A stretch of 64,000 bases of DNA from Acidobacteriota bacterium (GTDB lineage Bacteria; Acidobacteriota; Terriglobia; Bryobacterales; Bryobacteraceae). Position numbers and translations under genes: made by a program. The first letter of the stretch is position 1; each line of letters begins with the position of its first letter. The notes beneath the pieces were generated by a model. That model was not told the DNA's origin, did no database searches, and saw only the letters and a program-made list of their open reading frames with translations. The DNA is taken from the NCBI GenBank assembly GCA_049325215.1, contig JBMOMB010000045.1, positions 8,158 to 72,157 on the forward strand, read 5' to 3'. Below, piece after piece: positions 1 to 64,000 of the stretch.

Positions 1-257
1 GGGAGAATCAAGAGACCCTCGAATTCTGTTGCCCGGATAGCGGTATTTATAGGGGTTTCGCCGAGGAGGACCGAATATGTTGTTATGAGGTCCTCCCTTT
101 TGGCTATGCCGACGCCCGTGGTACAGTTTCCCTGCGGGTCCATGTCGATGAGAAGGACGCGCAGGTCATTCGCGGCCAGAGAGGCCGCGAGGTTGATGGC
201 GGTCGTGGTCTTGCCCACGCCGCCTTTTTGATTGGCCACGGCGATGACTTTGCCCAT
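1..257 (-). CDS. parA: ParA/Soj chromosome-partitioning ATPase (N-terminal part; gene continues beyond the window edge)
   Basis: The reverse complement of 257..1 reads [46 protein letters not shown]..., with the deviant Walker A KGGVGKT typical of ParA/Soj. It is absent from the ORF track because it is truncated by the window edge. It lies downstream of rsmG/mnmG, as in the classical gid-par cluster. Confidence 0.85.
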
Positions 258-339
258 GGGGCGTGTCCCTGATGAATAGTGGGTGGGAAACGAATATCGT
301 ATCACGGAAGGTTGCGTGCGGCAGGAAATCGTGATGGGT

Positions 340-355
340 TGTTCCACGTGGAACA
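340..355. promoter_or_regulatory. parS centromere-like site 1 (ParB binding), perfect 16-bp palindrome TGTTCCACGTGGAACA
   Basis: Matches 15/16 positions of the canonical parS TGTTCCACGTGAAACA (recalled from B. subtilis). It sits in the rsmG-parA intergenic region, 83 bp upstream of the parA start. Confidence 0.8.
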
Positions 356-388
356 TGGGCTTGTTTGGCGGGTACCCTCTGCCGCCCA

Positions 389-404
389 TGTTCCACGTGA
401 AACT
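389..404. promoter_or_regulatory. parS centromere-like site 2, TGTTCCACGTGAAACT
   Basis: Matches 15/16 positions of the canonical parS. It lies 49 bp from site 1 (start to start) and overlaps the rsmG stop codon (403..405). Confidence 0.7.
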
Positions 405-1020
405 ACGAGTGACCGGAGGAGTCGATGGGATGCCCAGCCGCCGGCGTCGCCGCATGAATCCAGAGCCTGCCGTTGCCGTCCGGCAGCTCAACATGTTGCC
501 AGCCCTCTCGTTGGCTCGTCCTGGGCAGCTCCGTCCCGACCAGTAGGACCCATCGAGCAGCACGCTCGGCCAATTCGAGCACGTCTTCCGCCCGGACTGC
601 CCGAGACACGGCAACGTCCCAACTGCCGGTCACGTCCCGGCTCCGCTGTGCCAGAACCTGCACGTTTGGGGCGAAGTCACTCACCTCGCGCAAGAAGGCA
701 GCCTTCCGCAAATCCGATTCCAGCAGCGTCACCTCGAGTTCTGGCCGGGCCACGGCAAGGACAAAGCCGGGGAAGCCCGCGCCGCTTCCCACGTCAATGA
801 GACTTCGCGCGTGCCGGGGGAGATGGGTTGCGACGAAGAGTGACTCGGCGTAGTGAAAGCGGACAGCCGCATCCAGCTCGATCACCCGAGTCAGGTTGAT
901 GCGGGAGTTCCAGCGCCTGAGCAGGTCATAGTGAAGCCAAAGCACCTGCATCTGCCCTTCATCCAGGCTGGCAAATGGAGCAGCCCGCCGAAGGCGTTGC
1001 TCGAAATCTACGCGCTTCAT
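403..1020 (-). CDS. rsmG: 16S rRNA (guanine527-N7)-methyltransferase RsmG (GidB)
   Basis: 205-aa ORF with the SAM-binding motif [11 protein letters not shown] and the RsmG-like N-terminus ([12 protein letters not shown]). Its start overlaps the mnmG stop by 4 nt (1017..1020), matching the classical gidA-gidB order. Confidence 0.9.
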
Positions 1021-2834
1021 GAACGCCTCGCGCTGAGGCTAAGATAGCAATCCAGGACGGCGATCGCAGCGGGCGTGACTCCAGGAATGCGCCCAGCTTG
1101 TCCCAAGGTTTCCGGCCGCACCAGCTCCAGTTTTTGCCGGATCTCCCGGCTTAAGCCGGGAACGCCAGAGTAGTCGAAATCAGGCGGGATGCGCCGGCCC
1201 TCGGCCTCGCGCAGTCTCTCTACCATGCGTTCCTGCTGGCGGAGGTAGCCGTCATACTTAACCTCCGTCTCCAGCGTCATCAGGGCGGCGGGGGAAGCAG
1301 GTTCACCGAGCTTGCGCTCCAGGTCCCTGCGGATCGATTCGATTCTGGATTCGGGTCTCCGCAGCCAAGCCTCGAGCTTGACATCAATGAGCCTCCTGAG
1401 CCGATCCTTCTGTTCGATCTTTCGCTCCAGCAATGCCCAACGGCGGTCGCACGCCAACCCGACGCGCCGCCCGACCGGCGTAAGGCGTTCGTCCGCATTG
1501 TCGATGCGAAGGTGCAACCGATACTCCGCACGCGAGGTGAACATCCGGTACGGTTCATCCGCACCCTTGGTCACCAGATCATCGATCATGATGCCGATAT
1601 AGCTATCTGTTCGGCTGAGCACAGTCGGCTCCATGCCCTTGACCTTGCAGCCCGCGTTGATGCCAGCCAAAAGGCCCTGTCCCGCCGCCTCTTCGTAGCC
1701 CGACGTGCCGTTGATTTGGCCAGCGAGGAAAAGCCCCTCGATGCTCTTTACCTCGAGCGTGTGCAATAGCTGCCGGGGATCGATGGCATCGTACTCAATG
1801 GCATAGCCGGGCCGGATCATCTCCGCATTCTCGAGTCCCGGAATGGAGGCGATGATCGCCTCCTGGATGTCCACAGGCATGGAAGTGGACATCCCGTTCA
1901 CGTAGACCTCGTAGGTGTCCAGTCCCTCAGGCTCCAGGAAGATCTGGTGCCGCGTCTTGTCGGGGAATTTCACAATCTTGTCTTCGATGGAAGGGCAGTA
2001 GCGGGGGCCAATCCCCTCGATCTGGCCGCTGTAGAGCGGCGAACGGGGAATGGCAGCACGCAGAATCCGATGGGTTTCCTCCGTCGTATAGGCGATGTGA
2101 CAGGCAACCTGTTCCCGCTGAATTCTGCCGGTGAGAAAAGAAAACGGCGTTGGTTCGGGATCACCGTCCTGCCGCTCGAAACGGTGCCAATCGATGGTTC
2201 GGCCATCCAACCTGGGCGGAGTGCCGGTTTTCAGTCGAGCCCACGCCAGACCGAGCGTCCGCAGGTGGTTCCCGAGGAGATTGGCGGGCGGCTCGCCGCT
2301 GCGTCCGCAGGCGTATTTCGACTCACCCACATGAGCCACTCCGTTCAGGAACGTTCCCGTGGTGACCACGACAGCTTCCGCCTGGAAGGCGCGTCCGTCG
2401 GACAACCGAACACCTCGCACGCGGCGCCGGCCCTTGTCAACGACTTCATAATCGAGTTCCGCGACTTCCGCCTGCACGATTCGCAGGTTCTCAACACTCT
2501 CCAGTGTCTGCCGCATCCGCACCCGGTACTGCTTCTTGTCCATCTGGGCGCGCGGGCTCCAGACGGCGGGACCGCGGCTTGTGTTCAGAAGCCGAAACTG
2601 GATGCCAACCGCGTCCGCTACGCTTCCCATAATGCCACCGAGGGCATCCACCTCACGCACCAGATGGCCTTTTGCGATACCTCCAATCGCAGGGTTGCAG
2701 GACATCTGCGCGATGAGATCCAGATTCATGGTGACCATGGCGGTCTTGAGCCCCATCCGGGCGCAGGCATGCGCTGCCTCACAGCCGGCGTGGCCTGCGC
2801 CGATCACAATCACGTCGTAGTGGACCGCTCCCAT
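1017..2834 (-). CDS. mnmG: tRNA uridine 5-carboxymethylaminomethyl modification enzyme MnmG (GidA)
   Basis: 605-aa ORF with the FAD-binding N-terminus [16 protein letters not shown] and, further in, [26 protein letters not shown]. These are full-length GidA hallmarks. Confidence 0.97.
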
Positions 2835-2892
2835 TGCCTGTAGGGAAGAAGACTCGATATGCTATTGATTCTACCTGTCAGGAGATGCAACC

Positions 2893-4182
2893 GTGAAAGT
2901 CCTCGTCCTCGGAGGTGGCGGGAGGGAACACGCCATCGCATGGCGGCTCCGGCAGTCGCATTCGGTCACTCAGGTATTCGTAGCGCCCGGTAACCCCGGA
3001 TGCGCCTCGGTAGCAGAATGTCTCCCCCTTGGTAATACTACTCCAGTAGGATATGTCGAGGCCGCACGCCGTTGCGGCGCCGATCTGGTGGTTTCAGGAC
3101 CGGAAGCTCCGCTCGTGGACGGGGTCGGCGATTTGTTTGAAGAGGCGGGCATTGCCTTCTTTGGTCCATCACAGGCGGCGGCCCGGCTCGAAGGAAGCAA
3201 GATCTTCGCCAAACAATTCATGCAGCGGGCCGGGGTTCCGACTGCCCGATTCTCGGCCGCCGATTCATTTGATGAGGCACGGGCGGCTTTGGATGAGTTT
3301 AGCTATCCTGTGGTGGCTAAGGCGGATGGCCTGGCGGCGGGTAAAGGTGTGGTGATTTGCCAGGACAGAACGGAAGCGGAGCGGACTCTACAGGCCATGT
3401 TCGCTGGCCAACTGGTGGGCGCCGCAGGGTCGAGGGTGGTTCTTGAGGAGTTTTTGACAGGCGAGGAGGTCAGTTTCATAGGCGTAAGCGACGGGCAGCG
3501 GATCATCTCGCTGGAGCCTTCCCAGGATCACAAGCGCATTTTTGACAACGACGAAGGGCCGAACACCGGCGGGATGGGGGCCTACTCAGACTCCCGAATT
3601 CTGACTCAGGAAGATCGAGCCAGAATTGAACGCACCATCATGCAGCGGACAATCGAACAGATGCGCGAAGAGGGAACTCCTTTCCGCGGCTTCCTGTATG
3701 CCGGGTTGATGATGACCGCGCGAGGCCCCATGGTGCTGGAGTATAACGTCCGCCTGGGGGATCCCGAGACACAGGCGCTGCTGCATCGGATGGATGGCGA
3801 TTTCGGTGCGCTGGTGCGGTCGGCGGCCGAAGGGCGCGTGGATGCAGGCCACCTGCGGTTTCGTCCGGAACCGAGCGTCTGCGTGGTGCTGGCGGCGGCG
3901 GGCTACCCGGGCAAGCCGCGCACGGGCGACGAAATCACGGGCATCGAAGAAGCAGAGCGCCGGGGCTCGGTGGTGTTCCACGCCGGCACGAAGCTGCGAG
4001 GCGGACGTCTGGTAACAGCTGGAGGGCGGGTCCTGGGAGTCACAAGCAGCGGGGCGACGTTGGCTGAAGCGATCCGGCGCACGTATGAGGCGTGCGAGGC
4101 GATCCGCTTTGAGGGAATGCAATACCGGCGCGACATTGGCCGCAAGGGGTTGCGGCGATGGGAGAGCGGAGGAGGAGCGTGA
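2893..4182 (+). CDS. purD: Phosphoribosylamine-glycine ligase PurD
   Basis: 429-aa ORF with a GTG start preceded by AGGAGA. It begins MKVLVLGGGGREHAIAWRL and contains ATP-grasp motifs (VVAKADGLAAGKGV, GPNTGGMGAY). Confidence 0.97.
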   Translation: MKVLVLGGGGREHAIAWRLRQSHSVTQVFVAPGNPGCASVAECLPLGNTTPVGYVEAARRCGADLVVSGPEAPLVDGVGDLFEEAGIAFFGPSQAAARLEGSKIFAKQFMQRAGVPTARFSAADSFDEARAALDEFSYPVVAKADGLAAGKGVVICQDRTEAERTLQAMFAGQLVGAAGSRVVLEEFLTGEEVSFIGVSDGQRIISLEPSQDHKRIFDNDEGPNTGGMGAYSDSRILTQEDRARIERTIMQRTIEQMREEGTPFRGFLYAGLMMTARGPMVLEYNVRLGDPETQALLHRMDGDFGALVRSAAEGRVDAGHLRFRPEPSVCVVLAAAGYPGKPRTGDEITGIEEAERRGSVVFHAGTKLRGGRLVTAGGRVLGVTSSGATLAEAIRRTYEACEAIRFEGMQYRRDIGRKGLRRWESGGGA

Positions 4183-4217
4183 AGAGGGCGGCCCGGGGTT
4201 ACAATACGAAAAGGCGT

Positions 4218-4294
4218 GGGGAAGTAGCTCAGCAGGATAGAGCGTCCGCCTCCTAAGCGGAAGGTCGGCAGTTCGAATCTGCCCTTCCCTACCA
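4218..4294 (+). tRNA. tRNA-Arg (anticodon CCT), CCA encoded
   Basis: Manual cloverleaf: acceptor GGGGAAG/CTTCCCT (G1:U72), D arm GCTC...GAGC, anticodon stem TCCGC/GCGGA with loop CTCCTAA, T arm GGCAG-TTCGAAT-CTGCC, discriminator A, then CCA. Confidence 0.9.
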
Positions 4295-4305
4295 TCCATC
4301 CTCCC

Positions 4306-7300
4306 GTGCCGGAAAAGCCGTTCGTCCACCTTCACTGCCACACCGATTACTCGCTGCTGGACGGCGCGTGCGAGATCTCGCGCCTGATGAAGCTGGTGCA
4401 GCGGCTGCAACAACCGGCGGTGGCGATCACCGACCATGGGAATCTCTTTGGAGCGGCGGAATTCTTCTTCGCCGCCCAGCAACACGGCGTGCACCCGGTG
4501 ATTGGCTGCGAAGTCTACGTGACGCGGCAGGACTGCCGGATCAAGGATGAGACCAACAAAGGTTACAACCACCTCACGCTGTTGGCGGAGACGCAGGAAG
4601 GCTACCGAAACCTGGTGAAGCTGGCCACCACGGCCAGCCTGGAAGGCTTCTATTACAAACCGAGGATCGACAAAACGCTTCTTGCCCAGCACAGCAAAGG
4701 GCTCATTGCGCTATCTGGCTGCCTGAAAGGCGAGATCAGCGAAACGCTGGAAGCAGACCGGTATGAAGAAGCGCGGCGGCTTGCGCATGAGTATGTGGAC
4801 ATCTTCGGCCGGCAGAATTTCTTCCTCGAGATCCAGCATCACAGTCTGGACAAAGACAGGAAAGTAATGCCGCTCACGTGCCGGCTCTCGATGGAGACCG
4901 GCATCCCGCTGGTGGCCACCAATGACGCTCACTACCTGGAGAAGTCCGACCACCGGGCGCAGGATATTCTCACCTGCATCAATTCCGGCGCAAAGGTCAG
5001 CGACGCCAAGCGCATCAGTTTTGAAACCGAGGAGTTTTATCTCAAATCGCGCGACGAGATGCTGGCCATTTTTCGCGAAGTGGAAGATGCGCTGGACCGC
5101 ACATGGGAGATCGCCGAGCGCTGCCGGGTGCGGCTGGAAAAGGTCAAGGACAGCTTCCCGCGCTTCGATGTTCCGCCCGAGCACACCACCGACACGTACT
5201 TCGAGTATGTGACGCGCCAGGGATGGGAGCGGCGCCGTGCGCGCCTGGAGCGGCTGGCAGCCGCCGGGCGCCTGCGCCACCCGATTCCGGAGTACGAAGA
5301 CCGGCTGGAGCGGGAGATCCGGCTGATCCAGCAGATGAAGTTCTCAGGCTACTTCCTGATCGTCTGGGACTTCATCCGGTATGCCAAATCGAAGGGCATT
5401 CCCGTGGGGCCGGGACGCGGGTCGGCGGCCGGGTCGCTGGTGGGCTATTGCCTGGGGATCACCGACATCGATCCGCTGGAGTACGGGCTGCTGTTTGAGC
5501 GCTTCCTGAACCCCGAGCGCGTCAACATGCCCGATATCGACATCGATTTCTGCACGAGCCGGCGCGGCGAAGTGATCCAGTACGTGACTGAGAAATACGG
5601 GCGCGACCACGTGGCGCAGATCATCACGTTCGGCTCGCTGGCGGCGAAGGCGGCCATCAAGGACGTCGGCCGCGTGCTGGATCTGAGCTTCGCCGAGACG
5701 GACCGCATCTCGAAGCTGGTGCCCGCCGACCCGAAGATGACACTGGAGAAGGCGCTGGCCGAAGAGCCGGACCTTGCCCAGATGGCCGAGAAGGACCCGA
5801 AGGTGCGCGATGTAATCGACATTGCGCAGCGCATTGAAGGCATGGCGCGCAACGTGGGTGTGCATGCCGCAGGGGTGGTGATCTCCCCGGTGCCTCTGGT
5901 GGAGCTGGTGCCGCTTCACCGGACGGCGAAGAACGAAATCGTCACGCAGTTCGACATGGAACGCCTGGAGAAGCTCGGGCTTCTCAAGATGGATTTTCTC
6001 GGGCTGACGACGCTGACGATCATCCACGACACACTCGAGCTCATCCGCCGCAACCGGGGCGAAGACCTTCGTGTGGAGGAATTACCCCTGGAGGACAAGG
6101 AAACATTCGAGCGGATCTTCGCGCACGGGCTCACCGACGGCGTGTTTCAGTTCGAATCGCCGGGCATGAAGGATATGCTGCGGCGGGCGAGGCCGGAAAG
6201 AATTGAAGACCTGATCGCGCTCAACGCCCTCTACCGTCCCGGACCGATGCAGTTCATCGACGACTACATCGACCGCAAGCACGGCAAGAAGCCCGTCACG
6301 TACGACATTCCGCAGCTCGAGCCGATCCTGAAAGAAACCTTCGGGCTGCCCATTTACCAGGAACAGGTCATGCAGATCGCGCAGGCTGTGGCCGGCTACA
6401 CGCTGGGCGAGGCCGACATCTTGCGCCGCGCGATGGGCAAGAAGAAAACGGAGGAGATGGACAAGCAGCGCGCGCGCTTCCTGGCCGGGGCGCGCGAGCG
6501 GGGCATCAGCGAGCGGAAGGCGGCGGCGCTGTTCGAGACGCTGGAACCCTTCGCGAAGTACGGCTTCAACAAGTCACACTCGGCGGCGTACAGTTACCTG
6601 GCATACATCACGGGGTATCTCAAGGCGCACTACTCGGTGGAATTCATGGCGGCCCTGTTGACCTCGGAAACAGGCAACACCGACAAGGTGGTCAAATACA
6701 TCAACGAGTGCCGTGAACTGGGCATCGAGGTGCTGCCGCCGGACGTGAATCAGTCGGACTATCACTTCACCCCGGTGGGACGGGACAAGATACGCTTCGG
6801 CCTCGGAGCCGTCAGAAACGTCGGGCAGTCGGCGGTGGAAGCCATCGTGGCCGCACGGCGGGAGGGTGGACCGTTCGTATCGCTGGACGACTTCTGCGAA
6901 CGCGTGGATTTGGGCGCCGTGAACCGGCGCGTGATCGAGAGCCTGATCCGCGCCGGTGCGATGGACTCGCTGCCGGGCACGCGGGCGCAGTTGATGGCGC
7001 TGGTCGAAGAATGCATGGAATCGGGGCAGCGGGCGCAGAAAGACAGGTTGAGCGGGCAAGCCGGGTTGTTCGGCGGCTTCGATACCGCCGCGGTGGGAGT
7101 TGCGCCGGCCCGCGCGCTGCCGAGCGTGGACGACTGGACGCCGCAGGAGAAGCTGCGCGGCGAGAAAGAAACCATTGGCTTCTATGTCAGCGGCCATCCG
7201 CTGGACGAGTTCGCCTGGAAGGTGCGCGAGCTGACCGCGCTCGATAGTGCCGGCCTCAGCGGGCTGGAACGGGGTGCCGAGGTGGCGATCTGCGGCATCG

Positions 7301-7773
7301 TGTGCAATCTCCAGCGCCGGCGGAACAAAGAGATGAAGCCATGGGCCTCGTTCCAGTTGGAGGACCGGCTGGGATCGGTGGACGTGCTTGTCTTTTCGAA
7401 CCGCTACGAAGCGCTGCAAAAAGAGCTCGAGCAGGACCGCGCCGTGCTGGTGCGGGGCAAGGCGATGCCGGAAGAAGACGGCTCTGTGAGGATCAATGCC
7501 CAGGACATCATTCCGCTGGACAAGGCGCGAGTGGACTTTCCGTCGCTTGTGCAGATCCGCGTGCGGCTGAGCGGGGACGCCGAAGAGCGCGCGCGGCGGC
7601 TGAGCGAACTCGTGCGCCGCAAACCCGGCTCCACCAGCGTGAGGCTTAGGCTGGAGAGCCCCCGGGACTTCGTTGTGTTCCTGGATATCGCGGAAAAGGT
7701 AACGCCGGACCGGGAGTTCCGCACGGAGATTGAGAAGCTGTGGGGGCGTGAAGCCTACGAGCCGCTCGGCTGA
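4306..7773 (+). CDS. dnaE: DNA polymerase III alpha subunit DnaE
   Basis: 1155-aa ORF. It has the PHP-domain N-terminus FVHLHCHTDYSLLDGA, the polymerase core (GPGRGSAAGSLVGYCLGITDIDP, FNKSHSAAYS) and a C-terminal OB fold. The start is GTG at 4306. Confidence 0.97.
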   Translation: MPEKPFVHLHCHTDYSLLDGACEISRLMKLVQRLQQPAVAITDHGNLFGAAEFFFAAQQHGVHPVIGCEVYVTRQDCRIKDETNKGYNHLTLLAETQEGYRNLVKLATTASLEGFYYKPRIDKTLLAQHSKGLIALSGCLKGEISETLEADRYEEARRLAHEYVDIFGRQNFFLEIQHHSLDKDRKVMPLTCRLSMETGIPLVATNDAHYLEKSDHRAQDILTCINSGAKVSDAKRISFETEEFYLKSRDEMLAIFREVEDALDRTWEIAERCRVRLEKVKDSFPRFDVPPEHTTDTYFEYVTRQGWERRRARLERLAAAGRLRHPIPEYEDRLEREIRLIQQMKFSGYFLIVWDFIRYAKSKGIPVGPGRGSAAGSLVGYCLGITDIDPLEYGLLFERFLNPERVNMPDIDIDFCTSRRGEVIQYVTEKYGRDHVAQIITFGSLAAKAAIKDVGRVLDLSFAETDRISKLVPADPKMTLEKALAEEPDLAQMAEKDPKVRDVIDIAQRIEGMARNVGVHAAGVVISPVPLVELVPLHRTAKNEIVTQFDMERLEKLGLLKMDFLGLTTLTIIHDTLELIRRNRGEDLRVEELPLEDKETFERIFAHGLTDGVFQFESPGMKDMLRRARPERIEDLIALNALYRPGPMQFIDDYIDRKHGKKPVTYDIPQLEPILKETFGLPIYQEQVMQIAQAVAGYTLGEADILRRAMGKKKTEEMDKQRARFLAGARERGISERKAAALFETLEPFAKYGFNKSHSAAYSYLAYITGYLKAHYSVEFMAALLTSETGNTDKVVKYINECRELGIEVLPPDVNQSDYHFTPVGRDKIRFGLGAVRNVGQSAVEAIVAARREGGPFVSLDDFCERVDLGAVNRRVIESLIRAGAMDSLPGTRAQLMALVEECMESGQRAQKDRLSGQAGLFGGFDTAAVGVAPARALPSVDDWTPQEKLRGEKETIGFYVSGHPLDEFAWKVRELTALDSAGLSGLERGAEVAICGIVCNLQRRRNKEMKPWASFQLEDRLGSVDVLVFSNRYEALQKELEQDRAVLVRGKAMPEEDGSVRINAQDIIPLDKARVDFPSLVQIRVRLSGDAEERARRLSELVRRKPGSTSVRLRLESPRDFVVFLDIAEKVTPDREFRTEIEKLWGREAYEPLG

Positions 7774-7785
7774 CAGGAGCGGCGG

Positions 7786-8622
7786 TCAAGATGCTGGTGC
7801 GTGATGGTTCACCGGTCCGGAACCGTGCCCCAGCCCAGGATTGGTGCGGATGGCCTCGGCGATGAAACGTTTGGCGCGCTCGACGGCGGCGTGAAGCGGC
7901 AGCCCGGACGCGAGGCAGGCGGTGATCGCCGCCGAGTATGTACAGCCGGTGCCGTGCGTGTGGGGTGTATCGATACGGGGCGCCCGGTACCAGCGGATGT
8001 CGGTGCCGTCGAATAGAAGGTCGGCCGCTTCGCCTTCCAGGTGGCCTCCCTTGACGAGCACGGCTGCTCCGCAGCGCCCATGGATGCGTCTCGCCGCCTC
8101 CTCCATGTCTTCCGCAGAACGCACGGCGCATCCAGCCAGAGCTGCCGCTTCATGCAGGTTCGGCGTGACGACCGCGGCGCGGGGCAGCAGCTTTTCCGCC
8201 AGGACGGAGCGCGCATCAGCGGCGATGAGCGGCGCCCCGTGTTTGGAGATCATCACCGGGTCGACAACGAGAGGCGCCCTGAACCGTGCTGACAGGATCG
8301 CGACCATTTCGATGATGCCCGCGGACCCGAGAGCTCCAGTCTTGACTGCGTGCGGGGGGATGTCGTCGAGCACCGCCTCCACCTGAGCGCGAACCAGGCG
8401 GGGTTCGATGAGGACGACTTCTGCCACCCTGAGCGTGTTCTGCACGGTGAGCAGCGTGATGGCCGCCTCGCCATAGACGCCGAACTGATGGAAGGTCTTC
8501 AGATCCGCCTGGATGCCAGCGCCGCCGCTGGGGTCGGAGCCGGCGATGGTCAGCGCAACGGGCTTCACCCTCCCAGTGTCACTCAAACCTGAGCCGCCCG
8601 GTCGAAGTGGAGCCGGAGGCAT
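7786..8622 (-). CDS. thiD: Hydroxymethylpyrimidine/phosphomethylpyrimidine kinase ThiD
   Basis: 278-aa ORF with VALTIAGSDPSGGAGIQADLKTF and GTGCTYSAAI motifs. The start is uncertain. The ATG at 8622 overlaps the upstream gene by 44 nt, and a GTG at 8568 is an alternative. Confidence 0.9.
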   Translation of the reverse strand: MPPAPLRPGGSGLSDTGRVKPVALTIAGSDPSGGAGIQADLKTFHQFGVYGEAAITLLTVQNTLRVAEVVLIEPRLVRAQVEAVLDDIPPHAVKTGALGSAGIIEMVAILSARFRAPLVVDPVMISKHGAPLIAADARSVLAEKLLPRAAVVTPNLHEAAALAGCAVRSAEDMEEAARRIHGRCGAAVLVKGGHLEGEAADLLFDGTDIRWYRAPRIDTPHTHGTGCTYSAAITACLASGLPLHAAVERAKRFIAEAIRTNPGLGHGSGPVNHHAPAS

Positions 8623-10345
8623 TGACGATCTCGACCTCGACGGAATCCAGTTCCGTATGGGTTCCCGATACCGGGAAGTGGGCGCGCAGCCCGAAGACGC
8701 TGCCGGAGACGGTCTTGTAGTAGTCGCCGAAGGCGCCGCGCACGTCCACGTCGATCCGGCCAGGCGCAGCAGGCTGGCCTGATTTCAGGTAGAAAGTAAA
8801 GGACAGCTTCGAAGCGCTCCGGGCGGTGTCGAATCCGGTGAGGATCACCTGGGCATTGGCAGAGCTGACCGCAGCCTTCGCCTGCGTCAGCACGACCGGC
8901 ATCGGAGTGATGCGGATCGAATCTTCCGCAGTCTTCGAGCCGACGGCGATCCGGATCCGGATCGTTCCCGCCGTTGAGCCGGTCTGGAGGACGAGTTCAC
9001 CGGACTCCGCCGCGCCCTCGGCGAAGGACACCGGCTGACTTCGGGCGGACACCGGCAGCAGCATCACAGCGGCATCGTCCGGCAACCCGGAATCCGGCGT
9101 GAACGTGACTGTCAGAGCGCCGGTCACCGCGGTGCGCGCCGTCTCCGACAGCCTGATCCTGAATTTCAATTGCCTGGCTGGACCGGGCGCCTCCAGCCAG
9201 ACGAATGAAGGTGTGGGCGGAGGAAAGTCGTTGACCTGAACTTCCAGAGGGAAGTTGCGCTGCTCCACGGTCAGCATCCCGCTCGCCACCCCGACGCGAT
9301 CCGATTGGAATTGCAGTTCGAAAATCGCCGGATCCACTGTCGGCAACAGCCGGAAACCTTCGCCCGCCAATGACGTCGGCACGGGTGGCGTGATGCGAAT
9401 GCGGCGGGTCAACGTCGAACGCCGTTCGACCGTTCCCAGATTCACCCTTTCGCCGGCTCTGAGCCAGGTCCAGCCCGCGGCGGTCTCCAGTTCGACACTT
9501 GAGGATGCCGTGCTCGACCCCAGCAATGTCACCTTGAGGTCGTTGACGTGCAACGTCCGTGCGTATTCACCTGGAGTTTCAGGGGCGAAACGGACGGAGA
9601 AGTCGGCGAACTCCCCCGGCGCGATCGTGCGCGGCGGAAAGAACTGATCGAACGTCTTGAAAGGCCCAGGGTCGATGGAGAGCCGCGTAATTACGACAGC
9701 AATAGAACCAGTGTTTCGAACCCTGAACCTGGCCGTGGAGGACTCGCCGGGCGCCGCAGGCGGCAATGTAAATGACTCTCCCACTGGAATTTCATTGTTG
9801 CCATCACGAAAAAGCAATCGAAAGCTCGGGACTTCGGCAAGAGGTACCAGCGTGGCGGAACCGTCGTCCGTCACTGCCAGAATTTGGCCCTCCCGACGGA
9901 CAGCGCGAAGCCCGGGACCAATCGCCTCCGCATCTGGCTCGAATCTGTCCTCTATGTACGAGTGTTGTAGTTCTATGCCCGCCGGATCCATAGAGGCCAA
10001 CTGGCCAGCGAGCGGGAAGTAAAGAACCGGCCCGTCCTTGTCTCCCAATCTGAGTTCATAGGCGGGACCCTCAGGAGCGGCAAAACCCCGGCACGCCGCT
10101 TCAACCGGGCACAGGAAGAGATGGCTTTCAGTCTTGTACCACAATAGTCGTCCATTATAACCGGCACTAAGTACACCTTCGGGAAGGATGACCGGCGCCT
10201 CCCAGGCTCCTGGAGCACCGGCGAGCGCCCGCAGAGCCCCGCGGCCATCGGCGAAATAGCCCCGGATGGGCCGGTCCTGGGCAAGGGCCGGAAGCGGAAG
10301 CAACAGGGGAAACAGGGTCAGGAATGCTCGTGTTTTCATGATCAT
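8579..10345 (-). CDS. Secreted multi-beta-sandwich protein, function unknown
   Basis: 588-aa ORF with a clear signal peptide (MIMKTRAFLTLFPLLLPLPALAQ). Several Ig-like or choice-of-anchor-D/HYDIN-like segments follow, for example FRVRNTGSIAVVITRLSIDPGPF...FSVRFAPETPGEY. Its ATGA start overlaps the upstream gene's stop. Confidence 0.7.
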   Translation of the reverse strand: MIMKTRAFLTLFPLLLPLPALAQDRPIRGYFADGRGALRALAGAPGAWEAPVILPEGVLSAGYNGRLLWYKTESHLFLCPVEAACRGFAAPEGPAYELRLGDKDGPVLYFPLAGQLASMDPAGIELQHSYIEDRFEPDAEAIGPGLRAVRREGQILAVTDDGSATLVPLAEVPSFRLLFRDGNNEIPVGESFTLPPAAPGESSTARFRVRNTGSIAVVITRLSIDPGPFKTFDQFFPPRTIAPGEFADFSVRFAPETPGEYARTLHVNDLKVTLLGSSTASSSVELETAAGWTWLRAGERVNLGTVERRSTLTRRIRITPPVPTSLAGEGFRLLPTVDPAIFELQFQSDRVGVASGMLTVEQRNFPLEVQVNDFPPPTPSFVWLEAPGPARQLKFRIRLSETARTAVTGALTVTFTPDSGLPDDAAVMLLPVSARSQPVSFAEGAAESGELVLQTGSTAGTIRIRIAVGSKTAEDSIRITPMPVVLTQAKAAVSSANAQVILTGFDTARSASKLSFTFYLKSGQPAAPGRIDVDVRGAFGDYYKTVSGSVFGLRAHFPVSGTHTELDSVEVEIVNASGSTSTGRLRFE

Positions 10346-10962
10346 GGCTTCCCAATGCTAATTGTGGGGGTTCCGATCGCCGGAGGGACGGCCACGGCTG
10401 CCGGGGGCGCATACGTCTGAGTGCCGCCGCCCCTGCCGCCAGCGAGAGCGACACCGGCGGCCGCCCCGGCGCCAACGGCCACCAACAACACCCATTTCTT
10501 CGAGCCGGAGGGAGCGCGATAGGACGAATTAGCACGGTCTTCGCGAGAGAGTTTGGCCGTGGCAGAGACCTCCACTGGAATCCGCGTCTCGGCGCGCAAC
10601 CCGCCGGAAACGGCGGCCACGACGATCTCGAGTTTCCCCGGCTCCGCACCCCAGTGAATGCCGTACACGGATGCCTCGCCCCTGGCTCCGGTCATGGTGG
10701 ACTCAGTCCGCAGGCCGCTGGCGAAACTCCCCGTCGGGCCTTGAGCGGGCAGCCGGAAGTGGACGGTAGCACCGGAGACCGGGCTGCCGCCGGCGTCCTT
10801 GACAACGACTGCAAAGCGCCTGGAGGAGAAAGCCTGCGCCGGCACCACAGCGCCGGCGCCCTCAACGACGGCTATGTGAAGAGATTCCTGGCCGGAAGCG
10901 GCGAGCGCCGCAGCGGCCCATAGGGCGCACAGGGAGCGCCCCGGAAGACACGAAACGCGCAT
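10342..10962 (-). CDS. Membrane-anchored Ig-like (Big_1/invasin-like) domain protein
   Basis: 206-aa ORF with a signal peptide and a single Ig-like module (VVVKDAGGSPVSGATVHFRL...TGARGEASVYG...GKLEIVVAA). This is followed by a TM helix (WVLLVAVGAGAAAGVALAGG) and a Pro-rich tail. Confidence 0.65.
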   Translation of the reverse strand: MRVSCLPGRSLCALWAAAALAASGQESLHIAVVEGAGAVVPAQAFSSRRFAVVVKDAGGSPVSGATVHFRLPAQGPTGSFASGLRTESTMTGARGEASVYGIHWGAEPGKLEIVVAAVSGGLRAETRIPVEVSATAKLSREDRANSSYRAPSGSKKWVLLVAVGAGAAAGVALAGGRGGGTQTYAPPAAVAVPPAIGTPTISIGKP

Positions 10963-10994
10963 GATGGGACACCTGCCTCTCGGGCGGCCGCCGG

Positions 10995-11702
10995 CTAGTG
11001 CTGGATCAGGACGACGGTGATGTTGTCCGGACCGCCCCGAGCCTTGGCCGCTTCAATGAGTAAGTGGGCGCGGTGCTCCAAAGATATCGGATGAAGTAGC
11101 GTCTCGCGGATTTCTTCTTCGGAAACGACGCCATGAAGGCCGTCGCTGGAAAGGAGAACCAGGCTGCCTGGGGGCAGGTCGACGGGAAAAACCTGGACCC
11201 GAACCTCAGGTCCTACGCCAAGGGCCATCGTCAGCACATGGCGCATGGGATGGACGCGGAGATTCTCCTCACTGATGCCCAACGGGCGGCCGACCTCGTT
11301 GACCCAGGATTGGTCCTGAGTGAGCTGTTCCAGGGTCTCGCCCAGCAGCAGCCATGCCCGGCTGTCTCCGACGTTGGCGACGATGCAATCGCTGCCGGTT
11401 TCCAGCAGGCAGACCAGCGTCGTGCCCATGCCTTTGAGGCGCGGATCGGCATTGGCGGCATCGAAAATGCGCTGATTGGCGTGCTCAATGGCGCGAACCA
11501 GCGTCTCGGCATCGCGGATGGAAGTGGACTTGAGGAACGAATGGACGCTCTGCACGGCCATCTGCGAGGCGACTTCGCCGGCTTCGGCGCCGCCCATCCC
11601 GTCGGCGACGATATAAAGCCCGAGTTCAGGATCCACGAGGAACGAATCCTCGTTATTGGTCCTGACGCAGCCGAGATCGCTGAGTCCGAATGAAGAAAGC
11701 AC
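10995..11702 (-). CDS. PP2C-family Ser/Thr protein phosphatase
   Basis: 235-aa ORF with a GTG start. PP2C motifs are present: RTNNEDSF, VADGMGGAEAGEVAS, LLSSDGLHG and GGPDNITVVL. Confidence 0.9.
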   Translation of the reverse strand: MLSSFGLSDLGCVRTNNEDSFLVDPELGLYIVADGMGGAEAGEVASQMAVQSVHSFLKSTSIRDAETLVRAIEHANQRIFDAANADPRLKGMGTTLVCLLETGSDCIVANVGDSRAWLLLGETLEQLTQDQSWVNEVGRPLGISEENLRVHPMRHVLTMALGVGPEVRVQVFPVDLPPGSLVLLSSDGLHGVVSEEEIRETLLHPISLEHRAHLLIEAAKARGGPDNITVVLIQH

Positions 11703-11923
11703 GCTTCCCTGCGATTATAGACGTAAAGTAAGCCGGCCGCCACGCGCAAACCGCGGCGATACGGTGTCCCTCTCAGATTACGGATTCTGCCGGTGAGATT
11801 GGCGCGCCACCGCGGCGCAAGTCAGGCAGCGGAAACGGGAGCCCCCAACGCGGAAGGAACGGGGGACGGCGGGCGGGGAATGGAGGGTGGGGGGTACGCC
11901 GTCCCCCGCGGGGCGAAAGACCT

Positions 11924-12010
11924 TGGTGCGGTCGAGAGGACTTGAACCTCCACGGGATTGCTCCCGCTAGCACCTCAAGCTAGTGCGTCTGCCAATTCCG
12001 CCACGACCGC
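11924..12010 (-). tRNA. tRNA-Leu (anticodon GAG), long variable arm, CCA encoded
   Basis: The reverse complement reads GCGGTCGTGGCGGAATTGGCAGACGCACTAGCTTGAGGTGCTAGCGGGAGCAATCCCGTGGAGGTTCAAGTCCTCTCGACCGCACCA. The anticodon stem is CTAGC/GCTAG with loop TTGAGGT. It is a type II tRNA located 26 nt downstream of secG. Confidence 0.9.
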
Positions 12011-12036
12011 AGAACCACTTTCATTATACGCCAGAG

Positions 12037-12408
12037 TTACTTCCGGGCGGGAGAGGGGGCCGGAGCCGGTGCGGGCGAAGGCTGCTGGCCCGGGATGGCC
12101 GGAGTGGCTGTGGACGACTTGGCAGGAGCGCTCTGGGACGCCGGCGCTTTGTCGAGCACCGATCCTGTGACGTGGCCTTCGCGGGTGTAGAGAATGGCCA
12201 GAGAGAGAGAAGTCAACATGAACAATGCGGCGCTGATCGTCGTGGCCTTGGAGAGGATGGTCGCTGCGCCCCGGGGACCAAAGGCGGTCTGGGAACCCAT
12301 GCCTCCAAAAGCGCCAGCCAGATCAGCCGCCTTGCCGCTTTGCAGCAGCACCACGATGATCAGGAAAAAACAGACGAGCACATGCAGGATCGTAAACAGG
12401 ATGATCAT
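12037..12408 (-). CDS. secG: Preprotein translocase subunit SecG
   Basis: The track ORF 12037..12486 is trimmed to the internal ATG at 12408, which has a GGGAG SD 5 nt upstream. The product reads MIILFTILHVLVCFFLIIVVLLQSGKAADLAGAFGG, the SecG signature, with two TM helices and a Pro/Ala-rich tail. Confidence 0.85.
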   Translation of the reverse strand: MIILFTILHVLVCFFLIIVVLLQSGKAADLAGAFGGMGSQTAFGPRGAATILSKATTISAALFMLTSLSLAILYTREGHVTGSVLDKAPASQSAPAKSSTATPAIPGQQPSPAPAPAPSPARK

Positions 12409-12484
12409 GGGGACTCCCGGGACTCCACACGCCACCGGCAGGCGGTGCGGGCCCAAGCCTCCAGTATACCTTGGCCGCCTCAGC

Positions 12485-12517
12485 AAAAGAAAAAGCCTGC
12501 GGCGCGGAGCCGCAGGC
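12485..12517 (-). terminator. Rho-independent terminator after the TonB-dependent receptor gene
   Basis: Perfect 9-bp stem GCCTGCGGC/GCCGCAGGC with a 5-nt loop (12495..12517). On the minus strand it is followed by TTTTTCTTTT (12494..12485), 26 nt past the stop at 12543. Confidence 0.7.
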
Positions 12518-12542
12518 TCGAAAGGCGGGGTTCTCCCGGCAT

Positions 12543-15500
12543 TCAGAACACGAACCGCGCTCCGATTTGCGCGCGGCGGGCGTTGGTGCCGTCCGGGAAG
12601 CCCTGACTGGCTGAGCCGCCGCCGTATGGCACCGGCGTGATGATGGCGCCGCGCGCCTGGAAGGCTTCGGTAAACACGCTCGTGTTGTACACGTTGTTGA
12701 ACACGTTGAACGCCTCGAACGAGAACATGGCGCGCATGCGTTCGTTCAGGCGGAACTCCTTCGACAGGCGCGCGTCCAGCCGCGCGATGGAGTCGATGGG
12801 CAGAGACGTGCGCGCCCAGAAGGGGACGCGGAAGTCGCCGCCGAAACCGTTCAGCGTGTTGTTGAAAGCCGCGCCGCTGAATGGCAGGCTGACCACGCGC
12901 AGGGTCGGCGTGGCGTAGCGCGCGCTGGCGATGGTGGCGATCATCGACAGGTTCCAGCCGTTGACGAGCGCGTCCGTGGCCCGGCTCGCAGTCTTGATCC
13001 GCGGCGCAGCGATGACGCCGCTCAGCACCAGGCGGTGGCGCTGGTCGAGCTGGCTGGTGCCCTTCTGCTCGGCATAGTTCCCGTTGGACAGGGTGCGCAG
13101 GGAGTCCGTGGCGATGAACAGGTTGTTGTTCGCCGCGCCCTGGTTCAGATCGCGCGCGTGCGACCAGGTATAGGACACGTTGCCCTGCATCCAGCGCCCG
13201 GCGCGGCGGCGGAGCTGAACCACCAGGCCGTCATACCAGAGGCGCCCGCCGTTCTCGAGCTGGTTGATGCGCTGGTAGCGTTTGTCGACGCGGTTGGCGA
13301 AGAGGTACACGGGGGTCGAGTACGTGCCCGCATTCTGGCCGTTGGCGTCCTGGATCGTGTAGGTGACCGTCTGGGCGGTGGGCCCGATGTTGAGGTCGCG
13401 CGTCATGAAAAACTTGACGCCGCGGCTGGCGATGTAGGAGATGGTGATGCCGGTGGTGCGGGTGATCTCCCGCTCAATGCCGAAATCCCACATCTGCGTG
13501 TAAGGCGTGGCGAGGTTGGGATCGGCGAAGCCCATGCTCGAGGTGCCTGCGGGCAGATCCAGGCCCTCGCCGGCAATGAAGTTCGGGAAGACCGGCCCGG
13601 CGGCCAGTTGCGCCGGATTGTTGTTCTGCAGCGTGATGGCCCGCTGTTCCACGCCGTTGCCCTGCAGAAGATTGCCGAGCAGAGCGCCGGGCATGCGCGC
13701 GTAGAAGATGCCGTAGCTCGAGCGGATCACCGTCTTCGCCTGGCGGTCGAGCGCGTAGACGAAGCCCACACGCGGCGCGAAGTTCTTTTTCGGCTGCCGG
13801 ATGCGGCCCGTCTGCGGGTAGTCCGGATTGATGACGTCCGGCTGGAAAAACTGCGCGTACTCATACCGCACGCCGTAATTCAGCGTCAGCCTGCTGCTGA
13901 CTTTGAACTGATCCTGGGCGAAAAAGTTCCAGTCGCGGATGAAAAAGTCGATCTTCGGGCGCCCGAACGTCTGCGCGTAACGCTGCCAGCGCTTGCCGCC
14001 GTCGAGGTTGGTGAGGTCCTGCGCAAACGCGGTGAAGGTTGCGTAGGTGTATGTGCCGCGCCCGTTGTTCAGCAGGTCGACGACGTCTCTGGTGTGCGAG
14101 AAGTCGAAGCCGAATTTGGCATTGTGCCTGCCCTTCAGCCAGGTGAGGTTGTTGGTGAACTGGTAGCGGTCCTCGGTGGGCTGCACGCGCGGCAGGAACG
14201 TCGCAACGCCGAGGTTGGATTGTCCCTGCACGCTGAGCTGGCCCAGCAGCCCGTTGGGCGGCGCAAGCTTCGGGTTGACGGCATCGTAAAGCCTGTCCTT
14301 CATATAGCCGAAGCGGGCTTCGTTGACCAGCGCAGGCGTCAGCAGCCATGTGTGGGACAGGCGGGCAAAGCGGGTGCGGACGCTCGAATCGCCGTTGTTG
14401 CCCACGCCAGCGCCGGTGTTCAGCGTGGCCTGGGTCTGGATGCCATTGGGCGAGAACCAGTTCATCACGTTGCCGCTCAGGACCAGCGAGTGCCGCTCAT
14501 TCGGGCGCCAGTCGAGCTTGCCGAACACGGCGTTCTGGTCGGCGTTGCGCTCCACCTGGCCGAAGAAGCGCTTGAAGTAGTCGATCGCGTTCTGGCACTG
14601 CTGCGGCGTGGCAGGCGCACCGCAGGTGCCAATGAACTGCCCCGTTGCGGTGAACAGTTGCGGGTTGGTCACCGAGCTGGCCAGCGGGAAATAGCGGCGG
14701 GTGATTTCACCGTTGAAGAAGTAGAACAGCTTGTCGCGCTGGATGGGACCACCGATGGAACCACCCGCCTGATTGCGGCGCTCGGGCGGGTTGAAGGTGG
14801 CGTAACGGTCGCGCGCGTTGAAATCCTGGTTCCGGAAAAACCAGAACCCGGTGCCGTGAACGTCATTGGTGCCGCTCTTGGTGACGGTGTTGACGACGCC
14901 GCCGACGGCGCGGCCGAATTCGGCGGCGAAGCCCGAGCTCTGCACCTGGAACTCCTGCACCGCGTCCTGGCTCATGTTTGAACTGATGCGGGTGCGGCCG
15001 GCGTTCTCGTTGTAGTAGCCCTGCGTGGTGTCGTTGCCGTCGGTGAGGAAGGCATTGCCGCCGGGGATGCCCCGGAACGTCACCAGACCGAAGGTTCCGT
15101 CCTCGGTGACACCCGGAGTGAGCAGCACGAAGCTGTCCACACGGCGCCCGTTGATGGGCAGGTTCATGATGTCCCGGTCCTCGACCACCTGCGAGACGCC
15201 TGTCTTGAGCTGGTCGACCACGGGAGTGGAATCGGTGACGGTGATCTCCTGCACCTGCGCCTGCACATTCAGGGTGATGTTCAGCGCCACGTTCTGGCCG
15301 ACCAGCACCTGGATTCCCTTCGCCTCCCATGGCGCGAAACCCTGCCGCGTCACTGTGACCTGGTAGCCTGACGCGGGCGGCAGCGAGGGAGCCGCGAACA
15401 GGCCGGCTTCATTCGTTTCGAGGTTGCGCCGGATGCCGAGCGACGGATTGCTGACCACAACCGCCGCACCGGGAATCACGGCGCCGGTGGCGTCGCGAAC

Positions 15501-15605
15501 GGTTCCGTTGATCGCCCCCAGCCCGGCGAGCGACTGCGCGAACACAGGCGCCGCGGTCCAGAGACAAACCACCGCAAGAATAGAGTAGATTGTCTTTTTC
15601 AACAA
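12543..15605 (-). CDS. TonB-dependent receptor with N-terminal carboxypeptidase-regulatory-like domain
   Basis: 1020-aa ORF with a TTG start and an AGGAG SD. It has a signal peptide, a CarboxypepD_reg-like start (INGTVRDATGAVIPGAAVVV...TNEAGLFAAPSLPPASGYQVTV), plug-region motifs and a C-terminal aromatic residue (ARFVF). Confidence 0.9.
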   Translation of the reverse strand: MLKKTIYSILAVVCLWTAAPVFAQSLAGLGAINGTVRDATGAVIPGAAVVVSNPSLGIRRNLETNEAGLFAAPSLPPASGYQVTVTRQGFAPWEAKGIQVLVGQNVALNITLNVQAQVQEITVTDSTPVVDQLKTGVSQVVEDRDIMNLPINGRRVDSFVLLTPGVTEDGTFGLVTFRGIPGGNAFLTDGNDTTQGYYNENAGRTRISSNMSQDAVQEFQVQSSGFAAEFGRAVGGVVNTVTKSGTNDVHGTGFWFFRNQDFNARDRYATFNPPERRNQAGGSIGGPIQRDKLFYFFNGEITRRYFPLASSVTNPQLFTATGQFIGTCGAPATPQQCQNAIDYFKRFFGQVERNADQNAVFGKLDWRPNERHSLVLSGNVMNWFSPNGIQTQATLNTGAGVGNNGDSSVRTRFARLSHTWLLTPALVNEARFGYMKDRLYDAVNPKLAPPNGLLGQLSVQGQSNLGVATFLPRVQPTEDRYQFTNNLTWLKGRHNAKFGFDFSHTRDVVDLLNNGRGTYTYATFTAFAQDLTNLDGGKRWQRYAQTFGRPKIDFFIRDWNFFAQDQFKVSSRLTLNYGVRYEYAQFFQPDVINPDYPQTGRIRQPKKNFAPRVGFVYALDRQAKTVIRSSYGIFYARMPGALLGNLLQGNGVEQRAITLQNNNPAQLAAGPVFPNFIAGEGLDLPAGTSSMGFADPNLATPYTQMWDFGIEREITRTTGITISYIASRGVKFFMTRDLNIGPTAQTVTYTIQDANGQNAGTYSTPVYLFANRVDKRYQRINQLENGGRLWYDGLVVQLRRRAGRWMQGNVSYTWSHARDLNQGAANNNLFIATDSLRTLSNGNYAEQKGTSQLDQRHRLVLSGVIAAPRIKTASRATDALVNGWNLSMIATIASARYATPTLRVVSLPFSGAAFNNTLNGFGGDFRVPFWARTSLPIDSIARLDARLSKEFRLNERMRAMFSFEAFNVFNNVYNTSVFTEAFQARGAIITPVPYGGGSASQGFPDGTNARRAQIGARFVF

Positions 15606-15685
15606 GCGCAGACTCCTGAAGTGGGGTAAATACCAGTATAAGACACCAGCCCATTTCAGGATCGTGAACTGGCAGGAGCAGAACC

Positions 15686-16462
15686 ATGAAAGAACGGCGC
15701 ACCGCAGTCATCACAGGTTCCACCAAAGGGCTGGGGCGCTCGATGGCGCTCCGGCTGGCGCGCTCCGGCTGGCGTGTCGTGATTCACGGCACGGACGCGG
15801 CGCGCGCGGAGGCGGTCCGCACGGAATGCGGCGAAGACTCCGAAGTCTTTCTCGGAGACATCGCGCTGAAGGACACCAACGAAGCACTGGCGCGGTTCGC
15901 CGTGGAAAAGACCGGCAGGCTGGATGCCTGGATCAGCAATGCGGGGCTGGTGAAGATGGAACCGTTTCTCGACTTCAGCGCCGAAACCTGGCAGCGGCTG
16001 GTGGACATCCATCTGAGCGGCGCATTTTACGGCGGGCAGGCGGCGGCGCGGGAGATGGTGAAGAGTGGGTGGGGACGCATCGTGCATGTCTCGACGATCG
16101 CCGCCGCGTTCGGGCAGTTCGGCTTCGCCGCTTACGCGCCGGTGAAAGCGGGCGTGGAAGCCCTGGCGAGGGTGATGGCCGTGGAGCTGGCGGCGCACGG
16201 GATCACCGTCAATACTGTGGCGCCGGGGCCCGTGTGGAACGAGATGCTGGAGGGGCTGTATGGCGCGGAGCGGCTCCGCGAACGGGAACGCACGATCCCC
16301 CTCCAGCGCATGGCTCTCGCGGAAGAGGTGGCGGCGGCGGTGGAGTGGCTCCTGTCGGACGATGCCGCCTATATTACCGGGCAGATCCTGCGCGTGGACG
16401 GCGGGGCGAGCGCGGCGGGGCCGTTCACTATCGAGGTGTACAGGCGCAGCGCGCGCCGGTAA
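15686..16462 (+). CDS. Short-chain dehydrogenase/reductase (SDR) family oxidoreductase
   Basis: 258-aa ORF with the TGxxxGxG motif (AVITGSTKGLGRS), an NAG motif and the catalytic YxxxK (YAPVKAG). An AGGAG SD lies upstream. Confidence 0.9.
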   Translation: MKERRTAVITGSTKGLGRSMALRLARSGWRVVIHGTDAARAEAVRTECGEDSEVFLGDIALKDTNEALARFAVEKTGRLDAWISNAGLVKMEPFLDFSAETWQRLVDIHLSGAFYGGQAAAREMVKSGWGRIVHVSTIAAAFGQFGFAAYAPVKAGVEALARVMAVELAAHGITVNTVAPGPVWNEMLEGLYGAERLRERERTIPLQRMALAEEVAAAVEWLLSDDAAYITGQILRVDGGASAAGPFTIEVYRRSARR

Positions 16463-16505
16463 TCCACGAATTTTCTGCGCAGTGGCGTCCGGCCCGCCAG
16501 CGCCA

Positions 16506-16511
16506 TATAAT
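16506..16511 (+). promoter_or_regulatory. Candidate -10 hexamer (TATAAT) for korAB
   Basis: A perfect TATAAT lies 30 nt upstream of the korA ATG and ahead of the AGGAGG SD, in a very GC-rich context. No convincing -35 is present. Confidence 0.35.
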
Positions 16512-16541
16512 GAACGAAAACCTGTCAGGAGGCAGGCCAGG

Positions 16542-18404
16542 ATGCAAGCCAGCCACCAGCCTCCGCCCATGCCGGCGGAGCAGCCGCAACGGTTCTCTTC
16601 TCAGGAAAGAATCGTCAACGATTTCAGCATTCAGATCGCCACCGTCAACGGGAGCGGCAGCCAGACGGCGAACCTCGTGCTGATGCGCTCCATCTTCCAG
16701 ATGGGCGTGCCCGTGTCGGGCAAGAACCTGTTCCCCTCCAACATCCAGGGGCTGCCGACGTGGTTCACGATCCGCGCCAGCCGTCACGGCTACATCGCAC
16801 GCAAGAAGGAAATCGATTTTCTGGTCGCGATGAATCCCGAGTCGGCGCGCGAGGACGTCCTGAATCTCCCCGCCGGCGCGGCGGTTCTTTACGACGAGCC
16901 GCTGCAACTGGCTTCCCTGCGCTCCGACCTGCACTTCTACGCGGCGCCCTTTGACAAGCTGGTGGCGCCGGTGTGCCCGGAAGCGAAGCTGCGCAAGCTC
17001 GTCCGCAACATGATCTACGTGGGGGTCCTCGCGGAACTGCTTGGCATCGACCCCGATGAGATCCGAAAGGCGCTCTACAAACAGTTCGGCGAGCGGAAGA
17101 AGAAAGCCGCGGATCTGAACTGGGGCGCGGTGCAGGCGGGCATCGAGTATGCGAGGTCGAGCCTGGTGAAAAGCGATCCATGCGTGGTCGAGCGCATGGA
17201 CCGGAATGCGGGCAAGCTGGTGATCGAAGGCAACACGGCGGCGGCGCTCGGCTGCCTGTTCGCCGGCGTGACCGTGTGCACATGGTATCCGATCACGCCG
17301 TCGTCGAGCCTGGCGGAGGCGCTGATCGCTTTCATGGAGCGGTTCCGGCGCGACCCCGCAACGGGCAAGGCGACTTACGCGATCGTGCAGGCGGAAGACG
17401 AGCTGGCCAGCATCGGCATGGCGGTGGGCGCGGGCTGGGCGGGCGCGCGGGCGATGACCTGCACGTCGGGACCCGGAATTTCGCTGATGTCCGAGTTTGT
17501 GGGGTTGGCCTATTTCGCCGAGATCCCGGTGGTGCTGATCGACGTGCAGCGGGTGGGACCGTCGACGGGGCTCCCCACGCGGACGGCGCAGGGCGACACG
17601 CTGAAGAACGCCGTGCTCTCGCATGGCGACACGCGCCACCCCATCCTGTTCCCTTCCTCTCCGGAAGAGTGCTACTCGATGGCGCTGGAAGCGTTCGATC
17701 TGGCCGAACAGTTTCAGACTCCGGTGTTCGTCAACATGGACCTCGACCTGGGGATGAACTACTGGATGTCGGACCCCCTGCCGTATCCGGGAAAGCCCAT
17801 CAACCGGGGCAAGGTGCTGACGGCGGAAGATCTGGAGCGGCTCGGCGGCTTCGCCCGTTACAGGGATGTAGACGGGGACGGCGTGCCGTACCGCACGCTG
17901 CCGGGTACGCCTCACCCGAAGGCGGCTTACTTCACGCGCGGCACGGGGCACACGGAAACGGCGGCATATAGCGAGAAGCCGGATGACTGGGCTGCGAATC
18001 TCGACCGCCTTGCGCGGAAGTTCCAGACGCTGCGGGCGCATCTTCCGCCGCCGGTGCAGTTCCTGGCGCCGGGGGCGAAAATCGGCATCATTTGCACGGG
18101 AACATCACGTTATCCGATGGAGGAGAGCCGGGACCAGTTGAGCCGCGAAGCGGGAGTGGAGGCTAGCTGGATGCGCCTGGCGGCGTATCCGTTCCCGCCC
18201 GAGCTGGAAGCCTTCATTGAACAGCACGAGCGAGTGTACGTGATCGACCAGAACCGCGACGCGCAACTGCTGGGGCTGATGCGGCTGGACCTGCCGGCGC
18301 GGCTGCTCGAGAAATTGCGCAGTGTGCGCTATTACGGGGGCCTGCCGCTGGACGCCCGCACGGTCACTGAACAGATTCTCGCGCAGGAGGCGCAACAGGC
18401 ATGA
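16542..18404 (+). CDS. korA: 2-oxoacid:ferredoxin (acceptor) oxidoreductase, alpha subunit (gamma/alpha-fused type)
   Basis: The track ORF 16260..18404 is trimmed to the ATG at 16542, which has an AGGAGG SD 9 nt upstream. The extension would overlap the SDR gene. The N-terminal segment IQIATVNGSGSQTANLVLMRSIF and the later GCLFAGVTVCTWYPITPSS are typical of KorA/OorA-like subunits. Confidence 0.9.
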   Translation: MQASHQPPPMPAEQPQRFSSQERIVNDFSIQIATVNGSGSQTANLVLMRSIFQMGVPVSGKNLFPSNIQGLPTWFTIRASRHGYIARKKEIDFLVAMNPESAREDVLNLPAGAAVLYDEPLQLASLRSDLHFYAAPFDKLVAPVCPEAKLRKLVRNMIYVGVLAELLGIDPDEIRKALYKQFGERKKKAADLNWGAVQAGIEYARSSLVKSDPCVVERMDRNAGKLVIEGNTAAALGCLFAGVTVCTWYPITPSSSLAEALIAFMERFRRDPATGKATYAIVQAEDELASIGMAVGAGWAGARAMTCTSGPGISLMSEFVGLAYFAEIPVVLIDVQRVGPSTGLPTRTAQGDTLKNAVLSHGDTRHPILFPSSPEECYSMALEAFDLAEQFQTPVFVNMDLDLGMNYWMSDPLPYPGKPINRGKVLTAEDLERLGGFARYRDVDGDGVPYRTLPGTPHPKAAYFTRGTGHTETAAYSEKPDDWAANLDRLARKFQTLRAHLPPPVQFLAPGAKIGIICTGTSRYPMEESRDQLSREAGVEASWMRLAAYPFPPELEAFIEQHERVYVIDQNRDAQLLGLMRLDLPARLLEKLRSVRYYGGLPLDARTVTEQILAQEAQQA

Positions 18405-19441
18405 GTTCCACATCTGCCCCACCGCCCAAAGTGAACCGCATCGGATTGGACCTGCTGCCGTACAGGGGCAGCAAGACCACGCTGTGCGCGGGCTGCGGGC
18501 ATAACGCGATTACCGAACGCCTGATCGAAGCCTACTGGGAGCTGGGCATAGAGCCGTGGACGGTGGCCAAGCTCTCCGGCATCGGCTGCTCGTCCAAGAC
18601 GCCCGCCTACTTCCTGCAACAGGCGCACGGCTTCAACGGAGTGCACGGGCGCGCCCCCACGACGGCGACCGGCACGCTGCTGGCCAATCAGACGCTGCGG
18701 GCGGTGGTGGTCAGCGGCGACGGCGACACGGCGTCGATCGGCATCGGCCACTTCGTGCACATGTTGCGGCGCAACGTGCCGCTGGTCTACATCATCGAGA
18801 ACAACGGCGTATACGGGCTCACCAAGGGGCAGTTCTCGGCCACGGCGGATCTGGGCGCCAAACTGAAGACAGGCGCGGTGAACCTGCTGCAGGCGATCGA
18901 CCTGTGCCTGCTGGGCATCGAGATGGGCGCTACGTTCGTGGCGCGGTCCTTCTCGGGCGACAAGCGGCAGCTCTCGGCGATCCTGAAAGCCGCCATCGCG
19001 CACAAGGGGCTGGCGGTGATCGACGTCATCAGCCCCTGCGTCACCTTCAACGACCACGAAGGATCCACCAAGTCCTACGCCTACATGAAAGACCACGACG
19101 AGCCGCTCCATGGAGTGGACTTCATTCCGTCTTTTGCGGAAGTGGACGTCGAGTACGAGGAAGGAGAATCGCGGCTGGTGGAGCTGCATGACGGCTCGAA
19201 GCTCCTGCTGCACAAGCTGGAGCAGGATTACGACCCGTCGAACCGCATCCATGCGCTGGAAGTGCTGCATGAAGCGGCGCGGCGCGGCGAGGTGCTCACC
19301 GGCATCATTTATCTCGACACGTCCCGCCCGTCGTTCACCGAGCTTCTGAACCTGTGCGGCGAGCCTCTGGCGCTGCTCGGCGAGGAGCGTGTGCGTCCTT
19401 CGCGCGAGATACTTGAACAGATCAACGAGGAGTTCCGCTGA
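18401..19441 (+). CDS. korB: 2-oxoacid:ferredoxin oxidoreductase, beta (TPP-binding) subunit
   Basis: 346-aa ORF overlapping korA by 4 nt. It carries the Cys motif CAGCGHN and the TPP-binding GDGD..IG..H......N......NN.VYGLTKGQ. Confidence 0.9.
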   Translation: MSSTSAPPPKVNRIGLDLLPYRGSKTTLCAGCGHNAITERLIEAYWELGIEPWTVAKLSGIGCSSKTPAYFLQQAHGFNGVHGRAPTTATGTLLANQTLRAVVVSGDGDTASIGIGHFVHMLRRNVPLVYIIENNGVYGLTKGQFSATADLGAKLKTGAVNLLQAIDLCLLGIEMGATFVARSFSGDKRQLSAILKAAIAHKGLAVIDVISPCVTFNDHEGSTKSYAYMKDHDEPLHGVDFIPSFAEVDVEYEEGESRLVELHDGSKLLLHKLEQDYDPSNRIHALEVLHEAARRGEVLTGIIYLDTSRPSFTELLNLCGEPLALLGEERVRPSREILEQINEEFR

Positions 19442-19444
19442 ATC

Positions 19445-19888
19445 ATGACGCCGACCACGAAGATCCGCGAGATTCTCGAAGCCAAGGGGAGCGAGGTGTT
19501 CTCCATCCATCCCAAGGCCACCGTCTATGATGCCATCGCCGCAATGGCCGACAAGGGAGTGGGCGCGCTGCTCGTGATGGAGGGTGGCCGCCTCACCGGG
19601 ATCATCAGCGAGCGCGACTACACCCGCAAAGTGATCCTGAAAGGGCGCTCCTCGCGCGAAGCGCTGGTGGAAGAGATCATGACGCGCGATGTGGTGACCG
19701 CCTCGCCGGATATCACCGTGGCCGAAGGCATGCGGCTGATGACGGACCACCGCATCCGCCATCTGCCGCTGGTGAGCGGCGGCAAGGTGACAGGCGTCGT
19801 GTCCATCGGAGATCTGGTGAAGGCGATCATCTCCGAGCAGCAAGCCACCATCGCCCACCTTACCAACTACATCGCGGGCAGCTACTGA
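19445..19888 (+). CDS. CBS-pair domain protein
   Basis: 147-aa ORF starting 3 nt after korB. It has two CBS motifs (VGALLVMEGGRLTGIISERD and HRIRHLPLVSGGKVTGVVSIGDL). Confidence 0.85.
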   Translation: MTPTTKIREILEAKGSEVFSIHPKATVYDAIAAMADKGVGALLVMEGGRLTGIISERDYTRKVILKGRSSREALVEEIMTRDVVTASPDITVAEGMRLMTDHRIRHLPLVSGGKVTGVVSIGDLVKAIISEQQATIAHLTNYIAGSY

Positions 19889-20676
19889 AGGCGCTGGCAG
19901 CGCGGGCAGAAGTGCGTTCCGCGCTGCGCCACGGCGATGCGGCGCACGGCCGCGCCACAGCGCGGGCAGGGTCCGCCCTCGCGCCCGTAGACGCGGTGCA
20001 GGCGCTGAAAGCCGCCTGGCGCCCCCATGCCGTCGACATAATCCGAAATCGAGGAGCCGCCGGCCGCGATGGCCTCGCCTAGCACCTCGACGATCGCCTC
20101 ATGCAGCCGCCCGGCCCGCCGCGCTGTCAGCGTGGCGGCAGGCTGGAGCGGATGGATGCGCGCCCGGTGCAGGGCTTCGTCCACATAAATGTTGCCGAGC
20201 CCCGCCAGGAACCGCTGGTCGAGCAGCAGAGGCTTGATGCACCCGCGCCGCGCGAGCAGCCTCTGCCGGAACTCCGCCGCCGTCAGTTCGAACGGCTCGG
20301 GGCCGAGTCCTGCCACCGGTTCGGGCAGATCCGGACCGGCGTAGATCCGCGCGAACTGCCGGATGTCATCGAGCAGCAGCCGCCCCCGGTCGAGTTCGAA
20401 CACGGCCCGCGTGTAGGGTCCCGTGGCGCCGTTCCAGAGCAGCCGGCCTGTCATGCGCAGGTGGATGGCGCAGAAGCCTGGGTCGAGCACGAACAGGATG
20501 AACTTGCCCCGCCTGCGGACGGAGGCGATCCGCCGGCCGGCGAGAAACCGGCGGAGGCTGGCCGGCTCGCTTCCGGCGGCGAGCCTTGAGCGGATGTCCA
20601 CGGCGGCGATACGGCTGCCCTCCAGCCAGGGGCGCAGCGAGCCGACGATGCATTCGACCTCCGGCAGTTCAGGCAT
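19882..20676 (-). CDS. mutM: Formamidopyrimidine-DNA glycosylase MutM/Fpg
   Basis: 264-aa ORF with the N-terminus MPELPEVE, an H2TH region and a C-terminal zinc finger (CPRCG....R.....RGTHFCPRCQ). Confidence 0.93.
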   Translation of the reverse strand: MPELPEVECIVGSLRPWLEGSRIAAVDIRSRLAAGSEPASLRRFLAGRRIASVRRRGKFILFVLDPGFCAIHLRMTGRLLWNGATGPYTRAVFELDRGRLLLDDIRQFARIYAGPDLPEPVAGLGPEPFELTAAEFRQRLLARRGCIKPLLLDQRFLAGLGNIYVDEALHRARIHPLQPAATLTARRAGRLHEAIVEVLGEAIAAGGSSISDYVDGMGAPGGFQRLHRVYGREGGPCPRCGAAVRRIAVAQRGTHFCPRCQRLQ

Positions 20677-20971
20677 CGATCCAGATCCGGCCGTGCTCGA
20701 TCTTCACCGGCAGCCGGCGCAGGGCGACGGCGGGGTTGGCGTCCCAGGAGCCGCTTTCGCACAGGAACTCCCAGGCGTGCCAGGGGCAGATCAGGCGTCC
20801 CTGGGTGAAATTACCATGCGACAACGGCCCTCCGGCGTGCGGGCAGCGGTCCTCATAGGCGTGCACGGCGCCGCGGTGACGGCAAAGAACGATGTGCAGG
20901 GGCCCGGCCTCGGCGCCCGCCATGGCGCCTTCGGGCAGCTCCTCTTCCCGGAGCACGGACTTCCACGCCAT
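20669..20971 (-). CDS. Rieske [2Fe-2S] domain protein (small ferredoxin-like)
   Basis: 100-aa ORF with the Rieske motifs CPHAGGPL and CPWHAWEF. Its stop overlaps the mutM start by 8 nt. Confidence 0.85.
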   Translation of the reverse strand: MAWKSVLREEELPEGAMAGAEAGPLHIVLCRHRGAVHAYEDRCPHAGGPLSHGNFTQGRLICPWHAWEFLCESGSWDANPAVALRRLPVKIEHGRIWIDA

Positions 20972-21145
20972 GCAGCCATCTTGCCATGCCAGAGGGGCGG
21001 CGCAGGTGGAACCGCAGCCGGCCGAAATACTGTGCCGGGGCCAAAGAAAGGGCTTCCCGCCGGGATTCTTCGGCGCTAGAATAGGGCTGCTTGGAATCCT
21101 ATGCCGTCATAGTCCGGTTCAATTCTTAGCGACGGGAGGTCCAGA

Positions 21146-21292
21146 ATGTTCGAGTCTCTCGACGACCAAATGAAGCACGACGAGATGGAAACCACGACGC
21201 CGCGGGAGAAGTGGCTGAAGTGGGTGCTCGTTGGTGTGGTTTCGGTGTTGTTGTTCGCCGGCCTATACGCAGGAGTCCGGCTGCTGGAATGA
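21146..21292 (+). CDS. Small (48 aa) single-TM membrane protein, hypothetical
   Basis: Not in the track because it is under 60 aa. The ATG is preceded by GGGAGG with a 6-nt spacer. The product is MFESLDDQMKHDEMETTTPREKWLKWVLVGVVSVLLFAGLYAGVRLLE, with mostly G/C third positions and one clear TM helix. Confidence 0.5.
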   Translation: MFESLDDQMKHDEMETTTPREKWLKWVLVGVVSVLLFAGLYAGVRLLE

Positions 21293-21507
21293 GAAGGCAT
21301 TCCGGAGACTCCCGCGCCGGCGCCTGAGTCCTGATTCCAACCAGGCAGGCCGCTGCCGGCCGCCGCCAGTGGCGTGCCGGCAAAGGATCGATCGCGGCGG
21401 AGTGGAAAGGTGGCGGGCGGGCCTGCGCAATCAGTCCGCCCGCGCGCCGCTGAGGGCGGCACGGGGCACGGGAGCTGCCCGAGGGGGCGCCCGATCTTCT
21501 TAAGACG

Positions 21508-22377
21508 ATGAAATTCGGCGTCAACACTCTTCTCTGGACCGCCGCCTTTGGTCCTGGCGACCTGCCGCTGCTGGATCGCGTGCGCCAGTGGGGCTTCGAC
21601 GGCATCGAGATCGCGCGCTTTTCCTTCGATGGCTTTCCGGCGCGCCTGTTGCGCGAGGAACTGCGCAGCGCAGGGCTGGAGCCGGTGTTCTGCTCGGCGC
21701 TCACCGGCGGACTCAGCCTGGTGAGCGAGCAGGCGGGTGTGAGGCGTGCCGCGTCCGACTTCATCCGGCGCGCTGTGGAGACCGCCGCCGAACTGGGCAG
21801 CAGCTTGCTGGTGGGCCCCTATCTGGCGCCGGTGGGAGGGCTGACCGGAAGGCGGGCGACGGAAGACGAGTGGAAGCGCGGCGTGGAGGGGATCGCGGCG
21901 CTTACGGGCTGGCTTCGCGAACACGATGTGACGCTGGCGCTTGAGCCGCTGAACCGCTTCGAAACTTATCTCATGACCACTGCCGCCGATGCGCGCCGCT
22001 TCTGCGATGCGGTGCACGATCCGTATGTCGGCGTGCTGTTCGACACCTTCCACGCCAACATCGAAGAGAAGCGGCTGGGGGACGCCATCCGCACCATCGG
22101 TCCGCATCTGGCGCACGTCCACGTGTGCGAGAACGACCGCGGAGTGCCGGGCACGGGCCATGTGGCATGGGACGATGTCTTCGGCGCGCTGCGGGAGAGC
22201 GGTTACGACGGCTGGTGCGTGATCGAGAGCTTCGGCTCGTGCGTGCCGGAGATCGCGGCGGCGGCCTGCATCTGGCGGGACCTTGCGCCGGACGCCGAAA
22301 CGCTGGCGCGGGAGGGGCTCGTGTTTCTGAAAGACGCCGCCGCGCGGGCGATGGGCGCGGCGGCGTCAGCCGTGTAG
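21508..22377 (+). CDS. Sugar phosphate isomerase/epimerase (xylose-isomerase-like TIM barrel) family protein
   Basis: 289-aa ORF with a typical AP_endonuc_2 layout (FDGIEI...LALEPLNRFE...DTFHANIEE...HVHVCENDRG.PG.G). Confidence 0.85.
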   Translation: MKFGVNTLLWTAAFGPGDLPLLDRVRQWGFDGIEIARFSFDGFPARLLREELRSAGLEPVFCSALTGGLSLVSEQAGVRRAASDFIRRAVETAAELGSSLLVGPYLAPVGGLTGRRATEDEWKRGVEGIAALTGWLREHDVTLALEPLNRFETYLMTTAADARRFCDAVHDPYVGVLFDTFHANIEEKRLGDAIRTIGPHLAHVHVCENDRGVPGTGHVAWDDVFGALRESGYDGWCVIESFGSCVPEIAAAACIWRDLAPDAETLAREGLVFLKDAAARAMGAAASAV

Positions 22378-22387
22378 GAGGGGTGGC

Positions 22388-23710
22388 TCAGGGGCGCGCC
22401 GAATAACGCTTGTACAGCCGCGTGTGTTTGGACTCGAGGTCCACAGGCGCGCCCTTGATGAACATCATTTTCACCTGGGTGCGGATCTCGAGCGGATCGC
22501 CGTCGGTGACGATCAGGTCCGCGTACTTGCCCTTCTCGATCGAACCGTACTCGGCATCGACGCCCCAGATCTGGGCGGCATTCAGGGTGACGGACTTCAA
22601 CGCCTCATCATACGGAAGCCCAAAGGGCACCGCCTGCGCCGCCTCATAAGGCAGGTTGCGGGCGAACTGCGCGCCGAAGCTGGCGAAAGCGAACTTCACC
22701 CCGGCCTGATGCAGGCGCGCCGGCAGCGTGAAGGGATCGTCGTAGGGATCGTCTTCTTCGAGCGGCGTGACAAACGTGGTGCCGAGGATTACGGGAATGT
22801 TGCGTTTGGCGATCTCCTCGAGCGCCTTGCCGGGGCGGCGCACGCCGGCCAGCACGATCTTCAGCCGCTCGCGCGCGGCGAAGGCGAGCGCCTCGCGGAT
22901 CTCGCGCTCCCGCACGGCGGTGATCATCAGGGGCTGCTTGCCTTCCAGCACGGGAATCATGGCCTCGTAGCGCAGGTCGGGCTGGAGGGGTTCGCCCGCC
23001 GCTTTCGCTTTCTGGTAGCGGCGGGCGCCGTCGAAGAAATCCTGGATCTTCTGCACCTGCTGCTGCTGGTTGCGCCGCGCTTCGGCGAAGGTGGTGCGCC
23101 GGGGGGCGAGCCCCGGCAGAATGGCTTCGATGTCGGCGCCGCGCCCGCGCGGCATCTGGATCACCGGCCATGTCATTTGCATGGCCGCGCCGCGCCGGAT
23201 CTCCATCTCCTCCCACGTCCAGCCGTCAAGGTGCATAAGCGATGCCTGGCCCGCAATCAGGCTGCCCGCCGTGGCGCCGCGGCCGCCGCCGGTGGAACCC
23301 GGCGTCGCCAGCACCGTCGTGATGCCGTTGGCCCGCACGACGGGGATGTGCTCGCTGGACGGATTGACGGCGATCAGCGCCCGCAATTGCGGATTGAAGT
23401 CGCCGATCTCGCCCGTGTCCACCGTCTCGCGGACGCTGGCGATCTCCGCCAGCCCGATGGGCGAGCCGGAGTCGATCATGCCGGGGTAGACATGCAGCCC
23501 GCGGGCTTCGATCACCTTCACCTTGCCCTTCGGCGCGATCTTCGGGCCGACCTCCGCGATCCTGCCGTCGACGACAAGGACCGAGGCGTTTTCCACCGCC
23601 GGACCGCTCACTGGATGCACGGTGGCGTTGCGCAGCAGGAAGGTGTTGTTCTCCGCCGCGAAAGCCGCCGCGGCGAGGGCGGTGAGACAGGCGATTCGCG
23701 CGATTCTCAT
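22388..23710 (-). CDS. Secreted amidohydrolase-fold protein, HxH metal motif degenerate
   Basis: 440-aa ORF with a signal peptide and an amidohydrolase-like N- and C-terminus (VYPGMIDSGSPIG... and GSIEKGKYADLIVTDGDPLE). The usual HxH is replaced by SGS. It overlaps the upstream paralog by 4 nt. Confidence 0.85.
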   Translation of the reverse strand: MRIARIACLTALAAAAFAAENNTFLLRNATVHPVSGPAVENASVLVVDGRIAEVGPKIAPKGKVKVIEARGLHVYPGMIDSGSPIGLAEIASVRETVDTGEIGDFNPQLRALIAVNPSSEHIPVVRANGITTVLATPGSTGGGRGATAGSLIAGQASLMHLDGWTWEEMEIRRGAAMQMTWPVIQMPRGRGADIEAILPGLAPRRTTFAEARRNQQQQVQKIQDFFDGARRYQKAKAAGEPLQPDLRYEAMIPVLEGKQPLMITAVREREIREALAFAARERLKIVLAGVRRPGKALEEIAKRNIPVILGTTFVTPLEEDDPYDDPFTLPARLHQAGVKFAFASFGAQFARNLPYEAAQAVPFGLPYDEALKSVTLNAAQIWGVDAEYGSIEKGKYADLIVTDGDPLEIRTQVKMMFIKGAPVDLESKHTRLYKRYSARP

Positions 23711-25065
23711 GACGGCCTCCTGTTCTGGGGCATGGCCTGTTTCTGCTGCTCGAGGAGCTTCTTTCTCAGCCCCTCCTTTTCGGCCTCGATCTTCGGGCGG
23801 CGGCTCATGTCTTCGTCCCGGTCGAAGTACTGCCTTCCGTCGATGAAGACCTTCTCGACCCTGGAATAAATGGACAGCGGGTGCTTGTCATAGATGACCA
23901 GGTCGGCGTCCTTTCCGGTCTCGATCGATCCGACCCACTGGTCGATGGCCAACTGCTTGGCCGGGTTGATGGTGATCATGGCGAGCGCCTCGTCCTCGCT
24001 CAGCCCGCCGTACTTGACCACCTTGGCCGCCTCCGTGTTCAGGCGGCGCATCAGCTCGGCGCCGCCGGCGTCGTCCGAGTTCAGGCTCACCAGCACGCCC
24101 TTGCGGTGCATGATGGCGGCGTTGTACGGGATGGCGTCGAACGCCTCCACCTTGTAGCTCCACCAGTCGGAGAAAGTGGAGGCGTAGTGGCCGCGCTCGG
24201 CGCTCTCTTTGGCCACCTTGTAGCCTTCCAGCACGTGCTGGAAGGTGACGCCGCGGATGTTGAAATCGTCGAAGACGCGGATCAGCATCAGGATCTCATC
24301 GGCGCGGTAGCAGTGGGCGTGCACCAGGCGCCTGCCCTCGAGCACTTCGACGAGCGGCTCCAGCTCAAGATCGCGGCGCGGCGGCAGGAGCTTTTCCCCG
24401 CGCGCTTTCCGCGCTTCGTAATCCTTCCATTCGCGCTGGTAGGCGCGGGCGCGGGTGAAGGCGTCCCGGATCACGTCTTCGACGCCGAGCCGCGTGCCCG
24501 GGTAGCGCAGGTTCTGCGGCGAGGAGAGGCCGGGAATCTGCAGGCCCTGCGGCGAGCCCTGCCGCTTGGGATTCTCGCCCAGCGCCATCTTTATGCTGGG
24601 TTTAGCCTTGTCGAAGACCAGGCCGCGCGCGTCGGCGCCCCAGCGCATCTTGAACACGACATTGCGCCCGCCAATGGAATTGGCGCTGCCGTGCATTGAG
24701 TTGCACGCCGTGACGCCGCCCGCCAGAGCCCGGTAGATGGAGACCGACTCGGGATTCAGCATCTCCGCCACGTCCACCATCGAACTGACGCTGACGCTGG
24801 CCTCGTTGATCGAATCGAGCGCGATGTGGGTGTGCGCGTCGATGATGCCGGGAATGACGTGCTTGCCCGTGGCGTCGACGATGCGCGCGCCGGCGGGCGT
24901 CATCACCTTCCCGCCAACCTCGGCGATCTTTCCGTCCCGGATGACGATGGAGCCTTTCAACGTGCCCTTCGTCACCGTGTGGATGGTGGCGTTCTGGATG
25001 ACGGTGACATCGGCCGCCAGAAGGCCGGACACCGAAAGGACCGCGGTGAGAATCATCCTGCGCAT
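23707..25065 (-). CDS. Secreted amidohydrolase (metal-dependent hydrolase), catalytic motifs intact
   Basis: 452-aa ORF with a signal peptide. Motifs present: VIPGIIDAHTHIALD (HxH), VHAHCY, FQHVLEG, SLNSDD and GSIETGKDADLVIYD. Confidence 0.9.
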   Translation of the reverse strand: MRRMILTAVLSVSGLLAADVTVIQNATIHTVTKGTLKGSIVIRDGKIAEVGGKVMTPAGARIVDATGKHVIPGIIDAHTHIALDSINEASVSVSSMVDVAEMLNPESVSIYRALAGGVTACNSMHGSANSIGGRNVVFKMRWGADARGLVFDKAKPSIKMALGENPKRQGSPQGLQIPGLSSPQNLRYPGTRLGVEDVIRDAFTRARAYQREWKDYEARKARGEKLLPPRRDLELEPLVEVLEGRRLVHAHCYRADEILMLIRVFDDFNIRGVTFQHVLEGYKVAKESAERGHYASTFSDWWSYKVEAFDAIPYNAAIMHRKGVLVSLNSDDAGGAELMRRLNTEAAKVVKYGGLSEDEALAMITINPAKQLAIDQWVGSIETGKDADLVIYDKHPLSIYSRVEKVFIDGRQYFDRDEDMSRRPKIEAEKEGLRKKLLEQQKQAMPQNRRPS

Positions 25066-25068
25066 GGC

Positions 25069-26463
25069 TTACTGCTCCTCCTCGGAGTGGCTGGGGCCGC
25101 GTCCCTGCGGGCCCTGCGGCGCCGGCGCCTCCGGCTCCGGCAGATAACGGACGCCGTCGATGAAGACCATGCGGACGCGCGTGCTGTCGTTGAACAGATC
25201 GCCGTCGGCAAGGACAAGGTTGGCGATCTTGCCGCGCTCGATCGAGCCGAGCCGGCCGGCGGCGCCGTACATTTCCGCCGCCGAGAGCGTCAGCGCGCGC
25301 AGCGCATCCTCGCGCTTCAGGCCGCGGTCGATGGACTGTTTCAGCGCGCGGAGCACCGCGCGCGGCGAGTCGAGCCCATCCGAGCTGACCGCCCACTTCA
25401 CTCCGGCGTCAGACAGGACCGCGGGCGAGGTGGGGGCGAGATCGCGGATGCGGAGTTCGCGGTAGCTGTCCTCATCCTCGGGGTCAGCGTCGCGGTCGCG
25501 CGCGGGCCAGCGGAGGTTGAGGATCACAGACGCGCCGGCCTGCTTCAGCCTCGCCGCCATCTCGTAGCCTCGGACCACCCCATAGAAGACGGCAGGCGTC
25601 TTGAGGTCTCCGGCCAGCCGCAGCATGCGCTCCAACTGCACCGGGTCTGCGGCAGGCAACAAAACGCGCTTTGCGCCAAGGATGCCCTCCAGCGCCTTGT
25701 CATAAGCCGGCCTGGCGATGTTGACTGGATCGGCGGCGTACAGGGCCAGCGCCTGCTGGTAGTGCTCGGCGTCGAACCAGAGCTGCCGGTAGTAAGCCAT
25801 GATGCCCATCGGCGTCGACGGGAAACCCGTGTAGCCGGAGGGCTGCAGCGCCAGGTACAGGCCGGCGTCCGGCGCCACCACCATGTCGCCCGCTGTCTTG
25901 CCCCCGAGATTGATGATGGCTCCGTGGCCGGCGACAAGGCCCTGGCGCGGGAAGCTGACGGCGGAAGTGAAGCCGGCGTTGCGCGCCTGCCCGAGCCGCG
26001 CGTCGCCGGGCTGCAACTGATCGGCGGCCTTCACCCAACTGAAAGTGCCGGGGCGGTCGCGCGGGCCCCAGGAGCGTGTCTGCTGCTGTTGAGGCTGCTG
26101 CTGTTGTTGTTGCGGCTGCTGTGGCTGCTGCAGTGGCTGTGTCCCGCGGCCGGCGCCGGGTTGCGCCTGCGCCGGTTGCGGCAGGCCCCACGTGCTGAGG
26201 GCGTCGATGAGCCCCGGATAGACCGTGAGGCCGTTGCCCTCGATGATCCACGCCGAAGCGGGCACGTCGACCTGCGCCCCCACGGCGGCAATCACCCCGT
26301 TGCGGATCAGCACCGTGCCTTTCTCGATCACGGGGCCGCTGACGGGCACAATCCGCGCCCCGCGGATCGCCGTCCAGTTGACGGTTTCGGCCAGCGCGGC
26401 GGTGATCAGAAACGCAAACGCCAGCAGCGAGGCCGCAATAGCGGGCAGAGAGTTCTTCCTCAT
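25069..26463 (-). CDS. Secreted amidohydrolase-fold protein, HxH degenerate, with Gln/Pro-rich insert
   Basis: The track ORF 25069..26505 is trimmed to the ATG at 26463 (MRKNSLPAIAASLLAFAFLITAALAE, a signal peptide), because the extension would overlap purM. VYPGLIDALSTWG replaces the HxH. An insert reads QPLQQPQQPQQQQQQPQQQQ. Confidence 0.85.
   Translation of the reverse strand: MRKNSLPAIAASLLAFAFLITAALAETVNWTAIRGARIVPVSGPVIEKGTVLIRNGVIAAVGAQVDVPASAWIIEGNGLTVYPGLIDALSTWGLPQPAQAQPGAGRGTQPLQQPQQPQQQQQQPQQQQTRSWGPRDRPGTFSWVKAADQLQPGDARLGQARNAGFTSAVSFPRQGLVAGHGAIINLGGKTAGDMVVAPDAGLYLALQPSGYTGFPSTPMGIMAYYRQLWFDAEHYQQALALYAADPVNIARPAYDKALEGILGAKRVLLPAADPVQLERMLRLAGDLKTPAVFYGVVRGYEMAARLKQAGASVILNLRWPARDRDADPEDEDSYRELRIRDLAPTSPAVLSDAGVKWAVSSDGLDSPRAVLRALKQSIDRGLKREDALRALTLSAAEMYGAAGRLGSIERGKIANLVLADGDLFNDSTRVRMVFIDGVRYLPEPEAPAPQGPQGRGPSHSEEEQ
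26080..26140 (-). repeat. Imperfect (CTG/TTG)n triplet tract encoding a Gln/Pro-rich linker
   Basis: The plus strand reads ctgctgctgttgaggctgctgctgttgttgttgcggctgctgtggctgctgcagtggctg. It lies in frame inside the 25069..26463 CDS. Confidence 0.8.
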
Positions 26464-26498
26464 GGTGAATTCCCGTATTCTAAACTGGTGGTTCCCCA

Positions 26499-27542
26499 AT
26501 GCCAACTCGAAAATCCATCCGTTACGCTGACGCCGGCGTAAATATCGGCGAAGCCGGCCGGGCCGTAGAGTTCATCAAGAATGCCGCGAAGAAGACTTTC
26601 ACGCGCGGCGTGCTGGCAGGCATCGGTTCTTTTGGCGCAATGTACCGGCTGTCGGGTTACAGACGGCCGGTGCTGGTTTCCTCAGCCGACGGCGTGGGCA
26701 CGAAGCTCAAGCTGGCATTCCTGACGGGGCGCCACGACACCGTGGGCCAGGACCTGGTGAATCACTGCGTCAACGATATCGCCGTGCAGGGCGCCGAGCC
26801 GCTCTTCTTTCTCGACTACTTCGCCACCGGCAAGCTCGACTGGCGGGTGGCGGCATCGGTGGTCTCCGGGCTGGCGAAGGCGTGCGAAGAGAACGGTTGC
26901 GCGCTGATCGGCGGCGAGACGGCGGAAATGCCCGGCTTCTACGTGCCGGACGAGTACGACCTGGCGGGCTTCATCGTGGGCTGCGCCGAGCGCGCACGCC
27001 TGCTCACCGGCGAAAAGATCCAGGCGGGCGACGTGCTCATTGGGCTGCCCTCCACCGGGCTGCACACCAACGGCTACTCGCTGGCGCGCAAGCTGGTGTT
27101 CGAGGTGGCGAAGCTGACGCCGAAGAGCTACGTGCCGGAGCTGGACGCCGTGATCGGCGACGAACTGATGAAGGTGCACCGCAGCTACCTGCGGCCGCTC
27201 CAGCGGATGCTCAAGCACGGGCTGCTGTGCGGTGCGGCGCACATTACCGGCGGCGGCATCACCGGCAACACGCCGCGCATGCTGCCCCGGGGCCTGGCGG
27301 CGCGCATCGATTGGGGCTCGTGGCCGGTGCCGCCGGTATTCGAGTTCCTGAAGCGGATCGGCGCCATCCCGGACGAGGATTACCGCCAGACATTCAATCT
27401 CGGCATCGGCATGATCTTCGCCGTGCCGCAGAAGAAGATCGCCCGGGCGGCGCGCCTGCTGGAGCGGATGCGCGAGCCCTATTATCTGATCGGCGAGGTG
27501 ATCCGGCAGCCGCGCGGCAAGGGCCGGGTGATTTACGCCTGA
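26499..27542 (+). CDS. purM: Phosphoribosylformylglycinamidine cyclo-ligase PurM (AIR synthetase)
   Basis: 347-aa ORF with YADAGVNI..., DGVGTKLKLA and GGETAEMPG motifs. Confidence 0.97.
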   Translation: MPTRKSIRYADAGVNIGEAGRAVEFIKNAAKKTFTRGVLAGIGSFGAMYRLSGYRRPVLVSSADGVGTKLKLAFLTGRHDTVGQDLVNHCVNDIAVQGAEPLFFLDYFATGKLDWRVAASVVSGLAKACEENGCALIGGETAEMPGFYVPDEYDLAGFIVGCAERARLLTGEKIQAGDVLIGLPSTGLHTNGYSLARKLVFEVAKLTPKSYVPELDAVIGDELMKVHRSYLRPLQRMLKHGLLCGAAHITGGGITGNTPRMLPRGLAARIDWGSWPVPPVFEFLKRIGAIPDEDYRQTFNLGIGMIFAVPQKKIARAARLLERMREPYYLIGEVIRQPRGKGRVIYA

Positions 27543-27575
27543 GCTCCGCGCTGCGCCGCAAGGAGGTGTTTTTCG

Positions 27576-28196
27576 ATGAAGCGCATCGCCGTGCTGGCTT
27601 CAGGGCGCGGCTCGAATTTCGAGGCCATCGCCCGCAACGTCCGAGACGGCAGGCTGGAAGCGGAGATCGCCGCGCTGGTCGTGAACAACCCGGAGGCGCG
27701 CGCGCTGGAGATTGCGCGTGCCTACGGCATCCGCGCGATTTCGCTGCCGTCGAAGGGCATCGATTCCGATGCGTATGCGGCGATGGTGCGCGATGCGCTC
27801 GAGCCGCTCCATGTGGATCTGATCTGCCTGGCGGGCTTCATGCGGCGCGTGGGCGCGCCGCTGCTGGAAGCGTATCCGATGCGCATTCTGAACATCCATC
27901 CTTCGCTGCTGCCCGCGTTTCCCGGCCTGAACGTCCAGCAGCAGGCCATCGACTACGGGGTGAAGTACTCGGGCTGCACGGTCCATTTCGTCGATGCGGG
28001 GCTCGACACCGGGCCGATCGTCGCGCAGGCGGCGGTGCCAGTGCTCGACGACGACACGGCGGAAACCCTGGCGGCGCGCATCCTTGTCGAGGAGCACCGC
28101 ATCTACACCGAAGCCATCGCCCTTGTGCTCAGCGGCGCGTACCGCATCGAAGGGCGGCGCGTGATCAGGACGAAGGCGGCGGAAGCGGCGGGCTGA
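27576..28196 (+). CDS. purN: Phosphoribosylglycinamide formyltransferase PurN
   Basis: 206-aa ORF with VLASGRGSNFEAI, NIHPSLLPAFPG and GCTVHFVD..LDTGPI motifs. Confidence 0.95.
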   Translation: MKRIAVLASGRGSNFEAIARNVRDGRLEAEIAALVVNNPEARALEIARAYGIRAISLPSKGIDSDAYAAMVRDALEPLHVDLICLAGFMRRVGAPLLEAYPMRILNIHPSLLPAFPGLNVQQQAIDYGVKYSGCTVHFVDAGLDTGPIVAQAAVPVLDDDTAETLAARILVEEHRIYTEAIALVLSGAYRIEGRRVIRTKAAEAAG

Positions 28197-28233
28197 AGCC
28201 GGCCCGGCGCGGCCTCATGACATCATAAAGACC

Positions 28234-29658
28234 ATGAGCCGCATCCTGATGGTCGCCTCCGAGGCGGTGCCGTTCGCCAAGTCGGGCGGTCTGGCCGATG
28301 TGGTGGGGGCTCTGCCGGCGGCCCTGGCGCGGCAGGGCGAGGAAGTGGCGGTCATCATGCCGCGTTACCGATCCATCCCATGGCATGAGACCGAGAGCGC
28401 CTTCGACAACATGGTGGTCTACGCCGGCGCAACGCCCTACCGCGTGGATCTCCGCACCAAAATGCACCGCGGCGTGCGCTTCTTCTTTGTCGAGGCGCCC
28501 TACTTTTTCGACCGCGAAGGGCTGTACAACGATCACGGCACGGATTACCTCGATAATCACAAGCGCTTCGCCGTGCTGGCGCTGGCGGCGCTGGGCGCGG
28601 CCCAGACGGTGTTCCCCTGCGACATCCTGCACTGCCACGACTGGCAGGCGGCCCTCGTGCCCGTCTACAAGATGGACCAGCAGCACTCGAACCCGCTGCT
28701 GAAAAACACGAGGACCATCCTCACGATCCACAACCTCGGCTATCAGGGGCGGTTCCACCGCACGCAGTTTCCGGAACTCGGGCTGAACTGGGGCTGGTTC
28801 ACTCCGGACAAGCTGGAATATTACGGCGACGTGAATTTCCTCAAGGGCGGCATGGTCACGGCGGATTGGCTCACCACGGTCAGCCCCACCTACGCGCGCG
28901 AGATTCAGACGCCGGAGGGCGGTTTCGGGCTCGACGGCGTTCTGCGCAGCCGGAGCGATGCGCTGACCGGAATCCTGAACGGGGTGGATTACGACGAATG
29001 GAATCCCGAGACCGATCCGTTCCTGGCCGCTCATTATTCGGCGCGGGATCTGTCCGGAAAGCGGATCTGCAAGAAGGCGCTGCTCGAGGAGTTCGGACTG
29101 GACGCGTCGAATCTCGACCGCCCGCTGATCGGCATTGTCAGCCGGTTTGCGCCGCAGAAGGGGTTCGACCTCATCGCGGGCATCAGGCACTTCTTCGAAG
29201 AGACGGATGCGCAACTGGTGGTCCTGGGCAGCGGCGAGCGGCGCTACGTGCATCTGTTCGAAGAGTGGCACCGCTGGAGGCCGGGCCAGATCGGCGTCTG
29301 GGTGGGTTACAACAATCCGCTGGCGCACCGCATTGAAGCCGGCGCGGACCTGTTCCTGATGCCGAGCCTGTATGAGCCGTGCGGGCTGAACCAGATCTAC
29401 AGCCTGCGGTACGGCACCGTCCCGGTGGTGCGCGCGGTCGGCGGCCTGGATGATACGATTCAGGATGACACGGGATTCAAGTTTCACGAGTACTCGGTCG
29501 GCGCGCTGTACGACACGCTGCGCGTCGCCGCGGGCGCCTACCGCAACCGGGACGCCTGGACGGAGCGCATGCGCCGCGGCATGGCTAAAGACTATTCGTG
29601 GGATGCGTCGGCGCGCCAGTATTCGGCGCTCTATGCGAAGCTGCTGGGGCGCGGCTGA
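28234..29658 (+). CDS. glgA: Glycogen synthase GlgA (ADP-glucose type, GT5)
   Basis: 474-aa ORF with the N-terminus [25 protein letters not shown] (KxGGL motif) and the C-terminal [19 protein letters not shown]. Confidence 0.95.
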
Positions 29659-29708
29659 ATCCCGCGCGATGGCTGAAACATCGAAATAGGTGGAGCAAAA
29701 ACAAACCA

Positions 29709-30041
29709 ATGGCCGGTCAAAACGTACTGGAGTTTACCGACGCGAATTTTGATGCCGAGGTCCTGAACAGCGACCTTCCCGTGCTTGTCGATTTCTGGGC
29801 CGAATGGTGCGCGCCCTGCCGCATGATCGCCCCGACCGTCGAGGCGATCGCCGGCGAATACGCCGGCCGCGTGAAGGTGGGCAAGGTCAACGTGGACTAC
29901 AACAGCCAGACCGCCGCCCGCTACATGATCCGCGGCATCCCGACGCTGCTGCTGTTCCGTGGCGGCAAGGTGGTGGACCAGCGGGTGGGCGCTGTCGGCA
30001 AGGCCGAGCTCCTCAAAATGATTGAGCCGCACCTGGGCTGA
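29709..30041 (+). CDS. trxA: Thioredoxin TrxA
   Basis: The track ORF 29598..30041 is trimmed to the ATG at 29709, because the extension overlaps the glgA end. The 110-aa product has [18 protein letters not shown] (WCxPC) and GIPTLLLF. Confidence 0.95.
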
Positions 30042-30065
30042 GCGTTCCTGTCCTGATCGATTGAC

Positions 30066-30092
30066 GGGCAGCCGCGCTCACGCCGGCTGCCC
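30066..30092. terminator. GC-rich hairpin between convergent trxA and the LysR gene (possible bidirectional terminator, no U tract)
   Basis: The stem GGGCAGCCG (30066..30074) pairs with CGGCTGCCC (30084..30092). It is located between stop codons at 30041 (+) and 30113 (-). No T or A run flanks it. Confidence 0.35.
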
Positions 30093-30112
30093 GCAGTGTC
30101 TCCGGACGCCGC

Positions 30113-30991
30113 TCAGGAGGCCTGCCGCAGCACATCCAGAAACGCCCGGGCGGCGGCCGTCAGCACTTTCTTCCGGCGTTGCAGGACGCCCAGCGGGCGG
30201 GTCAGCGGCTCTTCCAGCCGGATGGCCACCAGGCGGCCTTCCGCGACATCGGATGCCAGCATCGGCAGCGGCAGGATGGAAACGGCGGGCTCGATCCGCA
30301 GCGCCTCTTTCATGCTCTGGATGTTGTCGAAACGCAGAGGCACCTGCACGCGCACGCCGTGATCCCTGAGGAACCGCTCGATCTCCCGGCTGATCGGCAG
30401 ATCCTCGTCAAAGCCGATGAATGCTTCGCCGGACAGTTCCGCCACGCGGATCGACTTGCGGCGCGCAAAGCGGTGCCGCGGGTTGCAGGCTGCTACCATG
30501 GGCTCCTCGCGCCACGGCGTGGCGGTGATTTCGCGCGTTGAAGAAGGATAACTCACCAGGCCCAGATCCACGCGGTCTTCGGCCACCGCCTCATAGACCT
30601 TCTCCGGGCGCAGATAGCTGACTTCGATCCGCACGCCGGGCATGCGCCGCCGGAACTCTTCCTCCAGCCGGGTCATCTCGCTCAGCCCCACCGAATAGAT
30701 CGCGGCCACGCGCACCACGTTGTTGCGCTCCGATTTCAGCTCCTCCAGTTGCGCCATCAGGTCCTGCCTGCGGCGCAGCACCTCGCGCGCGAAGTCATAC
30801 AGCAACTGGCCCGCCGGCAGCACGTTCAGCGGGCGGCTGGAGCGGTCCAGCAACTGCACGCCCAGGCGCCGTTCCATCTCCTGCACCGCCTGGCTGGCGG
30901 CCGACTGCGTCAGCCCGTTCATCGCGGCGCCGCGGCTGATGCTGCGCGCGTGGGCGATGTCTTTGAACAACTGGAGCCACTCGAGATCCAT
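30113..30991 (-). CDS. LysR-family transcriptional regulator, divergent from gltBD (GltC-like by position)
   Basis: The track ORF is trimmed to the ATG at 30991 (MDLEWLQLFKDIAHARSISRGAAMNGLTQSAASQAVQEMERRLGVQLLDR, a LysR wHTH), followed by a LysR substrate-binding domain. Confidence 0.9.
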   Translation of the reverse strand: MDLEWLQLFKDIAHARSISRGAAMNGLTQSAASQAVQEMERRLGVQLLDRSSRPLNVLPAGQLLYDFAREVLRRRQDLMAQLEELKSERNNVVRVAAIYSVGLSEMTRLEEEFRRRMPGVRIEVSYLRPEKVYEAVAEDRVDLGLVSYPSSTREITATPWREEPMVAACNPRHRFARRKSIRVAELSGEAFIGFDEDLPISREIERFLRDHGVRVQVPLRFDNIQSMKEALRIEPAVSILPLPMLASDVAEGRLVAIRLEEPLTRPLGVLQRRKKVLTAAARAFLDVLRQAS

Positions 30992-31046
30992 GCCTTCACT
31001 ATTCCTAACATAAGCAGCCATGATAAGACAACTTGCACATTTCAAC

Positions 31047-31075
31047 TTGACTAATGTACAAGCCGGCTCTATACT
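31047..31075 (+). promoter_or_regulatory. Candidate sigma70-type promoter of gltBD: TTGACT-17 nt-TATACT
   Basis: TTGACT (31047..31052), an exact 17-nt spacer, and TATACT (31070..31075), ending 24 nt before the gltB ATG. This is a striking match in a GC-rich genome. Confidence 0.5.
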
Positions 31076-31099
31076 GAAGTATCTCCCCGGACGAGACCG

Positions 31100-35713
<4,614 letters not shown>

Positions 35714-35752
35714 GCGACGATCTTGCGAAGTTCATTTTCCGGGAGGTCTCTC

Positions 35753-37177
<1,425 letters not shown>

Positions 37178-37196
37178 ACGGGAAATTGCCCCGCAC

Positions 37197-37736
37197 TCAC
37201 GCCTCGCGCTTTGTGGAAAGACGCGCCTTCCTCCTGCCCTTACTGGCGGGCCCAGCCGATTTTTGTGGAGCTTCGGGCATCACGCGCAACAGCGGCAAGG
37301 GCGGCAGCATCAGTCCCATGCGCCAGGCTGTGTTGTGCACCAGCTCTCGCAGATAAGGCCAGCAGTGGAACAGGACGTTACCCTTGCGAAACGACGCGAG
37401 TTGCTCCTCTGAAGGTTCGAAATTTGGGGCTAAGGCGTAGATGGCCTCAAGGCAACAATCCAATTCGAAGAGCGTCAGCTCAGCTTCGCCAGTCAGCGTG
37501 GCGCTCATCTTCAGGGCCACATCGAAACGGGCAGTGTTCACCTTGATCTCGCTGCTGCGCGTCTCGTGCTGCAGGTCGAGCCGCAGCGCTCCGCTGGCCT
37601 TTTCGGGCAGATCCCCCGACCGGGCATGAAATTCTTTAAGGCGAATCGAGTCGAGAACCGAGTGCTGCTGGAATTCCGCCACAAGCTTCAGTTCCGACTC
37701 AGGCTGCTTCAGGAGGAAAGGATTCGTATCCGTCAT
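37197..37736 (-). CDS. SecB-like chaperone of a toxin-antitoxin-chaperone (TAC) module
   Basis: The track ORF 37197..37790 is trimmed to the ATG at 37736, which overlaps the antitoxin stop (ATGA). The 179-aa product has a beta-rich N-terminal part and a SecB-like core [30 protein letters not shown] (compare SecB ILFPYAREAI...GFP.L.L.P.NF). A basic C-terminal tail follows. Confidence 0.8.
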
Positions 37737-38263
37737 TGAATTCGACGCGGCAGAGCCCCGGGCCCAAGGTAAGCGGATACACTCTGCCATGAAAACCCCT
37801 GCTGCTGTGTGAGCGCTCCGCTATCGAGGACGATCGTCAATTTCTCGGGTTGCCGTAGCCCCAGACGGCTGCGGAGCGCATCGTAGTTCGCACGGGCGGC
37901 TTCCGGATCAGTCTTCAGCCGGATCAGGTCGCTGCTGCTCTTGTCGGGAAGGACGCCCGTCTCCCACCGCTTCACGCTGGCTTCGCCCACACCGAGGTAC
38001 TCAGCGAACTCCCTCTGGTTCATCCGCAGGCGGCGACGCGCCTCCCTGATCTCTTCTGTCGTCAGGATGCCCGCCAGCCGCCGGTAGATCTGATCCGTCA
38101 GTCGGCCATGCTCATCGGCCTGATCCAGCGGGATCGTTATGAACCCGCAGTGGCTGCACACATTCACTCTGTCCTCGACCTCAAACCGGATGCCACGGAT
38201 GTCATGTGGCACCCTGGTCAATTTCCGTTGCATGCGGCCCTTCCCGCATTCCACACATTTCAT
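37733..38263 (-). CDS. MqsA-like antitoxin (YgiT-type Zn ribbon + XRE HTH) with C-terminal extension
   Basis: 176-aa ORF. Two CxxC pairs (MKCVECGKG ... VCSHCGF) are followed by an HTH (LRMNQREFAEYLGVGEASVKRWETG). About 45 extra C-terminal residues follow (…[37 protein letters not shown]). Confidence 0.85.
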   Translation of the reverse strand: MKCVECGKGRMQRKLTRVPHDIRGIRFEVEDRVNVCSHCGFITIPLDQADEHGRLTDQIYRRLAGILTTEEIREARRRLRMNQREFAEYLGVGEASVKRWETGVLPDKSSSDLIRLKTDPEAARANYDALRSRLGLRQPEKLTIVLDSGALTQQQGFSWQSVSAYLGPGALPRRIQ

Positions 38264-38277
38264 GGCGCAGCTCTCTC

Positions 38278-38622
38278 TTAGTAGTCAGGCGGATGGAGGG
38301 AGTAGACCACCACCGTAGGTCGCCGCCCTTCCAGCCGGAACTTCAGGTAGACCCTCCGCCCAAAGTATGCGGACTCCCATACAAACGCATGCCCGGGAGG
38401 ATCCCACGGATCAAAGACCGGCTCTTTGTCGGCAAGCGCGATTTCTCCCGCTGCCGCGCGGACCGCTGCAGCGATATTCCCCATGGATAGATCCAGTTCG
38501 CGGGCACGATCATGCACCCGAGGATGGATCTGGATGCGGCCTGCTTGGGCTGCCTCACGAAAGTGCCGCAAAGCCAGCCGCGTGGAATCCGCATCCTGGT
38601 GCTTCTTGGGAGATCGGCTCAC
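38278..38622 (-). CDS. MqsR-like toxin (putative ribosome-independent mRNA interferase)
   Basis: 114-aa ORF with a GTG start and a GGGAGGG SD 6 nt upstream. By eye it is colinear with E. coli MqsR: STRLALRHFREAAQAGRIQI / HTRLSQVKKLVNAGQVRT, ARELDLS / ADELGLD, GRRVYLKFRL / GQVYLKITV, VVVYSLH / LIVSFKE. Toxin precedes antitoxin, as in mqsRA. Confidence 0.75.
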   Translation of the reverse strand: MSRSPKKHQDADSTRLALRHFREAAQAGRIQIHPRVHDRARELDLSMGNIAAAVRAAAGEIALADKEPVFDPWDPPGHAFVWESAYFGRRVYLKFRLEGRRPTVVVYSLHPPDY

Positions 38623-38635
38623 CGGCCGCCCTCCC

Positions 38636-38653
38636 TGGTATCATTTGATACCA
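38636..38653. promoter_or_regulatory. 8-2-8 perfect palindrome TGGTATCA-TT-TGATACCA, candidate antitoxin operator of the TAC operon
   Basis: This perfect inverted repeat directly abuts the toxin SD (38629..38635). A TTGACC (-35-like, 38671..38666 on the minus strand) lies just upstream. Confidence 0.5.
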
Positions 38654-38843
38654 AATCGCAGACACGGTCAAGCAGGACAAGTTGCAAGCTCTTCAAAAAA
38701 AAGGAAAAATAATTCTCCAAGCGCCTGTACGCTGTGATGCTTCTTTGTTGCGGTGGCATCGCTTCGGAACGCCTGGACAACTGGTTTCAGGATGATGCTA
38801 TCAGACCCTCGGCCAGCCCGCCTGCTCCCGACGCAACAGCGGT

Positions 38844-39812
38844 TCACTCCAGCAGGTGCGGGTACGCCGCCATCACGCGGTCGATCTCTTCCAGTTGCCC
38901 CGGCGAGAGATCCTCATCCGGATCCAGGCAGGCGCGCGTGGCCATGCGGCCCTGCCGCACCAGCACCTCGTGGATGCCCGCGATGCAGCCGTGGAATGCG
39001 TTCGCGGCGTCGAACAGCGCCGCGTTCAGGTCAGTGAGCTGCGCGCCCAGCGAGAGCAGCAGCGCCGGGTTCTGCCCCTCGTGCACGCGCCTCAGCAGCG
39101 AGACGGCGCTCTTCGTGCCCACCGCCCACTGGCCGAGCAGTCCGCCGCGGATGCGCACCGTCCTGCCCCCGAACTGGAACGGCGTCAGCAGGTCGGCGAC
39201 GATGTTGTCGTCGTTGCCGGTGTAGAGAGCGATGTCGCCGGCGCGGCTCGATTCAGCCACCGCGCGCACCACATCGAGAGTCTGATAGCGGTTGAACGGT
39301 GCGATCTTGATGGCGACCAGGCACTCCATCTCCGCCACGCGCCGCCAGAAAGCATACGGCAGCACACGCCCGCCGACTGCGGGTTGCAGGTAGAAGCCGA
39401 AGACGGGCAGCACGCGGCCGATCTCCGCAATGTGCGCCGCCAGTTCGTCGATGCCCGCCAGCTTCAGTGCGGCAAGCGAAACCAGCCCGCAGTGATATCC
39501 CAGCGAGCGGGCGAGTTCCGCCTCGCGCAGCGCCTGCTTTGCAGAGCCGCAGATGCCGGCTACCAGCACGGCGTCAGTCCCGTGCGCCTCTTCCGCAGCC
39601 GCGCGCAGCACAGGCTCCAGCAGACCGTGTTCCGGCGCGCGGATGGCGAATTGCGTTGTATGCACGCCCACGGCCAGCCCTCCCGCGCCTGACTCCAGGT
39701 AGTACCGCGTCAGCGCGCGCTGCCGCGCCTCGTCGAACTTCCGTTCCGCCGTCAGGCAGAGAGGGTGCGCAGGGATGACGAGCCCCTGCCTCAAACGGTC
39801 GAGCCAGGACAT
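38844..39812 (-). CDS. Dihydrodipicolinate synthase/N-acetylneuraminate lyase (DHDPS/NAL) family aldolase-like protein
   Basis: 322-aa ORF with a TIM-barrel class I aldolase-like pattern (GGLAVGVHTTQF, LVAIKIAP with a candidate Schiff-base Lys). It is the last gene of a three-gene operon, separated by a 3-nt gap. Confidence 0.75.
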   Translation of the reverse strand: MSWLDRLRQGLVIPAHPLCLTAERKFDEARQRALTRYYLESGAGGLAVGVHTTQFAIRAPEHGLLEPVLRAAAEEAHGTDAVLVAGICGSAKQALREAELARSLGYHCGLVSLAALKLAGIDELAAHIAEIGRVLPVFGFYLQPAVGGRVLPYAFWRRVAEMECLVAIKIAPFNRYQTLDVVRAVAESSRAGDIALYTGNDDNIVADLLTPFQFGGRTVRIRGGLLGQWAVGTKSAVSLLRRVHEGQNPALLLSLGAQLTDLNAALFDAANAFHGCIAGIHEVLVRQGRMATRACLDPDEDLSPGQLEEIDRVMAAYPHLLE

Positions 39813-39815
39813 GGG

Positions 39816-40835
39816 TCAGAACTTTCCTTCGCGCATTTCAAAATGTGTCGGCTTGCCGTGCGTGGAGCCGCCGCTGCGGATCCAGGCGGCGACCAGGTCG
39901 ATCAGGTCGTGCGCCTTCAGCGACGGCATTCCGAACAGGCGGTGGCAGAGGCTCGCGTTGTTCAGCAACGCAGTGGGGTGCTCGGCGCCCACGAAGCGGG
40001 GTTCGACGCCGAACCGCCTGCCGAACTCGCGGGCGATGTCGCGGACGCGCAGGGTCTCCGGTCCCGTGAGGTTCAGGATGAAAGGCGGAGACTCGGCGCG
40101 GTGCAGGGCGCGGAGAGCGACCGAGTTGGCGTCTCCCTGCCAGATGACGTTGACGTGGCCCATGTTCAGATCGACGGGCTGGCCGTCGCGCACCTTGAGG
40201 GCGATGTCGACCAGCACGCCGTAGCGCAGCTCGACGGCGTAGTTGAGCCGGAGCAACGAGACCGGCGTGCCGTAAGTGCGCGAGACGTAGTCGAACATCC
40301 GTTCCCGCCCGAGCACGGATTGCGCGTATTCACCAATGGGATCGGGCGGCGTCTGCTCGGTGGCGCCGCCGCTCGAAACGGGCACGAGCGGATAGACGTT
40401 GCCTGATGAGAAAGCGGCGATTCGGGACTCGCGCCAGCGGTGCGCAACAAGGCCGGGCAGATATGTATTGATGGCCCAGGTGAGCGATGGATTGCCGGTG
40501 GAGCCGAACTTGCGCGCCGCCATGAAGATGACGTTTGGCGCATCGGGGAGCCTGTCGAGCGCGCCCGGTTCCAGCAGGTCGCATTCGATCGTCTGGATGT
40601 TCCAGCTTTGCAGCCGCTCGCGGACCGCGGGGTCGGAGAAGCGGCTGACGGCGATCACGGCGGCGCTGTTGCCCGCCGCATCCAGGGCGCGCCGCGCGCG
40701 GTGCGCGAGCGACGGCCCCATCTTGCCCGCGGCGCCGAGAATCAGCAGCGGTCCTTCCAGCGGGCCCAGTGCGTCTATGTCCGCCGCCGATGGCGCGGAG
40801 AGCACGCTTTCCAGTTCAGCTTCCGTGGTGATCAT
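39816..40835 (-). CDS. NAD-dependent epimerase/dehydratase family protein
   Basis: 339-aa ORF with a Rossmann motif LLILGAAGKMGPSLA and an extended-SDR layout. It overlaps the heparinase gene by 4 nt. Confidence 0.85.
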   Translation of the reverse strand: MITTEAELESVLSAPSAADIDALGPLEGPLLILGAAGKMGPSLAHRARRALDAAGNSAAVIAVSRFSDPAVRERLQSWNIQTIECDLLEPGALDRLPDAPNVIFMAARKFGSTGNPSLTWAINTYLPGLVAHRWRESRIAAFSSGNVYPLVPVSSGGATEQTPPDPIGEYAQSVLGRERMFDYVSRTYGTPVSLLRLNYAVELRYGVLVDIALKVRDGQPVDLNMGHVNVIWQGDANSVALRALHRAESPPFILNLTGPETLRVRDIAREFGRRFGVEPRFVGAEHPTALLNNASLCHRLFGMPSLKAHDLIDLVAAWIRSGGSTHGKPTHFEMREGKF

Positions 40836-42763
40836 GCAAGGGCGATGGTGAAAGTATACGTCCCGCGGGCGGGCGGCGCTTGCAGGCGGATGCGGATGCG
40901 GCGCACCACCGGCCCCCAGATGGGGCGGAGACGCGCGTCTTCCGAGCTGTGCTCGTCGATCTGCGCCTGCAACGCGGGATCGAAGGACAACGCGTAGCGC
41001 GAGTCGAGAACCACGCGGCCCGCGCCTTCAACCCTGGGCGCGCGGTTCGTGATGAAATTCCACTCAACCGCTTCGCGGCGCCCGAGTTCGAACTCGTCGC
41101 GCAGCAGGACACGGTTCGCTTTCCGGTCGAGCGTGAGACCGCGGAGCCACCGGGTGCAGCCGGCTTCCGGCGGGTAGGCCGCCTGGATCTCAAGAGAAAC
41201 GCTGCCGGGCTGGGCGCGGAAGTTGCGGGCTTCGAACTGCCGTCCGGCCCGCTGCATCTGGCCGTTGATCGTCGGGCAGTTGTGCCAGGCCGACTGCATG
41301 GTCCAGATGTCATAGCGCTGCGGGGAGAAAGTCCTGGCCGAATAGGTCTCCACTCCGATGTCGATCAGGACGGGCTCGCCATCGCAGAAGACGACGAAGT
41401 TGCCGACGTCGTTGTGGTTGTGGCTTTCAGCGTTGTGTCCGCCCTGCGCGGCGGCGTAGAAGCCGCGGTCCGAACCCTCCTGGATGCGCGCGGCAAAGAC
41501 TTGCGTGCCGGGCAGATTCACGTCAGCGACGAGCGGCGGGCGGGCGGAGCGCGACGCGGTTCTGATGCCTTCGTAGTGGAAGAGCGCCTGCAGGGAGCGC
41601 CACATCGATTCGTGCACGGCGAGCCGCCGCGGCTCCGGTTCGAGCGAGGCCAGCCACGCGCCGAACGCCTGCATCCGTTCATCGCGCACTCGCTGCCCGT
41701 AGCGCCAGACGAGCACAGGGTCGGGGCGCACCTTGGCGGAAGCGTCGGCGAAGTTGAGATACCAGGGCCCGGCGATGTGGGCGCGGTAGATGTAGGCGCC
41801 CATTTCGCGGATCAGCGGCATGTCGTAGACGTCCACGGCCCCGCCCGAAGCCGACCGCAGCAGCTCCAGCGCGTCGAACAGCGATGCGCCCGCGCGGCTC
41901 CAGTAACCCGGCCCTTCGTCGCAGCCGCCGTCGTCGTGGTAGACGTCGAGAAACGCATCGAGCGAGCGGACGATCCTGGCCAGCGCGGCGGCGCGGCGCT
42001 CCGCGTCCGTTTCGATCAGCAGCACGGAGCTGAGCCAGTTGGAATTGATCCAGGGGTTCCAGTTGTTGACGGCGCGCGTGCCCGAGAAGCCGAGCCACCA
42101 GAAGTCGTCCCGCTGGAGGCACGGATCGAGAATCCGGCGCCGGATCTCGCCGTGGATGCGCGGCCGGACGAGCTTTGAAGTTCGGTCGAGCTGCGGCCCG
42201 AGCAGGTAGTCGATCCAGGCCAGTGTGGCGGACGTCTCGGCGGCGAACAGATCGACGATGGGTTCGCTGATGTCAGGAAGGGTGTTGCCCGCATTCTGCG
42301 CGCCGACGTGTGCCGGCACGCCCCAGAACGACTCCTCGCAGGTGAGCCAGACCCCATCGAGCACCTCGTCGAGGAACCGTCCGCGTCCGTCGATGCATTC
42401 CGCCAGCGCCGCCAGCGTGAGCCGGTCGCGGCGCGCGCGGCGCACTCTCTCGTAGTTGGAGCGGACTCCATGGCGCGCGTAGTCGAGAAAGAGGCTGGCG
42501 GGCAGCGAGGGCCACGGCTGGCCGAGCTGTTCCTCAGCCGCTGTGACAACGGAGGTCTTCAGCTCCAGCGGTAGCGATTGCCACCCGTCGCGTTCACCGG
42601 CGGCGGGCCAGGGGCGCCACTCCGCGCGGACGCGGATGGAGCGCCGCAGGAGATCGGCGGGGATGCGCGATTGAAGCCGCTTCTTCTCGGACGGCGCCGG
42701 GCGCTGCTGTGCGAGAGCGAGCGCGGGCGAGGCAAGGAAGGCGCGGCGGCTGAAGACGCTCAT
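40832..42763 (-). CDS. Heparinase II/III-family protein (Tat-exported polysaccharide lyase-like)
   Basis: 643-aa ORF with a twin-arginine signal (MSVFSRRAFLASPALALAQ), an alpha/alpha toroid-like N-terminal half and the Hepar_II_III signature region (GGHNAESHNHNDVGNFVVFCDGEPVLIDIG). Confidence 0.85.
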   Translation of the reverse strand: MSVFSRRAFLASPALALAQQRPAPSEKKRLQSRIPADLLRRSIRVRAEWRPWPAAGERDGWQSLPLELKTSVVTAAEEQLGQPWPSLPASLFLDYARHGVRSNYERVRRARRDRLTLAALAECIDGRGRFLDEVLDGVWLTCEESFWGVPAHVGAQNAGNTLPDISEPIVDLFAAETSATLAWIDYLLGPQLDRTSKLVRPRIHGEIRRRILDPCLQRDDFWWLGFSGTRAVNNWNPWINSNWLSSVLLIETDAERRAAALARIVRSLDAFLDVYHDDGGCDEGPGYWSRAGASLFDALELLRSASGGAVDVYDMPLIREMGAYIYRAHIAGPWYLNFADASAKVRPDPVLVWRYGQRVRDERMQAFGAWLASLEPEPRRLAVHESMWRSLQALFHYEGIRTASRSARPPLVADVNLPGTQVFAARIQEGSDRGFYAAAQGGHNAESHNHNDVGNFVVFCDGEPVLIDIGVETYSARTFSPQRYDIWTMQSAWHNCPTINGQMQRAGRQFEARNFRAQPGSVSLEIQAAYPPEAGCTRWLRGLTLDRKANRVLLRDEFELGRREAVEWNFITNRAPRVEGAGRVVLDSRYALSFDPALQAQIDEHSSEDARLRPIWGPVVRRIRIRLQAPPARGTYTFTIALA

Positions 42764-42818
42764 GCGAGGAATCTATCGCACTTCCGGCCGCCGGGCCAAG
42801 CGTGGATACTGGAACAGA

Positions 42819-43271
42819 ATGAAGCTGGTGTTGATGGTGGGCTTGCCGGGTTCGGGCAAGACGACCTGGCTGGAGAAGCAGGGCATCCGGGCGATTTCGA
42901 GCGACCGCATGCGGGCGCTGCTCACCGGCGATGAAGCCAACCAGAACGTCAACCGTCTCGTGTTCCGTCTGATGCGCGAGCTGGTGAGGATGCGCGCGGC
43001 GGCGGGAGCGGAGGAGACCTGGATCGACGCCACGTCGATCACGCGGCGGGAGCGGCGGGCGTGGATCCGGCTGGCGGAACTGCTCGGTTGCGAGATCGAG
43101 GCTGTCTACATGGACGTCCCGCTGGAAGAATGCAGGCGGCGGAACCGGTTGCGGGAGCGCGTGGTGCCGGAAGAGGCGATGGACCGCATGGCGGCGCGCC
43201 TGGAGCCGCCGCGGGAAGAGGAGGGCTTCAGCCGGATCGCCGTGGTCCGCGAAGGAACGGCGCCTGCTTAG
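42819..43271 (+). CDS. AAA_33/polynucleotide-kinase-like P-loop kinase
   Basis: The track ORF 42762..43271 is trimmed to the ATG at 42819 (MKLVLMVGLPGSGKTTWLE, Walker A). The 150-aa product has the DAT..RRER pattern of the small kinase family. Confidence 0.75.
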   Translation: MKLVLMVGLPGSGKTTWLEKQGIRAISSDRMRALLTGDEANQNVNRLVFRLMRELVRMRAAAGAEETWIDATSITRRERRAWIRLAELLGCEIEAVYMDVPLEECRRRNRLRERVVPEEAMDRMAARLEPPREEEGFSRIAVVREGTAPA

Positions 43272-44551
43272 CGCGAGTCTCCAGCCGCCCCGCGCGCCCG
43301 CCGTTGCGCCGCTGCCCACAGGATTGCAGGCAACAGGCCTAACGACCCGGAGACCGCGGTCAGCAGGCGCACGGGCGCCCCCATGTCTACCAGCTCTCCG
43401 GCGGCGAAGCTGACGGCGCTCATCGTGAGAAACAGGCCGGCGAAATCGGCCGAAAACACGCGCCCGCGGAATTCGTCATCGGTCATCTTGTGCAGCAGCG
43501 TGGTCGAGAAGACCCACGCCATGGATCCTCCGGCATGCCCGATGGCGACATAGACGCAGGCCAGCCACAGCGTGGGCGCAAAGCCCAGCGCAGCGTAGGC
43601 AGCGGCGTTGATCAGAAAAGCGAACGTGATCCCGGAGCGCATCTTGTCTTCGTCGTTTTTCGCCCAGTAGCCCGAAGCGAACGACCCGATGAAGGCGCCC
43701 AGTCCGCGCGCGCTGAACAGCAGGCTCATGCTGAGCGCGCCGCTGCCCTCGATGGGAAAGATGCGTTCGCCGAACACCGGCAGCAGCACCCAGTGCGCAC
43801 CCGTGAGGCCCATGCCCGCTTTCACGAGCAGCGTAGACAGACGTCCGGCATGGCCGCGCACATACTGGACGCCGTCCCAGATGGGTTTGAAGTCGAACAG
43901 GTCGCGCAACCGGAAAGGCGGCAGGTTGTCGGCGTGCGTCTCGCGCACGCGCATGGCCGCCAGCAGCAGGGCGGAGACGCCGAAGGAGGCGGCGTTGATC
44001 AAGAATACCGACGTGCGGCCGAACTTCCACAGCACCAGGCCCCCGAGGCCGCTGCCCAGCGCCAGATTGATCGCCCAGGTGGAGGACGACAGGGCGTTGG
44101 CCACCAGCAGCTTGTCCTTCGACCTGACGATGTTCGGGATGAGCGCGGTGCGTCCGGGCTCGAACAGCGCCCACATCACGGTTTCCGTGAACAGCAGCAC
44201 CCAGACCAGCCACACCATCTCCGCCGTGGTCACCAGCATCATGCCGAGCACGATGAAGAGGCGCGCGATGTCGGCGGCGATCATGAGGGCGCGGCGGTTC
44301 AGCCGGTCGTTGAGCACGCCGGCGGTAGGCGCCACCAGCACCTGCGGCAGCAGTTGCAGCACGACGGCGATGCCGACGCTTTCCGCCCTGCCGGTGAGTT
44401 GCAGCAGCAGCGAATACACGGCCACGGCGTAGAGCCAGTCGCCCAGTTCGCTGACCACCTGGGCCGACCACAGCAGGCGGAAGTCGCGGTTTTCGCCGAG
44501 CAGGCGCAGGTAAGCGGCGAAGGAGAACGACGGTGCGACCGCGGCTTCCAT
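43268..44551 (-). CDS. MFS transporter
   Basis: 427-aa ORF with about 12 predicted hydrophobic helices and an MFS-like loop motif (GVLNDRLNRR). It starts 6 nt after the trpS stop. Confidence 0.9.
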   Translation of the reverse strand: MEAAVAPSFSFAAYLRLLGENRDFRLLWSAQVVSELGDWLYAVAVYSLLLQLTGRAESVGIAVVLQLLPQVLVAPTAGVLNDRLNRRALMIAADIARLFIVLGMMLVTTAEMVWLVWVLLFTETVMWALFEPGRTALIPNIVRSKDKLLVANALSSSTWAINLALGSGLGGLVLWKFGRTSVFLINAASFGVSALLLAAMRVRETHADNLPPFRLRDLFDFKPIWDGVQYVRGHAGRLSTLLVKAGMGLTGAHWVLLPVFGERIFPIEGSGALSMSLLFSARGLGAFIGSFASGYWAKNDEDKMRSGITFAFLINAAAYAALGFAPTLWLACVYVAIGHAGGSMAWVFSTTLLHKMTDDEFRGRVFSADFAGLFLTMSAVSFAAGELVDMGAPVRLLTAVSGSLGLLPAILWAAAQRRARGAAGDSR

Positions 44552-44557
44552 GCGCGG

Positions 44558-45544
44558 CTAGTCCGTGTAGATGCCCATGCGCTCTTTGACGAGGCGGACC
44601 GTCGAGTTGGCAACGGGCGAGACGCGCTCGGCGGACTCGCGCAGAATGCGTTTCAGATAGCCCGGCTCTTCCGTGATTTCACGGTAGCGCTGCTGGATGG
44701 GTTCGAGACCTGCGACAACGGCTTCGGCGACGGTCTTTTTCAGATCCCCGTAGCGCATGCCGGCGAAGTGCGCCCTCATCTGTTCGTCCGTCCAGCCGGT
44801 GAACGCCTGGTGGATGGTCAGCAGATTGGCCACGCCGGGGCCGAGATTGTCGAAGTCGACGCCGGGCAGCGAATCGGTGGTGGCGCGCATGATCTTCTTC
44901 CGGATCAGCGCCGGCGGATCGAGCAGGCCCACGGCGTGGTAGGCGTTCGTCTCGGACTTGCTCATTTTCTTCGTCGGATCGTCGAGTCCCATGATCCGCG
45001 CGCCCACCGAAGGAAGGCGCGTCTCCGGCATCACGAACGTCTCGCCATAGAGTGCGTTGAAGCGCTGGGCGATGTCGCGGGTGAGCTCGAGATGTTGCGT
45101 CTGGTCCTCACCGACGGGCACGACGTTGGCCTGGTAGAGCAGGATGTCGGCGGCCATCAACACCGGGTACTGGAGCAGCCCGTCGCCGACGGATTCCTGC
45201 TTCGCCGCCTTGTCCTTGAACTGCGTCATCCGTTCGAGCCAGCCGAGCGGGGTCACGCAGGTGAGCAGCCAGCACAGCTCGGCGTGGGCGGGCACGCTGG
45301 ACTGGATCACGATGGAGCTGATCGCCGGGTCGATGCCGGCGGCGAGAAACAGCGCCGCCGTCTGCTCGATCTTCGAGCGCAGCTCGGCCGGCTCCTGGTA
45401 CACCGTGATGGCGTGCAGGTCGACGATGCAGAACACGCACTCGTAGTCGTGCTGGAGGCGGACCCAGTTCTTCAAGGCGCCGAGATAGTTGCCGATGTGG
45501 AGATTTCCGGTCGGCTGGATGCCGGACAGAACTCTTGGTTTCAT
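44558..45544 (-). CDS. trpS: Tryptophan-tRNA ligase TrpS
   Basis: 328-aa ORF with the class I motifs GIQPTGNLHIGNYLG (HIGH) and KMSKS. Confidence 0.97.
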   Translation of the reverse strand: MKPRVLSGIQPTGNLHIGNYLGALKNWVRLQHDYECVFCIVDLHAITVYQEPAELRSKIEQTAALFLAAGIDPAISSIVIQSSVPAHAELCWLLTCVTPLGWLERMTQFKDKAAKQESVGDGLLQYPVLMAADILLYQANVVPVGEDQTQHLELTRDIAQRFNALYGETFVMPETRLPSVGARIMGLDDPTKKMSKSETNAYHAVGLLDPPALIRKKIMRATTDSLPGVDFDNLGPGVANLLTIHQAFTGWTDEQMRAHFAGMRYGDLKKTVAEAVVAGLEPIQQRYREITEEPGYLKRILRESAERVSPVANSTVRLVKERMGIYTD

Positions 45545-45588
45545 GCTGAAGTGAAAACGAAGGGCTCCTATTATCGTAAAGGACGGGC

Positions 45589-46788
45589 ATGGACCAAGTA
45601 AAAATCGAGAAGTGGGTGTACGGGGGCGCGGGGCTGGCGCGCACGGAGGAAGGCGTAGTGCTGGCGCCGTTCGTCTTGCCCGGCGAGGTGATGAAGCTCG
45701 GCGCCATGCGGCGCCGCGCGGGAGTGGTCGAGGCGCGGGCGGCGGAGATCGTCGAACGGAACCCCGGGCGGATCGAGCCGGCGTGCGCGGTCTTCGGCCG
45801 CTGCGGCGGCTGCCACTACCAGATGGCGCCGTACGAATTTCAGATCGAAGCCAAGGTGGCCATCCTGCGCGAAGTGCTCGGCCGTGTGGGGAAGCTGAAC
45901 GCGCCGGAGGAGATCGGCGTGGTGCGGGGCGAGCCCTGGGGCTACCGCAACCGCAGCCAGTTTCATTTCGGCAATCACACGCTGGGCTACAAAATGGCGG
46001 GTTCGGACAAGGTCGTGGACGTCGAGGAGTGCCCCATCTCGGCGCCGGCGGTCAACGCGGCGTTGAAGGCGCTGCGCGCGGCGCGGCGGGACCGGCGGTT
46101 CCCGCGGTTCCTGAAACAGGTGGAGCTGTTCACCAACGGCGAGCAGACGATGGTGAACGTGCTCGAGACCGAACAGGGGCGCGGGGTGGCGCGGGGATTC
46201 TTCGCGTGGCTGGGCGAGCGGATACCTGGCGCGGCGGACGGCGAGCTCATCTACGAAGCCTGCGGCGCACGGTTCCGGGTGAGCCACAAGTCGTTCTTCC
46301 AGGTGAACCGCTTTCTCATCGAACCGCTGGTGGAGTGCGCGCTGGAAGGAGCGCAGGGCGAAGAGGGGCTGGACCTGTACGCGGGCGTGGGGCTGTTCAC
46401 CGTTCCGCTGGCGCGGCGGATGAGGAAGGTGACAGGGGTGGAGAGCGACGGCAGCGCCGCGCGCGACCTCGAGTTCAATCTCGCCGCCGCAGGCGTGGCG
46501 GCTGAGGCGCGGCGCATGCAGGCGGAGCAATATCTGGAGAACCTGACAAAACGGCCGGATTTTGTTCTGGCCGACCCGCCCCGCGCCGGGCTGGGCAGGC
46601 GCGTGGTGCAGCAGCTTCTGCGGCTGCGGCCGCCCCGGCTGCACATCGTGAGCTGCGATCCGGCGACGCTGGCGCGCGATCTGGCGGCGCTGTGCGCGGC
46701 GGACTATGAACTGGAAGGGCTCGCGCTGATCGACCTGTTCCCGCAGACGTACCACATCGAGACGGTGGCGCGGCTGCGGGCAAAGTGA
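45589..46788 (+). CDS. RumA/TrmA-family (uracil-5)-RNA methyltransferase with TRAM-like N-terminus and Fe-S Cys cluster
   Basis: 399-aa ORF with CAVFGRCGGCHYQ plus a distal ECPIS Cys, a SAM motif LDLYAGVGLF, and ADPPRAG and VSCDPATLARD motifs. Confidence 0.9.
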   Translation: MDQVKIEKWVYGGAGLARTEEGVVLAPFVLPGEVMKLGAMRRRAGVVEARAAEIVERNPGRIEPACAVFGRCGGCHYQMAPYEFQIEAKVAILREVLGRVGKLNAPEEIGVVRGEPWGYRNRSQFHFGNHTLGYKMAGSDKVVDVEECPISAPAVNAALKALRAARRDRRFPRFLKQVELFTNGEQTMVNVLETEQGRGVARGFFAWLGERIPGAADGELIYEACGARFRVSHKSFFQVNRFLIEPLVECALEGAQGEEGLDLYAGVGLFTVPLARRMRKVTGVESDGSAARDLEFNLAAAGVAAEARRMQAEQYLENLTKRPDFVLADPPRAGLGRRVVQQLLRLRPPRLHIVSCDPATLARDLAALCAADYELEGLALIDLFPQTYHIETVARLRAK

Positions 46789-46792
46789 GCGT

Positions 46793-48214
46793 TCAGAGGG
46801 CGCCGCCGTTGGCGTGGCCGTTGGCGTGGTTGCGCACGGGCTGGGGTTCGAGCGCCTCGATGAGAGCCGGCGCGAGGCCCGGGTCGAGTTGAAGGGCCTC
46901 CTTCCAGGCCGCCTGCGCTTCTTCCATGCGCTCGAGCGACGCGAGAGTGCTGCCGTAGTTGAACAGCAGCACCGGATCTTCAGAGCGCACGGAAAGAGCG
47001 AGGCGGTAGAGATCCGCGGCAGCCTCGTAGTCGCCCTGCTGCTGGAGCAGCGCGGCCACGGCGGAGCGGAGCTCGGCGATTTCCGGGTCATTCGTGGAGG
47101 CGCCCATCTCCAGGGCTTTGTCGAGGGACCGGCGGGCCTCCGCCATGTTTCCGGTCTCGGCCTGGATCAAGCCAAGCCGGACCACGGCCGCCGGGACGGC
47201 CTGAGGCGAGTCGGCCAGCGCTTCCAGGATCGCCTTGGCCTGCTCCGCCTTTCCAGCCATGCGAAGCGACTCCGCCATCGCCAGCCGGGATCCGGTGTGC
47301 CGGCCATCCGCCTGCAAAGCCGACAGAAACGCGTCCGCCGCCTCCGTGTAGCGTCCCAACCGGAACAGGCAGGCCCCCACGTGATACCACGGCTCGAGGA
47401 AGGCCGGCGCAGCGGCAGCCAGTTCGCGAAAAGCGGCCAGCGCCTCCTCGTATCGCCCTGCGGCGAAGTCCGCGTGGGCGAGCGCTTCCCTGGCAGGCAG
47501 CGAGCCCGGAGAGAGAGCCGAGACGCGCATCGCCAGCCGTCTGACATGCTCCCATTCGGCCGACTCGACCGCAGCCGACAGGGCGTTGAGCAGCGTCTCT
47601 TCGCGCTCGGGCGCGGCCTCCAGCAACTGGAGATAGAGCGCCAGAGCTTCGGAAGCCTTGCCCTGCATCTGAAAGGCTGCCGCCTTCCCGAACACGGCGG
47701 GAACATAGCCGGGCCGAAGGCTCAGGCAGTGCCCGAATGCGGAAGCCGCCTCGGCGAGCCGCTCGAGGTGCAGGAGCGAAGTTCCCAGCAAGTGCCATGC
47801 TTCGGCATGAGATGGCGTAAGCACGACAGCGCGCTGGAGCGCATCGGCCGCGGGCAGCCACTGGCGGAGGCGGAGATGGCAGAGCCCTTCGTTGAACGCC
47901 GCATACGGATGGTCGGGCTGGCACTGGCTCAGGCGGTGATAGAGATACGCAGCGCGCGCCAGGTCGCCCGTTTCGAAACACAATTGCGCTCCCAGCAACA
48001 GGGCGTCCGCGTTGTCGTGCGCAAGAGCGGGTTCCAGCGCGGTCAATGCGGCGGAGGGCTGGGAGCGGAGCCAGTGGCGGACCGCCTCCACCATGGCTGG
48101 TTCCGCTGCGGCGCGAGCGGCCAGACCAGAGTGGGATGGCGCGGCGGCGAACAGGGTCCTTGCCAGTTCGTCGTCGACGATCCAGAGCCAGGAGTCAGCG
48201 GGCAAAGGTGTCAT
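46793..48214 (-). CDS. TPR-repeat protein
   Basis: The track ORF is trimmed to the ATG at 48214 (GGGAGAG SD; 4 nt after the upstream stop). The 473-aa product has many TPR-like A/L/Y-rich helical repeats. Confidence 0.8.
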   Translation of the reverse strand: MTPLPADSWLWIVDDELARTLFAAAPSHSGLAARAAAEPAMVEAVRHWLRSQPSAALTALEPALAHDNADALLLGAQLCFETGDLARAAYLYHRLSQCQPDHPYAAFNEGLCHLRLRQWLPAADALQRAVVLTPSHAEAWHLLGTSLLHLERLAEAASAFGHCLSLRPGYVPAVFGKAAAFQMQGKASEALALYLQLLEAAPEREETLLNALSAAVESAEWEHVRRLAMRVSALSPGSLPAREALAHADFAAGRYEEALAAFRELAAAAPAFLEPWYHVGACLFRLGRYTEAADAFLSALQADGRHTGSRLAMAESLRMAGKAEQAKAILEALADSPQAVPAAVVRLGLIQAETGNMAEARRSLDKALEMGASTNDPEIAELRSAVAALLQQQGDYEAAADLYRLALSVRSEDPVLLFNYGSTLASLERMEEAQAAWKEALQLDPGLAPALIEALEPQPVRNHANGHANGGAL

Positions 48215-48218
48215 CGGT

Positions 48219-49454
48219 TTACTCTCCCGGGCGCCGGTTGGCGGCGCAGGTGGCCTGATTTCCCCGCGGTTGCGCCGGCTCGGCGAATGCCGCGGGCGGA
48301 GGAAGCAGCCTGTAGGCGGGATGATAGGGCATCGAGGCGGCCCTGGGCACATGCAGGGCCTTCAGGAACAGCAGCCGGTTCAACGCGGCCGGTTCGCGGG
48401 GCGGGAAGGCCGTTGCGGCCCCGGCCGGGCGCAGGTGGAGCGTGCGCAAGGGCATCCTGTGCATCCGGAACGGCTGTACGGGAGCCGCATGCTCATCCAG
48501 CGGCGCCAGGGAGACCGGGGCGCTTGTCCGGACACCCAGGCGCGGCCCCAGGCCCGCGGGCCGCGGGCGGCGGAGCACGGCAGGCGGCTGCCAGCGGCTC
48601 CGGATGCCGGGCGCACGATGTGCGCCAGAGAGCAGGTCAGCGGAACTCCATTCTACTGGTGTCGGCGGTATCTCCATGAGGATGCCGCGTGAGAGGCGGG
48701 CGCGCCGGTTCAGCAGCCGCCGCGCTGCCGCCTGGGACAGCGCTCCGGAGGGAGTGCTTTCCAGGAATGAAAAGACCAGCACGGAATTGGGCTCCTGAGA
48801 GGGGAACACAACAGGGGGGCGAACCTCTCCTCCGGACTCGCGCTGGAACAATTCGCCCAGAGGCGTCAACCACGAGGCGGCGACAACCGCGCCGTTCTGC
48901 CGGAAACCCGCCCTGGGCGGAGCGGTGCGGTGTGCCGGCGCCAGGATTGTTCTCCTCGGACGGAGAGGGCGGATGGCGGGTGCGGCCTGCTGCCTCTCCT
49001 CCACGGGCGCCAGCACTAGAGGCACTGGACCGGCGTGCGGGGCGGGGAATGCCGGCTCAAGGCCAGGGAACACGATGACCCGGATCACCGGATCGCCGGC
49101 GCCCGGCTCCTCCGGTGCTGCTTCGATCTCGCCGCTGCGGGCCGGCTCGAAATTCACCGGAAGCGCATCGAGCCGTACCAGCCTGTCTGAAAACCGGCCG
49201 AGCTGCGCCTCTACGGCGCAGTCTTGCGGCGGAGCGGTTCTGGATTCGAACGGCCGGCCCGTGTCATCCGGGCATACGGCGGGTGGTCCTGCCGGGGGCT
49301 GCTCTCCGGCCGCGCAGCCCTCCTCGAGCCTGCGTGCCGCTTCTTGCCTCGCTTTCGCATGCAGCCGGGCATGCTCACGGCAGCAGTAGCGGTATCCGTC
49401 CACCACGCGGTGGAGCCAGAGCAGCCGCCGGCCGCAATAGGCACAGGTGCGCAT
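48219..49454 (-). CDS. Hypothetical protein with N-terminal Cys-rich (zinc-ribbon-like) motif and Pro/Ala/Arg-rich body
   Basis: 411-aa ORF starting MRTCAYCGRRLLWLHRVVDGYRYCCREHARLH. Third codon positions are strongly G/C in this frame (read by eye). It is tightly coupled to the downstream TPR gene. Confidence 0.55.
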   Translation of the reverse strand: MRTCAYCGRRLLWLHRVVDGYRYCCREHARLHAKARQEAARRLEEGCAAGEQPPAGPPAVCPDDTGRPFESRTAPPQDCAVEAQLGRFSDRLVRLDALPVNFEPARSGEIEAAPEEPGAGDPVIRVIVFPGLEPAFPAPHAGPVPLVLAPVEERQQAAPAIRPLRPRRTILAPAHRTAPPRAGFRQNGAVVAASWLTPLGELFQRESGGEVRPPVVFPSQEPNSVLVFSFLESTPSGALSQAAARRLLNRRARLSRGILMEIPPTPVEWSSADLLSGAHRAPGIRSRWQPPAVLRRPRPAGLGPRLGVRTSAPVSLAPLDEHAAPVQPFRMHRMPLRTLHLRPAGAATAFPPREPAALNRLLFLKALHVPRAASMPYHPAYRLLPPPAAFAEPAQPRGNQATCAANRRPGE

Positions 49455-49597
49455 CCGAACGCCGGACTCCTTTTCGCTCCTCTATCGGCAGGATCAGGGA
49501 AAACCTTGATAACGCCCCCGAACACACCTGACAGGATCCGGGCGGCAACCCGCTTCTAATGGCTGGCTCGCCGCCTGCCGATGGAAGGGAGAAGGCC

Positions 49598-51253
49598 ATG
49601 AACCCACTGGAACGGCTCAAGGAGATTGCAAGCGCGCTCGGCCTGGCAGGAGGGGACTCGGCGGAGGTCTGGTTCGATGCATCCAACCCGGTGTGCCGGG
49701 ATGCGGAGAGGCTGTTGAGGGCCGGCCGCGCGGCGGAGGCGGAGGAGCTCTTCAACCGGGTCCTGATCGAACCGCGGCATGCCGCTGCGGCCAAGAGGCA
49801 GATGCCGCGGATCCTGCTGGCGCTCGCCACCGCGCAGATACGCCAGCAGAAATGGGACGCCGCCGATAACAGCGCGGCGCGCGCCTGGGCGATCCTGAGC
49901 GAGCTCCGCTACCGGACGACACCCGAGTACGCCGAGTGTTGCCGCCTGCGCGCCGAGGCGGCCAAAGGGCGGGGCGCGATGGAAGACGCGCTGCGGTTCT
50001 TCCGGGAAGCGCTGGCGGCTGTGGAGAGCCAGAAACATCCCAGGCCGGCCGAGATCATCCGGTGCCGCATCGAGATCGCCGCGATGCAGCGCGAAATGGG
50101 CCGGTGGGAGGAAGCCGAGGCGGTGGCCGCCGAGGGCGCCAGGCTCGCTGGTGAGAAGCTGAAAGGCTCCAGGGAAGAAGGTGACGCCCTGCTCGAATGG
50201 GCGCAATGCCTGGCTGGCTGCGGGCGGTTTGCGGAGGCGCGGGCCGCTGGGGAACAGGCGGCGGACATTCATCGCGCCGCCTGCGGGGACTCCTCAGGCG
50301 AAGTCGCCGCCGACTACGAAAAGCTGGGCTCGATCTGCCAGAAACAGCAGGACTACCCGGCGGCCGTCGCGTATCTGGAAAAGGCCCTGGGCGTCCGCGA
50401 GCGCCAGATTGGAGGAGATACCTCGGAGCTGGCGCTGTTGCTGGTGGCCCTGGCGGACCTGTACTCGTTGTTGGGGCGGCTGGCGCCGGCGCTGGAACTC
50501 CTGCAACAGGCAGTGGGCAAACTTGGCCCGTCCAAGGACAGCAACCTGGCTGGAGCGTTGGAGAAGTTGGGATCCATGTATGTCCGCACGGGCCGGTATG
50601 AGGACGCGGCTGACTGTTATCAGCGCGCGTTCGACTTCTGGTCGGGGGACCCGGACGCGTACGCGGACCGGATCAGCGCCAACCGCCAGGCTCTGGAAAA
50701 CTTGATCCCCTGGCTGCCCGATCCCGCGGAGAAGAAGAAGCCTGAAACGGCCGATTCGGGTGTTCAGGTGCTGCGCGAGCCGGGAGCGGTGCGTGGAGCG
50801 GACGGCGCGCCGGGCGCGGCGCACGCGGGTTTCGCTCAGGATTCCGGACGTAGCCCGGCATCCGGGGCGGCAAGGGTGGCAGGCCCGGGCAGCGTGGCAT
50901 CCGGCTTGAGAGCCGGCGGCGCCCGCTTGCCCCAGGCCGGGCAGGGCGCCGTGGGATCGCAACTGGCGGGCCGGCAGGGCGCGCTGCCTCCCGCCTGGCT
51001 GCCGGCGGCGGCGGGCGCCGATGCTGGCGCCGGAACTGGCGTGGCTCCTGCCACGGGTTCTTCATCGCGGATCGAAGGACATGGTCCGGGCGGAGCCCAA
51101 TCCGCCGAGGATTCCGGCAACCCGCCTGGAGCTTCCGGCGCCGGGCGGATGCGGGCGGCGCTGCTTGCTCTGAGCGAGTCCCTCTCGCTGGAGAGGGACG
51201 CCCACGGTTTCTGTGGCTGGGAAGACCTGCATTTCGACCAGATCCCCCGCTGA
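49598..51253 (+). CDS. TPR-repeat protein with long low-complexity C-terminal region
   Basis: I prefer the ATG at 49598 (GGGAGAAGG SD) over 49559. The product has TPR_12-like repeats (e.g. YEKLGSICQKQQDYPAAVAYLEKALGVRERQIG), then about 170 aa rich in Gly/Ala/Pro, ending HGFCGWEDLHFDQIPR. Confidence 0.75.
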   Translation: MNPLERLKEIASALGLAGGDSAEVWFDASNPVCRDAERLLRAGRAAEAEELFNRVLIEPRHAAAAKRQMPRILLALATAQIRQQKWDAADNSAARAWAILSELRYRTTPEYAECCRLRAEAAKGRGAMEDALRFFREALAAVESQKHPRPAEIIRCRIEIAAMQREMGRWEEAEAVAAEGARLAGEKLKGSREEGDALLEWAQCLAGCGRFAEARAAGEQAADIHRAACGDSSGEVAADYEKLGSICQKQQDYPAAVAYLEKALGVRERQIGGDTSELALLLVALADLYSLLGRLAPALELLQQAVGKLGPSKDSNLAGALEKLGSMYVRTGRYEDAADCYQRAFDFWSGDPDAYADRISANRQALENLIPWLPDPAEKKKPETADSGVQVLREPGAVRGADGAPGAAHAGFAQDSGRSPASGAARVAGPGSVASGLRAGGARLPQAGQGAVGSQLAGRQGALPPAWLPAAAGADAGAGTGVAPATGSSSRIEGHGPGGAQSAEDSGNPPGASGAGRMRAALLALSESLSLERDAHGFCGWEDLHFDQIPR

Positions 51254-51268
51254 TCCGGCCCGGGATTT

Positions 51269-54200
51269 TCAGGCGGCCCGGGGAAGCGCCGCCGCAGCCG
51301 GCATGCCGCGTCGCAGGCGGCGCAGCAGAACCTCGGCGAAATTCAGCACGAGCGCCAGCGCCAGCAGCCCGGGCCACAGCCGCAGCCGCGTGGGCAGCGA
51401 GCGCCCGCCGGGATCGAACACCTCGCCCGGCTGCGGCTGGAAGCGGCCGCCCGTAAACGCCGCGATCTGCCGCAACAAATCCGCATCCTCCCCGTAATCC
51501 GTCAATTCCGGCTCCGGCAGGTACAGCCCGATTTCAGGAAACGCGCGCGATTCCTCCAGCGGCCGCACCCGGAACAGCCCCCGCCGCGCACCTACCGGCA
51601 CAACAGCCTGGAACAGCCCCGAAGCCAGCTTCTCCGCCCGCGCCGTCCGCCGGAATCCATCGGGACCGAACACATACAGCGTCGGCGCGGCATCCGGCAG
51701 GGGGACCGCCTCCGAGTGCCGGTACTCCGCCACCAGCACCCCGCGCGCCTGGTCGTACGACAGCGTCGCCTGTCCGGGTTGCGCCTGAGGCAGCAGGTCG
51801 CGGAGCACGTTGGACCAGAACCGGTCAAACCCGTTCCAGCCGATCCACGCCTCCGCCCAGCGGGGCTTGGCATCGGAGGCGAACACGGCGGCGCGCCCCA
51901 GCCCGTACTGCCAGCGGATGAACAGCGGGTCGGGCCGGCCGGCGGCAGGCGCCTGCGCCGGGACCGCCAGCAGCGTCTCGGCGGTGGGCCTGGCAACGAA
52001 GCGCACATAGCCGCGCAGTTCCGGGATCGATTCCGGCTCGATGCCGGAAAGGATCTCCGCCGGACGCAGCACGCGCGGGCGGAACGGCCGCTCGATGGTG
52101 GTCGACCCGGTGTGCTCCATCACGTCTTTGATCAGGATCTGTTCGAGCCCCGCCGGGTCGGTGAGGAAGTAGGCCTTGCCCAGCGCGGCGGCGGCCACGC
52201 GCTCCAGGAATCCGCGGTTCACGTCCTGGCCGAGCCCCACCGTGGAAATCGTGATGCGGTTGAGCGCCGCGTCGCGGGCGACGTTCATCGATTCGCCCTC
52301 CTCGCTGATGCCGTCGGTGAGCAGCACGATGTGCTTGTAGACGCCCTGCGCCGGCAGCATGCGCTTGTACGCTTCCGCCAGGGCGGGCGCGATCTGCGTG
52401 CCCCCGTCGGCGACGATGCCGGCGATAAGCCGCTTGATCAGCGTCTTGTCCTCGGCCTTTCGCAGCGGCACGGCCCATTGATGGGTATTGTCAAAAATCA
52501 GAATGCCCACCTGATCGACGGGCTTGAGGTTCTCTACCACTCCAATGGCCGCCAGCCGGGCCAGCTCCATCTTGCGCCCTTCCATGGAAGAGGACTTGTC
52601 CACGATGAGGATGACGGAAGAGCCTTCCGGGCTGCGCGGAGGCGCGATGGAGGCCGGAAGCGTGCGGTGCAGCGGGTCTGATTCCGGCGCCTTCCTCTCC
52701 ACATGAACGTTGCGCTCCCCTCCGATCACCAGCAGTCCCCCGCCCTGCTGCACGAACCGCTCCAGCCGCTGTTTGGCCGGAAGAGGCAGCGCCTCGAAGT
52801 CGTAATTGTTCAGGATCAGCGCCTGGTAGCCGTCCAGCTCGCCCGCGGGCAATGCGCCCGTCACCGTGACGTCAAACTGGCCCGCGGCGAGCGTCGCCGT
52901 CAGGTTCCGCTCCATGCCCGCCGGATCCTGCGTGACGTAAAGCAGGCGGGCGCGGCGCACGGAAACAGCCTGCTCGAACGCCACTTCCCCGAGCGCCCCT
53001 GCGCGCAGGCGGAGCTGAAGATCGATGGCGCCGGGCGTGGAAACGGAGGCCCGCACGGTGAACTGGTTGACGCCCGGCTGCAAGTCCACCGCCGCGGTGC
53101 CGATCGACTTGCCCTCGGCGGAGATCTCAAGCTCGCCGCGCGAGGCTTCCGGCGAGGTGATGGAGAGGGCGACGGGGAAGCGTTCGCCGGTGAAAGCCAC
53201 CGAAGGCAGCCGCACGGATTCCAGACGCAGCCTGGGAGCGGGGCGTCCGGGCAGCAGGAACGTGTCGGCCGGAATGCCGAGCTCGCGGGCCTGCCACGCG
53301 GCGCGCAGGGCCCAGCCGGTGTTCTCGCGGCCGTCGGAGAGGAGCACGATGCGCGGCAGCAGGCCCGGAGGCGTGGAGGCGATGGCCTCGCGGAGAGCGG
53401 TCTCCAGATTCGTCGCGCGTCCCTGTTCGCCGCCGGTGTTCCGCAGGCGCCAGCCGGAAGAGGCCTCCTCCGGCGCAGGGAGGCGCACGCTGCGCGCGAA
53501 AGGCATGACGCGCACGAGGTGCCGGCCGCGGGCGGATTCGATGGAGGAGACGATCCGCGAGGCGCGCTCAAGGCTGCCGGCGGGGATGCTCGCGCTCGTA
53601 TCGGCCAAAACGGAAACAGCCAGTTTTGTTTCTTTCACCGGCAGGCCCGGCTGGAAGAGCGCGGCCAGAGCAGCGGCGAGCGCGGCCGCCTTGAGCGCCG
53701 CCGAAAGCCGCGAGAATGGCCTCTGGCGGAACAGCAGCCACTCGGCGGCCAGCAGCGCGCAACCGAGCATTACCAGCCATTGCCAGAGGTCGCGCGGGCC
53801 CCTGCCGGCGGCGGCGGCGCCGGCTCCGCGCGCGGTCTCCGGCGGCGCCTCCCACCGCGACGGCGCCAGGGCCGGCAGCGAGAGCGAGTAGACCCACTCC
53901 GCGCCGGGCGCATGGATGCGCAATTGCGCGGGTTCGGGCGCGAAACAGCGCAGCGTGCGGCCTTGGAGGGTGAAGGGCAGCGGGCGGCCGGAGTCATCGG
54001 TCACGGTCACGCGGCCGCGCGGCAGCGCTTCCGGCAGTTCTGCCGCGAGCGTTCCTGCGGGCGCCGCCAGAATCTCCCGCTGGTGCAGCGCCGCAGGAGC
54101 GAGCCAGCGGACGATGTTGGCGAACAGCAGCGGCGCGGCGACGTGATAACGCAGCGGGGCCGCTCCCGGGTGGAACCCCAGAATGACGGTCCGCGGCGCC

Positions 54201-55501
54201 GCGCCGCGGGCCAGGCCCACGGCGCCCTGCGCCGTGGAAATGATGACCGTGTCTTCGCGCCCCGGTGTCAGCACACGCGCGGCGCCGAGACGGACATCGG
54301 ACGAGCGGAGGTTTTCGGTGATCGGATGAGCCGCATTCCAGCCGCTGATCTGCGCCTCCGCCTGCCCCGGATGAATCAGCAGCGCGGGGCGCAGCGGCAG
54401 GCGCGAGGGGTGGAACGAATCGAGAATCACCAGGTCCGCCTGGACCGCCGGGTCGTACTGCGCCACCGGCAGAAAGCGCGCTTCCAGGCGCGGGTCGGAG
54501 GCCAGCAGCGGGCGCAGCGGGCCGGGGTCGGCGGAAAACACGGCCACCCGCACCACTGGCGGCGCGGGCAGTTCGAGCGTGGCGCGGTCATCGGCGGGCA
54601 GCGCGTCGCGAGGATCGATGCGAACCTCCACCCAGCCCGCCACGGGCGCGCGGAACTGGAACGAGGCCGTGGTTTCCCCGCGTGGAGGAAGCTGCAGCAC
54701 CTGGCTCGCCACCACCGAGCCGCCGAAGCCTGCCAGCAGCGGCACGGTGCGCGGCGTGCCTCCGTAATTGCGCACCTGCACCAGCGCCTCCACGCGCGCC
54801 GGTTCGGCCGCGAGGCGGCGGAGCAGGATCCGCGTCAGTCCGGCGTTGGGAGGCGGCGGCTCCGTGGCCAGCACCCGCAGATTGGGCGGCGGCGCGAGCT
54901 GTTCTCCGTCTGCTGCGTACAGCGGGCCCGCGTAGACGATCTCGCCCGGCCGCGCCGCATGCAGCCGCAGAGCCTGCGAAGCCAGTTCGAAAGCGGGCGC
55001 CAGCTCCAGAGCCGTCGAGGAGGCGCGCGATTCGCGGATGGCGCGCGCGGCTTCCTGGCGGTCTTCCGTGAACGGCGTCAGCGGCGTGGGCAGCGCATCG
55101 GCCCGGACCACCTGCACGCGGTCCTGCGGCGGCAGTCCGCGCAGCCACCGCAGCGCCTGCCGCCTGGCGTCCTGCTCGAGAGCGGGGATCTGCATCCAGG
55201 AAGAGGAATCGAGCAGCAGCACGTGCCACTGGCCCGTTTCCGGGCGCGGTCCGATGCGCGGCTGTGCGATGGCCAGCAACAGCAGGGCGAGCGCGAGCAG
55301 TTGCAGCAGCAGCGACAGAGGCTGGTCGATGCGGCGGCGGCGCTTCTGCTCCAGCGCCCGCTGCGCCTGCTGCCAGAAGCGCAGCGTGGGCACGCGCACC
55401 ATTTTCCGCGAGCGGATCAGCAGGTACAGCGCCACTGTGGCGGCCGAAGCCGCCGCCAGCAGGGTGAAGAATTCGAGCAGCGTGAGGTTGGCGAAAAACA
55501 C
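51269..55501 (-). CDS. Large fused BatA-N / VWA / GATase1-like membrane protein (Bat-type aerotolerance-operon-like)
   Basis: 1410-aa ORF with a BatA-like N-terminus (MFFANLTLLEFFTLLAAASAATVALYLLIRSRK..LRFW) and internal TM segments. VWA MIDAS-like motifs are present (LADTSAS, IVDKSSSMEG; a degenerate LLDSSSW). A class-I GATase-like module follows (YQALILNNYDFEALP...GGGLLVIGG). Confidence 0.85.
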   Translation of the reverse strand: MFFANLTLLEFFTLLAAASAATVALYLLIRSRKMVRVPTLRFWQQAQRALEQKRRRRIDQPLSLLLQLLALALLLLAIAQPRIGPRPETGQWHVLLLDSSSWMQIPALEQDARRQALRWLRGLPPQDRVQVVRADALPTPLTPFTEDRQEAARAIRESRASSTALELAPAFELASQALRLHAARPGEIVYAGPLYAADGEQLAPPPNLRVLATEPPPPNAGLTRILLRRLAAEPARVEALVQVRNYGGTPRTVPLLAGFGGSVVASQVLQLPPRGETTASFQFRAPVAGWVEVRIDPRDALPADDRATLELPAPPVVRVAVFSADPGPLRPLLASDPRLEARFLPVAQYDPAVQADLVILDSFHPSRLPLRPALLIHPGQAEAQISGWNAAHPITENLRSSDVRLGAARVLTPGREDTVIISTAQGAVGLARGAAPRTVILGFHPGAAPLRYHVAAPLLFANIVRWLAPAALHQREILAAPAGTLAAELPEALPRGRVTVTDDSGRPLPFTLQGRTLRCFAPEPAQLRIHAPGAEWVYSLSLPALAPSRWEAPPETARGAGAAAAGRGPRDLWQWLVMLGCALLAAEWLLFRQRPFSRLSAALKAAALAAALAALFQPGLPVKETKLAVSVLADTSASIPAGSLERASRIVSSIESARGRHLVRVMPFARSVRLPAPEEASSGWRLRNTGGEQGRATNLETALREAIASTPPGLLPRIVLLSDGRENTGWALRAAWQARELGIPADTFLLPGRPAPRLRLESVRLPSVAFTGERFPVALSITSPEASRGELEISAEGKSIGTAAVDLQPGVNQFTVRASVSTPGAIDLQLRLRAGALGEVAFEQAVSVRRARLLYVTQDPAGMERNLTATLAAGQFDVTVTGALPAGELDGYQALILNNYDFEALPLPAKQRLERFVQQGGGLLVIGGERNVHVERKAPESDPLHRTLPASIAPPRSPEGSSVILIVDKSSSMEGRKMELARLAAIGVVENLKPVDQVGILIFDNTHQWAVPLRKAEDKTLIKRLIAGIVADGGTQIAPALAEAYKRMLPAQGVYKHIVLLTDGISEEGESMNVARDAALNRITISTVGLGQDVNRGFLERVAAAALGKAYFLTDPAGLEQILIKDVMEHTGSTTIERPFRPRVLRPAEILSGIEPESIPELRGYVRFVARPTAETLLAVPAQAPAAGRPDPLFIRWQYGLGRAAVFASDAKPRWAEAWIGWNGFDRFWSNVLRDLLPQAQPGQATLSYDQARGVLVAEYRHSEAVPLPDAAPTLYVFGPDGFRRTARAEKLASGLFQAVVPVGARRGLFRVRPLEESRAFPEIGLYLPEPELTDYGEDADLLRQIAAFTGGRFQPQPGEVFDPGGRSLPTRLRLWPGLLALALVLNFAEVLLRRLRRGMPAAAALPRAA

Positions 55502-55504
55502 GGC

Positions 55505-56419
55505 TCAGGCCCCCCGCGCGGCGCGCTGCAACTCGGCCCCTGTGAGATCGAGCGCTTCGAAGATGGCTTCGTCGAGCGGTATGGAAGAGGAGAAAGCGGT
55601 GTAGCGGCCGCCGGCGCGCAGCACCAGATGTTCGATCGAAGAGGCGTAGTGGTCGAAGGCCTCCGTGTAGGCGCGGCAGGCTTCGGCGTCGAGCGAGAGC
55701 TGGAGCGCGGCGCCGGTTTCGGCGTCTTCCAGAGTGGTTTCGCCCGCCAGCGAGGGCGCCCGCTCGCTCTCTGAGTAGACATGCACGGCCAGCAGTTCGT
55801 GGCCGAAGTCGGCCAGATACTGGAGCGGCTTGAGCACGTCCGCTTCGTCGAGGAAGTCGGAGAGGATGACCAGGAGCCCCGGCTTGGGGTAGTTCGAGAT
55901 GAACTGCCGCGCGGCCTGAAGGAAATCGGAGCGGCCCGCGGGCTTCAGGCCGGCGAGGAAATCGTTGACGGGGCCGAAACGGTGGCGGCCGCCGCTTGCC
56001 ACCTGGGGATCGCCGAGCCGTTCGTGGAAGGGGATCAGGATCACCGTGTCGTGGCGCACCAGAGCGACGTAGGTGAGCGCCGCGGCGAGACGGCGCATGT
56101 AGAGGAACTTGTCCGGATCGCCGGCATCGGGGGAGACTGCCATGGAAGACGAGACGTCGACCAGCATGCGGATGGGCGTGCGCGGCTCGGTCTGGAACAT
56201 TTTCAGGAACAGCTTTTCCAGCCGCAGGTAGGCGCGCCAGTTGACGGCGCGCAGATCGTCGCCCTGATGGAAACGGCGGTGGTCGAGAAACTCAAGCCCC
56301 GGACCCGAGTAGCGCGAAAGGTTGCGGCCGCCCACGAGGCCCCGGAAGGACTTGTGCCAGCGCAGCGTGAGGCGCTCCAGTCGTTCCAGCAGGCGGCGGT
56401 CGAGGAGCGGTTCGGCCAT
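55505..56419 (-). CDS. DUF58 domain protein
   Basis: 304-aa ORF with the typical DUF58 core (HRRFHQGDDLRAVNWRAYLRLEKLFLKMFQTE). It has 3-nt gaps to both neighbours. Confidence 0.9.
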   Translation of the reverse strand: MAEPLLDRRLLERLERLTLRWHKSFRGLVGGRNLSRYSGPGLEFLDHRRFHQGDDLRAVNWRAYLRLEKLFLKMFQTEPRTPIRMLVDVSSSMAVSPDAGDPDKFLYMRRLAAALTYVALVRHDTVILIPFHERLGDPQVASGGRHRFGPVNDFLAGLKPAGRSDFLQAARQFISNYPKPGLLVILSDFLDEADVLKPLQYLADFGHELLAVHVYSESERAPSLAGETTLEDAETGAALQLSLDAEACRAYTEAFDHYASSIEHLVLRAGGRYTAFSSSIPLDEAIFEALDLTGAELQRAARGA

Positions 56420-56422
56420 GGA

Positions 56423-57427
<1,005 letters not shown>

Positions 57428-57469
57428 GGGTTGCTTCTCTCCTTGAATGCGTCCGGCGGCCCTGGTCCG

Positions 57470-59568
<2,099 letters not shown>

Positions 59569-59618
59569 GGCGCGCGCTTCTGAGCGTGCAGGCGTGGGAA
59601 CAGACCCGGGAGCAGGCA

Positions 59619-60452
59619 ATGCAGGTTCTGGTGTCGGCCCTGATCATGAGTTCCGCCGCTGTCATGATGATTGCCGGCGGCGGGGAGCAATCTGCGCAAG
59701 GGGGCCAGTCGATCCGCATCTCCGGGCCGGAGGACCGGGCGGTGCGTCCGGCGCCGTCTCAATATTTCACCGGGCAGGCCCGGGTGGAGATGCTGTTCGA
59801 TGCGCAGGCGCCGGCGCGCGCCTCCTGCGGGCGGGTGACGTTCCAGCCCGGTGCGCGCACGGCGTGGCACACGCACCCGTTGGGCCAGACCCTCATCGTG
59901 ACCGAAGGCGTGGGACGCGTGCAGGAGTGGGGCGGCCCGGCGCGGGAGATCCGCTCCGGCGACGTGGTGCGCATCGCGCCGGGCGTGAAGCACTGGCACG
60001 GTGCAGCGCCCGATTCCCCGATGACGCACCTCGCGATTCAGGAACAACTCGACGGCCGCACGGTCGAGTGGATGGAAAAGGTGAGCGATGAACAGTACGC
60101 CGGGGCGCCCGGCGGACCCGGGGCTGGCGCGGCCGGCCCGCGGCCACGTCCGTCGCAGGGGGCTATCGGCAACTTCGCTCCAAAGCTGGCCCGGATCACC
60201 GACGACGTTCTGTATGGCGACATCTGGGAGCGTCCGGAGCTGTCGAAGCGTGATCGGAGCCTGGCTACCGTGGCAGCGCTCATGGCACTGAACCGCCCCG
60301 ACCAGCTCCGCTCCCACCTTCGCATCGCGCGCCAGAACGGCGTGACGCAGCAGGAGTTGATCGAGACCATCACGCACCTCGCGTTTTACGCGGGCTGGCC
60401 GGGCGCGGTGACTGCCGTCGCCATTGCCCGGGAGGTCTTCGGGGAGAAATGA
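59619..60452 (+). CDS. Cupin domain fused to a carboxymuconolactone decarboxylase (CMD/AhpD-like) domain
   Basis: The track ORF 59394..60452 is trimmed to the ATG at 59619 (GGGAGCAGG SD). It has a signal-like N-terminus and a cupin core ([24 protein letters not shown]...GVKHWHGA). After a Gly/Pro/Ala linker comes a CMD domain ([23 protein letters not shown]...[10 protein letters not shown]). Confidence 0.8.
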
Positions 60453-61558
60453 GAACACGGCGGAGCGATACGGGAAGAACGATGCAAACAAAATTGACCG
60501 CGCTTGTGTTTGCCGCAACCGCCTTGCTGGTTCCAGCCTGCGGCCAGGCGGCCGGAAAAGGCGGCCCGAAACCGCTGATGATCCAGGAGCAGGGCAGCTT
60601 CGCCGTGGGCGGCAAGGTGATCACGAATCCGGGCGCCTTCAATCCCAGACAGCCCGCGCCGGAGGGCCAGACGCTGCATGGCGACCACGCGTACGTCTTC
60701 TACCAGATCCCCGTGAACCGGCGGAAGTATCCGCTCGTCTTCCTGCACGGCGCGGGGCAGTTCTCGAAAACCTGGGAGACCACCCCCGACGGCCGCGAGG
60801 GATTCCAGAACATTTTTCTGCGCCGGCGTTTTCCCGTCTACCTGATCGATCAGCCGCGCCGGGGACGCGCGGGCCGCAGCACCGTTTCCGCGAAGGTCGA
60901 CGCCGTCCCCGATGAGCAGATGTGGTTCAACGTCTTCCGGATCGGGATCTGTCCCGAGTACTTCTCCGGCGTCCAGTTTTCGAGAGATCCGGAGGCCCTC
61001 AACCAGTACTTCCTCCAGATGACGCCGAATGTGGGGCCGTACGATCCGGAGGTGATCTCAGACGCCTGTGCGGCGCTGTTCAACAAGATTGGCCCGGCTG
61101 TGTTCGTCACGCACTCGCAGGGCGGAGGACTGGGATGGCTGACTGCGATCAAGAGCCCGAACGTGCGCGCCATCGTCTCCTACGAGCCCGGCAGCGGCTT
61201 CGTCTTTCCGGAAGGCGAGGTTCCGGCGCCGCTGCCCAGCAGCGGCGGAACGCTTACGGCGATCGGCGTCCCGAAGGCGGAATTCCTGAAGCTCACCCGG
61301 ATTCCCATCGTCATCTATTACGGCGATTTCATTCCTGACAAGCCCAGCGAGTACCCCGGCCAGGACGGCTGGCGCGTGCGGCTGGAGATGGCCAGGAAGT
61401 GGCGCGATGCTGTGAACCGCTACGGGGGCGACGTGACGGTCGTGCATCTGCCGGAAATCGGCATCCGCGGAAACACCCACTTCCCCTTTTCCGATCTCAA
61501 CAACGTGCAGATCGCGGATCTGATGTCCAGGTTCCTGGCGCAGAAAAGGCTGGACTGA
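60449..61558 (+). CDS. Secreted alpha/beta hydrolase
   Basis: 369-aa ORF whose ATGA overlaps the upstream stop. An ATG at 60482 is an alternative start. It has a signal peptide ([17 protein letters not shown]) and a nucleophile elbow (THSQGG). Confidence 0.85.
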
Positions 61559-61573
61559 ATCGCGTGCCGCCGA

Positions 61574-62029
61574 TTGGGGCAGCCCGGAATGAACAGGGAA
61601 CTCAAGGCCCGCAACAGGAGGATGTTCCCCGGAATGTCTGCACAGACGTTCTCGGGCGCGGTATTCGAGAACGCCGTGGCAGCGCCCTCGGCGGCCGGCC
61701 CGCTCAGGGAACCGGCCGTCATCGGCTACCGCAACACGAAGGGAGTGGCCGTCGAACGAGCCACCTGCCCTGCGGGAAACCTGGGCACGGCCATTCTGGC
61801 GAATCTCGTCAAGCCCGCGGATTTCGACGCGGACCGGAAGTACGCAGCGATCGTGGTAACGCATCCGTCTCGTCAGACATCCTCAGGTCGATGCCGCCCG
61901 AATCGGCCCGCTCGGCATCTGCGCCGGCGGCGGCTGTGCTCTGGGCAACGCCGCCAACGGGATGCGCGGAAAGCGCGCCTGGACGTCATGAAACTGGCCA
62001 CCAGATCAGAAATACAGGCCGATCCCTGA
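61574..62029 (+). pseudogene. Decayed alpha/beta (dienelactone-hydrolase-like) hydrolase remnant
   Basis: One frame reads ...RKYAAIVVTHP (to 61867). A different frame (61878..61991) reads HPQVDAARIGPLGICAGGGCALGNAANGMRGKRAWTS*, with a G-x-C-x-G elbow. A third shift restores DARKARLDV.... Only about 11 codons separate the oxyanion strand from the elbow, and the C-terminal catalytic half is missing. Confidence 0.5.
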
Positions 62030-62032
62030 AAT

Positions 62033-62587
62033 GTGGAGGCCCGCAATGTGTTCGAGAGCCGTCCGGAACAGACGGCCATGAACAGCGCAGGAGGTGAACC
62101 GTTGACACTGCACAGCACCAGAAGGACGCTCCTGCGGTCTGCCGCGGCCCTACTCTTCGCCCTGCCGCTCGCCGCTGCCCAGCCGCGGCGCGTCACGCCC
62201 TTCACGGGCCAGTGGCAATATGACGCAGCAAGATCGGAGTTCCACCCCGGCCCGCCATTCCGCAGCTTCGTGCTCACGTTCACGGAGGACGGCACGCGCC
62301 ATCTCGATCTCACATTCGCCGATGGGCGCCGTTTGCGGGCCCAATTGCCGTGGTCGGACGGAAAAGAAGTGTCCGTTCGCGTCTTCGAGGGCTCGATGGG
62401 AGACGTGCGGGCCGTCTCGAGAATCCGCGGTCGGACTTTCCGGGACACCTGGACAGAGAACGGCAAAGCAATCGAGCACGTGCGCGGCCGGCTGAGCCGG
62501 GACGGCAACACGCTCACGGTGGACGTGCGGGGCCCTTTGCCCGGCGGCGGCGAGTTCCGCAACCGGGTCGTGTTCGACAGGAGGTGA
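62033..62587 (+). CDS. Small Tat-exported beta-rich (lipocalin-like) hypothetical protein
   Basis: 184-aa ORF with a GTG start; an ATG at 62078 is an alternative. It has a twin-arginine motif (STRRTLLRSAAALLFALPLAAAQ), followed by alternating beta-strand-like sequence. Confidence 0.65.
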   Translation: MEARNVFESRPEQTAMNSAGGEPLTLHSTRRTLLRSAAALLFALPLAAAQPRRVTPFTGQWQYDAARSEFHPGPPFRSFVLTFTEDGTRHLDLTFADGRRLRAQLPWSDGKEVSVRVFEGSMGDVRAVSRIRGRTFRDTWTENGKAIEHVRGRLSRDGNTLTVDVRGPLPGGGEFRNRVVFDRR

Positions 62588-62743
62588 GCAGGGCCCGCCT
62601 GCGGGGCATCGCGCGGCGCCGCCGATGAATTCAGCGCGGACCGGCCAACGCTCCCGCGCAAATCTTTCTTAGCACTTTGTACTAATACACCAGTCCAATT
62701 GTATGCAGAAGCTTTTGTCTGGTAGTTTTGGGCGTTATTGCTT

Positions 62744-64000
62744 ATGCTGCCAGGGGTCTTATCCAGAGCTGGAATCCTGTGTATTCTCGCACTTGCAACG
62801 GCTGCCGCGCAGCAGCCGGTAGGGATGATCGAAGGAATCGTCAGGGACGCCACGGGGCTTGTCATCGCAACAGCAAAGGTGAAGGTGCGCCACCTGACCA
62901 CCGGGCAGGAACAGGAGCAAACCGTGACGGTGGACGGCCTGTTCCGCTTTCCGGCGCTGGCCGTGGGGGCGTATTCGGTGGAAGCGGAAGCGCCCGCCTT
63001 TGCCAGGTGGACGCGGCCGTCGGTGAATCTCAGCGTGGATCAGACGGTGCATCTGGAGATCCGCATGGAAGTGGCGGCTCAGACCGAGGTGGTCACCGTT
63101 TCGAGCGAAGACGCGGAGCAGGTGCAGACCACGTCGGTCGCTTTGGGCAGCGTGGTGCCGCAACGGCAGGCCGTGGAACTGCCGCTGAACGGGCGGAATT
63201 TTACGCAGCTCGGATTGTTGCAGCTCGGTGTTGTCCCTTTGACGTCCGGCGTCGCCACGCACGGCGGCGTGCGGAGGAGCGGTCAGGCGTACTCGGTCAA
63301 CGGCCAGCGGCCTGAGTCGAACAACTACCTGATCGACGGGGCGCGGATGGTGAATCGCGTCGACGGCGGCTTCGCCATCCGGTTGCCGGTGGATGCCATT
63401 GAAGAGTTCAAGATTCTGACGCACACGGCGGCTGCCGAGTACGGGGGCGCCAGCGGCTCGATAACGACCGTCATCACGAAGTCTGGATCGAACTCGCTGC
63501 ACGGCAGCCTGTTCGAGTTCCTGCGCAACGACGTGCTGGACGCGCGCAACACGTTCGCCCCGTCGCAGCAGCCGCTCAAACAGCATCAGTTCGGAGGCAC
63601 GCTGGGCGGACCGGTGGTGAAGAACCGGCTGTTCTACTTCGCATACTACGAAGGCTTCGAGAACCGGCAGGGGCTGACCCGCGGCTCGAGCGTTCCCGGC
63701 CTGAAGCAGCGCCGCGGCGACTTCAGCGATCTGCCGGGCGGGCTGATGGATCTGGAAGCGGGCGCGCCGTTCCCGGGAGGCGTGATTCCAGAGAGCCGCA
63801 TCCATCCGCTGGGGAGGCGCTACACGGCGTTCTATCCCGAGCCGAACGTCACGCCAACGTTCTCTTCGCGCGTGGTGATGCTGAAGAACACGACGCACCA
63901 GTGGGGCGTCAAAGGCGACTGGATGGCCACCAGCAGGGACACCGTGACGCTGCGCTACGCCTGGTCCACGTCAGACAATGTCGTGCCCATTTCCATCCTG
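62744..64000 (+). CDS. TonB-dependent receptor with carboxypeptidase-regulatory-like N-terminus (5' part; continues beyond the window)
   Basis: Not in the track because it is open at the window end. From the ATG at 62744 it reads MLPGVLSRAGILCILALATAAAQQPVGMIEGIVRDATGLVIATAKVKVRHLTTGQEQEQTVTVDGLFRFPALAVGAYSVEAEAP...ELPLNGRNFTQL...YSVNGQRPESNNYLIDG...ITTVITKSGSNSLHGSLFEFLRND. It is a paralog of 12543..15605. Confidence 0.85.
   Translation, partial: MLPGVLSRAGILCILALATAAAQQPVGMIEGIVRDATGLVIATAKVKVRHLTTGQEQEQTVTVDGLFRFPALAVGAYSVEAEAPAFARWTRPSVNLSVDQTVHLEIRMEVAAQTEVVTVSSEDAEQVQTTSVALGSVVPQRQAVELPLNGRNFTQLGLLQLGVVPLTSGVATHGGVRRSGQAYSVNGQRPESNNYLIDGARMVNRVDGGFAIRLPVDAIEEFKILTHTAAAEYGGASGSITTVITKSGSNSLHGSLFEFLRNDVLDARNTFAPSQQPLKQHQFGGTLGGPVVKNRLFYFAYYEGFENRQGLTRGSSVPGLKQRRGDFSDLPGGLMDLEAGAPFPGGVIPESRIHPLGRRYTAFYPEPNVTPTFSSRVVMLKNTTHQWGVKGDWMATSRDTVTLRYAWSTSDNVVPISIL

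Follow-up and report, generated by a model that had tools for sequence, protein, structure and literature searches.

The following observations have been made on toxin-antitoxin-chaperone (TAC) modules of the MqsRA type. Such modules have been tested experimentally in V. cholerae RC385 (Bordes 2016, PMC5105189), and the MqsRAC system of E. coli C496_10 defends against phage T2, a protection that is abolished by extra chaperone (Vassallo 2022, PMC9519451). The locus described here, found in a window of 64,000 nucleotides (the whole stretch of DNA that was analysed), shows the features by which a TAC is recognised: the order and spacing of the genes, an antitoxin of the MqsA family (TAC antitoxins being of the HigA, MqsA or HicB families), a SecB-like chaperone in the same operon, and, at the C-terminus of the antitoxin, a candidate chaperone-addiction (ChAD) extension that is absent from the two-gene relatives. 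It is therefore very likely a tripartite type II TAC module of the MqsRA type. It is a divergent member, in soil Acidobacteriota, of a kind already validated, including as phage defence. What is new in it is a palindrome, the exchange of the antitoxin tail and the chaperone as a cassette, and the W-x5-Y-x-G arrangement in the tail.

The three open reading frames lie on the minus strand and are co-oriented in the order toxin (38622..38278), antitoxin (38263..37733) and chaperone (37736..37197). The toxin and antitoxin genes are separated by 14 nt, and the antitoxin stop and the chaperone start overlap as ATGA. The toxin gene begins with GTG at a position where the orthologues begin with ATG; a Shine-Dalgarno-like GGGAGG, read off the sequence on the minus strand at 38630..38635, lies 7 nt upstream and is kept as GGGAG, GAGGAG or similar in relatives. 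The ATG of the chaperone at 37736 is the start of the orthologous proteins, and for this reason a longer reading frame from 37790 was rejected. The gltD gene (35723..37177, plus strand) is convergent with the module, upstream of which lie a DHDPS-like gene, an epimerase and a heparinase II/III gene, all on the minus strand. The GC content of the module is 0.57-0.61 versus 0.66-0.70 in the flanks: the module sits on a small insert of low GC content within a Bryobacteraceae-like (Acidobacteriota) chromosome. Its hosts are uncultured. Elsewhere in the window there is no further copy of the toxin, the antitoxin or the chaperone and no canonical MqsR, and no tRNA or Rfam element was found near the module. 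An earlier note on this DNA had described three co-directional minus-strand genes between gltD and heparinase genes, and both the genes and their setting were confirmed; the novelty that it gave the module was overrated, since MqsRA-type TACs had already been tested in the V. cholerae and E. coli strains named above (PMC5105189, PMC9519451).

The product of the first gene, 114 aa long, is supported as an MqsR-like toxin of a divergent subfamily by profile-profile comparison and by its predicted RelE/MqsR fold. Single-sequence and narrow-profile searches gave no match for it in Pfam, NCBIfam, PADLOC or PHROG and none among PDB sequences; neither the toxin of the window nor any of 29 homologues matched the MqsR model PF15723 at E up to 1; and hhalign with E. 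coli MqsR as a lone sequence gave no significant match (prob 2.4%). The homology signal came only from a broader profile and from the structure model. The profile of the toxin family aligns with that of the MqsR family from end to end (hhalign prob 90.4%, E 1.4e-6, columns 12-111 versus 4-96), and the best PDB sequence-profile match is MqsR (E 0.054). With the AF2 model (pLDDT 86.5), the first Foldseek matches in the PDB are MqsR 3hi2_B and 3hi2_D (E 3.6e-3, prob 1.0, TM 0.55-0.67), followed by RelE and HigB2. The Foldseek E value of 3.6e-3 is a modest one.

E. coli MqsR cleaves mRNA at GCU independently of the ribosome; its catalytic residues are K56, Q68, Y81 and K96, and all four are invariant in the MqsR alignment used. 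The toxin keeps Y81 alone (as Y92); K96 aligns with His110, K56 with Glu67 and Q68 with Ala79. In the toxin, E60, S84 and H110 are invariant among 29 distant homologues and K94 is nearly so, and dN/dS against the orthologues is 0.11-0.21. Only 36 representatives of the family were found among 1.84 billion protein clusters, and the subfamily was found here in Acidobacteriota only.

The second gene, judged from its sequence, clearly encodes an MqsA protein of 176 aa, which scores above the curated cut-offs of both PF15731 (E 1e-12, 48.8 bits, cut-off 30) and TIGR03830 (88.2 bits, cut-off 61.8), the latter match being limited to residues 3-122. The N-terminal zinc ribbon contains CxxC pairs at residues 3-6 and 36-39, the cysteines of which (C3, C6, C36 and C39) are invariant in 17 antitoxin homologues, and is followed by an XRE-type HTH (HTH_3, residues 72-105). 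Past the MqsA profile match, the protein continues for about 50-54 residues (about 123-176; 37736..37897, minus strand), and this tail is a candidate ChAD. It contains a hydrophobic stretch, LTIVL (142-146), and then S-W159-QSVSA-Y165-L-G167, in which the W-x5-Y-x-G spacing is that of W108, Y114 and G116 in the ChAD of M. tuberculosis HigA1 (104-EVPTWHRLSSYRG-116). All ten aligned chaperone-linked homologues possess a tail in which a Trp accompanies a hydrophobic stretch, the Trp being shifted by 4 residues in locus L019; neither feature occurs in any of the six chaperone-less homologues. The Tyr six residues after the Trp is retained among close orthologues only. The tail evolves fast, with pN of 0.42-0.68 versus 0.13-0.18 in the antitoxin core. 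One origin considered for the basic tail of some chaperone-less antitoxins (loci L007, L008 and L012) was a deletion by which the antitoxin had acquired, through fusion, the chaperone's basic tail; this was rejected, as neither DNA nor protein similarity rose above shuffled controls.

The third gene product (179 aa) is supported, by its profile and its predicted fold, as a SecB-like chaperone that is more closely allied with Rv1957, a TAC chaperone, than with export SecB. It has no match to Pfam SecB (PF02556) or to NCBIfam at E up to 1. Its profile matches Rv1957 in the PDB (5mtw_C, E 4.7e-8, residues 17-149 versus 16-162) and, far more weakly, H. influenzae SecB (E 0.014). The AF2 model (pLDDT 84.5) finds 5mtw first in Foldseek (E 4.8e-10, TM 0.79-0.84) and then the SecB proteins of H. 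influenzae and E. coli (E about 1e-6). Residues L154-P155-P156-L157 of the M. tuberculosis chaperone SecB-TA form the lining of the pocket that receives ChAD Y114, and control of the TA pair depends on them. They align with L144-P145-P146-L147 of the chaperone (codons at 37296..37307, minus strand), of which P146 and L147 are invariant in the family and L144 and P145 nearly invariant. The C-terminal tail, residues about 155-179, is disordered and basic.

The protein identities proposed in the earlier note are borne out by these comparisons. The toxin, described there as colinear with E. coli MqsR, aligns with its family over the whole length and has 3hi2 as its best fold match; the MqsA/YgiT architecture of two CxxC pairs and an XRE HTH is the one recovered by TIGR03830, PF15731 and HTH_3; the SecB-like nature of the third protein agrees with its matches to Rv1957 and 5mtw; and the SecB-like core motif quoted there is present at chaperone residues 120-149. 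The check by profile HMMs which that note proposed succeeded for the antitoxin with the MqsA models and HTH_3. It failed for the other two proteins, the toxin having no MqsR match and the chaperone no SecB match, because both have diverged too far to be recognised by the Pfam and NCBIfam models.

A perfect 18-bp palindrome, TGGTATCA-AA-TGATACCA, occupies positions 38636..38653 and reaches to within 14 nt of the start codon of the toxin. It is unique in the window, where no occurrence is expected even with 2 mismatches. Its 14-bp core, GTATCAAATGATAC, is present in 14 of the 14 related loci examined, down to a toxin identity of 38%. Of the 13 loci scored for its distance to the toxin start, 12 have it at -32 to -36; in this scoring the called toxin start of L007 was misplaced and the toxin of L006 was N-terminally extended. 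A -35-like hexamer, TTGACC (38666..38671, minus strand), sits 12 nt upstream of the palindrome, and a spacer of 17 nt leads from it to a putative -10, TCAAAT (38648..38643, minus strand), at the palindrome centre. CTTGAC is kept at the same distance in close relatives, and CTTG(C/T) in more distant ones. A consensus scan of the sequence found no promoter and no terminator, and so the -35 and -10 elements are positions that we infer. The palindrome is probably the operator of the antitoxin. The E. coli MqsA site is ACCT-N(2-4)-AGGT, and the palindrome is unlike it in sequence. More than 120 viral matches to a 16-mer core of the palindrome were set aside as chance, none of them adjoining a toxin or chaperone. 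One unrelated MqsA-like ORF came to light in this search.

Related loci were gathered with the narrower family alignment, the broader one being too diverse. Of 19 related loci whose sequence extends past the antitoxin, 13 again carry the trio, and dN/dS of all three genes against the orthologues is 0.11-0.33, a sign of purifying selection. This recurrence and selection, together with the drop in GC content, mark the arrangement as more than a chance one. Where orthologous loci lie between the same flanking genes, the antitoxin tail and the chaperone are either both present or both absent. The flanking proteins in these genomes are about 90% identical, yet DNA homology between TAC and TA-only loci stops at antitoxin codons about 118-127 and returns just past the chaperone stop. 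The toxins of L019, a TAC locus, and L008, a TA-only locus, are 94% identical. The chaperone gene was never seen here without a TA pair; TA pairs without a chaperone exist and look intact. The antitoxin tail and the chaperone are thus exchanged as one cassette, which close relatives have lost or gained as a whole. The module occupies a fixed chromosomal position across related genomes and other genomic contexts in more distant relatives, and the orthologous locus L001 looks decayed.

By putting these parts together, it is possible to outline how the module would work. The first gene product would act as an MqsR-like endoribonuclease, and the MqsA-like antitoxin would neutralise it via the zinc-ribbon domain. 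The antitoxin dimer would repress the operon by binding through its HTH to the palindrome TGGTATCAAATGATACCA, a site overlapping the putative -10 region. The tail of the antitoxin is expected to cause aggregation and proteolysis unless it is held by a SecB-like tetramer, and the segment containing Trp159 and Tyr165 may fit the pocket of the chaperone that its conserved LPPL residues line. Titration of the chaperone or degradation of the antitoxin, for example under stress or through phage proteins (as in the CmdTAC and MqsRAC systems of E. coli), would free the toxin and arrest growth. The order and overlap of the genes, the homology and folds of the three proteins, the purifying selection, the conserved palindrome and the joint occurrence of tail and chaperone were shown here; the toxicity, the RNase activity and its specificity, the binding of the operator, the dependence on the chaperone and the trigger of the module are what we infer.

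The locus could also be read as an ordinary two-gene MqsRA pair that lies beside a general SecB, serving export or housekeeping and functionally unlinked to the antitoxin. The SecB fold of the third protein, matched by canonical SecB structures in Foldseek, and the intact-looking chaperone-less versions of the same TA pair would fit such an arrangement. Nevertheless, it is highly improbable: the chaperone start overlaps the antitoxin stop, the chaperone always accompanies the TA pair here and is gained or lost together with the antitoxin tail, the protein is nearer to Rv1957 than to export SecB and is without a Pfam SecB match, and a SecB on its own is a typical feature of alpha-, beta- and gammaproteobacteria. 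That the module is domesticated or inactive, the MqsR fold being kept with no RNase activity or with another activity and the locus serving mainly as an autoregulated transcription factor with its partners, is unlikely. The retention of just one catalytic residue of E. coli MqsR out of four, the failure of any MqsR model to match the toxin, the fixed chromosomal position and the one decayed orthologue point in this direction. However, the toxin is under strong purifying selection, its E60, S84 and H110 (and nearly so K94) have been held across distant homologues, His110 occupies the position of the catalytic K96, and an intact antitoxin is kept in every case. Active-site residues of RelE-superfamily RNases vary widely, and this too was counted against loss of activity.

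The same parts might have another role, namely abortive-infection defence, in which a phage protein competes for the chaperone or inactivates it, rather than a role in stress or persistence. It is quite possible, if short of probable, that this is the primary function. TACs have been reported as defence systems, among them the T2-protecting E. coli MqsRAC with its sensitivity to extra chaperone; the low GC content of the insert and the other genomic contexts in more distant relatives agree with such a role, as does the faster evolution of the module, the proteins of which are about 63% identical against about 90% in the flanks. On the other hand, the toxin and the chaperone have no PADLOC match, and no defence or mobile-element genes were seen adjoining the module. 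Neither viral contigs nor plasmids yielded a family member: tblastn of the toxin and the chaperone against plasmids gave no match, and in IMG/VR one weak tblastn match was unconfirmed by hmmsearch.

The MqsRA-type TAC module, as preferred here, leaves the understanding of how TAC systems work unchanged. Two of its three parts escape the standard family models, and such modules go into annotation as hypothetical proteins, so that the number of TACs outside Proteobacteria and Actinobacteria is underestimated. The TA-only and TAC versions, which share one chromosomal site and whose toxins are as much as 94% identical, provide a natural comparison for the joint acquisition of tail and chaperone, and the conserved palindrome provides a concrete candidate operator target. 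A bolder and rather doubtful proposal is that the toxin founds an Acidobacteriota-centred MqsR-like branch, its active site rebuilt around Glu60, Ser84, Lys94 and His110 and its cleavage specificity or ribosome dependence possibly unlike that of MqsR, and that the ChAD-chaperone cassette is a mobile add-on swapped at least three times among near-identical TA loci. If this were true, the loci would form a natural series for studying the gain or loss of chaperone addiction.

The module can be compared with four kinds of known systems. The two-gene MqsR/MqsA pair of E. coli (3HI2) likewise has the toxin first and an antitoxin composed of a zinc ribbon and an HTH; the toxin fold and the full-length profile alignment agree, and here, too, a palindromic site lies in the predicted promoter region. 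Unlike the present module, the E. coli pair has neither a chaperone nor an antitoxin tail, and its K56, Q68 and K96 and its palindrome sequence are not kept here. Asn97, with which E. coli MqsA contacts DNA, aligns by eye with Ala95 of the antitoxin. Export SecB (PF02556; E. coli 1QYN, H. influenzae 1FX3), which binds SecA and supports protein export, shares with the chaperone its fold and a conserved helix-1 motif. The chaperone differs from it in having no Pfam match and in being set inside a TA operon. The C-terminal tail of export SecB is acidic, whereas that of the chaperone is basic.

The M. tuberculosis TAC, HigB1-HigA1-SecB-TA (Rv1955-1957, 5MTW), contains the closest solved relative of the chaperone by profile and by fold. 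The two chaperones have the LPPL pocket residues in common, and the spacing in the M. tuberculosis ChAD, 108-WHRLSSYRG-116, is the same as in the antitoxin tail. In contrast, the TA pair belongs here to the MqsRA and not the HigBA family, ChAD Arg110 is replaced by Ser161, and chaperone identity is only about 20%. The remaining two, the V. cholerae TAC and E. coli C496_10 MqsRAC, have the same order of toxin, MqsA-type antitoxin and SecB-like chaperone. V. cholerae MqsA is also 176 aa long and carries its ChAD at 136-176 (PMC5105189), and the antitoxin here likewise has a C-terminal extension. Compared by description, the module differs from both in a toxin that goes unrecognised by the Pfam model for MqsR and carries His where the catalytic Lys96 would be, and, again by description, in its Acidobacteriota host and the basic tail of its chaperone. 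By analogy with these two systems, the same logic may be expected here, in which neutralisation of the toxin would require both the antitoxin and the chaperone.

The three minus-strand reading frames described in the earlier note were found exactly where it had placed them. The toxin candidate (38622..38278, 114 aa) starts with GTG, which is ATG in the orthologues, and is preceded by GGGAGG 7 nt upstream. After a 14-nt gap it is followed by the antitoxin candidate (38263..37733, 176 aa), whose stop codon overlaps the ATG of the chaperone gene (37736..37197, 179 aa) in the sequence ATGA. A longer chaperone reading frame from 37790 was rejected because the orthologous proteins begin at MTDTNPF. 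Downstream of the module, 19 nt away, lies the convergent gltD gene (plus strand, 35723..37177), and a DHDPS-like gene, an epimerase and a heparinase II/III gene are found on the module's strand, upstream beyond a 221-nt spacer. The GC content is 0.57-0.61 across 37200-38800 and 0.66-0.70 on either side. No second copy of the module was found in the window. The only RNA genes detected there, tRNA-Arg(CCT) at 4218-4294 and tRNA-Leu(GAG) at 11924-12010, are not near the module.

The sequence leaves the proposed MqsA-like identity of the antitoxin not in doubt. The protein scores 48.8 bits against Pfam MqsA_antitoxin (curated cut-off 30) and 88.2 bits against NCBIfam TIGR03830 (curated cut-off 61.8), its residues 72-105 match HTH_3, and 17 homologues all keep Cys3, Cys6, Cys36 and Cys39. 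The MqsA profile covers residues 3-122 only, leaving a C-terminal extension of ~54 residues.

The third protein had been read as SecB-like. It is missed by all Pfam and NCBIfam models, but profile comparison and the predicted fold both relate it to Rv1957, the SecB-like TAC (toxin-antitoxin-chaperone) protein of M. tuberculosis. The single sequence matches Rv1957 weakly (E 0.0011), and a profile of 12 homologues gives E 4.7e-8 over residues 17-149 against 16-162, with H. influenzae SecB at E 0.014. The best PDB matches of the AlphaFold model (pLDDT 84.5) are the four chains of the Rv1957 structure 5MTW (E 4.8e-10 to 2.8e-9, TM 0.73-0.84), followed by H. influenzae and E. coli SecB at about 1e-6. 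The C-terminal ~25 residues (~155-179; window 37200-37274), predicted to be disordered, have a strongly basic composition in every orthologue, whereas the tail of canonical SecB is acidic. The motif quoted in the earlier note lies in the long helix 1, in the region described as the only motif common to all SecB-type proteins (Sala et al.). L144-P145-P146-L147, invariant or nearly so within the family, aligns with L154-P155-P156-L157 of Rv1957, which line the pocket for Tyr114 of the chaperone-addiction (ChAD) region and are required for TA control.

The toxin assignment is the weakest link of the three. None of the library models (Pfam, NCBIfam and others) matches the toxin, and PDB sequences gave no match either to the protein alone or to a profile built from eight sequences. 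The family is rare: 1.84 billion cluster representatives, searched exhaustively with HMMER, yielded 36 proteins at E <=0.001. None of the 29 homologues tested matches Pfam MqsR. A relationship to MqsR is nevertheless indicated by three independent lines of evidence. The two best PDB matches of the AlphaFold model (pLDDT 86.5) are chains B and D of E. coli MqsR 3HI2 (E 3.6e-3 and 7.3e-3, prob 1.0, TM 0.55-0.67), with RelE, HigB2 and other RelE-superfamily toxins following. The best PDB sequence match of a 29-sequence profile is MqsR, over the full length (E 0.054). In a profile-profile comparison, 24 aligned MqsR proteins match with a probability of 90.4% and E 1.4e-6, columns 12-111 aligning with 4-96. 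In this alignment Tyr92 corresponds to the catalytic Tyr81 of MqsR and Lys94 to Lys83, but the invariant His110 corresponds to the catalytic Lys96, and Glu67 and Ala79 to Lys56 and Gln68. The MqsR-like toxin of the earlier note is thus an MqsR homologue by fold and gene position, but it is missed by the family model and lacks most of the catalytic signature. Two observations argue that the toxin is functional: it is under purifying selection (dN/dS 0.11-0.21, with dS values near saturation), and Glu60, Ser84 and His110 are invariant across the homologues. A distant subgroup (locus L006:1-871; homologues P0042, P0043, P0045 and P0046) carries a conserved N-terminal extension of ~45 residues (W-x-ARA..LD..G-F..Y).

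Every match in genome collections is a MAG, and with one exception the labels are Acidobacteriota (Bryobacteraceae, Bryobacterales or Candidatus Solibacter). The flanking proteins of the exception, titled Arcobacter, are ~90% identical to those of Bryobacteraceae loci. In this locus (L008, CAYWJB010000009.1, 'uncultured Arcobacter sp.'), identities to the window are 88-94% for the epimerase, the DHDPS-like protein and gltD, and the window's versions are just as similar to those of the Bryobacteraceae MAG L007; judged by these sequences, the bin label is probably wrong.

Of 20 related loci examined, 19 extend past the antitoxin gene; L006 ends within it and was left out of chaperone scoring. 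All three genes are present in 13 of the 19, and toxin and antitoxin only in six, the homologue sets being small and phylogenetically clustered. In a 17-antitoxin alignment, every full-length chaperone-linked antitoxin (10/10) ends in a tail that contains a short hydrophobic stretch (LTIVL, EVIYV, ELIFV and similar) and a Trp, located 13-16 residues past the stretch in nine and shifted by four residues in that of L019; close orthologues usually have an aromatic residue six positions past the Trp. The hydrophobic stretch and the Trp are both absent from all six chaperone-less antitoxins. The chaperone-less loci L007, L008 and L012 are orthologous to the window, whose epimerase, DHDPS-like gene and gltD they share at ~90% protein identity. 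DNA homology with them ends at antitoxin codon 124-127 and restarts just past the chaperone stop, ~700 nt being swapped for ~190 nt. L019, which has the chaperone, and L008 share toxins 94% and antitoxin cores 90% identical, and differ by a 770-nt versus 223-nt replacement from antitoxin codon ~118 to the end of the chaperone gene. Similar pairs occur among distant relatives in other genomic contexts (L009/L013 versus L011/L014, L015 versus L016). Being present, absent and replaced jointly, the antitoxin tail and the chaperone therefore behave as one unit, in agreement with the experimentally shown transferability of chaperone addiction (Bordes et al., PMC5105189).

The three chaperone-less orthologues (L007:4735-4923, L008:4697-4919, L012 ~4730-4912) share a conserved basic, low-complexity antitoxin tail of ~45 residues ending in KRSSARL, which has no detectable similarity to ChAD or the chaperone segment. 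The orthologous module at L001:4143-5588 (GCA_973409965.1, contig CCXFWI010000059.1) looks decayed: an in-frame stop interrupts the antitoxin at codon 147, with a tail remnant (..PWLNE..) beyond it; in the toxin, which runs on to 126 aa, the conserved WDPPGHAFVW motif is gone (WDQRSFAFRY); and the chaperone is intact (74% identity).

The window antitoxin tail reads Q-G-F-S-W159-Q-S-V-S-A-Y165-L-G167. The M. tuberculosis ChAD peptide in 5MTW is 104-EVPTWHRLSSYRG-116, with main contacts W108, R110 and Y114, and G116 also matters in vivo. The two share the exact spacing of Trp, Tyr and Gly but not the Arg; the resemblance is short, was noticed after the fact, and is suggestive. The tail evolves faster than the core (pN 0.42-0.68 versus 0.13-0.18), which fits the reported variability of ChAD regions (PMC5105189).

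A perfect palindrome, TGGTATCA-AA-TGATACCA (38636-38653), unique in the window, is a candidate operator; the chance expectation is none, even when two mismatches are allowed. All related loci with upstream sequence contain its 14-bp core, also where toxin identity is only 38-50%, and in 12 of 13 loci scored the core begins 32-36 nt ahead of the toxin start codon; the automatically called start in L007 is misplaced. In L006 the same palindrome is kept further upstream, ahead of the N-terminal extension of its toxin. The natural reading is that the antitoxin would autorepress the operon via this palindrome. A TTGAC-type hexamer lies 12 nt upstream of it in close relatives, which would put the -10 at the palindrome centre; a simple promoter scan found nothing. 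About 50-60 nt upstream of the palindrome, the window also has an AT-rich block (~38690-38715, minus strand GAATTATTTTTCC...) containing the motif GAAnTAT(A/T)T. Most related loci have it at a similar distance, in different genomic contexts; it could serve as a UP element, as a second promoter or as a further binding site.

TACs based on MqsRA have been recognised since 2012. That of V. cholerae RC385 has been shown to work, and its ChAD is transferable (PMC5105189). In the MqsRAC system of E. coli C496_10, MqsA and MqsC are both required to neutralise MqsR, and the system defends against phage T2 (PMC9519451). The window locus matches a TAC by every sequence-level criterion and belongs to this already known kind, from whose members it differs in host phylum, toxin divergence, palindrome sequence and the basic tail of its chaperone.
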